Shown here: positions 1 to 64,000 of the stretch, piece by piece
Numbering within the stretch: the stretch's first letter is position 1
Layout of the letters: every line of letters begins with the position of its first letter
Assembly: GCA_024679065.1 (NCBI GenBank)
Contig: JAGIQG010000002.1
Location: 68,014,001 to 68,078,000, forward strand
Length of the DNA: 64,000 nucleotides
Source of the DNA: Sphyrna mokarran
Taxonomy: Eukaryota
Direction of reading: 5' to 3'
Program-made: the position numbers and the translations under genes
The notes under the pieces: generated by a model
The model's database searches: none
Told to the model about the DNA's origin: nothing
What the model saw: the letters and a program-made list of their open reading frames with translations, nothing else

Positions 1-1027
1 GAATTTTTCTACTCTTCCCGCCAGTGCGATCTTCCAGAGCTACTGCGGGTCTCCAGTGAGGGGGCAGAGAGGTGTACGCAATGGGAAATCCCATAGACAG
101 TGGCAGGACCAGAACATCCTGTTGCTTGCCAATGGTGAGCCATCTCCCAGAGCCAAGAATCATGCTGAAGCGACGGTGGGGGTGGGGTGGGTGGGGGAGA
201 TGCATAGTATCTCACTCCAGATTTTTCTAACCTTTTCATTGTTGCCTATATTTTACTCCTGATTTCCTTTTTTGTTCTCGCTATTCCACCTTCTTTAATC
301 CGAATTAAATAGAGGGCAGTCATTCTCAGCTCTACATTATACACCCAGTTCAGTCATTATTTTGCTCAAATAGCTCCAAGGTTATCGAATTTTCCAGTGA
401 AAATCCCGTTAATCTATAGTTAGGTGCCAATGTAATGAATGTCTGATGTCCTTCTTTCGCCACTGAAATTAAAGTCTGGTCTGGTGTGTTCTGAGGTGCT
501 CAGCAATACAGGCCAGAAAGTATTAATTTTCACCCTATTCCCTAACGTAAGTAGCAGGAGCTACACTGCAATTGACCTCTATCGATCTCAGGAGGGGGAA
601 AACAGCCAAGATTTCCATCTCTGCTCATACCCACTAAGTCTCATTGGAACATGCACATGTGAGGAGAAGGCAGTGTTGTGCTTAATTGTGATATCCCATC
701 GTTCACCAATACTTACTGTCTCATCTCTCATTTTAAAGGGACTTTTGGATGAAGTGCTGAAGGGCAATTAATGTTTCCTCACTGCTCCTCCAATTACCTC
801 AGCAAAACAAATGGAAAAGAATCTGGAGGAAAATCTAAGACTCTAATTTATTGTTGGTAGCAGTTGACTGACCGTCCAATTTTTCATCACCATTACAAAG
901 ATCCTGGCATCCATTCAGCACTTCTTGACACAACGTAGCTATTACCTGTAAATCATCAGATGGGTAATAAAGAGAACAAACTTATATCCTACCATTCTAC
1001 AGCATAGGCCCTTCCTATCATTCCACA

Positions 1028-1320
1028 GGCGCACAGTGGTTAGCACTGCTGCCTCATAGTGCTAGGGTGAGGCAGCAATGTTCAATTATCTGCTTGGGTC
1101 ACTGTGTGAAGCCTACATGTTCTCCTCTTATCTGCGTGAGTTTCCTTCCACAGTCAGAAAGACGTGCAGGTTAGGTGAATTGGCCATGCTAAATTCTCCG
1201 TCAGTGCACCCGAACATGTGCTGGAGTATGGCAACTAGAGGAATTTTCATAGTAACTTCATTGCAGCATTAATGAAAGCCTACTTGTGACACAAATAAAC
1301 TTTTTAAAAATTTAAACCTT
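1028..1320 (+). mobile_element. tRNA-derived HE1-like SINE (tail type B)
   Basis: A-box-like CACAGTGGTTAGCACTGCTGCCTCA head, core GTTTCCTTCCACAGTC, tail ...GCCTACTTGTGACACAAATAAAC. Confidence 0.8.
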
Positions 1321-2309
1321 TAGTGCATCAATTCATCTCTTCTTTCTTCTCTTTATTAATTGTGAGCTTTCCCATCTGCTTCTTAAGAGGTTCCATATTA
1401 TATGTTTATTACATAAAATTACTAATTGCTAATGCCATTAGTATTGAATTCATAGTCAATACAATTATAAGATTTAAGCTCCATCTATGCTGTACTCGCC
1501 TGTTTTTACCCATAAACCTTTGTTCATTGCCTTTGGTTTCTCACAGGAGCTTTGCAGTTTCCAGCAAATTAACTCCATAGTCCTTCTTCCATTGAAAAGT
1601 GGATTAAACGCACCTAGTCTTTCTTCTTAACTAAATTGATTAAAATACAAATCTTCATTATTGTTGTTCGTTCTTGTTTTCATTCATTTCTGTAAGAACT
1701 GAGATTGGATGACACACGGTAGTTGGGGAGAGTGCAATGTCAAGATTTTGTGGAACTTATTGCCTAAGGGGAGCTACTGAGGCCATATTTGGAGAGCCCA
1801 TTGTTGCAATAATACCACATTATCCAATACATGTGGTTCATCAGGGGCATTTTAGGCCACTAGCAGAAACAAAGTTTAGTTACCCCTTGTGGTAATGTTT
1901 CAAAGTGGACCATTTTAAAATGTCCACTTTGAAAGATTAAAGGCTAAACCTAGCCCTTACCTTCAGTGGGCCAAGCTTAGATTCCCCCAGGTATTTCCTA
2001 CATCTGCCTCTTCATCATCCTGTATGCCTAAACTCACCAGCTATGCATAGCTGTGCAATGAAGGTGTAGGAGCCCCATTGAAGGTTCAGAGCTCTGAGAA
2101 TCTCTGATACAGGCTCTGCCTTCTCCTCATCCACTCTCCATTCAGGTGATATCTTTATAAGAAGCTTTTCTATATAGGTTTCCATTTGGTTTACAGCCAT
2201 TCTAAAATCCTCCCACTAAAGTTACAGTTGGAATCTGCCAGAATGACCATTTAATTTTAGCTCCGTTGGAATTGACCATTATAGCATGTTATCGTTATAA
2301 ATGTGAACA

Positions 2310-2630
2310 AGACTCCTTCGACAGCACCTCCAAACTTGTAACCTTTACTACATAGAAGGGCAAGGGCAGCAGATGCATGGGAATGTCAGCACTGGCAAGT
2401 TCCCCATACAAACCATACACAAGCCAGAACAATATCGGCATTCCTTCACTATCAGTGAGTCAAAATCCTGCAAAATCCTCCCTCCCCAATAGCACTCTGG
2501 GTGTATTTACACTACATTGACAGCACGTCTGAGAAGGTGGCTCACCAACATCTTAAGAGCAATTCAGGGTGGGTAACAAATGCTGACATTGCCTGCAATG
2601 CCAACATCATGTGAAAGAATAAAACATATA
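2310..2630 (+). mobile_element. 3' end of CR1-group (L2/Crack-like) LINE
   Basis: Same 3' sequence as 18750-19060 and 14030-14145, ending in an A-rich tail. Confidence 0.65.
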
Positions 2631-2704
2631 AATAATAACAAACAAAAATAAAGCTAAGTTAATGCCCGCAGGAAATCTGGACTATGCACAGGACTTTAAT
2701 ATGT

Positions 2705-3612
2705 CTTCTGCAATTATCCTCAACTCTGGTGCCCTGCAAGACTATGCCCTCAGCCTTTTAATACCTTCCTTAAACATTTATGACTATGTGACCAAATTCT
2801 ACTCCAAGTCCATTTTCAAGTTTGCTGGTGACACTATCGTAGTCGGTTGGATCTCAAACAATGGCGAGACGGAATACTGGAAAGAATAGATAATCGGGTG
2901 AAATGTGTGACGACAATAATCTCTTCCTCCATATCAGTAAAATGAAGGTGATAGTCATCGACTTCAGGAAACATAATGGAGGACATTCCCTTGTCTACAT
3001 CAATGGGGATAAAGTGGAAATGATCGACAGCTTCAAGTTTCTAGGCGTCCAAATTAAAAACAAGCTTTCCTAGTCCTCCATATGATGCTATTGTTAAGAA
3101 ACTTCACTAACATCTCTACTTTCTCAGGAAGCTAAGGAAATTTGGATGTCCTCTAAGACTCTGACCAATTTTATAGATGCACCATTGAAAGCATGTTTTC
3201 TGGATATATCACAGCTTGGTATGGCTCCTGCTCTGACTAAGACCACAGGAAACTATATCCATCAAATCCATCTATATTTCCCACTGCTTTGGAAAAGCAG
3301 CCAGCAAATCAAGGACCCCACACACTGACATTTTCTCTTCCACCTTTTTCCCTTGAAAAAAAATACAAACATCTGAGGTCTCATACCAACCGACTTCAGA
3401 ACAACTACTTCCGTGCTGCCATTAGGCTTTTGACTATTACATTAAGTTGATATTTCTCTACAATCTAATTATGACTGTAACACTATATTCTGCATCCTTT
3501 CCTTTCCTTCTCCCCAATGTACTCTATGAACAGTATGCTTGTCTGTATAGCAGGCAAGAAACAATATTTTTCACTGCATCCCAACATATGTGACAACAGT
3601 AAATTAAACAGT
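2705..3612 (+). mobile_element. Rex1/Babar-like LINE 3' fragment
   Basis: Degenerate GAxQ..LSxL and KFAGD RT motifs; collinear with 27095-28030. Confidence 0.75.
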
Positions 3613-3614
3613 AA

Positions 3615-4340
3615 AAAATTGCAGCATGCTGCTGTGCAGAGGGACTTGGGTGTCTTTGTGCAAATCTTAAGGGGTTGGTTTGCAGGTACAGCAGATAATT
3701 TAGAAGGCAAATGGAATTTTATCCTTCATTGCTGGAGGGATGGAGTTTAAAAACAGTGATGTTATGTTGCAGCTGCATAAGATTCTGGTGAGGCCACACC
3801 TGGAAGACTATGTACAGTTTTCTCTTTATTTGAGAAAAGATACAAGCACTGGAAGGGGTGTAGAGGAGATTCACAAGATTGATTCCAGAGTTGAGAGGGT
3901 TGGCTTACGAGGAGAGACTGAGTAGACTGGGGCTATACTCATTGGAATTCAAAAGAATGAGGGGAGATCTTATAGAAACATATAAGATTATGAAGGGAAT
4001 AGAAAAGATAGAAGCAGAGAAGTTGCTTCCATTGGCAGATGAAACTAGAACTAGGGGGCATAGCCTCAAAATAAGAGAAGCAGATTTAGGGCTGAGTTAA
4101 GGAGGAACTTCTTCACACAAAGGGTTACAAATCTGTGGAATTCCCTGCCTAGTGAAGTAGTTGAGGCTACCTCATTGAATGTTTTTAAAGCAAGGATAGA
4201 TGAATTTTTGAACAGTAAAGGAATTAAGAGTTATGGTGAGCAGGCAGGTAAGTGGAGCTGAGTTCACAAAAAGATCAGCCATGATCTTATTGAATGGTGG
4301 AGCAGGCTCGAGGGGACAGATGGCCTACTCCTACTCTTTC
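3615..4340 (+). mobile_element. CR1 LINE 3' fragment
   Basis: LVRPHLE, YEERL..LGLYSLE..R.RGDLIE, TRGH motifs and CR1 3' UTR. Confidence 0.88.
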
Positions 4341-5395
4341 AACATATAGTAGCTTGATTATATAAATTAGTTAAGTATAAATAGTAGAGAAATTTCTTGG
4401 TATGATATAAGGAATGACTTCACAAGAGAAACAGCAGTATTGGGTTCACATTATGCGAGTGGATATGCTGTTTCACATTATCAATAGTTATCCAGAAGAA
4501 ATATTGCAATTTTCAGTCGCTTAATGGAGCAAAAGGAATCTGAATATCTTCCAATTTTATTTAATGTTCCTCTTTAATCCTTTGTGCTCTTCACCATTAA
4601 TTAGGTATATAATTCCATCCTGATTTCACTTGCACAGAATGTAGGACTATCCACAACTAAGTCGAGTAATATTGACTGACATGCTGCAATTTCTTTTTGA
4701 TATAATTCCAGTCAATTTCAATCATCTGAAGTGAATGGAATAAATTTCACTTGAGCTTTAATTTTCCCATTTTCTAGGAAGCAGAAAATTCAATAAATCA
4801 GGAAATGTATTTTTTTATTTCTTTTCACAGAAGGGGAAGATTATCAAGCATTTGCATGCCAGTAAATATATTGCAAAATATCAATAACGTTTTAATTAAG
4901 GAAAAGAAGATTATGCTTGGTTACAATATGTGGGGATAAATGTCACGTACAAGTAGATTCTGATCATTTTCATTCCTTTTTGAGCTGCCCCTATTGAAAA
5001 TTTCAACATTATTTAATCTCAGTAATGTATTTGAGAAGTTATTTAAAACACTATTGTCTTGTCAGTGAGCTGGTATGTGAGACATTTGACAATTGCTTAC
5101 CCACATTCTGCATTAGATGGTGTAATTTAAAACACAATGGCCTTAATGTTTCACCTCCAGCAGTCTGCAACACATTCCATAAATATAAAGAAATAATTTA
5201 TAATATCATGACCCAGACCATGTGTAAATGTTAAAAGTGCAAAAAAAAAGCAGTGTGTTAAATGCCACAATGGATTAAGTCCCTGAAAAAAGCAATCCCA
5301 ATGTGTTTCAGTGCAAGCTTGGTATCAGTTCAGTATCAAGTTCATTAAATAGAAAAATTGTAAATTGGTTTCTAGACTACTATCAGCCAGAACCA

Positions 5396-5979
5396 GTGGG
5401 AATAGAGCTCTTACAGCATATTTCCTTTGCTGCAACTCCAGTGTAACAGCACAGGAATAATTTGTTCTATCCACATTCACAGCAAGCAGTCTTGTCCTTC
5501 AGGGTTATAGGCAGTGTTTTCCTGCGGTGTTCAGAGCCTCAACATTGGGGCTGGATGGAAGGACCAAGCCTAGACTGGCCAGGAGCCTGACTGTGAAAGC
5601 TGTTTCCCCAGAGATAGCCTACATAGAAACATAGAAGATAGGAGGAGGCCATATGGCCCTTTGAGCCCGCTCCACCATTTATTGAGTTGGATGATCAGCC
5701 ATGATCGTAATAGCCTAACCCCGCTTTCTCCCCATAACTTTTGATCCCAATCACCCCAAGTGCTATATCCAATTGCCTCTTGACTACATTCAATTTTTTT
5801 GGCATCAACTAGACTTCTATCCAGCCCCAAAGTTGAGGCCCTGAATACCACAAGCAAACACTGCCTATAACCTTCAAGGACAAGACTGCCTGCTGTGAAT
5901 GCGGATAGAACAAATTATTCCTGTGTTGTTACACTGGAGCTGCAGCAAAGGAAATATGCTGTAAGACCACTATTCCCAC
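5396..5979. repeat. Inverted repeat, ~166-bp arms (5396-5561 / 5814-5979)
   Basis: Arms are reverse complements at roughly 90% by eye. Confidence 0.9.
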
Positions 5980-6440
5980 AGAGTCACCACTCTAAGTGAA
6001 GAAATGTCTCCTCACCTCTGATCTTAGTGGTCTACCCTGAATCCTCAGACTGTGATCCCTTCTGGATTCCCCCACCGTTGGGAATATTCTCCCTGCATTT
6101 ACACTGTCTAATCCTGTTAGAATTTTATAACAGGTTTACAAGCTGATTCCAGGGATGGTGGAGCTGATGTATGAGGAGAGATTGACTAGGTTCAAGACTG
6201 TTTTTGCTGGAGTTCAGATGAATGAGGCAGGATCTCGTAGAGACTTAGAATTTTATAATTTGAAAAGCATCCATTAATTCTTATTCTTTGTTTTGTACCC
6301 ATCTGAATACACTCCCCCCAATCCCATGTGTTTTAATCTTGTATAATAATCTCTTGTGCGGGACTTGTCCGACACTTTTTGGAAGTCCAAATATACCATA
6401 TCTTCTGATTCCCCCTTGTCAACACTACTAGTTACATCTG
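5620..6440 (-). mobile_element. Rearranged CR1 remnant (contains a templated insertion and an internal inversion)
   Basis: Reverse-strand CR1 tail (acatagaaacatagaa) and YLDFQK..DK RT remnant; 6131-6244 is in the opposite orientation. Confidence 0.75.
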
Positions 6441-6446
6441 TGTAAA

Positions 6447-6925
6447 ATGCAGGATGCCTGGCTGACCACCAAGGCAGATGAAATACAGGGATATGCTGAC
6501 AGAAACGACTTGAAACGGTTCTATAAAACCCCTCAACACTCTCTACGGACCTTAATCTCTCAGTAGCTCCCCACTCCTGAGTACAGATAGTACAACTCAT
6601 TATAGAGAGGGCTCAAATCCTGCCGAGATGGGCTGAACATTTTAAAGCTGTTTTCAATCAAATGTCATCTATTAACGATGAGGCAATAGACAGGCTTCCC
6701 CAGGTTGATATCAACAGCATCAGGGATGACCCACTGGTAGTAGCCAAAGTCACGAAAGTTGTCAGCCAGCTATCCAATGGCAAAGCCCCAGGGGTAGACC
6801 CCTTACCTGCAGAGATATACAAAGCTGCTGGTCTTTTACTCATCAAGAAGCTCACTGAGTTGTTCCAGTCCTTTTGGAAGCAAAGGTCCATTCCTCAGGA
6901 ACTTAAAGATGCTTCTATTGTACAC
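6447..6925 (+). mobile_element. RTE-clade LINE internal ORF fragment
   Basis: RWAEHF, NGKAPGVDPLPAEIYK, IPQELKDASIVH are typical of the RTE ORF upstream of the RT domain. Confidence 0.75.
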
Positions 6926-7686
6926 CAGATGGCCAATCTGGGGTCCCCAGAACATTCATTGAGTTTCTAGATTAATAACAGTCTAGTGATAATACCCTAG
7001 GCCATTGCCTCCCTCTAGAATTTTGCACTCTTACTAAACAAACAGTCAGGTAGAGCTACCCTAGCTCTCTACTTGGCAAATGGAAACAATTTCCTGGAGC
7101 TATTTAAAAATTTAGATTATTAATTTGTGTCAATTATTTATATACTTGAGACAAATCAACAACATCAAAAACAAGCTGTGTGCATACAGTGCCTTTAATG
7201 TCGTAAAATGTCCCAAGGTACTTCATAGGCAAGCTACCAAGCAATAATGATACTGATCTACTTAATGGGCTATTTGGCCTGATGATCAAATGCTGCTCAG
7301 TGAGGTAGCAAAGGAAAGAAAGAGAGTTGGTGAGATTTGAGGAATTCCCAGTGGTTAGTGACAGTGAAGTGATTAAAATCAGGGAGCTCAAAGGATGGAG
7401 GAGCACTAATATCTCAGAGGGGTGTTGGATTGGAAGAAATTGCAGAGCTAGAAATGGGTGATGCTATGAAGAGATTTGCAAACAAGAAAGTGAATTTTAA
7501 AATCCAGCTATTGATTCACCAGGAGCCAAATCTAATTGCTTTTGTAATTTGCAACTGTAGATAAAGTTTTTATTGTTGATGCCTGCAGCCTGTCAGCTCA
7601 CTATACTATAGTTATTCAGGAACTAATCTGATCTGCTCTGAACAGATTTCTCAGTAAAAATCACATTTCAACATGAAAATCACTGG

Positions 7687-7726
7687 TGGGGGGGGGGGGG
7701 GGGGGAGGGAGGGAGGGAGGGAGGGA
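7687..7726 (+). repeat. Poly-G plus (GGGA)n simple repeat
   Basis: Directly visible. Confidence 0.85.
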
Positions 7727-7809
7727 AGAGAAAAGAAAGCACATTGCAATCACCGACACAACAAATATTCCACGCCAACTTTCGATCCATGGTTCACATT
7801 TAGCTAAAC

Positions 7810-8780
7810 CATAGTCATACGGTGCAGAAAAGACCCTTCGGCCCTCAAGTTTTGCACTGGACAATAACTACCACTCAAGGCACTCTAATCCCATTTTCCT
7901 ACACTTGTCCCATATCTTTAAATGTTATGATATTTCAAGTGCTCATCCAAATATTTTTTTAAAGATTATAAGATTTCCAGTCTCTCCTGTCTTCCTAGAC
8001 AGTGCATTCCAGATTCTCACCACTCTGAGTGGAGAAGTTTTTTTTCCCCTAAAATCCTCTCTAAATATCCTGCCCCTCACCCAAAAACTATGCACCCTTG
8101 TAATTGATCCCTCAATCAAGGGAAAGCTACTCACTCACCCTGTCTACATCATTCATAATCTTTTACACCTCAATCACGGTTTTCCTTAGCCTATTCTGCT
8201 CTAAAGAAAACAAGGTAAGAAGTCCCACAATACCAAGTTAAAGTCCAACAGGACTATTTGTAACAAACACCACTAGCTTTCAGAACTAGCTGTTCCTTCA
8301 CCAAATAGGTAGGAGTTCCAATCACAAACAGGATATATAAAGACACAACTCAATTTACATAAATAATGATTTGAATGTGAGTCCTTACAGCTAATCAAGT
8401 CTTAAAGGTATAGACAATGTGAGATTTAACCTGGTGTTGAGAGACTTCTTACGGTGTTTACTCCAGTCCAACACTGGCATCTCTTGAGTCATGACTAAAG
8501 AAAACAATCCAAGCCTACCTAGTCTCTCCTTATAGCTCAAATGCTCCAACCCAGGCAACATCCTGGTGAACCTCCTCCAGCCCCTTGAGGGCAATCACAT
8601 CTTTCCTGTAGTGAGATGACCAGAACTGCACACAGTACTCTTACTTTGTCCTAACCAACTCTCTGTATAAATCCAGCATTCCCTCCTTGTACTCTATACC
8701 ACAACTTATGAGAGCAAGTATTCCAAATGCCTTCTTAAAAATCCTTTTCGCACACTCTGCCACCTTCAGGGATCTGTGAA
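7810..8780 (-). mobile_element. CR1 3' fragment interrupted by a short Penelope-like insertion
   Basis: RRFTRMLPGLEHLSYKERLGRLGLFSL and RVVRIWNAL motifs. Confidence 0.82.
8214..8494. mobile_element. Short non-autonomous Penelope-like element with 13-bp target-site duplication
   Basis: CTAAAGAAAACAA at 8201-8213 and 8495-8507; partially inverted ends; decayed hammerhead-like core. Confidence 0.65.
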
Positions 8781-9872
8781 TGGAAATGCAATCAGTGCAA
8801 GTTGTTTTTCATGATGACCTTTAAGGGTCAATTTTCTGTGTTCTCATGTAATTAGCTATGGTGCATTCTGCAAGCACATAACAGACGTTTCCATTCAGAG
8901 GAAAGTTGAGAGCAATATATAAGATTTGAGCATGACTTGCTGTGACTGTGAAGTTTAATATTCTATTGGCATTCAACATAGTGATTGCTCAGCCCACTAA
9001 GATTCCTATGTTTCTTTCAACTTCATCCTTTAGATTTTCAATACTACTCATTTTCTCTTCCTTTGCTTATCTGTTTAGGCCACTTGGATGTTTTGCCCAA
9101 ATCACTTTCAAATTCTCCAGCTGCCTCCTCAAATTCCAGTGCTTCTTTTAGAATTCGACAAATTTGCATCTTGCTTTTGAAGCCAAAATGTTAATGCAAA
9201 TGAGAATTTGTTGGGATCCCAACACAATCTGCAGGTCATTCCAGTCAGTGTTTTGATGTGTTAGTTGTCGGATTTCATTGCTAAATGGCTGAATTTCTAT
9301 TTTACAGAACGGGCTGTGAAACCTATGATCCAAAACCACTTATTAATCTTTTAAGTTCCACTCAAATCTTTGCCATCTTTGACCTATATTTTTACTATTG
9401 CTGCCAATAGCAAATCAGGAGAACATTACAAATTACCTAGAATATACAGCACAGAATCAGGCCATTCAGCCCAGCTCTGTGTTAGTGTTTATGCTCCACA
9501 AACTTCCTCCCAGTCTACTGAAGTTCCAGACCAGGCCTGTATTCAATTTATCAGATTTCCAACTTCTGCAGTATTTATTTCATTTTTGCACAATAAATTC
9601 TGGTTTGGACAAGAGCAGGGAATTTCACCAATCCAGTCATCGATGCACTGGATAAAGAGAGGGAAGGGACCCAAGTGTTACTGAAACCAAGAATGTTTCA
9701 TATATCCCATGAAAAGACAGACATAATTAAGGTGTTTCATGGAATTGTCTTTTTCTCTTCCAAAGGGAGCTCTGAATAAACCTTCTCCCATATCAATCTG
9801 ATATGCTTAGATTGTGGCTGGTCAGACATTCTGCAATATCAAATTCATGTGTTCCAAGAAGTCTCACAGCAG

Positions 9873-10204
9873 TGCGACAGCACGATGGCACAGTGGTTAG
9901 CATTGCTCCCTCATTGTGCCAGGAACCTAGGTTTGATTCCTTGCTTGGGTCACTGTCTGTGCAGAGTCTGCACGTCTTCCCTATATCTGCATGAGTTTCC
10001 TCTGGGTGCTCCAGCTTTCTCCCACAATCCAAAGATGTGCGGGCTTAGGCGGATTGGCCGTGCTAAATTGCCCCTTGGTGTTAGGGGGACTAGCTAAGGT
10101 AAACACATGGGTTTTTGGGGATAAGGCCTGGGTAGAATTGGGGGCAGTGAAGATATGTTGAGCTGAATGGCTTCCTTCTGCACTATAGATTCTGTGCTCT
10201 ATGA
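9873..10204 (+). mobile_element. HE1-like tRNA SINE (CR1-type tail A)
   Basis: A/B box-like head (TGGCACAGTGG, GGTTTGATTCC), core and CR1-like tail. Confidence 0.85.
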
Positions 10205-10484
10205 CCTCATCTTCCCAAAATCAATGTAGGTGCTGGCTCTAACCTGACACCGTCATCTTAATTTACAGGAATCACATGCAATGTAGCCCTACAACTCACA
10301 CTGTCCTCACTTATCAAAGCAAATTGTGCAAACCTGTTGCTGGTAACATAAAATCAATTACAAATGCATTGCTAATAACATATTATGTGCTCTGACTCTT
10401 TCTGGGCAGTTCAATAAATTTGTCACACCTTCTTAATTCCCTGTAATTTATTACTTAAACAGCTCTGCTGATTTCAACCAAAGT

Positions 10485-10611
10485 AAGAAGTCTGACAACA
10501 TCAGGTTTAAATCCAACCGATCGGTTTAAATCCAACCGATATTTGATAGTAAACTCACAAGCTTTCGACTCTATGTGTTTACCCAAGTCCAATGCCGGAA
10601 TCTCTACATCA
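10485..10611. mobile_element. Short non-autonomous Penelope-like element with 16-bp target-site duplication
   Basis: TGATTTCAACCAAAGT at 10469-10484 and 10612-10627; same family as 8214-8494; internal 18-bp duplication. Confidence 0.68.
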
Positions 10612-11094
10612 TGATTTCAACCAAAGTCAGGTCTTCAATTAGTTTCTATCACCACCTCGTTAAACAGTGATTACCTTAATGATGTGAATCGTATCATTGC
10701 AGAGCCTGTGGCTAAGTGAAGAGTTTGAGAATTCTACATCAAGCCTGTATTTAAAAATATATTGATTAAGAATAACTACAGGTTTTACTGTCCACTGTAT
10801 TCAGCAGGCAAATCGTGTTAAAATCAACCTTTTGGCTGTAAGCAGTGGAGATCTAATACTAAAGATGTAGTGCAAATACAGCCTCATCTAAATTTCAATG
10901 AAACAACTGCATTGAATTTCATTCATTTCTAGTATTTGCGATCCTATTTAGCTCAATTGCAGATATTCGGGGGGAACCTTACCACTCCTCACATCCCGGG
11001 ATTTTCCCAGCCTGCCAAGTAAATTTGGCTGGCCACCAAATTCTCCAATCTCAGGACCGTAGTGTGAAAAGGCAGTAAGAATCTATCCACAGTT

Positions 11095-11705
11095 CTTTGA
11101 AGGACTCACATGTGCTGTGGATAAAGGGGAACCAGTGAATGAAACACAAAAGATGAGCATACAGAGCCATCCCAAATCGGAAAATGGGGGGCACGGTTTT
11201 CCCACCCCGCTATGCTGTACTTAGATTTCCAGAAGGCATTTGATAAGGTGCCACATCAAAGGTTATTGTAGGAAATAAAAGCTCATGGTATAGGGGATAA
11301 CATATTGGCAAGGATAGAAGATTGGCTAGCTAACAGGAAACAGAGTTGGCATTTTCTGGTTGGCAGGATGTGATGAGTGATGTGCAATAAGGATCAGTGT
11401 TAGTGTTACAATTTTTTCAATGATTTGGATGAAAGGACTGAAGGTATGGTTGTTAAATATGCTGATGACACAAGGATAGGTAGGAAACTAAATTACGAAG
11501 CAGCTGAAACAAGGCTACAAAGGATAGGTTAATTGAATGGGCAGAGAATTGGCAAATGGATTATAATGAGGACAATGTGAAATTGTCCATTTTGGGATGA
11601 AGAATAAAATGAAGCTTATTATTTAAATGGTGAGAAATTGCGGAGCCCTAAGGTGAAGAGGGACCTGGATGTCCCAGTGCATGAAACACAAAAGGCCAGT
11701 ATACA
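11095..11705 (+). mobile_element. CR1 RT fragment
   Basis: YLDFQKAFDKVPH and YADD motifs, degenerate. Confidence 0.8.
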
Positions 11706-12639
11706 GATCCAACCCAAATCGGAAAATGTGGGGCACAGTTTTCCCACAAGTAGCGCAACAGGGCAGGAAATTTCAGCAAGAGGCCAATAATGGGAATCGT
11801 AACTGGCATCTGGTTGGTTGCGATCTTCGTAGGGCATTTTCTACAATGATATCTGCCTTGTGCCATTCCCTGGCAAGACTGATTTTAATATTCATCACCT
11901 CATTTAAATCCTTTTAGCAAACCCAGGACGCAATTGCCCGGACTCACTTGGATTTCTAACCTCGCCAGTGAAATTTCCCACCAGCGGGAATCACAGATTG
12001 TCCTCAGCAATGGTGAGTGGATGTAACCGCCTCGCTGGTTGGACTGGAGGCCATTGAAGCCAGGGCCAGCCATCAGAAGGTGCGGATAGGGGCTGATGAT
12101 CGGGAAGCCAACTTTCAGGGGAATGGGGGCATGTCAACCAATCTCTCGATATATTTTCCCATCTAGCGGGCACTTGAATATTTTTGAGAAAATGACCTGA
12201 TCTCTCTCAGTATACCGTTCCTGCTCCTCACTGGTCCCACTAGGAAAGTCTAAAGAAGGAACATTCCTTTCTGGATTGCTCCAACTCCTAATTCTTTTTG
12301 TTACTGTTTTGTCCTGGCAGGAAAATCATTTCTGCTTCCTTCTTAGGCCACCTCATAAAAAGGTGAGTCAACATACACGTGTTAAAATAGCCCCATCAGT
12401 TCTGGATGAAGATCCTTGCCTCTTACTGAGGAGATCAGGTTTAAATCAGAGTCTGCCAACTCCAAACTAAGTGACCTGGGCAATTATCCATTCATCTGGC
12501 TTCTGTTGAATGCACAGTGTTCAATTGGTGCAGCAATAATTACAGATTAAATCTCAATCAAACTGTCGAACAGTGTTATCAACCAGCAATTACACGGTAA
12601 TAACTTGTGCACTGATGTTTAATCTGAGTTCCACAAGGA

Positions 12640-14145
12640 ACATTCAGCTCCAGATCTCATTACAGCCTTGGTCCAAACCTGCACAGAATCCAGATCAATA
12701 GTGAGAGTGACTGTCTTTGACACTTGGTCAAGTGTGGCATCAAGGAGCCTTAACAAATTAAAGAAGGGGAAATTCTTCACCAGTTGGAGTCATACCTGGC
12801 ACAAATGGTAATGGTTTTGGTTTTTTTCTCTTTACAGAACTTCAGCAGTCATAGCATTCGAACCAACATTTTCATAAAAACTAGAATCTGAACCCAGTGC
12901 CTTAAACTGTTTGGCCACACTAGCTCATGATGGTGATTGTTAGCAGCCACTTACCTCAGTCCCAGGTATCACACTAGAGATCTCTCAGGATAATGTTCTA
13001 TACTCAACTATCTTCAGCTGCTTCATCAATGACCTTCCTTCCATTATAAGTCTGACATTTTTGCCAATTATTACACAATGTTCAGCATCATTCACAGCTT
13101 CTCAGAAACTGAAGTAGTCCCTCTCCAAATGCAGCAACAGCTGGACAATATCTAAGCTTGGGCTGATAAGTAGTAAATGACACAAAAGTACCAGCAAGAG
13201 AGAATTTACCCCCCCCCCACCCCACCCCAACAAAACCTCTGTGGCTTCTTGACATTCAATTACATTATCACCGATGAATTTCCCACCATCAATATTGACC
13301 AGAAGTTTAACTGGACTAGTCACATAAATAATGGCTGCAGGAGCAAGTCAGAGATTGCTTAGCTTCCCAAAGCCTAAGTACAATCTACAAGGTACAAGTC
13401 AGGAATGTGATGGAACTTGCCTGGGTGAAAACAACTCAACACTCAAGAAGCTCAATGTCATTCAGGACAAAGTATTTGTGCACCATCCATCAGTCTGAGC
13501 ACTAGGTGTGGAGATGCCAGTGTTGGATTGGTGCAGACAAGGTGAGAGGTCACATGAAACTAGGTTACAGCTTTTTAAATTCATTCATGGAACGTGGAAA
13601 TCGCAGGCTGGCCAATATTTACTGCCCAAAGGTAGTTGAGAGTCAACCACATTGCTGTGGTTCAGGAATTATATGTAGGCCAGACCTATTCAAGATGGCA
13701 GATTTCCTCCCCTAAAGGACATTGGTGGACCAGATGGATTTTTCCAACAATCAACAATGGTCTCATGGTCATCAGTAGATTCTTAATTCCAGATTTTTTT
13801 TATTGAATTCAAATTCCACCATCTGCTGTAGGATTTGAACCCAGGTGCCCAGATCATTAATGGAGTTCTGGATTAATAGTCTACCGACAATACCACGAGG
13901 ATCATTGCCTCCCCACAAGCTTTTGGAGCGCTTCTCCTTCTTCAGATGAAGTGTCAGCGCTCCAACTTGTGATTTGAAATGAACCTGTTGAATTATAACC
14001 TGGCGTTTTGTGACTTCTCACTTTAGCCAGATGCACTGCAGAGGTTCGAGAAGGCGGCTCATCACCTCTTTCTCAAGGGCAAGTCAGGATGGCCAATAAA
14101 TGCTGGCCTTGCCAGCGTTGCACCCATCCCATGAATGAATAAAAA
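12640..14145 (+). mobile_element. CR1-group (L2/Crack-like) LINE remnant with nested insertions at ~13505-14020
   Basis: Collinear with 18215-19060 and 23200-24120; degenerate RT (FSCFINDL, WADK). Confidence 0.65.
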
Positions 14146-15184
14146 CAGAGTCAGGAAGAAATGACCAGCCTGAAATTTAAAGAATTCCAGTTATTCAGAA
14201 CTGACATCTTTCAGTTTCATCGCAAATACTTAGAATTAAGAAATCAGGGATAAAGGCATTATAGAAACTATTTGATTTCAATGCCCTTCTTCAAAAAAAA
14301 TTACTACAAAAACAATAATTTCATAAAATTAAAATATAACTTTATTGAAGATACAGATGGAAGGAGAATTTTGCATGATGTTTGTTTCTTTTTGATTTTC
14401 TTACAAATTATATCCATTTCTTTCCATTGCTAATTAGATTATGGAATTCTTTAATCAGTATTGCTCTCTATACTATGCAACAGATTTTCTCTGCTCTATT
14501 CCTGAGTAACTGCTTTTCAGCTCCACGTACAAAACACTTCATCTATGAAGATATGGTAATGATATAGTAGTAATTCCAGCAGCTACTGGACCTTAATGTA
14601 GCAATAATGTTCACAAGCTCAAAAATCTTTAATCTGTGTCTTAAATGTCATTGTGATACATGTCCTGCTTATGCTTCAAGGTCTCCAATTTAATTCCTTG
14701 CTCAAATCAACATAAATTGAAGATTTTTTGTGGAGAATGCAACTGACACAATTTATGTGTGGTTGCAAATTAGGCAGCCGAATGCAGAATGTTGTTCGGA
14801 AGGTGCTGCAAACAAATCTTTTTCTCCAAGAGTTATTGCAGTACAAAACCCTAAAAATGATTTATCCGCTTCAGAATAGATATGGCCAGGCTGTCCGTAA
14901 TTTACTTCATCAAGATACACGTTAAATGTACACTTCTTACAGGCTGATTGCTCTGCCACCTAACACTGAATGAAGCTTTGGATACTGTTAAGATGGGGGC
15001 ATTGTGAATATGGTGTTAAGTTTCAAATTTGGCAATCGTGGGAATTTGATGCAGAGGAGGGAGGAAGTGCTTCTCTTTGTAGCTGTGAAGTGGCAGAATC
15101 TATTAAAACTGAGTTTAAACAAGAATGCCGTCTTGTTTTTATGGTGCAAGATGACTGCCACCGTTGTTCTTTTAAAAAGTTTTT

Positions 15185-15482
15185 AACAAAGCTTAAAGTT
15201 CATTTATTGATGTCACAAGTAGGCTTACGTTATGCAATGAAGTTAGAGTGAAAATGCCCTAGTCGCCACACTCCTGTTTGGGTACACGAAGGGAGAATTT
15301 AGCATGGCTAATGCACCTAACCAGCATGTTTTTTAGATTGTAGGAAGAAACCAGAGCACCCAGAAGAAACGCATGCAGGCACAGGGAGAACACACAGACT
15401 CCACACAGACAGTGATCCAAGCTGGAATTGAATCTGGGTCCCTGGCACTGTGAGGGAGCAATGCTAACTACTCTGCCACCCT
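15185..15482 (-). mobile_element. HE1-like SINE (tail type B)
   Basis: Reverse complement of the 1028-1320 family. Confidence 0.82.
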
Positions 15483-16099
15483 ATACTAACTTCATTAATA
15501 ACACCTTTTCATAACATGAACACACAACTGCAAGGCATCTGCAGCCTTGTTATAACCATCTCTTACATGTGCTATCTGACTTTTGTCGCCAGGGGTCATT
15601 TAGCACAAAATATATTATATTGTATCTAATATTGGAGTCCACAACCACAATCAATTATTATCATGACAGGTGTAATAAAAAGCAGCAGGTTTAAATGGAA
15701 GCGAAGGGTTAACTTTCATATTGATTGGGAAAAGCAGATTATCATATGTCAGCAAATGTCTTGAGTGTGTTCAGGATTGTTTAATGAAAATGTACGTCGG
15801 AGCATGTCTTAGGGTATGTTCTCCCCATGTCTGCGTGAGTTCCTCCGGGTGCTCCAATTTCCTGCCACTGTCCAAAGACGTGCAGGTTAAGTGGACTGGC
15901 CATGGTAAATTATCCCTTTAGATAGATAGATAGATTAGCAGTTGTAAATGTGGAGGGCAGGCCCTAGATGGAATGTTCATTTGAAGGATCAATGCAGAAT
16001 CAATGGGCCAAATGGCCTCTTTCTACACCATAGAGATACTATGGTAGAAACAAGCAGTGGGTAGGCTGTATGATAAGCAATGAGCAAGATTTAGTTATT

Positions 16100-16590
16100 A
16101 ACTTAACAATGCTTGAAAAGACTCATGGGGCTGGTTCCAGGAATGAGGAATTTCAGTCCTGTAGCTGAACTGGAGAACCTGGGGCTATTCTCCTCAGAGA
16201 AAGAAGGTTGAGACAATTGAGACATTAAAAATTATGAGGGCTCAGGACAGAGTAAATAAGAAGAAACTTCCCACTCGTGAAAGGAGAGAGTACAAGAAGG
16301 TACAATTTTAAAGTAATTGACAAAAGAAGCAAAAATGATACCAGGATAATCTTTTACATGCAATATGGACTAAGATCTGGAATGCATTGCCTGACAGTGC
16401 AGTGGAGGCAGGTTCAATCAATATATTCAAGAGAAATATCTTGAACTGTTATCTAAAAAGCAGGAATGTGTAGAGTTATGATCAGAAAGTAGAGCAATGG
16501 CACAAGATGCATTGCCCATTCAGACAGCCGGTGTAGACATGATGGACTGAATGGCTTCCTTCTGTGCTGCAACATTTCTGTGACTCTGAT
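16100..16590 (+). mobile_element. Old CR1 3' fragment
   Basis: Degenerate LGLFSxE and WNALP coding remnants, tail (attctg)n. Confidence 0.65.
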
Positions 16591-18214
16591 TCTGATTCTG
16601 AGATTCATCACCTTCAGGAGAAGGCAGAAAACTGCAAGAAAAGGAGTATGATTTATTTTACTTAATCTGGAATAACACATTGAATGATTTGCATTTCTTT
16701 ACAGGAATTCAAAATTATATGAATAGCCTGGAATCAAATGCAAATTGTGAAGTCATGCATTTATACGAGCATTATATTGTAAAAGAGATAAATAATTTGT
16801 TGGCTGTGAACACTAGATTGAATCTTTCCCAACCACACTCTCATGAACTGCATTCCAGACTTTTACTACTGCGTTTGAAACATGTTATGCCCCTGCTACT
16901 TTTGCTTCTTTTATCAATTGCTTTAAATGTGTCCTTTTGTTCTCAACTCTTTAGGGAGTGGGAACAGTTTTCCTAATCTACCCTGTCCAAACCCCTCATG
17001 ATTTTGAAAACATTAATCAAATCCACACTCACTCCCCTTCTGTCTAAGAGAAACAGTCCCAACATCCAAACATGTGCCAGTTAGGTGGTTTGGCCATGCT
17101 AAATTGCCCCTTAATGTCCCAGGATGTGTGGGTTAGGGGGATAGGTGGGTAAAAACAAGTATAGGGCCTGGGTAGAATGCTCTGTGAGAGAGTCAGTGCT
17201 GACCTGACGGGTCAAATAGTCTCCAACAGCACTGTAGGGATTCTATGATTCTCTAATCCATTGTTTGATGCAGTGTGTTTCTTTTTCTTTTTGGGGCAAA
17301 TTACTTATTAGTGTGGAGCTATATTAAGCAGAAGTGGCTGCAGATTTTCCAGGCAGCAGTTTGGTTCGGACTTGCAGGGAAACAGATGATAACAGAAACT
17401 GATGAGCGTAATTTTAAATCCTAATCTTTGCTCATTGAAAATATCGAAACCATTCTTAACAGGACAGAAGCTGAGTTCTTTCAAACAGGACATGGAGAGT
17501 GGGCATTGCAAATATTTAATTAAAGGAAACTCTTCAGCAGTCATTTCCACAATTAGAAAGCAAGAAGGTTTTTACACTCAGTGGTGAAATATGTTTAGAT
17601 TTTCAGACAATGTCATCCTGAAAGCAGAGTCAATAACGGCAAAATTTAATGAGGTTTGTGAAAGATTGCACTTCTTGAAGGTTAGAATCAAGCAAAACTT
17701 GGTGGATAGCCCTATTGAAATGAAAAGTCACCTTCCACGAACAATAATTCACTGGATTTCTATACTTTCACTGCTACTTTTGAGAAACTGTTTTATTTCA
17801 ACTGCTTCTAAATATGCCTCTAACTATGAGATAAAGTAGTGGATGAGGATAAGTCTTTCCAAAATCTGTCTCACTAACTAAGGAAAATAAATACTGTTCC
17901 AAGAAAATCATATGTCCATCTAACTCATAAATATACTGGTGCTCTGAGCTTATCGATTATTTTATTACTTTGTAATCTTTCTTACCTGGATATTCATTTG
18001 TATTGATTGCTGAGAACATAATTACTAAGAAAAAGACTATCCTGATGTTGGTTGTATGGATTTAGTCGGCGTGATTGCACATGCTGCTAAGAACATTGTG
18101 GTTTCAAAACCATTAGGATATTGTGATAGCTCTTAATCAATAACCTGCATTATGAGTAACATTAACGAGGGGAAGTAGTATACCTAGAAAAGCACACAGG
18201 GACAAAACAATGTG

Positions 18215-19060
18215 AGCACCATTCAGGACTCATCAGACACTGAATCAGTCTATGTTCAAATGCAACAAGTTCTTGACAATGTCCAAGTTTGGGCTGACAA
18301 GTAACATTCGCACCCCACAAATGCCAGGCAATGACCATCACCAATAAGAGACATTCTAATCACTGCCCTTGACATTCAGTGATGTTACCATCATAATCCT
18401 CTTCAACATCCTTGGGGTTATCATTGACCAGAAACTCAACTGGACTCACCATATAAATACAGTGACTACAAGAGCAAATCAGAGGTTAGGAATATTGTGG
18501 TGAGTAACTCAAAGTGACTCCCCAAAGTCTATCTGCCATCCAGAAGGCACAAGTTGGGACTGAGACGGAATACTCCTTTCTTGCCTCGATGAATGCAGCT
18601 CCAGTAACACTCAAGAAGCTTGATGCCATCCAGGACAAAGCAGCCCACTTGATTGACAACACATCCACAAGCATTCACTCCCCCATCACCAACATTCAGG
18701 AGCAGCAGTATGTACTATCTACAAGATGTACTGCAGCAATTCACCAAAGATCCTTAGATAGCACCTTTCAAACCTACGACCACTTCTATCTAGAAGAACA
18801 AGGGACAGCAAAAATCTGAGAACATCACCAACTGCAAGTTTCTCTCCAAGCCACTCACCATCCTGACTTGGAAATATATTGCCGTTCCTTCGCAGTTGCT
18901 GGGTCAAAATCCTGGAATTTGTTCCATAACAGCATTGCGGGTCAACCCAGAGAACATGGACTGCAGAGATGCAAGGTGGCAGCTCACCACCACCTTCTCA
19001 AGGGAAGGCAATAAATGCTGGCCAGTCAAAGACAGTCAAGTCCCATGAACAAATAAAAAG
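18215..19060 (+). mobile_element. CR1-group (L2/Crack-like) LINE 3' fragment
   Basis: WAD..VTFAPHKCQAMTI, LKKLDAIQDKAA remnants; A-rich end. Confidence 0.72.
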
Positions 19061-19285
19061 ATTTGAACATAAGAATGAGAATATTTAACTTTTGAAGTGT
19101 TGGAGAAACAGCAGGAAACTTAGGTCAACAACATTGTTATGAATGTGATATGAGTAGCAAATGTTAATGAAATATTTGTGGTTGTGTTAAGCAAATGTAT
19201 GGAAGTGCCATGGACTGAGGCAAAATGGAGGCACATGACAACATAAAGGTGAGGGATAGGGTATGCGATCAAATACTCAAGCTAC

Positions 19286-20096
19286 TTAATGTTGCAGTTG
19301 TATAAAACGTTGGTTAGACCTCATTTGGAATACTGCATCCAGTTCTGGTCACCATACTACCAGAAGGACGTGGAGAGTCTGGAAAGAGTGCAGAGAAGGT
19401 TTACCAGGATGCTGCCTGGTATGGAAGGTCTGAGTTATGAGAAGAGGTTAGGCAAATTGGGACTGTTTTCCTTAGAAAGACATAGACTTAGAGGAGATCT
19501 AATAGAAATGTACAAGATTATGAGGGGTATAGATAGATTCAACAGGGTTAAACTTTTTCCTAGGATGGACTCAAATAGCATGAGGGGTCACGGGCTTAGG
19601 GTGAGAGGGGTAAGGTATAATTTGGATGCTAGAGGGAGTTTTTTCACACAGAGGGTGGTGGGGATATGGAATGCACTGCTAAGTGAAGTGGTGGAGGCAG
19701 GTACTCTGGAGTTATTTAAGAACAGAATATGAATGGAGGGGTATAGAAAACTGATTTAAAATAGGGATCATGAGCCTTGGGAGTCCCTAGGAAGCGTGTA
19801 AAAAGATGATGATATTGATGTACTTGTTTTTATCCTACAGGTGCTTTGATCCACCTTGTTGTCTAACAAGGGGCATACACGCGATGGGTCGTGAGAGGAT
19901 TTTTTTCAAGAGTATCCTAGTACTTCATGTCGTTAGTGTACGCTTGGCCTGGACCATTTGATGGGCAACATGACAGCTCAGTGACTATCGCTGTGCTGTG
20001 CAGATACATGGATTTGGGCCTGTGTTTGCGGCCGCGCGGGCTCATTGGGCCGAAGGGCCTGTTTCCCGTGCTGTTTTGTTTTTTGTTCTTTGTTCT
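19286..20096 (+). mobile_element. CR1 3' fragment with long 3' UTR (copy A)
   Basis: 147-aa ORF2 C-terminus (LVRPHLEYC, RGDLIE, RGH, WNAL); UTR shared with 47087-48310; (TTTGTTC)n tail. Confidence 0.9.
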
Positions 20097-20629
20097 ACTA
20101 GGTCATTGTTGTTATCAACAATTTGTTTCAGCCTGAGAGATGGAGTTAATGGCAGCAAGATGGAATGCAAGATCGTTGGCAAACAATTTGATAATGCAGA
20201 GCCAGTGGAGGAGATGAAGAGAATTAATGGAAATATAGAGCTTGAATCATCAAAATGCATTTAGAAGTTTAATCTGTGGATTGTGTCACCAAAGGAAGTC
20301 AACATGTCCAAATCTAGATCCTTGGGGAATGCTGGGTATCATTGAATGCATGTGAAAAGTGAAGCAATTGTTAGAAACGCTCTGTCTACGATTATATAGT
20401 TACAAGTGAAACTGTACAGGACAATGGAGTCTTTAGAGCAAATGTCAAATGTATGCTGTCATAGTCATAATGGGCTGAATGGCCTCCTTTTACACTCTGA
20501 ACTTGAAGAATTCAAAATTTGATCACAAAATTACTGAGAATAAATTTATTTTTCAAAGTATAACGCAATATTTTGTAAATAATATTATTGCAATTATCAC
20601 CTTGTTGAAAGCTCACTGAGGTTTTTTTT

Positions 20630-21930
20630 AAATTTTGCTTAGGATGTGGGTGTCACTGGCTGGGCCAGAATTCATTGTCCATCCCTTATTGCCCTTGAGA
20701 AAATGATGGTGAGTCACCTTCTTGAACTACTGTAAATCATGTGAAGAATATACGCCCACAGTACTGATAGGGAAGTCTAGGGTTTTGACACAGAAACAAT
20801 GAAGGAACAGCAATATAGTTCAAAGTCAGACTGGTGAGTGGCTTTGGAGGGAAGCTTGCAGGTGGTGTTTCCATGCATTTATTACTCTTGCCTTTCTCGG
20901 TGGCAAATGTTGTGTCTGTAGAGGTGATGTTGAAGGAGGTTTGATAAGTTACTGCAATGATATAATCACTGTGTGTTAGTGACGTAGGGAATAATTGTAT
21001 AAGGCGCAGTTATGGTGCCAATCATGCATATTTCATTATCCTGAATGGTGTTGAACTTCTTCATTGTGGTGGAACCACATTACTCCAGAAACATGACAGT
21101 ATTTCCTCCCGACTTGCATCTTGTAGGATTATAGACAGGCTTTGGGATGCTCACCACAGAATTCCCAATGTCTGACATGCTGTTGTAGCCACACATTCAT
21201 ATGGTTGGTCCAATTCAGTTTCTGATCAATGGTAACTACAATTCCACCTCCCTCCACCCCATCCTCATGTTGATAGTGGGGGATTCAGTAGTGGTAATAT
21301 CATTGCATGTCTAGGGAAGATGGGTAGATTCTCTTGCTGGAGATAATCATTACCTGGCACAAGTTTAACATGCAGTTAAACAAAGCTGGATAAACGCAGA
21401 TGGGAGAAAACAATGGAATACCTCAGTGGAGTGAAACAAAATGTTTCAGGAGGGACAAAATCTGTGTGTAGTATAAGCACCAGCATAGCCCCGTTTGGAT
21501 GAACAGTCTATGGTTTTGGTGTAGTACATTCCCTGTATAAAGAGTTGTGAACTGTCAGAGTTTAATCCTATTCTTTTACTGACTGGTTATTTGGTGGAAT
21601 TGCAGATTGCTGGCTGATTTGTTTGATTTGTTTAACTTGTAAGGCACAAATGTTACTTTCTACTCATTAGTCCAACCCCAAAAGCTGTCCAGCTCTTGCT
21701 GCATATGGAGATAAATCGTTTTTGTATCTCAGAAGTCACAAATGGTGCTAAATATTGTACAATCACCAGTGAACACCTCCACTTCTAATCCTTTGATGGA
21801 GAGAAGGTGACTAATGAAGCAGCTGAAGATGGTTGGCCCTTAGACACTATCCTGAGGAATACCTGCGAATGATATCCTGGAGCTGGATGGACCTCAACAG
21901 CCCCAACCATCATCCTTTGTGTTAGGAATG
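20630..21930 (-). mobile_element. CR1-group (L2/Crack-like) LINE remnant interrupted at ~21361-21635
   Basis: Reverse complement of the 18215-19060 family, continuing on both sides of the insert. Confidence 0.7.
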
Positions 21931-22433
21931 AAGCATTAAGTGCTTGGTCACTATTTCAACCATGCTGCTACTCTGATCAAAGAGCACTCCATTCAACATC
22001 TAACCAATAAACCTTTTGTGATTAAGGCAATATCTTGAGAAGAAAGATTTCAACTTGCCTGTGACTATAGGCAGTGTGCCTTTCATATGGTTGTAGAATG
22101 TTTGTTATAAAGAAGAAAATGTCATTTAGGCAATCTCAGTTTTTCCATTTCCTCTCTCAGCCTCTCACACTATTCCAGATTATAAGGCCAGCAATCTGCA
22201 ATTCCACCAAATAACCAGTCACTAAAAGAATAGGATTATATTCTCTGACAGTTCACAACTCTGTATACAGGGAATGTACTACACCAAAACCATAGACTGT
22301 TCAGCCAAACGGGGCTATGCTGGTGCTTATACTACACACAGATTTTGTCCCTCCTGAAACATTTTGTTTCACTCCACTGAGGTATTCCATTGTTTTCTCC
22401 CATCTGCGTTTATCCAGCTTTGTTTAACTGCAT
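21370..22433. repeat. Near-perfect inverted repeat, ~245-bp arms (21370-21614 / 22187-22433)
   Basis: Arms differ by about 3 substitutions plus one small indel patch. Confidence 0.95.
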
Positions 22434-22769
22434 TTATTTTGTAACAAGTAGCACATTCACACTACTTTTGCACAATGGTATGGCAGGTAATTCTGGCAAG
22501 CCAGGACATCAAGGTTAATTTAATGAGGAGTGCAAAGTCCATGCCAGACATGTTATGAGTTCTACTCGAAAATGAGTTGCCACCGGAACTACACATGAGC
22601 TAAATAGCATTCTATGTACAAAAATAAACAATTCCACAACCACTGATCAGATTGAAGTTTGCAGTCCTGCCAAATCCAGTCATCAATGGAGGTGGATAAT
22701 TCCATAGGAGCAAGATCCACAAATATCCATATGCTTAATAATGACAAAGACAGCATGACTGCAAAAGGC

Positions 22770-24120
22770 TGAAGCGTTTGCAACAATTTTCAGTGAGAAG
22801 GACCAAGTGGATGATCATCCTTGACCTACAGTCCCCAACATCATAAATGCCAGTCTTCAGCCAAGCTGATTCACTCCATGTGATATTAACACAGCTGGCT
22901 ACACTAGATATAGCAAAGACCATATGTAGCAACATCCCATCTGTGGTACTGAAGATTTATGTTCCAAAACTAAGCAAGCTGTTCTAATACAATATCTACA
23001 ACGTACATTGGCATCCACCTGATGTGGAACATTACCCAGGTACGTCTTATCTGCATAAACAACAAATCCAATTCAATCAATTACTGCACCATCAGTCTGT
23101 GATCAAAGTGGTGAAAGTTGCCATCAATAGTGCAATACTTGCCAATAATCTGCTCAGTAATAATTTGCTCAATTTTCTTCCAGGATTGCTTGGCTGTAGG
23201 CCTCGTAACAGCTTTGATCCAAACATAGTCAAAAGAGCTGAGTTTCAAATATGAAGTCAGAGTGGCTGTCCTTAGTGTGACATTAAGGCACGCAGATAAA
23301 ACTGAAGTCAAAGGTAAACAGAGAGCACACACTCCATTGGTTAGGGTCATACCCAATATAAAGAAAGATGGTTGTGGTTGGTGAAGAACCATTATTTCAG
23401 GCCCAAGACATCGTTGCACGAGTTCCCAAAGGTAGTGTCCGAGATCAAACCATCTACAGCTGCTTTATCAAAAGACCTCACTTTCAACATAAGATTAGTA
23501 ATGGGAATGTTTGTTGATAATCAGTGTTCAACATCATTTGCGTTTCCTCAGATATGGAAGTAGTCCATGCCAACATGCAACAAGACCAGAACAACATTCA
23601 TTGGCCAATAAGTGGCAAGAAATATATGTTTTATTTAAAAAGTGCCAGACAATGACTATCTCTGAAAAGAGACAGTTTGTCCAGCCCCTGTTAACATTTT
23701 ACAGCTTCACCCTTACTGAATTCCCCATCAACATCCTGGGGATTACCATTGACCCAAAACTTAACTAGACCTCCCATATAAATACAATGGCTCCAATAGC
23801 AGGTCAGAGGTTGGGAAGTCTGTGGCAAGTAACTCACCTAACTCTGAAAGCCTGTCCACCATCTAAGTTGAACGTGCCAGAATTATGATGGATTACTGTG
23901 GCAAATCATAACCCATTCTATTCACATCCCACCCACCACTTTACATATTCATTCCCTCCACTGGAGACACAAGGTGCAACAACGTGATACACAGCAGTGT
24001 GTTCAACAGCATCTTTGCTCACAACCTCTACCACCAAGAAAGGTAAGGGCACCATGGCAATACCACATTCTGCAAGCTCCCTCTAATCACACACCATCCT
24101 GATTTGGAAATCTATCACTT
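22770..24120 (+). mobile_element. Degenerate CR1-group (L2/Crack-like) LINE
   Basis: Collinear with the other copies; NKWQ and ILGITIDPKLN remnants. Confidence 0.62.
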
Positions 24121-25219
24121 TTTTAAAAAACTGTCATGAGTAGATGATCTAGTCTTCAGCCAAATAACAACAGTGCATATACAGCCTGCAAACTGAATTA
24201 AATTCTCCTTGCACCCATTCATATCTACAAGGAAGTGTGAAGAAGCTCTCTAACATCGCATCTGTACTCATTCAGGACTTGATAAAACACAGCATTTGTT
24301 TAATAATGTTCTCCTTCATTCAATAACTTGCATTGTCAATTAGAATGATTGAATTTTTAAATGTATGCATGTATTTACAGTTACAGCATAACATGATAGT
24401 GAACAAAGGTTTTTAACAATCCAGGATTATATTTGCTTACAGATATTCTATTTCATTCTCTGTTTACAGCTATGAATTATAGTGTCGACTTCTTCAATTG
24501 AAAGGACAGCACAGCATCAGGAATTAAATTTAGCATCTTCATTTTTGACTAATGCAATCAAGAAGCACCAACAAGCTGAGCTTCCTCCATCAGATCCCAT
24601 TCAGTTACCCAACCATGAACTGATGGAATTCACGCTACTTGGGTATGAATTTAGAAGTATGTGGTCATCACTAGGCCAAACTTTAACAACCATCTCTAGT
24701 TGCCCCTGTAGTAGTGGTGGTGGTGGGCTGCCTTCTTGAGTCATGTGATATAGGTACCCCACAGAGAAGGGTGGATGGCCATTGAATCTCAACATTCAGT
24801 TTGAGACCATTCGTTGCTTGAGCTATTCCTTGGTGGAATTTTTCAGCCGTTCACACTGGCAGGGTCATCCAATCCTGTCAATGAGGATAAGATTCCAATG
24901 GCCCACTGGAAGGGAGCCTATAGCTGCAAAGTTCTGGCCCTTTTATCTAGTTTGGTTGGGCTGCTTAGTCTAACAGACGTAAATATTATTTTCAAATGCC
25001 AGAAAATATATTAGGCTCAGCTTGTGCATAAGTTAGTGACGAACAAGCAGTGTCAAGTCAAAAATTCCAAATAACAAACTCAAAAATTTCATGCTGCAAC
25101 AAGATGTTGCACCCATTTCTTGCACTAGCTCATGGCTCTGAATCTTCAGTACAGTGGCAGTGTTGTATGCTAAGATTCTCTTAACCTGATGCTGCTACAC
25201 ATTTGTTCCAGGAAAATGA

Positions 25220-25790
25220 ACACAGAAATGAACAAGGAAAAATACAGCACAAGAACAGGCCCTTCAGTCTTCCAAGCCTGCACCGACCATGCTGCCCAAC
25301 TGAACTAAAACATCCTACCCTTTTAGGGACCATATCTCTCTATTCCCATCCTGTCCATATTTGTTCAGACAAATACTATTGTATCTGCTGCCATTAACTC
25401 CTCTAGCAGCCCTTATGTAAAAAACTTGCCTCATATGTCTCCTTTAAACATTGCCCTCACACCTTAAATCTATGCTCCCTTAGTAATTGACTTTTCCATC
25501 CTGAGAAAAAGCTTTTGAGTATCCACTCTGTCCATGCCCCTCGTAAGCTTCTATCTGATTGCCTCTCAATCTTCATCATTCCAATGAGAACAAACCAAGT
25601 TTCTCCAACCTCTCCTCACAGCTAATGTCCTCCATACAGGCAACATCCTGGTAAATCTTTTCCATACCCTCTCCAAAGTCTCCACATCCTTCTGGTAGTG
25701 TGGTGACCAGAATTGATCACTATATTCCAATCGCAACCCCACTAAGATTTTAGAAAGCTGTAACATGACTTGGCAATGTTTAAACTTAAC
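25220..25790 (-). mobile_element. CR1 3' fragment
   Basis: QFWSPHYQKDVETLERVWKRFTRMLP. Confidence 0.82.
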
Positions 25791-26004
25791 TTTCAAGCAT
25801 CTTTTTATGCAGTGATCCCCAGGGAATTCCATTGGATTCAAGGAAAAAGTGGACTTGCCCTATTTTACGGCACTGATAAGTATAAGAAGATCCTGGGTTG
25901 AAGAGAATGGGTTTGGTTTGGCTAGGAGGTTATCCAGGTGTTAAGCCAGGTTTTAACTATCCCAAGTAAATACTGCAGATCTCTCCCAAGTTTCCAGCTG
26001 GAAG

Positions 26005-26130
26005 AGAACTAAAAACAGAAGATGCTGGAAAGTTTCAGGAAGTCTGGCAGCATTTGTGGAGCAAGAAACAAAGTTAAAGTTTCAGCACGATATCTTTCAT
26101 CAGAACTGGGAAAGTTAGAAATGTAACAGG
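26005..26130 (-). mobile_element. Penelope-like pseudo-LTR remnant with hammerhead-like core
   Basis: Minus strand AGTT-CTGATGA-aagatatcgtgct-GAAAC-tt-TAACT; related to the arms at 37255-38360. Confidence 0.5.
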
Positions 26131-26409
26131 GTTTGAGCAAGGGGAGCTAGAAAAAAGACTGGTGAGGTTGAATGAAACTGTTTCAACATCTGATAGACAT
26201 CTGTGCATCAATTGGCCTGCATTGAAAAAAAAATGGATGAAATACTGATAGACGTTGACACATCAGCAAACAGGACTGTTACCAAGATGGTGAAAATGAC
26301 TGGCCACAAGACAACTTGGGTTCATAGTGGTTCATCTTGTATGATGGATGGCACAATGTCTGCAAGACATAACAGGCTACAAGATGAAGTCATGAAAAAT
26401 TGCCACCTC

Positions 26410-28030
26410 CAATACATCCTCGCTGGTGAGCTCAATGCATTCTATACCCATTTTGAGCAAGAGGTCAGCGAAAGCATGCTCTCCACCCTGGAAGCCCTGG
26501 ATGAACCTATATCTGGAGTCACAACTGCAAATATCAGAGCAGTTTTCTTGAAAGTCAACCCACGGAAAAGCAACTGGCCCGAATGGGGTAACCGGATGTG
26601 CCCTCAGATCCTGCACGGTTCAGCTGGTGGAGGTATTCAGAGGCATCTTCAATCTCTCTTTACAACAATGTAAAATCACTATCTGCTTCAAGAAGACGAC
26701 CATCATCCCGATACTTAAGAAAAACCAAGCAGCGTGCCTTAACGACTATCGGCCGGTGGTTCTGACAGCCATCATTATGAAGTGCTTTAAAAGGCACAAA
26801 TCAATTCCAGCTTCCCCGACTACCTGGATACTACTGTTTGCCTGCTGCCTCTACAGGTCTACAGCAGACACCATTTCCCTGGCCCTACATTCAACCCTGA
26901 AAAACCTAGATAACAAGGACACTTAAGTCAGACTCTTATTTATTGACCACAGCTCAGCCTTCAACACTATTATTCCCACAAAAGCTTACCTCCAATCTCC
27001 ATGGCCTGTGCCTTAGTGCGTCCCTCTGTGACTGGATCCTGAATTTTCTAACTCACAGACCACAATCAGTAAGGATAGGCAACAACACCTTCTCCAAGGT
27101 CATCCTCAACACCGGTGCCCCACAGGGTTGTGTTCTCAGTCCCCTACTATACTTCTTATACATAACTGCATGACCAAGTCTCCCTCCAATTCAATTTTTA
27201 AGTTTGCTGACGACACCATCGTAGTGGGTTGGATCTCAAACAATGACGAGATAGAGTACAGGAACGAGATAGAAAATCTGGTGAACTGATGCAGTAACAA
27301 TAATCTCTCCCTCAATGTCAAGAAAATAAAGGAGATTGTCATCGACTTCAGGAAATATAAAGGAAAACATTCCCCTGTCCACATTAATGGGGATGAAATA
27401 GAAACTGTCAACAGCTTCAAGTTTTTAGGTGTCCCGATCACCACCAACCTGTCCTGGTCCCCCCATGCCAACACGATAGTTAAGAAAGCCCACCAATGCC
27501 TCTATTTTCTAAGAAGACTAAGGAAATTTGGCATGTCAGCTATGACTCACACCAACTGTCACAGATGCACCATAGAAAGCATTCTTTCTGCTTGCAGGAA
27601 CCATACTAACCTGTAATACAAAAAAACTGCAAAAGGTTTTGAATGTAGCCTAATCCATCATGCAAACCAGCCTACCATCCACTGACTCTGTCTATACTTC
27701 CCACTGCCTCAGCAAAACAGCCAGCATAATTAAGGACGCCACACACTCTGGACATTCTCTCTTCCACCTTCTTCCATTGGGAAAAAGATACAGAAGTCTG
27801 AGGTTACGTACCAACTGACTCGAACACCTCCTTCCTGCTGCTAACAGACTTTTGAATGGATGTACCTTGCATTAAATTGATTTTTCCCCACACCCTAGCT
27901 TTGACTATAACACTATGTTCTGCACTCTCTCATTTCCTTCACTATGAAGAGTATATTTTGCCTGGATAGCGCACAAGAAACAATACTTTTTCACTGTTTG
28001 TTAATATATTGACAATAATAAATCAAGTCA
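26410..28030 (+). mobile_element. Rex1/Babar-like LINE, 5'-truncated, degenerate RT
   Basis: [26 protein letters not shown] motifs; tail aataataaatcaagtcaaa. Confidence 0.85.
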
Positions 28031-28338
28031 AAAGTTAAAGCCGGCTTTTACATTTAAAAGCAAATCTCTTCAAAAACAGCAATTTCACAAAGGCATTGTT
28101 GTCCATGTTCCTCAGAAAGGCTGGATGAACGAACATGGTTGAAATAGATAAAAGTGTGGAATTTGCGACCTGGAAGATTACGCAAAGAAAAATATGTTTG
28201 TCCTTGACATGTTCAAATCCCATCTTTTAATTATGAAGTAAGATCAACCAATACTGACAAGCTGTTATTACCAGTAGTCTTACAAGTCTCATTCAGACCT
28301 TACTTTCTGTACAAATATGGCAACAATTATGTTGGAAG

Positions 28339-28657
28339 ATCACTTCTCAGCCTTTTGGCTAAGATCAAGCGTAGTATCGACATGCTGTACTTGGTTGAAG
28401 TCATTAAGTTACATTTTAGTTACATTTGAAGCAATTTTTTAAAGCAACATCTTGACCTTTTGGTTAAGATGCAAATGAGATCAAGCCTTGGAGGCGGGGC
28501 TATGCCTCCTCCAATCAGGTTGGATCATGTAGATCAAGCCCAAGACAGGAGACAAGAACCCTGTCTTGTCAGCTTGGATTGGGAATGTCTCAACTTGTTG
28601 GGACTCTGAATTGGATTTGAATTGATTGGATTGAATTGGAATAAAGAATAAAAAAAA
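28339..28657 (+). mobile_element. U2 snRNA-headed SINE-like retroposon / retroposed U2-variant RNA
   Basis: 28339-28378 matches U2 nt 1-40 at 37/40 (ATCACTTCTCAGCCTTTTGGCTAAGATCAAGCGTAGTATC); the body is not canonical U2 and has several hairpins; tail (TTGAA/TTGGA)n + AATAAAGAATAAAAAAAA. Confidence 0.7.
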
Positions 28658-29634
28658 GTGTTCAAGCCAGAAATATGCAAATGACCGTATTCACAGTATA
28701 GATGTGTGGAATGCCCTGGAGCTCGGAAACTGACGCATTTCCTTCCATTCAAAATCTGGACAACGAAATAGAATCCCGTTAGTCCAAATCAATTCAATAA
28801 GAACTTTAGACAAAAACTTTCATTTTTTAAATCCTATAACAGACAGGATTGCCAAGATACTAATTAATTTCCTATAGATTCTAATGAGAAAATTGTTTTA
28901 TTAAGAACTATTTAATTGATGGATTTAAGTATTTTAAGCAAAAGCTAATTCATTTGCAGTTCATACTGAAACATTGTTGAGAGTATTTCATAAGTTAATT
29001 TGATACATTTTAGTTGTTTCAATTCCCTTATAACAATGCACTCCTATTATCATAGGGCAAATTAATTCCTAGAGAGATTAATATGCACTCTTTTTACATA
29101 TTTTTGCAAGAAAAACAGACCAACTCAATTGCAGGAAAGGAAAATTTGGGCTTAATGGATAATAAGTAAGAGATGAAAATAGATGAAATTTTCATCTGAG
29201 GTTTCTTGTCCTACTTTAAGGCAGTCAAAAGAGTAGTCTACGTATTACTAATGATTTCACAGATGCACTTAGAGAAAAACATTTGGCATAGGTTTTATAC
29301 ATTTATCCTGTGTTTTCTACTGTTTTGTGCTGGATAAATTTGTAGACACAAATCTATGACAAATATGCCAAGTTTATTTGGTGCAATTTTTGGACCACTC
29401 AACTTCTGATGACATTGCAGCCTTGATCCAAATATGGACAAAACAGCTGATCTCAAGAGATGAGGTGAGAATTGGAGTGTAATGAGATAATAGAATAATT
29501 ACGGTAATGAGTGCTGTGACCGACACTCAAGAGAGAGGATGGAATAGTATGTATTCGTGAGAGACACATCCATTCTGTAACTTACATCTAGTCTTTAGTA
29601 ACTACTTGAGTCAAGATTGCAGTCACAGCTGATT

Positions 29635-30260
29635 TCTGCACTCTCTCCAAAGCTTCCACGTCCATCTGCTAGTTTGGTGATCAGAATTGGACATGGTATT
29701 CCAAGTGTGGCCTAACCAACATTTTACACAACTGTAAGAATTTGCCAACTTTTAAACTCAATGCCCCATCCAATGAAGGCAAGCATGCCTTATGTGCTGC
29801 CAGTTTTAAGAATCTGTGAACATGCTCTCCCCAATCTGTGTGCGTCATTGCTTCTGATTTTTCTGCCATTTATTTTGTAGCTCCCAGCTGAATTGGATGT
29901 ACCAAAATGCATCACCTCGCTTTTGTCCAGATTAAATTCCATCTGTCATTTCTCTGCCCAATTTTCCAGGCTATATCCTGTTGTATTCTCTGACAATCTT
30001 CATCGCTATCCATAACTCTACCAATCTTAGTATCATCTGCAAGCTTACTAATCAAACTAGCCATGCTTTCTTCCAAGCAGAAATCCCAGCACTGATCTCT
30101 GCAGAACATCACTACTTCCAAACCTTCATTCAGAAAAACACACTTCCACCGCTACCCTATCTTCTATGACCAAGCCAGTTGAACCAATTTAGCTAGTTCA
30201 CTCTTGATCCCATGTGATTTAGCCTTTTGCACCAGCCTGCCATGAGGGACCTTGTCCAGT
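29635..30260 (-). mobile_element. CR1 RT fragment
   Basis: SKLADDTK, LVRPHLEY. Confidence 0.8.
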
Positions 30261-30960
30261 TTTGAGCTGTTAAATCTGTTCTTAATCTCTCTCATGTGCA
30301 ATGCTAACTCCTAATAATCATGGACAGATACATTAACAATAGGCAGATTGGTGAAGCAGAGATTGCCTTTAAGAACAGAAGACTGGCTGAATGATGCACT
30401 ACTGGTGAATGTTGCTAAGTTCCTTGCTGAATTGCAGAGGTAGCCAACAATATAGGAGCAAATGCCATTATTACATTAATTCAGTACTGCTCCACTGGAA
30501 CAAGCATGGGCAGAATAGAATCACAACCCCTGCACCTGAAAAATATGACAATGTAATTTTTAGTCTCTAACTACTGGAAGCAAGTATAATGGAGTGACAA
30601 GGCACAAAAGATGGGACAACAAGCAAAACCTTCTGTCAAATAAATCACCTAAGACAAGATGAAGGATAAAGGGAAGTTGGTTATTAGGGAGAAATAAAAA
30701 GCTTATGTTCTTATGTTAGTGAATTTAATCTCTTGTACTCAATTCCTACAACATTAATCTGGCGATTTCAAAGATCAAAGATCAAATCTCAAAGTGAAAT
30801 GTGATAGAGGCTGCAAGCAGACTGGTTTGATCTCAGACTATTGCCAGGTACAAGGTTGGAGTCAGTAGCTAGTTAATAGGGTTTGAAGTAGTGAACCAAA
30901 AACAATGACTCAAATCTTTCCAATATTTAATTGAAGGGAGTTTCTGCTCATCGAATCCTG

Positions 30961-31240
30961 GGGTGGCAGAGTGGCTAGCACTGCTGCCTCAGCACCAGGG
31001 ACTGGTATTCAATTTCCACCTTGGATCACTGTGTGGAGTTCGCATATTCACCTCGTGTCTGCATGGATTTCCTCTAGGTGCTCTAGTTTCCTCCCACATG
31101 CCAAAGTTGATTGGCTATGCTAAATTGCCATCGTCAGGAGAATTAGCAGGGTTGAGGATTGAGCTTGGGTGGAATTGTCATCAGCGCAGGCTCGATGGGA
31201 CAAATGGAACTCTTCTGCACTGTAGGGATTCCATGGATGT
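30961..31240 (+). mobile_element. HE1-like SINE, degenerate
   Basis: GTGGCAGAGTGGCTAGCACTGCTGCCTCA head, core and CR1-type tail. Confidence 0.72.
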
Positions 31241-31628
31241 TAGGTAAGTAGTATGATAACTTGACATATTGGAACTGTGTAGAGAAGTGAGGCAGAGCTG
31301 CATATTATGTGTACGTGTGAAAATTAATTGTGCTTTCAGATATGTCACCTCATGGATGAGAAAAAATGCTGACCAAGGATAGAGGAGGGATAGCAAAAGT
31401 AACAGTATGGGAGCAGGAAAGGAGCTACGGAAGTAAATTTCTGGCTACGATGACATAGATATGAATGGAATCAGATGAGAACAGCCCTAGCCAATTGGAT
31501 GACAGTGGAGTGGTGTTGGAAGAAGATCACATGGTCATCAACATAAAAGGCTGCAGGGAGGTCAAGAGGACAGCAAGTTTACTTTTCTCACACACAGATA
31601 TAATTGTAAGTTAAAGTTTTTCATTACT

Positions 31629-31977
31629 GGGCAGCAAGGTAGCACATTTATTAGCACTGCTACTTCACAGCTCTAAGAATGTGGGTTTGATTCCTGGCTT
31701 GTGTCATTGTGTCTGTGTGGAATTTGCACATTCTTCTCATGTCTCCGTGGGTTTCCTGCAGGTGCGCCAGTTTCCTCCCACAGTCCAAAGCTGTGAGAGT
31801 TAGATTGATTGGCCATGCTAAAATTGCCCCTTAGTGTCCTGAAATGCATAGGTTAGAGAGATTAGTGGGTAAATATATAGGGATATAGGGAAAAGGCCTG
31901 GGTGAGATTGTAATCAGTGCAGACTCAATGGGCCAGATGGCCCTATCCTGCACTATAGGGTTTCAATGTTTCTATGA
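31629..31977 (+). mobile_element. HE1-like SINE (tail A)
   Basis: Head, B box GGTTTGATTCC, core and CR1-type tail. Confidence 0.82.
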
Positions 31978-32899
31978 TACTGTAGCATGTTTCAATATTA
32001 ATTTCCAGATAAGATTGGAGTGACGTTTGGAAACATACTTCTAATATGTGAAAGGAAAGGGAGGTTGGAGATAATGTGGGTATTTGTAGGATGTTGGGAT
32101 AAAGGATTAATTACTTGAGGCAAGAGATAATGATAGCAGATTTAAAGGAGAGAGGGACAAACCTGAAGTGAGAACTTTATAATATTTGCTGACATAGGGA
32201 CCAGGAGGAGAATTTGGGTGGTCAGCAGTTCAGTGGGAATAAGATAAAGAGAACATCAGGTGGATCTCAAAGAAAAACTCAAAGGGCATGTTTGGCCAGA
32301 TGGGTTAATGGAAGGGAAGAGTATGTCTGAGGCAACTAATTGTCATTTAAAATCAAAGAAGTCCATGAGCTTTTCAGACAATGTTGGAAATGAGGGTGGA
32401 GTGGTCAGAGAAGGGTTCAATGTGGTAAAGAAGTCAGGGATTATCTTTGCATTCCAAGGTGATCCTGGAATATTGAGTAGTTTCTTTATTATACTGTTTG
32501 GAGGAAAAGATAAAAATACAAACCATACTTGCTACACACGTGTGAAAAGTTAATATTTTTAAAAACATTTGTTCACAGGATGTGAAGTATAACCAACTAC
32601 ATAAGCATTAATTGTCCATTCCTAATTTCTTTCATCATAAATAAACAGAAGCTGGAAATATTCAGAAGGTATGGCAGTAGCTATGAAGAATAAAAAGCAG
32701 AGTTATCATTTTGTGTCTGTGACTGTTCATTTATTGTTGACTTTACTCCAAACAATGACTTTGCCAACCCTATTGTAGAGAGAGCTGTAGAGCCAAAACA
32801 AATTTCATTACATTCACCAATGTCTAATTTAACTAGACAGGGTATCTTTGAAATCTGGGTATTTATTTTGGTTATCAACAGGAGGAAACAAGGAACTGA

Positions 32900-32943
32900 A
32901 ACAAAAAGCAATATAAACAACACTGAATGAACAACTTTTTATT
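32900..32943 (-). terminator. Probable MTRR polyadenylation signal (AATAAA at 32943-32938) with downstream GU/U-rich element
   Basis: Minus strand reads AATAAAAAGTTGTTCATTCAGTGTTGTTTATATTGCTTTTTGTTT; implies a 3' UTR of ~3.6 kb; no transcript evidence. Confidence 0.45.
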
Positions 32944-33082
32944 TGAGACTGTGTTTACTATTCGCCCACTATTTTTAACATATTATAACAAACCAACTTT
33001 TATAGAATAGAAAGCGTTCAAATTTTAAAAATATATTCAAATAGTATTTTTGTGGATAACAATTAATTATTGGCAAGGTTTA

Positions 33083-33301
33083 TGAGGTGGAAATGCCAGC
33101 GTTGAACTGGGGTGGGCACAGTAAGAGGTCTCACAACACCAGGTTAAAGTCCAACAGGTTTATTTGGTATCACGAATTTTCAGAGCATGCTTCTTTAGTG
33201 ATCATGCAAGTGACTGACGCCAAAGAAACCTGATGTACTTCATTCTGGTGTTGAGGCTTCTTACCGTGCCACTCCAATCAAACACCAGCATCTCCACATC
33301 A
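33083..33301. mobile_element. Palindromic short element (~60-bp imperfect inverted ends), same family as 8214 and 10485
   Basis: TGAGGTGGAAATGCC...CAACACCAG at left vs CTGGTGTTG...GCATCTCCACATCA at right. Confidence 0.7.
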
Positions 33302-36300
33302 TAATTCTACCACAGACAGAGATATCTGAAAAAGCTAGTCAAAGAATCAAATTAGTTCAGGGATTACATCCTGCTTGGTACCAATGTTTCAGAATTCAAC
33401 AACATTTTAATGCATCTAGTGATAGCATATTGCATCCTTGGTTACTAAGCTGCAAAGCACTGGACTCAGGAGCCTAAAGATAGCGTCACATAGCCACTTC
33501 CTCATCCACAAAAATGGCAGATAGGAAGTATGCATTTAAATCCAATTGGGTGAACAGCTCTGAGGATACAAGGGATGCTTCAATCATGGGGATTGCAGAA
33601 TGATGGAAAGACTGAGGGAAGGGGACCAGAGTTCAGATTTGGCACCAAGACTAGAGGGCACCGAAACAAATAGGGTCAGCATAGGGAATAAAAAAATGAG
33701 TCATCATGTAAGTATCATAAGAAAATGAGTTATATCATTACCTTTTGCTAATAGTTTTCTCGTGTGATGGGTTTTAAAACTTTTAAAAAGGAAGATTTGT
33801 CGAATCCGATTCGGTCCGTACCACCTCCTTTCTTTCCTTAAGGAGGAGTGAAGCAATGGCACATGAACAGAGATACCAGAGCAGTGGCAAGAGAAGACTC
33901 AATGTGCAGATGCCACTCACATGATAAAGAAGCAGTGATCCAAAAGCTTGTGCTGCCAAATAAACCTGTTGGATTTTAATCTGATGTTGTGACACTTCTT
34001 ACCAAAAAGAGTTACTAGCAGTCTCCAAGTCACTGCTGAGAAATCCAGGGCAAATGGCATCTCAGGCAGCAAATAAATAGGGGACAAAGGAAATTACATG
34101 ATGATCCTGTAAAGTATAGGACAGATGGTCACCCTGAGTCTCCATTGATACTTGATAATGTCAAGGAAAAATATGGGTTCTTTGTGCAGACCTAAAACAG
34201 GCACTAGCCCATTCATTTGTAATAGAGTATCTAACACTTTGCCTGAGATTTTTGCCACAGGGCTGGATTACCCTGGGAGTCTGCATCATCTGATGCCATT
34301 AGGGAACCAATTCTGCACAACAGCTGCCACAGAAAGTAGTTACTTTTAGACAAACTTCTGGAACCCATCTATGCAGTTAAATGCAGAAATTCAAAAAGGT
34401 TCCTGACCAAGGGGGGATTGAGCAGGTGATTGGTAAGGAATAAGGAACCCAGAAATTGGAGCCCCTATGCACTGTGGAATTTTAACTCTGTGTGCTGTCA
34501 CCAGTTGATTTGCTACATGGAAACTAGCCTGATTAGCAGACTTGGCTTTCAGTTGGGTAGCAGGCAGGTCAGTAAAGGCCACAGGCAAAGGCACACTTGT
34601 ATTTTCGGAGGAGTGGAGGAGTGGAGGAGGATGGAATTGCAAGCATCAGAAGAGAATTGAAGGGTGGAAACAAAGAAGTGCCCAAGAGGTTGATCGGATA
34701 CATGTTGGATCCACCAGTTAAATATAAAAGAACCTACGAACTGGATTGGACCAGTCTTCTCACTTGGCTTTAACCATTGCATTCCCTGTGGATTAAGAAA
34801 CCTGGCCATGCACAAATAAATTTGAAAAGTTGAATATTGAGGCTGAGATTCTCACTGTAATATTTAAAGTGCCAACCCAACTCTGGAGGCACCTACTGTC
34901 ACTCACCTACATTACAGTTCCAGTCAAAGATTGAGGTTAGTTGCTGTCTAAACCCTACTGTGTGGTTTAAAGTACCTGTCTCAGGTGAGGATTCTTCAAT
35001 CTGATTGGTTGAGGGAGATGTTATTGCCTGCCCCACCAGAGATCCCTTATAGAAACTGTCCAGTTGATCAGCTTCCTAATGATAGGAGATTGTTAATCAA
35101 AAACCTACAGAAAACTACAGGCAGATAAGGGAATGCATTTCCTTCACTGCCTATTGCAAAATTTGTGCTTTCCTATAGGTTTCAATTTTGTTTTGTGTCT
35201 ATAGTTTAAATGTTATTCAATTTCCAACAAGTAAAAGTGTTTTTCCAAAAATCTTTTGCATGTTAATAAATTTCTCCTCATTTGCTCATCCACTGTATTG
35301 TTTAAGGTGCTCGATGAAAGTAATGTATCTAATGTTAACAATTCTAATAGAAGTCATATATAAAAAGTACTTCTGCAGAATTTGCAGGTGTATGCGGAGC
35401 TGAAAGATATACGCATCTAGAACATGTTTGCATATTAAAAAGCTTTGTGAACCATAACACAAACATAAATAAGTTATCTTTAGCTATTTCAAGATGAGCA
35501 CACAGAAACACAAAGCTCGAGCTGAAAGAGTTGACAGAATAGGAAGTGTGGCAGGAAGAACAATGCAACTTATAATGGTGCATTCAAAAGACCACTATCA
35601 TCTTTGCAATTCAGCCCTCTCCCAATGTTCTACTGAAGTATTGAATCCAAGAAAAAAATATATACCTGCTGTGCTGCTAAGATAATAAATTAAAATTAGT
35701 AAAGAGTATGTATTTCCTTTGCTTAAGGCCTAAAAAGGCTACAGTTCCAGTGATTACAAAAGTTAATGCTGTACCTACTGGCACATGGATGCATTTCAGC
35801 AACATTTTTGACTTTTAAATAATGAATAAAAATTAAAAGAATTTGCTGTCAAAGGTAAAGAATATGACAGCACAAAAAAAACTGTCAGTGAGGTAATGAT
35901 GTGACAAAATGCAGTGTTTCACAGCTAACCCTGAGAATTTATAAATTAAGTGTGATTTGGATATACTGAAAATGCTGGTATTTAAAACCGATTTAAATTA
36001 CAACATTTCACGAGACTGAACTGGATGGAGTTCAATGGAATCTTCACTACTTGTATGTTGCATAACTAACAAATTTACCATAAAGATGTCATATAAAAAG
36101 TATAATTTTAAAATTGCATTAACAAATGCATTTACATCATTTTACTCAAGCATTACAATAAGAGGTTATATTAAAACAGATGAAACTCAATAACCCATTC
36201 AGTAGCATTTTAAGGAGCAAAAAAATCACAACGCAGCAATTCCTAATGGCACTGTCAAAAACATCCAAGCTCATATGAAAGTGCATTATTTGCAAAGATG

Positions 36301-36533
36301 TTTGACGATCTTTTATCTAAACATTGTCAGAGTGATATTCAAAGAGGATCACCGTATTCTGTATCTTTGACATGGCGCTGCGCAGACAGTTTAAAAAAAT
36401 CCCCAATCACTGTCTGAGTGTTTTACTAACATATCTTCCAACAATCGGCATTGTTTTGCACTTCTCAAACTTTTTCATTGAAAGGTTTTTTTTAAAAAAA
36501 AATCTACTTTTTTTCCCCTCTCTTCCGATGCAA

Positions 36534-36678
36534 TTAACTCCAAACATCCTGTAGGTAACGTTTCTCTTCACGTAGATTGGCCACAACTTTCATGGCGGCC
36601 AGGGTATCCACTCCCAGCTTTTCTGACACAATCTCGGTGAGGCAGCTGGCCACATCTTTAGCCATATTCTTGCCATCT
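36534..36678 (-). CDS. MTRR: MTRR terminal coding exon
   Basis: tttctaaaacag acceptor; [47 protein letters not shown] then TAA; canonical C-terminal RYxxDxWS of diflavin reductases. Confidence 0.96.
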
Positions 36679-37254
36679 CTGTTTTAGAAACAAAATTAAA
36701 ATCAGTAAAATAGCAGTTTCAACAACAACCTATATTCTTCTAGATGTTACAAAACTCAAAGTGCAGATAGCCAAATAAATGGGAGTCAGGACTTAATCAC
36801 TTCAGTTAAGCAGGCCAATCTAGCAGCTCAACATATAATATTAGTGATAATGGAGTGCTTACCATCTCTCAGAGCAACGCTAGCTACTTCGAAATTGAAC
36901 AATGGCACAATCACTGATTCTCAATGGTACAAACTGCAGGCAATGTTACAGAACAGAAAACAATTTACAAACAACGCTACATAGTTGGCTGTCCATCTAT
37001 GAGGTGGAATTACTGTTTCATTGCCCATTGTTAATATATATTTTCAACAGCTGCCATAATCATTGCTGACCTTTGAATCTGACATGCAACTGCAATCAGG
37101 ATTTTCAAAGTTTTTTTTTTAAAATACGTGAGTTAGTTTTTTTTTAAAACACCCAGCAAGCATATTGACAATAGGCTGGATGGTCAGCTCTCCATTGTCC
37201 CCATCCCTGTAACAATATTAATTATCAGTATCAAACTGAACAGAAAAAGCATTT

Positions 37255-38360
37255 AAAAATTGAAATCAAAAGTGAAAATGCTGGATAATCTCAGCAGGTC
37301 TGGCAGCATCTGTGAGGAGAAAAAAAGAACTGATGTTGAGCTAGATGACCCTTTGTCAAAGTTAAAAGGCATGGAAAGTGGGAGATATTTATACTGCAGG
37401 GGGAGAAAATGAAAGATGGGCCAAAGCCACAGAAACCAGAGGAAAAAACTGCTAATAGCTGGCAAGAGAGAGAAAGGATGCAAATGGTCAAATAGCAGAG
37501 AAGCTTTAACTGATGAAGATGTGGGAGGAAGGGGTGGATGGAATGGGACAGGGGTAAAATGTAGAAAAAGGAAGTGGGAAGAGAAATAGTAAGGGAAGGG
37601 GATGAAATAAGAGGAAGGAGTGGGAACAAGGGAGGAAGAAAAATGAAGACAGACAATAAAGAAATAAAAGATAGAGAATAGTAAAGAAATTAAAATAGAA
37701 ATGAAATCAAAGGGTACAGCTTGCCACTTTAGCTCCCATGCCCACATATTTATCCTCGATTTGCTGCAACATTCTAGCGAAGCTCAACGCAAACTGGAGC
37801 AATAGCTTGTCATCTTCAAGCTAGGCACTTTACAGCCTTCCAGTCTCAACACTGAACTTAACAACTCCACCTTGGCCCCCTTTGTTTTCATTCTATTTTA
37901 ATTTTTTTTTAAACTGTTCTCTACCCTTTTGTTTGTCTTTCTTCATTTTCTTCACCCCCTTCCCACTCTTTCCCCCTACTTCATCCCCCTTCTCTAACCT
38001 TCTTCTCCCCCAACTTCTCCTTTTCTACATTCTACCTCAGTTCCATTCTCCCCAACACATTTTCATTTGTCACAGCTTACAGCTTCTCTGCTGTTTGGCC
38101 ATTCATACCCTTTATTCTCTCTGTGGACAGCTATTAGCAGTCTTTTTCCCTGGTTTCTATAGCTTTCACTCATCTTTCATTCTCTCCCCCTGCAGTATAA
38201 ATCTCTCTCACTTCCTATGTTTTTTAATTTTGACAAAGGGTCATCTGGATTTGAATTATAAGCTCTTTTCTCTCCTTACAGATGCTGCCAGACCTGCTGA
38301 GATTTTCCAGCATTTTCTCTTTTGGTTTCAGATTCCAACATCTGCAGTATTTTGCTTTTA
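37255..38360 (+). mobile_element. Penelope-like element: inverted pseudo-LTRs flanking a GIY-YIG endonuclease C-terminal remnant
   Basis: 37716-37868 translates TACHFSSHAH..ILDLLQHSSEAQRKLEQ*LVIFKLGTLQPSSLN; 37255-37710 is an inverted copy of 37881-38360. Confidence 0.8.
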
Positions 38361-38424
38361 TTTAAAAATTGAAAACTTTCAATTAGTAATGGCAAGTAAT
38401 TGGTATATTGCTTTTGTCTGGGAT

Positions 38425-38660
38425 TGCACAATAAATAAACTTACATTAATACCACAATGAAGTTCTGTGAAAATCCCCTAGTCACCACACTCTGGCGCTT
38501 GTTCGAGTACATGCAGGGAGAATTTAGCATCTAACTAGCACATCTTTTAGATTGAGAAGGGAAACTGGGTGGGGGGTGCAGTTTGGAAATGTGTGATCTA
38601 AGCCACATATTGAACAGATTGCCAGCTCTGTATGGCAGCAGTGCTAACCACCGTGCACCC
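38425..38660 (-). mobile_element. HE1-like SINE (tail B), degenerate
   Basis: Matches 15185-15482. Confidence 0.65.
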
Positions 38661-39407
38661 CAACAGCAGTAAAATACACAACTACAATCAATATCTTACA
38701 TTATTAAAATAAATGTCAATGTAACATTCATTGCATTTTTTTAAAAAAGGAATTCCTTTCTAATATATACCAAACTTGAAAGAAATAAAGATACTTCTCA
38801 TCTCCCAGATGAGCTTTTGACAACAGCCTCGTTGAAGATATTTCTATCTCCCTACCAGATCCTCTTGCCCTAGTTTGATTTTATTTGCCTCCCTAGGGTA
38901 GCCATTAAAGGAACCTTACAAAGTATGTCCATAACTTAAGAAAATGATTGTCCATCACTTCTGGCACCAGTTAAAATCCTGAAGAAATTGGAATACTTAA
39001 AATGGTACATAATATATAATTTTAAAATACACCAATTTGGCATGGTTTTATTGAAAAGCTCAATGCCTGTTTCAGCATCATTCTCCACTTCAGTGGTACT
39101 GATGCACACATGGAGTGCTGAGGAGGAAACCACAGACTGCCACTTGGTTTCTATTCATTAAAATTGATGGACTGTAGATTGCAGGAAGAGCTCAATATAC
39201 ATGGAGCAACAAAGTACAAAGCTTACCATACATATTTGTTAACCATGGGAAACAACCTTCATTACAATTTCTTAGCAATTGTAGGAATGATTTTCCCAGA
39301 TACCTTAAGTAGTAAAGAGCCCACAAGGGGATTAAGACAGCACCTTAAATCAAAATACAAGATGCATTTCGGTAAGGCAGTTGAAGCTTGCACACGAAAC
39401 TGCCAAT

Positions 39408-39625
39408 TAGAATCACAGAAACCCTATTGTGCAGAAAGGAGCCCTTCGGATCATCGAGTCTATTCCGACCACAATCTCACCTAGGCCCTATCCCCATACT
39501 CCTACATATTTTACCCACTAACCAATGCATCTCAGGACACCAAGGTGCAATTTTTAGCCAATCAACCTAACCTGCACATCTTTGGACTGTGGGAGGAAAC
39601 CGGAGCACTCGAAGGAAACCCACAG
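39408..39625 (-). mobile_element. HE1-like SINE 3' part (tail A)
   Basis: ctttggactgtgggaggaaaccggagcac core, reverse strand. Confidence 0.72.
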
Positions 39626-40609
39626 GTCATTGGGAGGGCAGACTGCCACTTATGTCAATATTCATTAAAGAAACAATGAGGCATTTTATTGGCTATCACT
39701 TGAATTGAAGTTTTGCTCCATTGTGTAACACATTGTGTGTTAGCCAGCAATATCCACATCTTCAATATGTGTGTACAGTCCACAAATGCTGCTACATGAA
39801 AATCATATCTAATTAACGCTCCAGTGTTAAACTTACACGTGTATTTTAACACTTCCAGACAAATTCAAATTATGGTAAACTGAAACAGGGACCAGAATTC
39901 CTCTTCCTGATAGTGTCTTCAGGCTGCAACATGCTTTTGAAACCTTAATAGCATACATGAAATTAGTTTCAATCTAATCTGCACTTAGACTGCCTATTTC
40001 CACCTTTGTAATATTGGCTTGCTCTGCTTCAACACATCTGCTAGTGAAGCCCTTATACATGCCTTTATCACCACTTAATGTGACTATTCCAATGCTTAGC
40101 TACACTAACTCCCAAACAAGAAATGCAATGATTTTAAATTTCTCATCTTTGTCTTGTTTTCAAGCTCCATCAGGACTTTGCCCCTCCCTAACCTTTCATC
40201 CTCATCTAGCCTAACAATGCTCTGGGATGTTTGTGCTCCTCTAAATTTGGTTCTTGAGCTCCCCTTATCTCCACAAATCAGTGTCGTGCCATCAATTGCT
40301 TAGAACACAAATGTAAGCTCTGGAGTTCCCTTTCTAAAACATTCTGTCTCCATTTTCTCTTCCCTTCTGTATGATTGCTCTTAGGCCAAATATTTGGTCA
40401 TCTGTCCCAATGTTCCCTTACATGGCTTAGTGTCAAATTATATTTGATAATGCTTCTGTAAGATGCCTGGGGACATTTTGTTAAAGCATCAAAACTTTCA
40501 TGCAGTCTTAGAAGCCCAACACACAAAAACAAGCAGTTTACACTCTTTCACCAAAATAACCCTTTAAAGTGACGTATTCTACCTAAAAATGAGTTTCCAA
40601 TCACATATC

Positions 40610-42200
40610 TGCACCATAGGGTCAGAATGAGGCCATTCACCCCATCGAATCTGCTCCACCATTTAATCATGGCTGATACTTTTCTCATCCCCATTATCCC
40701 TTGATCCCCTTATTAAATCAAGAACCTCTCTGTCTTAAAAACACTCAATGACCTGGCCTTCACAGATTTGCCACTCTCTGGCTGAAGAAATTCCTCCCCA
40801 TCTGTTTTAAAGGGTCGTCTAAGGTTCTGCCCTCTGGTTCTAAATTTTCCTACTGGTGGAAATGTCCATTCTATCCAAGCCTTGCAGTATCCTGCAAGTT
40901 TCAATAAGATCCCCCCCATCCTTCTAAACTCCAATGAGTACAGACCCAGATCCTCAACCATTCCTCACCTGACAAGGTCTTCTTTCCAGAGATTCTTGTG
41001 AATCACCTCTGGACTCTTTCCAAGACCAACACATCAGTTCTTAGATATGAGGCACAAAACTGCCCACAATACTCCAAATGGGGTCTGACCAGAGCCTTAT
41101 ACAGCCTCACAAGTACATCTCTGCTCTTATATTCTAGCCCTCTTGACATGAATGTTAACATTGCATTTGCCTTCTTAACTGCAAGAAGATGTACATTAAT
41201 CTTGAGAATCTTGATCAATGTCTGTCAAGTCCCTTTGTGATTCTGATTTCCTAAGCATGTCCCCATTTAGAAAATGGTCCATGCCCCCATTCCTCCTTCT
41301 AAAGTGCATTACCTCCCACTTTTCCACACTATTCCATCTGCTACTTCCTTGCTGCTCTCCTAATCTGTCCAAGTCACTCTGCAGCCCCCTACTTCCTCAA
41401 TATTACTTGTCCCTTTATACATCTATGTATCATCTTCAAACGTAGCAACAGTAGCTTCCGTTTCTTCTTCCAAATTGTTAATGTGTATTGTGAAATGTGG
41501 TTTCAGCATTAACCCGAGGCACACCACTTGTCACCTTCCTGAAAAAGGCCCCTTTATCCCCACTCTATGCCTTTTGCAGTTGGCCAATCCTCTATCCATG
41601 TTAGGAACAGTCTCTTAAGCGGCACCTTGTTACCTCCTAATAGATTTGTCAGACATGACCTCCCTTTGATGAAGTTGTGCTGACTCAGTCATACTTTATC
41701 ATAAACTTCTAAGTACTCCGCAATTTTATCTTCAATAATGGAATCTAAAATTTTGCCAATGACTGAAGTCAGGCTAACTGCCTATAGTTTCCCCTCTGCT
41801 GCTTCCCTCCCTTCTTAAAAAGCGGTGTTACATTAGCTATTTTCCAGCCCTCTAGGACCCTCCCTGCCTCCAGTGATTCCTGAAAGTTCATCATCAATGC
41901 CTTCACAATTTCCTCAGTTATCTCTTTTAGAACCCTGAGGTGTAGTCCATCTGATCCAGTGATTTATCCATCCCCAGACCTTTCAGTTTCCCTGGAACCT
42001 TCTCTTTAGTGATGGCCACTACACTCACTTGTGCCCCCTGATTCTCCTGGAACTCTGGCATCCCACTGGTGTCTTCCACCATGAAGACTGATGCAAAGTA
42101 ACTATTCACTTCCTCTGCCATTGCTTTGTTTTCTATTATTACTTCTCCAGCCTCATTTCCCAGTGGTCCAATGTTACCATTACTAAAACTGTCCATTTCC
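40610..42200 (-). mobile_element. CR1 LINE remnant with internal deletions
   Basis: YFASVF, KKANAML, LYKALVRPHLEYC, LGLYSLE. Confidence 0.85.
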
Positions 42201-43689
42201 ACCCCGCAACACGTGTTGAAGCAGAAGCCAGCCAATCTGCTGCAGTGACTGGCATAGAACATGGCATACTGTTACCTCCACAATTCAATTTGTTATTCCC
42301 AGTTATTCACTGAGTCTTTATTGATATGGGCAAATCACAACGTTCTCTTTCCCAGAAACAGGTTCACATCCCTCCTCCACACAAGAGAATAAGCAAGTTT
42401 CCATGCAAGGAACAATGTTAATTAAATAGGATTTAAACATTTAACACCAAATGTAGCTCTTATGTATTGTCCAGCACTATTATTGTACATTTGATGGGAC
42501 CAGATAACTTGCAGCAAGGCAATGGGAAGAAACCTGATTGTAGTTTGGAAGGCACAATGAAAGCCTGAACACAATACAATACTCTCTAAACTAGAGAAAC
42601 GATTATTACTGTAGACAAGTGTCTATGTTTAAATTTTTGCTTTTGTATCACCATCTGCTTGGTGGTTTGGTAAAATCTCTCAAATTAAAGGTTTCATAAA
42701 ACAATATTACATAGTAGGTGGTGAGGTTCAGCAGAGTTCTGACCAACCCTCTGTAAAATATATATTTTCAATCCTTTTATTTCCAGCTTTAAGTCTCCTC
42801 CCATCCCCCAAAATAGAAACATTACAAAATGTGACAAATTATTGCCCATATACAACTATCAAAATCTGCTGAAAGGAAACAGGTAACAGGTCACATGCTG
42901 TACATGAAATCCATATTACAATGTCCCTGGAATTGACCAAAGTCAGGGAATTGAAATGAAATATCATGGTTTTACAGTCTGATTCTACAACAACTACTTT
43001 TGCTCACCAGCTTCCAGCTTTGCAGGATTTCAGGGATTCCATAAAACAAATAGACTACATAGAACTCTCAGTGCTGGTCATAGATAAATAATAATCCAAA
43101 CAACTCTTTATTAATATTCAGATGATGGCAAAGATACAAAGGCATAGTATGGAAATATATTTTAAAAATTGCAACTAATGTTCCCCTAAGTGGCATTTAT
43201 CTAAATCATGCATCCAAATTGACATAGGACAGGATTTTTCAGATCACATTTTTGGAGTTTCCGACCATGTCACTGAAAACACAAACCATGGCTGTCCCTC
43301 AGCCCCATTTGACACTTTAAGCATAACTTAGCTGAAGGTGGGATTTGTGCTTCTCACTCAGAAAAAATCCCAACTTAAAGGACTGCCAGTTCGATAATTT
43401 CAGCAGCATCATGGGTAGCTGTGTTCATAGCTGGATCTGCTGGAGTTCACAGGAGCAGGTAGGGGTGAGGCTTTGTGGAGGTGATGGGAGAGGGGGGAAG
43501 ACAGATAGAGGGCAGGGGAGGTGGGGTTGATGGCCCCAAAAGGAAGGTGGGTGTTATGGTGAGAGAAATGCTCACTCTGAAAATGGGTTTTAGTTGTAGC
43601 CCCTTCTGCTACCCAATGCCCGAGCATAGTAACCTGTGGGCTTCACCCCTATGCAGAATCTTCTCAACTACTGCTATTTATATAGCATC

Positions 43690-44515
43690 CCAAAGCAAAA
43701 CTGGACACATGGACACAAAGTAATATTAAAAAGGTAGATGACCAAAAGTTTGGTCGAAGAGATAGGTTTCAAAAGATGTCATAAAGGAGGAAAAAGAACT
43801 AGGGTAGGGGGTTAGGGAAGCTTCAGTTGAGGTAACTGGAAGCAAAGCTATGAATCAGGGGTGATCAAGAGGCCAAAAGTTGAGCACAGATTTGGGGAAA
43901 TTGTTCGGCTGGTGGACATTCCAGCGATAAGGAGAAGCAAAGCCACAGAAGGACTTGGAAATAAGGAAAAGAATTTTAAAAACTGAAACACTACTTGACC
44001 AGAAGCCAATGTAGGTCAGTGAATGGAGTCTGGAGCAAGACTGGAAATTTTAGCTTAACTAGTATTGGGTATTAGATAAGCAAAGTAATAATTTAAAAAT
44101 AGTGGAGGAATCAAGAAAGGTGATGGCAACATCAAACTGGGCTTCATTAATCATCTGACGCACAGTTTTCAAATGATGTTGCCAAGGAGCAGTTTGAAAC
44201 AGAAGGGGGACAAGGATAGATCTTTGGGGGGTACCAAAGGTAATGTAACGGGAAGATAAATTGTCACAGGTGATTCGCGAGCTACGATCAGCAACAATGA
44301 AGAGGCAATGAAATAGTTTACCTGTGTCACAGTCAAAGTGTGCTATTTGTGACTTTGATAACAAACATTTGAATATTGTGGCAAGTGTATAAACCTGATT
44401 GGAGGGATCCTAATAAGAGTTCTATGAAAGATAGGCATTGATCTGTCAGGCAACAGCATGGCCAAGGATTTGAGGGGAAAGGAAAGTTGGAGATAAGACA
44501 ATAGTTTGCAGGAAT
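43690..44515 (-). mobile_element. Old L2-like LINE fragment
   Basis: GTPQRSILVPLLF RT remnant; related to 7160-7535 and 32000-32470. Confidence 0.6.
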
Positions 44516-45884
44516 ATTTCTCTACTGCCTTAACACCTTTTTAGGGTGAAGACCAGAAGTGCAGATGATACTCTAACCATGCTCTTGCTAAGGTTTCATA
44601 CCAATTAACCATCATCATTTATTTTATTATGTTTCTCGTATCATAAAGCCTAGTATTTTTTGTTTCAAAAGTGGACATATTTATTTAAGGATGGGTTTTT
44701 ACTGTTTTGTACAACTGGCCCTTCTTATTGGCCAAATCTAATTAATTTCTCTTCATCTAAATTGGATATTTAGTTACTTCAACTGTAGTTTAAAATGCAA
44801 AACTTTAACTACAGGTAGATCAAAGCACATCTTCTAGTCTTTGGATCGTTGGAGACCAGACACACAACTAAATATGTACGTCAGGATCCGCGGAAGGACT
44901 GGCATCCTGATCTTTGCGGCAATTGCCCAGAAAGTTTCAGCTTCCAACATTCAATTGCCCTGCCCTTTGGGGTCTTGAGTTAGATCAAGGACTTTGGATA
45001 TTTTTGATGTATGTACCTGGGTAGTTACCCAGAAAAATGTTAAACAGAATAAAACTTAGTCTAACATTTTTGGATGGCAGAGTTTCACTTTTCACCACCC
45101 AAAAAGTCAGCAGGACTCAAAACGCCCCAAAGCCAATTTATGCTCGAGTGAAGAGTTAATTGGCTGCAAGGAGGACATTTGCTCCAGGAGAGATCCTGCC
45201 ATAGGGAGCTGCTGGCCACCAGAGTTACAGTGGACTGAATAGAAAATGCAGGAAGATATCTGAGATTTGTCTGGATACAGGAGACCAAGGCAAGTTCAAG
45301 GAATTCCAGAATGGGATGGGGAGGGGAGGGAAGGGAAGGGAAGGCAAGGAATTGGGAAGGAAGGAAGGAAGTTCAGAGGTCACTGGACCTTAAGCCCCAC
45401 TTCAAGAGGGAACTTCAGATGAGACTGCCTTCTTTCCTAGTCCATCATCACTTCCCACCCACCCACGCCCTTTCCAACTGAGGTCCAATTCTTATTTTTG
45501 GGCAAATTCAATCTTTCTGCCAACCTAAAAACTGAGGATAGGAAACAATCCTCAGGAGGCCAATAAGCGGCCACTTAAGAGTTTTAATTGGGATAAGAGT
45601 GGGCTGCCTGTCTGAGATCTTGCTCTGACAAAATTGCTGCATGGTTGGGGCAGACAGGTACCCAGAGGGAATTACATCCTCTCAATTTCGTGCTCCCCCT
45701 GCATACCCTGTAACCTGACTATCCCTCCTGACTAAGCTCCGACTGCCTAGCTCCTACCACCAACCCTACTCCATTCATCTCACCCATCCATTCACTGACA
45801 CTGACTGGACATTTAACCAGACCTTACGACAGCTAGTGCTGTTTGGTGCATTCTGCCTTCTCCAGGCTTGACTATGATCCAATG

Positions 45885-46180
45885 GAATTCATAGAATCCT
45901 GCAGTTCAGAAAGAAGCCATTCAGCATATTGAGTCTGCACTGACAACAACCCCATCCAGGGCTTATCCCCATTACTCCATATATTCTCCCTGACACCAAG
46001 GGGCAATTTAGCACAACCAATCAACTAATCCACACATCTTTGGAGTGTGGGAGAAAACCAGGAGCACCCAGAGAAAACCCACAGATACATACTGAATGTG
46101 CAAACTCCATACAATGATCGAAGGTTGCAATTGAACCCAGATTCCTAGCACTGAGGCAGCAGTGCTATTTGCTGCACCAC
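45885..46180 (-). mobile_element. HE1-like SINE (tail A)
   Basis: Reverse-strand head, core and tail. Confidence 0.75.
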
Positions 46181-46574
46181 CCATAACTGTCCAAGACACT
46201 CTGTGCTCCATATTTCTGAGAAACTAGGCTTGGAAGTTCCATCAAGAAATATAGGGCAGCGTCGAGGCTGGGGAAAAAAGTGGAACCAGACCATAAATTC
46301 AACGATAATTGTCACTGCTCAGCTGATCTGAACTATTATATTTAATTCAAATATCCTGCATCAACAATCTCATTCACCTCAGAATGTATATACTCTGAAT
46401 ACTTATTCATCAGTTGATAAATTTCTTTTGTGCCTCAATGAAAAGGAATGCAGCACTGCCCAGATATTTTATATAAATATTTATCTCATAAGAGAATTAC
46501 ATGCTCTGTTCTATACCACTTTGTAACATGCGATTATATGCAGTAATATCATGAATTTATCCATTTCTACTCAC

Positions 46575-46757
46575 CCACATACATACAAATATCCATTTTC
46601 ACTCAGCAACATTCTTGTGACATCTTCAGCAAAGAGCTTAAGTAGATGCTGAACGTATTTTGCTTTTCCTTCTGATGTGTCCTTGGGTTGATCCCTTGAG
46701 AAACAGACTTTCAGCTGGGTCAAGGTGCCATTATTTTGAAAGCTTCTTAACTCGTTT
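46575..46757 (-). CDS. MTRR: MTRR penultimate exon (equivalent to human exon 14)
   Basis: ccttccag acceptor, GG|gtgagt donor; 183 nt; NELRSFQNNGTLTQLKVCFSRD...KYVQ...ENGYLYVC(G), with the SR, KYVQ and YVCG motifs. Confidence 0.96.
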
Positions 46758-47086
46758 CTGGAAGGCAAAGGAACAAGAAGCATTTTTGCTGTCTCCAGTT
46801 TTCCATTTAGTTAGATTCTATGTCATGCCAATCCTCTCAAGAGGCATAGTTAGGGCTTTTAATTCCCCATCCCTTTGTTTTGACCATTCTCCCAATCTTG
46901 ACAAAAGGTCTATGCCTTTTCTGTTTAAGACTGTTTTCTCCATCGATTCTGCCCGGCACCATTTGACATGCTGAGCTTTTCCAGCATTTTTCTTTTGTTT
47001 CAAACTTTGAACATCTTTTTTAATTTTTGAAGATGAAATTTAAAGCTTCTATCCCATCATGTGTATTCGAATCACAACCACGAGTT

Positions 47087-48310
47087 AAGAACAAAGAACA
47101 AAAAACAAAAAACAAAACAGCACGGGAAACAGGCCCTTCAGCCCAACGAGCCCACGCCGCCACCCCAATGTTCCCACCTCTACCCGCGATCCCCTGTCCA
47201 TGTTTATAGATCTATGGATTAAAAACTAAATTTGAGACAATTTAGGGAGAATTTGTTTTGCCAATTAGCCTAAGAGCACATCTTTGGGATGTGGGAGGAA
47301 ACTGGAGCACATGGAGAAAACCCACACAAGCATGGGGAGAATGTGCAAACTCCCACAGACACAGGCCCAAATATCCATGTATCTGCACTGCACAGCACAG
47401 CGATAGTCACTGAGCTGTCATGTTGCCCATCAAATGGTCCAGGTCAAGCGCACACTAACGACATGAAGCACTAGGATACTCTCGAAAAAAATCCTCTCAC
47501 GACCCATCGCATGTTTGCCCCTTGTTAGACAACAAGGTGGACCAAAGCACCTGTAGGATAAAAACAAGTACATCAATATCATCAATTATTTACACACTTC
47601 CCAGGGACTCCCAAGGCTCATGATCCCTATTTTAAATCAGTTTTCTATACCCCTCCATTCATATTCTGTTCATATGCCCATCTAAGTATTTCTTAAATAA
47701 CTCCAGAGTACCTGCCTCCACCACTTTACTTGGCAGCGCATTCCATACCCCCACCACCCTGTGAGAAAAAAACTCCCTCTAGCATCCAAATTATACCTCA
47801 CCCCCCCCTCACCCTAAGCCCATGACCCCTCATGCTATTCGAGTCCATCCTAGGAAAAAGCTTAACCCTCAATCTTGTACACCTCTATTAGATCTCCTCT
47901 AAGTCTATGTCTTTCTAAGGAAAACAGTCCCAATTTGCCTAACCTCTCCTCGTAACTCAGACCTTCCATACCAGGCAGCATCCTGGTAAACCTCCTCTGC
48001 ACTCTCTCCAGACTCTCCACATCCTTCTGGTAGTAAGGCAACCAGAACTGGACACAGTATTCCAAATGAGGTCTAACCGTTTTATACAACTGCAACATTA
48101 AAGGCCAGCTCTTGTACTCTGTACCCCTTCCTATAAAGGCTAGCATACTATAAGCTTTCTTCACAACATTCTCCACTTGCTCTGCCACCTTCAGAGACTT
48201 GTTCACCTGCACCCCCAGGTCCCTCTGCGTTTCTATACTCTTAATAGGTCTACCCTTTATCATATACCTCCCCCCTACATTCTTTCTCCCAAAATGCATC
48301 ACCTCGCATT
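47087..48310 (-). mobile_element. CR1 3' fragment with long chimeric 3' UTR (copy B), sense to MTRR
   Basis: 146-aa ORF2 piece nearly identical to the 19289 ORF; candidate TSD TTAAGA at 47085-47090 / 48309-48314. Confidence 0.9.
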
Positions 48311-48509
48311 AAGATTCGTCCTTTCCTAAATAACTAAAAATGATCAGTGAGAACACAGGGGATCACAGTATTACACTAAAGTTTTCCAGAACAAAGTGAA
48401 GACCATTAGGGGCAAATAATGCAATGTTCATTGCCACTATGTTGTAAACTAACCACAAGTTTCCTGTTGTATCAGATTTGAAGATCCAAGGCCAACTCAA
48501 TGTTCAGTG

Positions 48510-49247
48510 CAGTTTAAGTTTATTATTTGGTGTCACAAGTAGGCTTATATTAACATTGCAATTAAGTTACTGTGAAAATCTCTTAGTCGCCAAACTCCAG
48601 CACCTGTTTGGGTACACTGAGGCCGAATTTAGCAAGGCCAAATGCTAAAAGATTTGGCATTTTAGCCAACACTGGTATGGAGAGCAGGTCTTATGAGGAG
48701 AGGCTGAGGGATTTGAGGTTGTTTTCGTTAGAAAGGAGGCGGCTAAGAGGAGACCTTATCGAAACATATAAGATGAGTAGAGGTTTAGATAGGGTGGACA
48801 GTGATAGCCTTTTTCCTAGGATGGAGAAAGCTAGCACGGGGGGACACAGCTTTAAATTAAGGGGTGATAGTTATAGGACGGATATCAGAGGTAGGTTCTT
48901 TACCCAGAGGGTGGTTAGGGAGGGGAATGCCCTGCCTGCGGCAGTTGTAGATGCGCCAAGTTTGGTGGCGTTTAAGAGGTTCGTTGATAAGTTTATGGAA
49001 GAGAAGGGAATGGTTTAGTTTGGAGGGTCATTGCTTTTTTCATAATTGGTCGGCGCAACATCGAAGGCCGAAGGGCCTGTTCTGCGCTGTAATGTTCTAT
49101 GTTCTAACACATCTTTCAGACTGTGGGAGGAAACCAGAACACCTGGAGACATGCAACGAATGTGGAGACTTGGCACAGACAGTAACCCAAGCCAGGAATC
49201 GAACTCTCGTTCCTGGCACTGTGAGGCAGCAGTACTAATCACTGTGT
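48510..49247 (-). mobile_element. HE1-like SINE (tail B) split by a nested CR1
   Basis: SINE tail 48510-48672 and head/core 49106-49247 join when the insert is removed. Confidence 0.8.
48673..49105 (+). mobile_element. Young CR1 3' end nested in a SINE
   Basis: SYEERL...RGDLIETYK...GGHSFK; CpGs retained; AACAC at 48668-48672 and 49106-49110. Confidence 0.88.
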
Positions 49248-50056
49248 CACGAGAAAATAAAGCATGCTGGGAGCCTATGAAGTTAGTTAGGGGAATCCAA
49301 TAATGCAATTGAATGTTATGCCACACAAAGTGCTGGTTTAAAACTGTTGTTTCAGTAGAGGTGTGCTGTGAAGAGTTGGAATTTGCTACAGCATAGCTGT
49401 TTTTCAATAATAGGGGGTTACCTTTACTTCAACTACTTATTTTACAATGGAGTTTTTGCATCTCATCAATTGTAATTAAAAAAGTGTGTCCCACAATTAG
49501 CCTTTACTGGGCTGATGCTGTCAAACAGTTCAGCCTCTGGCCGATGCTTTATGTGCTGTGGCCAGCATCAAATTATGTATTGAGCTTACCTTCCAGTAAG
49601 GTTAAACTCAGCTCACTTCAGCACAGTGATGCCAGTAACTGAATCACACCAGTGCTGCATTTTTGGGCTTAGAAGTAATTCTCAGGAGATTATTAGATCT
49701 GCCTCAAATCAAAAATCTTTTAAACCTAGTTTCCATTTGAAGTTGAAGAAATACTTCCATGGAAAAGTTTCAGTCAATGAGCTCCACAAAGTATTTGAGC
49801 AAGTCTGAATTTCATTAAGCATTTGAGGATGCAGATGGAAATTGGGTTATTGAAATAGATTAAAAAGGAGTAATTTGATGGAAAAATTAAAAGATTGTTG
49901 TTTGAAGGGTTCAAGTTATGGTTTGTAGAGATAACAGTGCAAAATGCAGAGTGAAAAAAGAAAAGATTTAAGTTAGCACATGTTACTGTAAATAAATCCT
50001 CAAGTTACAGGAAATTAAGAGTTGGTGGAAATAAAGAATCAGAACAGTATACTCAC

Positions 50057-50146
50057 CGAAACAGATAATCTCGATCATGATGTCGGCAGCCAAAGAAAAG
50101 CCAAGTTTCCCCAAACACAGTGCTAGGATTCTCTCTTTGTTTTTGA
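50057..50146 (-). CDS. MTRR: MTRR internal exon (equivalent to human exon 13)
   Basis: tttctatttcag acceptor, CG|gtgagt donor; 90 nt; [29 protein letters not shown](R), conserved WLFFGCR...DYLF motif. Confidence 0.95.
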
Positions 50147-53100
50147 CTGAAATAGAAAGATAGCAAACTAAGAAAAAGCTAGAAATAAAATTTAAAAATC
50201 TATACCAGAAGTTAACTGTACTGGATTCTTGAAAATGTTGCCAGAAATAAACAGGCATTCTTTCTTCACATTTCTTTCTTCTCCAACATGAAAATGTTAC
50301 ATAACAATTTTGCAGTGTCTCATTTGAACGATTATTCAAGTATGTCTGAGTTCCATTTGTAAGCTTGTATCAGCAGCCAGCATCACAGTTGAACATATGA
50401 TTTTCCCAACTGAGGAAATATACTCATACTTTTTAAGTCCTTCATCATACGGCCAAATATTGGGCACCTATTCCAGCTTCAGCCAAAACCATTGTTTTAT
50501 TCAGTGTTACAACGACTGCTTTGCCTTGGTATTTATCCTTTTCAATATAAATCTCTTTCTAAATGCATATTCAACCCAATCTCTGAATTTATCTATTGCA
50601 CATCCAGACCATGTTTGCTCCTTTCCTGCATTCAGAAATTTACTATTTAAAGTATATCCTCATGTTTGTTTCTTGCCCCAGAGCACAAAGTTTTTTATTC
50701 AGCAGTTTATTTAATGCTTTTCAGGCATTTGTATTATAATCAAAATTGTCCACATTCTCAATTTATACTACCTCAAGAATGATTTGTTAATCAAACATAA
50801 CTATAGAATGACACAATACAGAAGGTGATCATGCAATCTGTTGTACCTGTGCCAGTTCTTTGATGAAGTTAATCAACTTGTTCCCATTCTCATATCCTCT
50901 CGCCATTGCCCTGAATTTTTGTCCTCTTCGAGCATTTAATATTTATACACTTCTCCCGTCTATTAAATGATTAGGGGTTGAGTGCATTATAGGCTGCGGG
51001 ATAAACCAACAGAACCCACCAGCCAGGCTCACTAATAATTTTCTTATTCTTCACAAGGTTCACCAGTTAAATGGGTACCATTAGCTGTTTTGCTTTTTGA
51101 ACACACATCATGTTTGTCAGTCCCTTTGACACAGACTATCGCCAATGAAACTGGAAAAATCAGCTATTTCATATGCCACTACTGCAATAATTTCCTTCAG
51201 CATTCTGATCCTGAACACAACAATGAGTGTAACAATTTGGAGTGAAATTGGTCTTCATCAGTAGCATAAAATGGACTCATTATGAATTGGCTACCAGTTC
51301 ACACCATGTCCATTTTACTTTACCTAGGTCAACATCACTGGTGAAAATCAGTTCCTTAGGAAGGAGTACAGGGGAGGCATTGCACTTGTTCTTTGACTAT
51401 AATTGCCTACAGGCAAAAATCCAGAAAATTTGACCAGTAAACTTTCACTGACTAAATAACCAGCGTGAAACAATCCTAACAGAGGACAATTTTAGACATT
51501 TGAATGGCTGCAAAATAGTAAATAACACATTAAGTTCTCTCTGCCCCATTCCACTCGAAAATAAAATTGTTACATTGTGCAGTACATCATTTATCAGTCT
51601 TACCGTAGGGCAGTTGAAAGTGTTGGATAAAACAATAAAAATATATACATTGTTCCCTGTTACCTTGCAGAAAGAAAGACTGGGATACTAATTTCACTAG
51701 TGCATTCTTTTGTTTCCCAGTAATTACAATACTGAAATCTCAAATGAAATCCATTCTGCCAGCTACACAGTATACACAAAATTTTAGCTGGCTATTGCCA
51801 AAAGATTTATTCAAATGTTGCATCCTTATTCATAGTAAAGAACGATATTAAAGTCAGTCTTCTCAACTTAAACTCAAAATATTTGCCTAAGTTGAATATT
51901 AGTGTACAAATAAGTCACCTATTTAAAATAATACTATACACCATCCTGCTTAGGAATTCCAAGCTCGGTCCCTGCTAGTAAGATTCCTTTTGGTTATGCC
52001 ATTCACATAATTATATCTCATGCTTTGTTAATGAGAACAAGAATGGAATGCTTTTGGGTCTTACACAAGCAAACGATTGGATATTCTATACTAATGATCT
52101 GCCAAAACCAATGCCAAGAGTGATGTTTGCCTGACAGAATTGTTCTGTTCACAAATTAATTGTTTCAACCTGTGAAATTTGAGGAAAAATTGAAATGATA
52201 CGAAAAGCAAAATATTAAGAAATCAGATATTTAAAAACAATAGAAAATACTGGAAACCTAACATTTCAGGTCAGTGGCTTTTCAATTGGGGAAAAAAAGA
52301 GCTAAAAAATATAATAGGTTTTACAGCAAATGAAGAGGAGTAAATCAGAACAAAGGAAAGTGAGCGAAGGATAGGAGACCAAAGACATTAAGTGACAAAT
52401 GAAAAGAATTGGTGATGTACGATCAAAAGAGTGTGGTAATAGAAGAAATAGTAAAATAAAGGACATGTCTAAGTGATGAATGGAAAACTGTCACCTGAAA
52501 ACAAAATAAAAACATACAAAGAAAAAATAGGGTGTTTGGCCCTTGATCAAAGGGTTGAAGGTATGGAGAGGTCTCTAAAATCCAGAAGGAGTGAAATCAA
52601 AACCAGTCAAGCAAAGAAAAAAAAAAGAGGAAGGGATTATGGTCTGAAATTGAACCAAATGTGAAATTCGATTAGTGCCTGATCGAAAGTTGAAATTTGT
52701 GTCCCTTGAGCTTCACTGGAACACAAGAGGAAGCCAAAGGCAGGAAGTCGGAGTGAGATAGAATTACAAGTGACAAAAAGCCCATCCTCCCCCTTTCATT
52801 GCTCAAAACTTAGAGTTAATGTTTTAGATCCATGACCATTCATCAGAGTTGAGAAATCTATTTCTCTGATGCTCTTTAAAATTTGAAATAGTTTTGTACA
52901 TGCCTCAACACTCACTAGCCCATGGGCTGAGTTTTATGTTCCAAAAGTGCTGAGAGAGTGTGTGGGACACAATTCTAAAATCCAGCACTTTGCCTTTCTG
53001 CCCAAGGCTTGTACAAAATTTTATGGAGGGTGCTGGAGGGGTTAGGCAGCTCACCGTTCAGCCTCATCCTTTTCTCCATTGCATTTTAGCAGCAGAAGAG

Positions 53101-56100
53101 AGGGGCCACAACGAGCTGTAGTTACACAAGTTAGGAAAGGTGTGTGTGGGAGGGAAAAAAAGAGAACATGGCCTGACCTCTATTCCTTTCACCAGGCTTA
53201 CCAGCTGGAACTGGTAACATAAACTCCTAATTACTTGTCTCCCCCAGACTTATCTTAGCAGCAACCTCCATTGAGAAATCCCCAAGTGACAAAAATCCCA
53301 TCTCCAGCCTAACTGCAGCTAATTGGCCAATAGCTCAAAAAAAAAATCCAACCCCATGTTTCTTTCAATTTTCACTTTTTTGCACATCGTTATCAACCAA
53401 TTAAAACTGATTTTCCTTCTACTTAATTAACCTGGATTTGAAATGCAGACAGTTTCTAAATTCACAAAATCCCTTCAATCTGTGTAACAAACGAGGCCAT
53501 CATTGCCCAAGTACAAAGTCTTCGATAGTCAAATTTTAATCACAACTGGCAATGATGTCAGCAAATATTACACCTTTTCTGAAGTGAGAAAATTGTACTT
53601 AGTTTAGTTAGGGCATGGAATGTTAACCTATGGCAGCTGTAGTCATCTCTATCCCCAATTTGCTGTAGTTGAATACAGTTTTAAAATCTAAGTCTTCAGT
53701 ATAGTCTTCAAATGAGACCATGGCTTGACATAATATTGAACATTCTGGAGAGCAGAGCTAAGTCTTGTTTAGCACTCCTAATGTTTCTAAATATATTGTG
53801 TGCTAAATGAAAACATGCAAAAGAAAAATCACTAACTTGAGAACACATGTAAATAAGGGTGAGTTACATTCCTGAATTTTTATTTTACATTAAAATCCTA
53901 TTGGTAGCCTTGAACCTAAATGACCCAAAAATCCTCTTGCTGGTCTTGTTCGCTTACTATAATACTCTAAATTGCTATTCTTTCTGCTTAGCTCCTATCC
54001 ATTTCTTGCCACCCTCGTGTGCCCCACCCTCCCCATTTCCCTCTTTCCCTTTTGCTCCTTTCCTTCCTGAATCTCAATGCCCCCTTTTATGTCCTACTCA
54101 CCATTCCTTCACTGCATCCCCCTCTCAGCAACGAGTGAGTCACTGAGGGGGTTGCGGAAAGGAAAGCAAAGCAGTGATTGGAAGGACAAGTGAAATGGTG
54201 ATATGTTTAAACACATAAATTGAACATACATAATTACAACATACTGTGTACATATCAAGAGCTAACTGCCTTGTTCATGTGTCTCTGTGGTTTCATAAAG
54301 AGATCAATGTTCAAGATTGAATATAAATCATCACATTATTAGATTAACATTTGTAGGCTAATAGAAATATCACACTGATCATCTTGGTTGAATGCATTAA
54401 TTATTTGATTATAGAATGGGCTAAAGAATTGCATGACATTCCAGGGCCAGCTATCACAAAAAAAACCCCACAGAGACTCCATGGGGTGAATTTTTTTGTT
54501 CCAACCACCACGGAAATCGTAGCATGCGAGGGGTGCACCATGGAAAGGTCTGTTGACCTCAGGTGGATTTGAGGCAAATGTGGCTGGAAAATCCAATCCT
54601 CTCTATTTACGTAAAAGAAGCTCCCAATTTGTTAATCTAAGCATTTCCAGAAACCAAATTGGCATAGTCACATTCTTTGTATCCTCATCAAGTAGAGCAT
54701 CGAGCTGGTTGAGATTTGGATTGTTCTTCAATGCACGAATTAAAATAATAAATCAGTAAAGTCCAAATGTACAGTCATGCAGAGATGCCACTGAAAAAAA
54801 ATGATAGGTGCTGCAACTTTTTTGACACCATAAGAATGTTTTTAGATTGCTACCAGGTGTTCCAATTCCCCTCCTCTCTTTTCATTCAGTTTTCAAAGGT
54901 CTGCATGAATTCCAAATAATTCACAGAACACTTTTTCAAAGTAAAGCTGAAAGCAGACCATAAACCTATGAAGAATTTTAGTTATGGGTGTCAATGACCA
55001 CAAGCTATGTTGGGCAGTGATGTTATGGTCTGTTTTTGCAATGCTATGGAAATTAGAAACAACAAAACTGCAGTCGTGTGTTTGTTTTAAGAGATTTTAG
55101 AAAAGCAATGTATATGAATAAATGCTGGCTTACATTTAAACTATTCAACCAAAACTAAAAAAAAACAGACACTTTGATCTAGTTTTATATTTTTGACATA
55201 AATTAAATACTAGCACGTTATAATACCACTCATTTGGTCTATGCCTTGAATGGTCTTTATGCCACATCTCAAATTCTTCCCATCAATGTGCCAAATGGCT
55301 TCAGTACTAAGCAATTTCCATTCACACCAATAATACAAGTAGTGAGGCTGTCCAATTTCCCTCTTCCAGTCTTGTGTGTATTACAATTTCTTCCAACTAT
55401 AACTGGGAAGATTGAAAGCTTTGTGGAGCGTGTGAGTGGAGTTTACATGTTTTCTCCATGTCTGCATGGGTTTCCTCCCACACTTCAAAGGTGTGCAGAT
55501 TGGGTGGATTAGCCAAGCTAAACTGCCCCTTTGTGTCTAAGGATGTGTATATTAGGTGGATTCATCAGGACAAATGCGTGGGTTTACTGAGATAGGGCCT
55601 TAAGAGAGCCTAGGTGGACGCCCTCAGAGTCAAACCTGATGGGCCACGTGACTTCTTTCTGCACTGTAGAGATTCTGTAGTTTCATACCATTGACTCTAC
55701 TATCCTCCCTGTTTAGATATTCTAAACTTTGGTGCCCCAACTGATCCCCAGCTGAACTTGTGATTCCATAATCCTCACCTGTTACCAAGATTATTTAGTT
55801 CATTCTGCATCAGCTATCTTAGCTTTTCCACTGTTGAAATCTTCCTTTGTCCCTTTGTTCCTTCCCAGCTCAACTATACCAATGCCCTCCTGGCTGCAGA
55901 TCTAAATACATTATTCATTTCATTAAATGAATGCAGTTCATTAAAATTCTAAAATGAAGCAAAATACTGTGAACTCTGAAATAAAATTAGAACATACTGG
56001 AAAAACTCAGCAGATCCAACAGCATCTGTGGAAAGAGAAAGTGTTAATGCTTCAAGTTCAATACAACTTTTTCAGAACCAAACTAAAAATTCTGCTCTGT

Positions 56101-56479
56101 CCACAGGAAGTCCAGTTTGACAATTTATCCCTCCTCTTGCCATGTCTTCTTAATTCTCTTCTATATTAAGCAAATCATATTTAAATCTCTTCATGCCCTG
56201 TCTTTTCTATCTACACCTACCTCTTCTCTTAACCTCTGCTCATCTGACTCCAGCATCCCATTTTGTTTCTTTCACACCATTGGAAATCATGACTTCAGGA
56301 ACTAGGCTCCACTCTAGAAGACCCTTCCTTAATCCCCACGCCTCTTCCTTCAAAATCATCTTTAAACCTCATCTCTTTCAGCATTCATTCCAACATCCCA
56401 GTCCTTGGGTTGTTTCTCTATATTAAAGCCCCTATATAAATACTAGTTGTCTTACCAATCACAACTTCACATACAGACT

Positions 56480-57230
56480 AAGACTGGTCTAGGGAGGACT
56501 CTCATGGTAGGAAAGAAAGAATGCACGTGATTCAAATTTACTAGGATGAAGCAAAAAGACGTTGGAAGCTCAAAAGTTGAAAATATTTCTGTAAAACCAA
56601 AAAAGGCATCACAATCAATTGAACACATTTGTATGGCTGATGAAGTAGAGAATTACCAAACTATGGCATGTAGATCTTTATTGCAAGGAGACTAGGGTGA
56701 AAGAATAGTTTTGTTACAATTATACAGAGCTTGGAGAGACAACACAAACCTACTGATCACAGTTCTGGTCTCCATATTGAAGAAAAGATACATTTCAATG
56801 GAAACAGTACACTGAAGCTAGATTGATATCCTATGACCTAGATTGGATCTGTACTCCATGGAGTTAGAGCAACCACATTGAAACATTCAAGATTTTGAAG
56901 ACAGCTTGTCAAAGTCAACACTGAAAGATTGTTTCCATGTTCTAGATTCCCCAGCAAAAGAAACACAAACTCAGGATAAAGAGTTGTTCATTTAAGACTG
57001 AGATGAGAATAAATTTCTACATTCAAATGGTTGTCAATCTTTAGAATTCTCCACCCTAGAGGGCTGTGGATGTTCTGTCATTGAATAATTTCCAGACTCT
57101 AAGGGAATCAAGGCAGAGCAAGCAGGGAAGTGGAATTGAAGCCAAGATCAACCATGATCATGTTGAATGGCAAAGCACATTCTACAGGCTGTATGGTATA
57201 CTTTACTGCTCCCACTTCTTATGTTCTTAG
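56480..57230 (+). mobile_element. Old CR1 3' fragment
   Basis: Degenerate QFWSP and CR1 3' UTR with cttatgttctt tail. Confidence 0.62.
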
Positions 57231-59476
57231 GGACAAACAGTAATCAATAAATACACAAAGTACCCCAGCAACCTATTCCACTTCCTTGTAGCACAGTGTC
57301 AGAACATTAGCAGTAAAGTCAGAGAGATAGACTTTTAAAGCTCATCATGTCAGCGCCAGCCATCAAACACCAGTCTATTCTAGTCCCATTTTCCAGCACT
57401 TGGTCTGCAGCCTTGTATATTGTGGCATTTTGAGTGCTTATCTAAGTGTTTCAAAATGTTGTGAAGGGTCTTCTACCACCTTTTCAGGCAGTGAGTTCCA
57501 AATTCCCACCACCTTCTGAGCAAAAAAGTTTTTCCTCAAATCTCCTGCTCCTTACCTTAAATCTATGCCCTCTGATTATTGACCCCCTCTACTAAAGGGG
57601 GATGTTTTTTTCTATCTACCTTCTTTTGTGTGAAATTCTGGTTCAAAAAGCTCTCCTGGATGCACCTTAGAAATATTTCTAAACATTTCACTCTTTGCAT
57701 TTCCCAATTGAAATTGGAGGAAGTTGAAATCTATTATTTTTACACTTCTCCAAGATCAGTTGACTTATCTACACTTCTCTCTCTCCCTGTTTGAGGGCCT
57801 TAGAACACTTCCAGCAATGTGATTACCACTGTTTTGCTTTTAAAATTTCACCTGTATGGCTCCAAATGGAGACCCTGCTAAGAGATCTTCCCTCACTGCA
57901 GTAATTGACCTGTTGATCCCTAATGTGACATCCCTGTTGAAAATTCTATACACCAGAATAAACTGCCAGCCCTATCCTTTTTTCAAGCACATTGCCAAGA
58001 TATTTCCCAAAGGAATTTTGGACCAGCATATCACAGCACATGCAGCATTTGTAACAGGAATTTGCAGTTATGTTTCAGGGTCCATCTGACCATGCCAGTT
58101 CAATGCTTAAAATGACTTCAGATATCATTAACAATTCATGGGACAACTCTGTATTTGCATCCCTGCTGACCCAAACTGAACACAGTACTATTTGGCAAAT
58201 AGGTTTGCTAAGCCTTGTATATGGTTGATGATATCTAAGTACAAGAATATGGACTGGTTACAGTACTCTTTCAGAGAATTGGTGCAGACTCCAATAGGCC
58301 AACTGGCCTCATTATGCACTGTAGGGATTCTAAGAGTTATTTGCTGGTTCTCAAATCACCATGACCACTGTGAAAGAACACATGAATAAATAGGCAGAAT
58401 TCGTATGTATTTAGGATATTAAACTTTAGAATTGCAAAAGTAGACACATATTCACGTATAGCTATTTTACCCAGAAGCCTTAAAACATATACATGGGCAG
58501 CACTAACTGACAGCTTTGGTTTCTATTGGCGTTAAGAAAACATCATCTGTACCACGCATAAAGTAACAGCAGAAACCTCTCTATAATCGGATAACATTAC
58601 CACAGGAAATCCCACAGGGGAAGAGAAGCTGGTGTGTAATTAATACTTATAATCTTCTACTTGCATTTACCTTATTTCATTTCCATGTGCAATTTCTATC
58701 CTTTTAATTGAGTCATAGAACAGCACATCTTGATCGCAATCATCAATCTACGATAAGGAAAATAAACTGCAACAACTTGAACAACATTCAAAGTCCCACG
58801 TTTTACAAACAAGCAAAATCTTTGCATTACAAATTCTCCCCAGAGAAGAAGTCATAAGCTGGAACGACACTTGAAAGGGCAGTATAAGCAAATTCAATAA
58901 CAACTTTCAAAAAATTGGATAATATCTGGAGGAGGAAAAAAAAATGCACTTTTCCCACACCATCACTGCACTGCCATTTGCTGCAGTGGCTGATAACGTT
59001 AACTGCATTTTCACTCGGGCAACTCAAGACTGGCATCAAATGGCAGATGTACAGACACTGGAAATGCAAGCAAAAGACTATTTACTTACCCTGTTGAATG
59101 CTTTACTCCTTCATACCACTGAGATACTCAATGTAATCATCCCTCTTCTCCCCTTTATTTACATTGTCCTTAAACCCCATCCAAATCCTTTCCCCATTCT
59201 GCTTCCAGCCCTTCTGTCTTGTTGCATATCCCTCTTTCTCCGTTCTGTTAATTTTAGCCTAATTAACCCCTCATCCTCTCAATTTTCTTCATCCAATTAT
59301 TGCTGTCTGCAATAGCCTGACAGATTGACTAGTTTAAGAAAAACAAAACTCCTTGACTTTTAGCTTCACTTTAAAATATGAATTTCTAGAATTCGATGAA
59401 TGAAACATAATACATTTCAACATGGATTTTTTAAAATCCTTTCATAGCCAGCACTGACAAAGAACAGGTTACATAC

Positions 59477-59595
59477 CGGTGCTGTAGGAAACCTATGAAT
59501 GGAGCAATGCCAGTCCCAGGACCCACCATGATAATAGGTACTGTAGTATCAGTGGGCAGACGGAATAACGTGTTTTGCCGGCTGAAAATAGAAAG
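59477..59595 (-). CDS. MTRR: MTRR internal exon (equivalent to human exon 12), start of NADPH-binding domain
   Basis: tttcttctgcag acceptor, CG|gtatgt donor; 119 nt; [39 protein letters not shown](R) contains the diflavin reductase GPGTGIAPF motif; phase compatible with both neighbours. Confidence 0.96.
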
Positions 59596-59904
59596 CTGCA
59601 GAAGAAAGTTTATTCAGTAGTTAAAATTCTGGAATCATCTTCATGATCTTAAGTAACAAGTTTTTTTTAAATTAAAAACTTCACCGAAAGTAATGGACCA
59701 GATTTTGCAAGGGATGGTGAAATGGGAAAGGAGGCAGACAGCCCTCAATACCTCCTGAGAACCAGCGTGTCAATTTGTTGGCAGATTCCTGCCTAGGGGT
59801 CATTTCTGAAGAGACTGGGTAGAGTGGAGGGTAGCCAATTATGTCCCTTAAAGGGTCAATTAAGACCATGATGCAGACACCAACTGGAAAATTCAGTCAG
59901 CAGA

Positions 59905-61100
59905 CAGTTTACATTAGGAAAATAACATGATTGGATAGAATCAACATGAACTTATGAAAAGGAAACCATGCTTACAAACCCGTTGTTGTTTTTCCTGAGG
60001 ATGTTAATTGAATAGACAAAATGAGAAGAAGTAGATATGTTGGATTTGAATTTTGAAAAGGATTTTGATAAGATCCCACATAGGTAGTCAGTAAACAAAA
60101 CAGAGCACATGGGATTAGGGAAGAAAAAAAAACTATGAATAATAGGGTCAGTCTGGCAGATTGTGGCTAGTGAGATACTGCAAGGCTGAATGTTAGGGAC
60201 ACAGCTGTTCACAATTTATATAAGTGGTGGGAATGTGGAGACCAAATATAATATTTTCAGTTTTGTCATCAACAAACTTAAGTGGGAATGTAGGTTGTGA
60301 GGAGGATGCAAGGAGGCTTCAAGAGGACACAGATAGACTAAGCGAACAGGCTGGAACATGACAGATGGAATATAATGTGAATAAGTGTAAAATTATCCAC
60401 TTTGCTGGAAAAAGTATTTCGTAAATAGTGATAGGTTGAGAAGTGCTAGTGGCCAAAGAGACCTGGGCATCTTTGTCCGTGAGTCACTAAATGTTAAAGT
60501 TAGCATGCAGATGCTACAATTAGAAAGGAAAATGGTATGTCGATTTTCATCGCAAGAAAATTTGAGTACAAGAGTAAAAATGTCTCGACAATTGCATAAA
60601 GCCTGGTCAAGACTACAGTCTCCTTATCCAAGGAAGGATATACTTGCAATGGGGAGATATACTTGTGATACAAGGAATGCAACCGAGTTTCACCAGATTA
60701 ATTCCAGGGAAAGCAGAATTGGCTTGAGTGATTGATTGAGAGAACCAGGCACATATTCTTCAGTTTTTATAGAATGAGAAGTAATCTCATTGAAACTTAT
60801 AGTTCTTACAGGGCTCAACAAGATAGCTGTAGATAGGACATTTGCCCTAACTGAGGGTCAAAGTCAGGGTTCATAATTCTAGAATAAAAGACAGGCCATT
60901 TACGACCAAGATGAGGAGGTTCTTCAATGAAGGTGGTGGATCTTTGGAATCATCTGCCCAGAGGGGGCTGTGGAAGCTCAATCTTTGAATTTCTGGATAC
61001 TAAAGAAATCAAAAGGATAGTGGGAGAAAAATGGCATAGAGGTAGGCCATCAGCTATGATCTGATTGAATGGCAGAGCAGGCTCAACTTGTGCTTCTTTG
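59905..61100 (+). mobile_element. Old CR1 RT/3' fragment
   Basis: Degenerate DF.K.FDK, QRDLG and 3' UTR. Confidence 0.7.
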
Positions 61101-61437
61101 ATAGTTGTATATATATACATGACTGATGATAATCACAGCAAACCTCAATTGGTACTTGTCAATAAAACAATAATTGTGGAACAAGTATTGTTAATTTCTT
61201 GCTCCCCACTTTCATCATTGTTCTAATTACGGTGCAACCTCAAACCTAACCTGTTGGTCTATAGCAGTTACCTGCTGGTTGCAAGGCACATTCCAAAGTG
61301 AAAGTAAACCTCGGGTGAGACAAGCTGCAACCATATTTCAAAGGAACAAAAATCTAGTCCACAAGTATGCTACTGCTAAAATTGGTCTCAATCTAATGCA
61401 GTTGGGATTGTATAACATTTTAGCATATGGCATATAC

Positions 61438-61633
61438 CTGTGGCAGTGAAAATCCATTTGACAAGCAGTCACCAATTGTAACTTTGCTTTCATAGCTTTG
61501 AAGAATTGGTGTAACTTGTTCTGCCAGCCAACCTGTGCATACTCCTCTTCGGGCAATAGGTTTCTCAGGTGAAGATGGGAATTCAACAATATTGAAAACA
61601 AATTGAAGTTTACCAGGAGAATAGTCAGATGAA
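61438..61633 (-). CDS. MTRR: MTRR internal exon (equivalent to human exon 11), FAD-binding domain
   Basis: ttttctttacag acceptor, CAG|gtatat donor; 196 nt; translates SSDYSPGKLQFVFNIVEFPSSPEKPIARRGVCTGWLAEQV...FSLPQ, matching MTRR PGKLxFVFNIVEF...RKGVCTGWL. Confidence 0.93.
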
Positions 61634-62075
61634 CTGTAAAGAAAATTTCAAAATAAGTTTTAACAGGATCACTAGTATTTGTTTATGCCCACTATTACAC
61701 AATACCCATCACCTTGCCTCATTTTGCTAATTATTCATTTTCCACTTAAATTTTTATTTACTCGAATCATGATGACAAGGTCAATTATAGTTGAACTTCA
61801 CTTGGAGCTTCCTTAGGACTGACAATAAAGATTATTATATCAGGGTATTCAGTACAATACAGTTTGGTGATTGGTGCTTTAAAAATTGACAGAATAGCAA
61901 TTTGAATTCAATACTTGTTTTCTGTTAAAACTGCTAATAAAATGCTATAAAGATTGCATTATTTAACTTGTGCTATTTTTTTAATTTTGTTAATAATTGT
62001 GATTGCCTTTATGAACCCATTCAGTGAAGGAACCACTGGTTCTGTGCCTTCCACATCTCTATTGCCTCTCCTACT

Positions 62076-64000
62076 CAATAACACTTGAACTTCGATGTTG
62101 TGGCCATTTCAGAGACTTGGGTAGAGCAGGGACAAGAATGGATGTTGCAGGTTCTGGGGTTCAAATGCTTTAGTCGGAGTAGAGAAGGAGGTAGAAGGGG
62201 GGGAGGAGTGGCATTATTAGTCAAAGACTGTATCACAGTGACAGAAAGGAAGTTTGATGAGGACTTGTCTGTTGAGGTAGTATGGGCTGAGATTAGAAAC
62301 AGGAGAGGAGAGGTCACCCTGTTGGGAGTCTTTTATAGACCTCCTAAAAGTTCTAGAGAGGTAGAGGAAAGGATTGCAAAGTCGATCCTGGACAGGAGTG
62401 AAAGTAATAGGGTAATTGTTATGGGGGACTTTAACTTTACTAATATTGATTGGAATAGCTATAGCTCTAGCTCGTTAGAGGGGTCAGTTTTTGTACAAAG
62501 TGTGCAGGAAGGTTTTTTGACTCAGTATGTAGATAGGCCAACTAGAGGTGAGGCTACATTGGATTTGGTGCTGGGCAATGAGCCAGACCAGGTGTTAGGC
62601 TTGGAAGTTAGTGAACATTTTGGTGATAGTGACCACAATTCGGTTACGTTCACCTTAGTGATGGATAGGGATAGGCATGAAGCTGGGGGCAGTAGTTATA
62701 GCTGGGGGAAGGGTAATTATGAGGCCATCAGGAGAGAATTAGGGTGCATAGATTGGACTAGGAAACTACAGGGACTGGGAACATCTGAAATGTGGAGCTT
62801 ATTCAAGGAGCAGCTGCTGCGAGTCCTTGATAAGTATGACCCTGTCAGGCAAGGAGGAAATGGTCGAGTAAGGGAACCTTGGTGTATGAAAAAATTTGAT
62901 TCGCTGGTTAAAAGGAAAAAGGAGGCTTATGTCAGGATGAGGCTTGAAGGCTCAGTTAGTGCAATGGATAGCTATAGATTAGCCAGGAGGGAGCTAAAGA
63001 GTGAATTGAGGAGAGCTAAGAGAGGACACGAGAAGACTTTGGCTGATAGGATTAAGGAGAATCCTAAAGCTTTCTTTAGATATATTAAGAATAGAAGATT
63101 GGTTAGGACAAGATTAGGGCCAGTCATAGACAGCAGTGGGAAGTTGTGCGTGGAGCCTGAAGAGATTGGAGAGGCACTGAATAAATATTTCTCTTCGGTA
63201 TTCACGCAGGGTGATGTAAATGTAGTTATGGAGAACACTGAGGTACAGGGTAGCAAACTGGAAGGTATCGAAGTAGATAGGGAGGATGTGCTAGATATTC
63301 TCGAGGGTTTGAAGTTGGATAAGTCCCCTGGGCCGGACGGGATTTACCCTAGGATTCTCTGGGAGGCAAGAGAGGAGATTGCAGAGCCTCTGGCTCTGAT
63401 CTTCAGGTCGTCGTTGGTTACGGGTGTGGTTCCGGAGGACAGCGAATGTGGTCCCATTGTTCAAGAAGGGGAAGAGAGACCTTCCAGGGAATTATAGGCC
63501 AGTGAGTCTTACTTCTGTTGTGGGCAAAGTATTGGAGAGAATTATTAGGGATAGGATTTATAGTTATTTAGAGAGAAATGAATTGATTGGGGATAGTCAG
63601 CATGGTTTTGTGAAGGGTAGGTCGTGCCTTACTAACCTCATTGAGTTTTTTGAAAAAGTGACCAAAGAGGTGGATGGGGGTAAGGCGGTTGATGTGGTAT
63701 ATATGGACTTTAGTAAGGCGTTTGATAAGGTGGCCCATGGAAGACTTCTGCAGAAAATGCAGATGTATGGGATAGAGGGTGATTTAGCTAATTGGATAGG
63801 AATTGGCTAGCAGATAGAAGACAGAGGGTGGTGGTTGATGGGAGATATTCATCGTGGAGTTCGGTGACAAGTGGTGTGCCTCAGGGGTCTGTTTTGGGGC
63901 CCCTGCTGTTTGTATTTTTTATAAATGATCTGGATGAGGGTATTGAAGGATGGATTAGTAAATTTGCAGATGACACTAAAGTCGGTGGAGTGGTAGATAG
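62076..64000 (+). mobile_element. Young 5'-truncated CR1 LINE ORF2 (APE endonuclease + RT), frameshifted, antisense in an MTRR intron; runs off the window
   Basis: ISETW, GGGVA, YRPP, GDFN, LDL, SDHN endonuclease motifs; [38 protein letters not shown] motifs; frameshifts near 63440 and 63800. Confidence 0.95.

Follow-up and report, generated by a model that had tools for sequence, protein, structure and literature searches.

A U2 snRNA-headed, SINEU-like retroposon family in a shark genome, with probable masters in U2 genes

Introduction

SINEs headed by snRNA sequence were described from crocodilians as SINEU-1, -2 and -3, and the available text of that study reports that none was found outside crocodilians (Kojima 2015, PMC4494074). 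How SINEU elements are transcribed is stated there as an open question, and the accessible part of a later paper still treats it as undemonstrated (PMC5786205). An autonomous LINE of the Tx1 clade, Keno, is described as U2-specific (Kojima and Fujiwara 2004, via PMC4494074, PMC4640811 and PMC6136364). Its reported hosts are frogs, fish, lancelet and hydra; sharks are not named in the accessible portions of the same three papers. In the open-access main texts searched, no snRNA-headed SINE is recorded from a cartilaginous fish, and there is no chondrichthyan case in the available text of PMC5786205, PMC7245038, PMC4758252 or PMC5499810. Here we describe a U2-headed element in Sphyrna mokarran, the family to which it belongs, and its relation to U2 genes and to a Keno-like LINE.

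Results

Structure of the element

In the window, the whole 64-kb stretch of DNA that was analysed, Rfam gives a single match, to U2 snRNA at 28339 (48.9 bits against a gathering threshold of 46), and the alignment is good over the first ~40 model positions only. The match heads an element consisting of U2 nt 1-40, a ~270-bp body and an A-tail, with the following features:

28339..28378, + strand: head, U2 snRNA nt 1-40, stem-loop I and branch-point-pairing region (Rfam RF00004; 37/40 to an intact U2 gene)
28379..28609, + strand: body, common to all copies, multi-copy, with a stable predicted RNA fold
28447..28470 (about), + strand: internal second U2 stem-loop-I piece, U2 nt ~4-27 (22/24 in better-preserved copies)
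28610..28638, + strand: degenerate pentamer repeat tail (TRF; conserved across 30 aligned copies)
28639..28657, + strand: A-rich tail with its poly-A signal (resemblance to the terminus of the LINE described below is confined to ~13 nt about the signal)

A sequence-only reading of this DNA had placed the start of the element exactly at U2 nt 1, with 37 of 40 matches and two CpG-type G>A differences, had noted that stem-loop I and the branch-point recognition sequence are kept and that a pentamer-like tail is present, and had seen neither a PSE upstream nor a U2 3′ half. Each of these points is borne out. Against an intact U2 gene of the same genome (L031), the head matches at 37/40 positions and the match stops at nt 40; the differences are CpG-type G>A at nt 4 and 11 and T>C at nt 32, leaving the branch-point-pairing hexamer (U2 nt 33-38) intact. 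The repeat tail is followed by the poly-A signal and an A-run, and no U2 3′ half is found at the locus. No PSE is present upstream, the score being -4.1 compared with 11-22 for seven real U1/U2 genes scored by leave-one-out. Absent from that reading was the second U2 piece within the body, which is also an Rfam match in another copy, L162 (U2 positions 7-26), and is likely an older head.

The window copy agrees with the column majority of the family at 253/271 positions over 28379-28649. Its body has a fold z of -3.8 (-4.5 in L162), and no covariation was detected in the body (term +0.27; any two-sided change in 4/30 pairs). A search of the body for other RNA families in Rfam gave chance matches only, and no TSD is recognisable at the window copy, the best being 4 bp with one mismatch allowed. 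We considered and rejected a Pol III SINE with an internal promoter in its head: there is no tRNA in the window, Rfam finds U2 only, and the element contains internal T-runs of 4-6, which argue against Pol III transcription.

Several other features lie in the window. Inverted repeats of 245 bp with 97.6% identity bound a ~1.06-kb segment at 21370-22433 that looks like a young MITE or hairpin-like element. Further inverted-repeat pairs are located at 5396-5979, 16225-17008 and 37261-38330 (91%, 71% and 78%, respectively), and a well-preserved LINE ORF2 occupies 62082-64000, with a 471-aa endonuclease frame followed by RT, and runs off the window end.

A high-copy, decayed family

A search of the genome with the body yielded 2,908 candidates, 40 of which were scored and gave 45 matches, the best at 88-92%. 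A body 20-mer allowing at most one mismatch has 2,740 matches genome-wide, compared with 0 for the reversed control. This number is a lower bound on copy number, and from divergence we estimate the family at about 4,000 copies.

For closer study, 70 loci on contig C1 were taken in positional order after selection by an exact 20-mer, so that the sample leans towards conserved copies. The copies start at or before head nt 36 in 60/70 cases, nt 20 in 54/70 and nt 10 in 35/70, and none of the 70 aligns upstream of U2 +1; a similar spread of starts is seen in dispersed plain U2 retrocopies. All 30 copies that were aligned have the same junction between head and body. The 70 copies are on average 91% identical to the column majority, with a maximum of 95%, and at this level (~91%) the family appears extinct in the source genome. 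A tree of 104 rows shows a main group of star-like shape beside subfamilies that are older, most branches being weakly supported. No target consensus emerges at dispersed sites (63 SINE and 29 LINE flanks versus 645 background sequences, p > 0.13). The family is a short, non-coding, poly-A tailed, high-copy and uniform U2-headed retroposon.

These results uphold the earlier proposal of a dispersed U2-headed SINE family and bear out the shared 5′ start for which a test had been suggested. The body is multi-copy and tied to the U2 head elsewhere, so the window copy is not a plain truncated U2 pseudogene. Looking for TSDs had also been suggested, with a divided outcome. Sixty-six copies have a tail that allows the test, and 12 of them show a TSD of at least 10 bp, while 30 shuffles give a mean of 0.37 and a maximum of 2. 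By the same test a TSD is lacking in the other 54 and in the window copy, which counts against the reading preferred below.

DNA sequencing runs matched at shares of 0.2-0.43 carry five coded organism labels or none, a hint that the family is common to more than one species; no RNA run is among those listed. Inverted pieces of a second copy adjoin the tail or head in L153, L160 and L245, and in each of two SINE pairs (L004/L012 and L217/L252) both members were inserted into one abundant repeat at equal or neighbouring positions.

Copies within U2 sequences

Contig C949 carries four intact U2 genes, 8 kb apart, all of which are uninterrupted. A fifth, decayed U2 unit (L273) lies ~39 kb downstream of them, and it contains a copy of the element. 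The order at this locus is U2-gene upstream sequence, U2 nt 4-37, element body, A-tail, U2 nt 40-191 and U2-gene downstream sequence; the head is single and continuous with the native U2 upstream region. A search for PSE-bearing master copies had been suggested earlier; L273 lies within a U2 gene whose native flanks are kept, but its PSE scores only 5.7. The decay of L273 (82%), its PSE score and its intermediate subfamily all weigh against masters in U2 genes, as do the uninterrupted state of the four intact genes and the failure to find an in-gene master of the main subfamily or of the window copy's subfamily.

Targeted searches identified 11 loci, L273 among them, at which the SINE tail runs into the 3′ part of U2. 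U2 resumes at nt 38-40 in seven of these, at nt 42 in two, at nt 46 in one and at nt 52 in one. The joins at nt 38-40 coincide with the 3′ target of Keno in U2 as given in the available text of PMC6136364, and Utopia is described as using the same U2 site in that of PMC4640811. The U2-joined copies are spread over the oldest, intermediate and main subfamilies, and 0% of 200 bootstrap trees unite them as one group. Among five exact tandem-dimer junctions, three are placed in the head of the older copy at nt 38/39, and these three have the tail type of the window copy's subfamily. On the other hand, a U2 3′ half follows the SINE in 0/70 sampled copies, which speaks against masters in U2 genes, and the upstream U2 flank is kept at L273 alone. 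The remaining 10 U2-joined copies may have been inserted into pseudogenes of U2, given that the 3′ flank is found on plain U2 retrocopies too. For a similar reason, the U2 3′ flank on four promoterless chimeric copies was discarded as proof of read-through: many plain U2 retrocopies share it. No convincing TSDs surround nine whole chimeric units. One copy, L259, carries an extra head in the form of a second U2 6-47 piece.

Dispersed U2 retrocopies with ~35 nt of the gene's 3′ flank and without a promoter (L037-L047, L053, L059, L060) were likely copied from unprocessed pre-U2 RNA, given that flank and the missing promoter. In the cluster, a second interrupted U2 unit (L073, L056; G000:C949:17390900-17393600) consists of the decayed end of a Tx1-type ORF2 with its tail, which runs into the 3′ part of U2; the 3′ UTR differs from that of the main LINE family described below. 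A SINE copy near the cluster (L065; G000:C949:17313400-17313700, minus strand) has ~35 upstream bases resembling those of the in-gene copy, is flanked by a ~170-bp direct repeat and has no PSE. Elsewhere, at L022:1094-1861, U5 snRNA sequence starting at about its nt 33 comes after a SINE copy, 550 bp beyond a further U5 gene that is disrupted, a possible case of secondary targeting of U5.

A probable partner LINE of Tx1 type

The genome holds 2,062 candidates of a decayed LINE of about 5.2 kb. Its ORF1 has two ZCCHC3-type domains, its RT match is strong (E 1.8e-32), and its APE match is weak (PF03372, E 3.4e-4, below the cut-off, in 1/4 fragments); PDB searches with two fragments of the endonuclease region returned nothing relevant. 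We take this ORF1/RT/APE architecture to place the LINE in the Tx1 clade. Among 12 relatives of ORF1, eight are named from sharks or rays and one from pike, which lends indirect support to a cartilaginous-fish host. TSDs of ~15 bp were read by eye, and most LINE copies lie away from U2.

Nevertheless, the LINE shares the U2 site with the SINE. A tail-to-U2 pattern search gave 16 matches (control 3), of which five join the LINE tail to U2 nt 38 onward, three are SINEs and eight are unrelated; the LINE tail is joined to U2 also at L052 and L056. The earlier proposal of a link to U2 genes or to a U2-targeting element is therefore supported by the 11 U2-joined loci, by L273 and by a LINE at the same site. 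Two of the eight near-full-length LINE copies carry U2 heads (U2 1-57 or 14-58) and four carry U1 5′ pieces, followed in three of these by U2 ~30-52. The crocodilian Tx1-Mar likewise carries U1/U2 heads according to the available text of PMC4494074. The LINE subfamily of L209, L212, L213 and L215 begins with U1 sequence, after which comes a remnant of the U2 target, and in L213 a 14-bp TSD flanks the U1 start, which suggests a second LINE master lineage in, or captured from, U1.

The LINE tail lies directly upstream of the SINE in 5/70 copies, as against 2/2,825 control windows, and at 5/30 LINE loci the LINE is followed without a gap by the head of a SINE, with head nt 17-31 duplicated at L129. 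This adjacency shows that the two share sites; it is silent on which enzyme moved the SINE. The window copy had also been read as a possible non-autonomous derivative of a U2-targeting element, and a LINE with the same 3′ tail had been envisaged. Neither proposal fits the Keno-like LINE found here. In a profile search against its eight near-full-length copies and the cluster's older Keno-like piece, the body matched through the U2 head only (best other E 0.21), and the shared tail amounts to ~13 nt at the poly-A signal and nothing longer. The absence of homology in the body excludes a simple deletion derivative of this LINE.

Search for a promoter

No PSE precedes any of 35 near-full-length dispersed copies, the maximum score being 7.3 versus 11-22 for the seven genes. 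An snRNA-type promoter in the body that drives the next tandem copy was rejected, as the best PSE there scores 4.4 and is matched by 56% of 500 shuffles; the octamer, considered as a promoter element of the body, is absent from the oldest subfamily.

Discussion

We consider it likely that the family is a SINEU-like retroposon, now extinct, whose masters resided in U2 genes and used the U2 promoter, with the Keno-like LINE as its mover. From sequence arrangement, we infer both transcription from the U2 promoter and the identity of the enzyme. The former is likely because some copies lie inside U2 sequences at one fixed site. The LINE endonuclease would cut U2 at +37/38 and insert the body; the U2 upstream promoter would then produce a Pol II RNA made of U2 1-40, body and poly-A, polyadenylated at the master's own signal, such that the "head" would be the host gene's own 5′ end. 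The LINE RT would copy this RNA through its A-tail, mostly into unspecific sites, where the insertions would be promoterless, dead copies like that in the window, and an occasional re-insertion into a U2 gene would found a new master. The family may have ended when U2 units carrying a copy were lost and the LINE decayed.

Three other explanations have to be weighed against masters in U2 genes. As Kojima proposed for SINEU in 2015, the head may have been captured once and dispersed masters transcribed from chance flanking promoters, the U2 insertions being by-products of a Keno-like enzyme. The lack of an intact in-gene master, the dispersal of nearly all copies and the 10 of 11 U2-joined copies that lack the U2 upstream flank and may sit in U2 pseudogenes are all compatible with this account. 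Flanking promoters, however, should leave shared 5′ extensions, and LINE tails aside there are none in 70 copies; moreover, the end of the head coincides with the target site, and L273 has its one head continuous with the native U2 upstream region. We thus regard a single capture as unlikely. The element could instead be an internal-deletion derivative of another U2-targeting LINE, either a second Keno lineage or Utopia, with a LINE UTR as its body. Its target site and U2 head are the same as in full-length copies of the LINE, and one LINE family was examined in depth; yet the body profile found the U2 head only in the eight LINE copies and the older Keno-like piece, and 0/70 copies continue into LINE coding sequence except via a separate LINE tail, which makes such an origin quite improbable.

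Independent chimeric retrocopies, in which U2 RNA is joined by template switching to a headless repeat at each insertion, would account for extra heads such as that of L259, and U2 itself has been retrocopied in the source genome. Template switching is expected to give variable junctions in a minority of copies (available text of PMC4494074), but the same junction recurs in the 30 aligned copies and the head is present in 60/70; the uniform junction already largely refutes this explanation, and we give it hardly any credence.

With masters in U2 genes as the preferred reading, the head, the target site and the promoter of the host gene fall into line: the Keno site of a U2 gene holds one copy, and thousands of dispersed copies begin at U2 +1. 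A LINE with a specific target could in this way give rise to a class of SINEs, by a route that is concrete and open to testing. Because the family appears extinct in the source genome, direct tests would have to use related species or constructs. More tentatively, and with somewhat less than even confidence, we suggest that the family is an unreported SINE lineage of cartilaginous fish parasitic on U2 genes, in which the head is the target gene itself and successive masters went back into U2 genes for as long as the family lasted, and that this explains how snRNA-headed SINEs are transcribed.

Among known systems, described here from the available texts, Keno has the same U2 target site, and the partner LINE has a Tx1-type ORF1, RT and a candidate APE-type fragment; Keno differs in being autonomous and described as U2-specific, whereas the shark SINE is non-coding and both SINE and LINE are mostly dispersed. 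Utopia is alike in its U2 site and tandem insertions, but it has a restriction-like endonuclease, unlike the candidate APE-type fragment of the partner LINE here (PMC4640811). R2, co-transcribed with its 28S target, resembles the proposed masters in that the target gene supplies the promoter (PMC4494074). R2, however, occupies rDNA, while here the gene would be a Pol II snRNA gene and the co-transcribed piece of the target would be retained as the head.

The closest likeness is to SINEU-1, -2 and -3. As far as the available text of PMC4494074 describes them, they share with the shark family (I) a length below 500 bp, a U2-derived 5′ head, a poly-A tail and internal oligo-T; (II) an internal promoter not found, TSDs in a minority of copies, tandem copies and nested heads; and (III) an associated LINE of Tx1 type that carries U1/U2 heads but has no 3′ tail in common with the SINE. 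They differ in their crocodilian hosts and in their preference for Mariner-N4_AMi; the insertion site of the shark family, in contrast, is U2 itself, at nt 38-40, and one of its copies lies in a real U2 gene. By its structure the shark family is a SINEU, set beside the crocodilian families by description, and it extends the class of snRNA-headed SINEs from crocodilians to cartilaginous fish.

Follow-up and report, generated by a model that had tools for sequence, protein, structure and literature searches.

A decayed U2-headed retroposon of the shark Sphyrna mokarran shares its target preference with a Tx1-type LINE

A set of hairpins at positions 28448..28604 of the window—the whole 64,000-nt stretch of Sphyrna mokarran DNA analyzed here—is the 3′ half of one copy of a retroposon dispersed in the genome of this shark. 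RAG1 likewise places the host among sharks, with 89-92% identity to three sharks, as compared to 84-85% to rays and no more than 82% to bony vertebrates. The copy (28339..28657, plus strand) is a decayed but full-length version of a 319-nt element headed by U2 snRNA sequence; it belongs to subfamily A and differs from the family consensus at 21 positions (93.4% identity). With moderate confidence, we propose that copies inside U2 genes were the likely source of the family’s transcripts and that a Keno-like Tx1 LINE likely spread it. Direct observations cover how the element is built, the scatter of poly(A)-bearing copies with target duplications through the genome, insertion at U2 nt 38|39, and a LINE with the same site and a similar head.

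Anatomy and dispersal of the element

The element opens with U2 nt 1–40 (28339..28378; all parts given here lie on the plus strand). Over these 40/40 positions its consensus is identical to the U2 genes of this genome and to U2 snRNA as represented in Rfam (RF00004), of which nt 4–27 are repeated further downstream. Behind the head lies a fold-back arm (28382..28410; element positions 44–72), an imperfect inverted copy of U2 nt 11–39 located upstream of the hairpins first described and predicted to pair with the head, involving many G-U pairs. There follow a small hairpin (28419..28432) of 5 bp in the consensus, broken by two changes in the window copy, a T6 run (28435..28440), and a second U2 piece (28447..28472) that corresponds to nt 4–27, with 23/24 matches in the consensus, and is locked in an extended stem-loop I. 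Module 1 (28478..28526) comprises a basal stem, a C/TCA internal loop and, in the consensus, a 6-bp upper stem; module 2 (28531..28580) has the same basal stem and internal loop, a 9-bp upper stem, and a 10-nt loop that differs from subfamily to subfamily. A last hairpin (28587..28604), in which the pair 28590/28601 is T-G in the window copy, precedes a tail (28605..28657) of degenerate pentamer repeats, AATAAA (28640-28645) and A8.

An Rfam search of the window returned a single match, U2 at 28339-28490, which rests on the first 40 bases (48.9 bits vs a cut-off of 46); with U2 as the sole family matched, a tRNA, 7SL or 5S head is absent by Rfam. At a relaxed threshold, a near-consensus body matched U2 (E 0.023) and, by chance, a lncRNA, with no ribozyme or other family. 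The element lacks U2 nt 41–191 as well as the Sm site, for which there was no match anywhere in it, and the dispersed copies lack the promoter. No convincing target duplication was found in the flanks of the window copy. Elsewhere in the window, two copies of another LINE remnant (2705-3607 and 27089-28026; 70% identity) are present, one of them ending 310 bases before the element, and long LINE frames at 62082-63810 (471 aa, then a shifted RT frame) belong to what we take to be a CR1-like LINE.

Searching the shark’s own genome with 28339-28660 yielded 3,278 first-look candidates, with 84-92% identity in the 40 that were scored. Thirty loci align over the full length, beginning at U2 nt 1 and ending with AATAAA and poly(A), within unrelated flanks. 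The family has at least 1,256 copies, counted as exact genome matches to one pattern of 20 specified bases, and scaling on two samples puts copy number at ~2,600 to 10,700. From the pattern matches, 60 copies were drawn in list order without selection on their flanks (mean identity 88.9%). Their starts fall inside U2 nt 1–40 in 53/60 cases and within nt 1–10 in 32/60, and U2 promoter DNA was found in none (0/60). Only one of the 60 starts after position 100, having been split there by a later insertion; among them was no shorter unit that begins with the second U2 piece. Where both ends were available, flank duplications of at least 8 bases occurred in 10/75 copies, as compared to 1.05% of mismatched flank pairs.

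Copies fall into two subfamilies (A and B) with linked differences, plus intermediates. Internal joints are fixed in both, with the head joint at nt 37–40, and by these fixed joints and linked differences the family is not a sum of independent chimeric pseudogenes. It is probably inactive, as no copy among 82 exceeded 96.1% identity to the consensus, the best value in that set. A second element copy lay within ~600 bases in 5/60 flank-unselected cases (L227, L243, L247, L250, L265; 0.12-0.24 expected), and at L247 an inverted piece of U2 nt 1–107 sits beside the element. A search of sequencing runs gave a lead only: 14 runs of DNA or unknown type, from several organisms, contain 0.21-0.43 of the element’s words, and no RNA run was listed.

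Insertion into U2 genes and the probable partner LINE

Two element copies reside in the 120 kb around the U2 gene cluster. One of these loci (L073; G000:C949, ~17,389,778) reads, in order, U2 promoter homology, a single head, the body, an A-run, U2 nt 40–191 and the 3′ flank of the gene: here a complete U2 gene unit is interrupted seamlessly at nt 38|39, where Keno and Utopia also insert. Given that this copy is decayed (87.5% to subfamily B) and that ~11 bases are missing at the start site, it may have been a dead end rather than a source. Another copy, L052, carries promoter-proximal U2 DNA in register, matching the U2 gene L035 at 22/28 positions (0/2000 shuffles); for the promoter-side match to the genes L031 and L036, the corresponding figures were 57 and 54 of 2000 shuffles. 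At L065 and L189, the element is followed by U2 nt 39–126 and 39–149, respectively, and instead of stemming from read-through transcripts these two copies may have landed in U2 pseudogenes. A genome-wide pattern search for an A-run before U2 nt 41–57 hit five places, namely two elements, two LINE tails and one bare A-run. Targeting of U2 is weak, with a long U2 3′ flank in 0/60 unselected copies and a 10-base piece in 1/60. Our search for an intact, promoter-bearing source copy returned six loci, all of them plain U2 genes; the diverged L073 promoter escaped the same search.

Four near-identical U2 genes lie ~8 kb apart at G000:C949:17326629-17351148 (L031-L034), and two further promoter-bearing U2 genes are found on C224 and C113. 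Many U2 pseudogenes (L037-L047) are devoid of a promoter and have kept ~40 bases of 3′ trailer, suggesting that U2 precursor RNA was retrotransposed. At L060:2878-3607, 3.4 kb from the element-occupied U2 gene, a 5′-truncated Tx1-like tail (~570 bases) is followed by U2 nt 46–191 and trailer.

The candidate partner is a LINE of ~5.2 kb whose reverse transcriptase domain (PF00078) scores over the cut-off and whose putative AP-type endonuclease is seen only through relatives bearing PF03372/PF14529; we class it as Tx1-type, judging from layout, tail and target rather than from a tree. In a minority of LINE copies (L063, L075, L089 and others) the tail runs into U2 nt 39 and beyond, and a long U2 3′ flank was present at 4/30 LINE-tail loci, the query’s own locus included. 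At the other end, 17/26 LINE 5′ ends begin with U2 sequence. These heads vary—U2 to nt 35, U2 to nt 51–58, or U1-like—and in some copies (L144:3540-3640, L145:3680-3750, L166) what we take to be a U1-like head precedes U2 nt 29–52. Such U1-like and U2 heads echo the U1- and U2-headed Tx1 families reported in crocodilians. A duplication of 20 bp would account for heads that reach nt 57–58 alongside flanks that start at nt 39. Truncated LINE tails also form arrays with U2 nt 39–60 between them (L063:1366-1785, L075, L080), a pattern that successive insertions into one site, each duplicating ~20 bp, would produce.

The element and this LINE have a common target preference, borne out by the U2 nt 38|39 joints, by their co-occurrence and by a shared duplication. 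The element was present at 8/30 LINE-tail loci (0.17-0.34 expected), 4/30 LINE-interior loci, 1/26 LINE 5′-end loci and 0/20 U2 gene or pseudogene loci, and it sits directly behind a LINE tail in 2/60 unselected copies vs 0.0003 expected. At L090, one and the same 13-bp duplication occurs three times, flanking the LINE-element pair on both sides and separating its two members. At L182, LINE and element have both inserted into the head of an older copy at position 38|39.

Very probably, the endonuclease and reverse transcriptase of the LINE would mobilize the element in trans. On balance, we also favor a second step in which a rare U2-gene insertion would place the body under the upstream U2 promoter and give rise to a new source copy; because the element carries U2 nt 1–40, the joint formed by such an insertion would be seamless. 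A less likely competitor keeps the same retroposon and LINE while assuming that U2 heads are acquired by template jumps onto U2 RNA, that an upstream host promoter drives transcription, and that the U2-resident copies are dead ends. The accessible text of Kojima 2015 (PMC4494074) argues for template switching and flanking promoters in the crocodilian SINEU elements. Template jumping would also sit well with the variable LINE heads, the common tandem LINE-element joints, and a promoter search that turned up no intact U2-resident source; however, the head joint of the element is fixed at nt 37–40 in both subfamilies, adjoining the insertion site and accompanied by a matching fold-back arm, and two copies (L073 and L052) bear promoter-side U2 DNA in register.

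Folding, decay and selection

In the fold-back arm, all eight transitions leave G-U pairs in the sense RNA (8/18 vs 0/11 sites, p=0.012), and folding of the 5′ domain is confined to the sense strand (z -5.6 vs -1.6). The predicted ensemble loses stem-loop I of the head and pairs branch-site bases 33–38 in subfamily A and 33–36 in subfamily B; by prediction, the arm opens up stem-loop I and masks most, if not all, of the bases that pair with the branch site. The 5′ UTR of the partner LINE opens with an inverted copy of U2 nt 11–29 that places purines opposite A23-A24, as in the element, and in the predicted fold of either RNA the head is paired with the inverted copy behind it, leaving an internal loop at U2 A23-A24. 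With the head held fixed, shuffles folding as well numbered 0/300 for the element and 2/300 for the LINE.

The hairpins of the 3′ half had been described in a sequence-only reading of the window, which took changed sequence with conserved pairing as a sign of selection on RNA structure. All three hairpin pieces lie where that reading placed them, and their fold is indeed better than that of shuffled sequence: the 157-nt stretch reaches -64.5 kcal/mol vs -45.6 +/- 4.05 (z -4.67), with 0/200 shuffles as good. The duplicated basal stems of the modules, their C/TCA loop and their two different upper stems are features of the family, and so is the hairpin at 28587-28604. Other details belong to the window copy: the claimed seventh pair of the module-1 upper stem requires a C at 28508 that is found in 1/82 copies, a change at the neighboring 28495 breaks another pair, and the modules differ (G/C) at 28519 owing to a mutation in this copy, with loss of a basal pair. 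A supposedly compensatory replacement of G-C by A-T at 28455/28464, finally, did not survive comparison with the family. The consensus is G-C, and A-T is a rare chance state produced by two independent transitions: A at the equivalent of 28455 occurs in 6/82 copies with partner T (the window copy left out) and in 7/100 copies with partner C (the first 100 listed of 1,173; Fisher p=1.0). As A is equally frequent with either partner, compensation is rejected here, and the pair that prompted the finding is no part of the evidence.

As to where the modules come from, the earlier idea of duplicated U2 pieces is true of the second stem-loop I, but the modules fit an origin from the 5′ UTR hairpin of the partner LINE equally well. 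This latter derivation is suggestive only and builds on short words. One 30-nt window of this comparison, chosen after the fact, was outranked by just 17 of 3,838 controls, and local alignment of the element body with the LINE 5′ UTR was not significant (463 and 748 of 2000 shuffles). Homology between the upper stems of the two modules was likewise not significant (396/2000 shuffles). For the body as an internal deletion of the LINE, the best blastn hit, in the tail, had an E of 0.02, and local alignment was not significant.

Genomic copies decay neutrally, with private changes at 4.7% in stems and 4.1% in loops. Among 67 copies and 51 pairs—from 70 candidate stretches, three with deletions having been left out of the alignment—there was no covariation, both-side changes numbering 6 vs 7.1 in shuffles (399/500), and RNAalifold on the copies did not recover the modules, giving a different, weak fold instead. 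Of the two outcomes that the sequence-only reading had named as telling against selection, the lack of covariation was thus encountered, whereas folding at the level of shuffled controls was not (z -4.67). What supports selection on RNA structure is neither the changes cited at the outset nor the genomic copies as such, but the variants common to many copies. Shared variants (non-CpG, >12% frequency among 146 copies, mapped on the subfamily-A fold alone) favor loops, affecting 10/165 paired vs 12/83 unpaired sites (p=0.034); without six pairs at loop ends, the counts become 6/153 vs 16/95, in a comparison that is partly circular. Common stem variants retain pairing in 4/6 cases (p=0.16, not significant). 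The pair 28590/28601 occurs across the family as T-A (80), T-G (32), C-G (14) and C-A (4), which is the classical path from T-A through T-G to C-G, but a single lineage event. Taken together, this suggests that selection on structure is visible only among source-level variants.

It has to be weighed whether the hairpins are mechanical products of local duplication and fold-back synthesis on which selection never acted, a reading we regard as unlikely. Such an origin agrees with the missing covariation in the 67 copies and with private mutation rates that are equal in stems and loops. It is also in line with the 108-267 segment, which holds the modules and folds well whichever strand is taken (z -3.4 and -4.5). 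Yet the 5′ domain folds in sense orientation alone, the arm has drifted solely towards G-U pairs, shared variants favor loops at the significance given above, and the stepwise T-A, T-G, C-G series exists, though as one event in one lineage. In our view, the hairpins were probably selected in source transcripts only. More tentatively, the arm might hide the U6-pairing and branch-site bases so that the RNA escapes U2 handling, and the modules, as a duplicated and extended LINE 5′ UTR hairpin, might aid uptake by the LINE proteins.

Transcription and relation to known elements

We consider it very improbable that the body conceals an RNA polymerase III promoter, with an A-box-like 11-mer in the second U2 piece, a B-box-like 9-mer per module arm, and modules duplicated for the sake of their DNA sequence. 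Box patterns do match both consensus sequences (box A once, box B twice), and the A-like box lies ~70 bases before the second B-like box. Against this stand four runs of 4-6 T in the element, one of which overlaps the A-like box, the starts in the first head in 53/60 copies, and the B-like word being largely a consequence of U2’s own sequence. That the element is a functional, variant U2-like snRNA of the host with many pseudogenes is scarcely credible, for although the Rfam U2 match is just above the cut-off and a U-rich run is flanked by hairpins on both sides, that match rests on nt 1–40, an Sm-site match is missing, the predicted fold ties up stem-loop I and most branch-site bases, the RNA would carry AATAAA and poly(A) at its end, none of 82 copies comes closer than 96.1% to the consensus, and none of the six intact-promoter loci contains the element.

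The closest relatives in design are the SINEU-1, -2 and -3 families, which the accessible text of Kojima 2015 (PMC4494074) describes as restricted to crocodilians, none having been found outside this group; the part of PMC5381603 that we could consult also names SINEU for crocodilians only. As far as the accessible description goes, SINEU and the shark element are both short non-coding retroposons with a U2-derived head, more than one U2 piece, an internal duplication, oligo-T runs and a poly(A) tail, and both show duplications of ~10 bp, insert in tandem, and have as partner a Tx1 element that bears U1/U2 heads and shares their target. The two differ in that target, which is Mariner-N4_AMi for SINEU and U2 nt 38|39 in the shark, where copies are found inside U2 gene units, and the shark element has a fold-back arm and hairpin modules, none of which are described for SINEU in the text of PMC4494074 at hand. 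By its architecture—under 500 bp, with an snRNA head, poly(A), duplications and a Tx1 partner—we class the shark family as SINEU-like, outside crocodilians, and do not assign it to SINEU-1, -2 or -3. Literature listings and the opening lines of abstracts named no U2-headed SINE for cartilaginous fishes; the family may already be deposited in Repbase or Dfam or described in a subscription journal.

For the LINE, the nearest comparison is with Utopia and Keno, whose 3′ flank starts at U2 nt 39 according to the portion of PMC4640811 consulted. Judged against that portion, the partner LINE resembles them in its 3′ junction at U2 nt 39, its tandem arrays and a specificity as weak as that of reptile Utopia; by contrast, most partner-LINE copies lie outside U2, and the shark element itself is a non-autonomous passenger. 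A further parallel is with the R2 and R2/R1 SIDEs (PMC3414825), which, in the accessible part of that paper, are short non-autonomous elements that live in the RNA gene a site-specific LINE targets, relying on the machinery of that LINE and on co-transcription. Unlike those SIDEs, the shark element has no ribozyme match and keeps its head rather than having it cut off, and for it an internal deletion of the LINE is only a suggested origin.

This element family extends the SINEU architecture to sharks and provides a defined passenger RNA for studying template choice by a Tx1-type enzyme. How SINEU is transcribed was left open in the accessible text of PMC4494074, since an RNA made from a U1 or U2 promoter does not include that promoter; element copies within U2 gene units, at the site used by Keno and Utopia, offer a concrete answer that can be tested. 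We tentatively envisage a promoter-recapture cycle, in which a promoterless retroposon would carry the 5′ end of its own target gene and renew its source through rare, seamless U2-gene insertions, the arm, similar in design to that of the partner LINE, would disarm the U2 piece, and duplicated modules derived from the LINE 5′ UTR would act as loading handles for LINE proteins. If true, such a cycle would explain the transcription of snRNA-headed SINEs in sharks, and perhaps in crocodilians.
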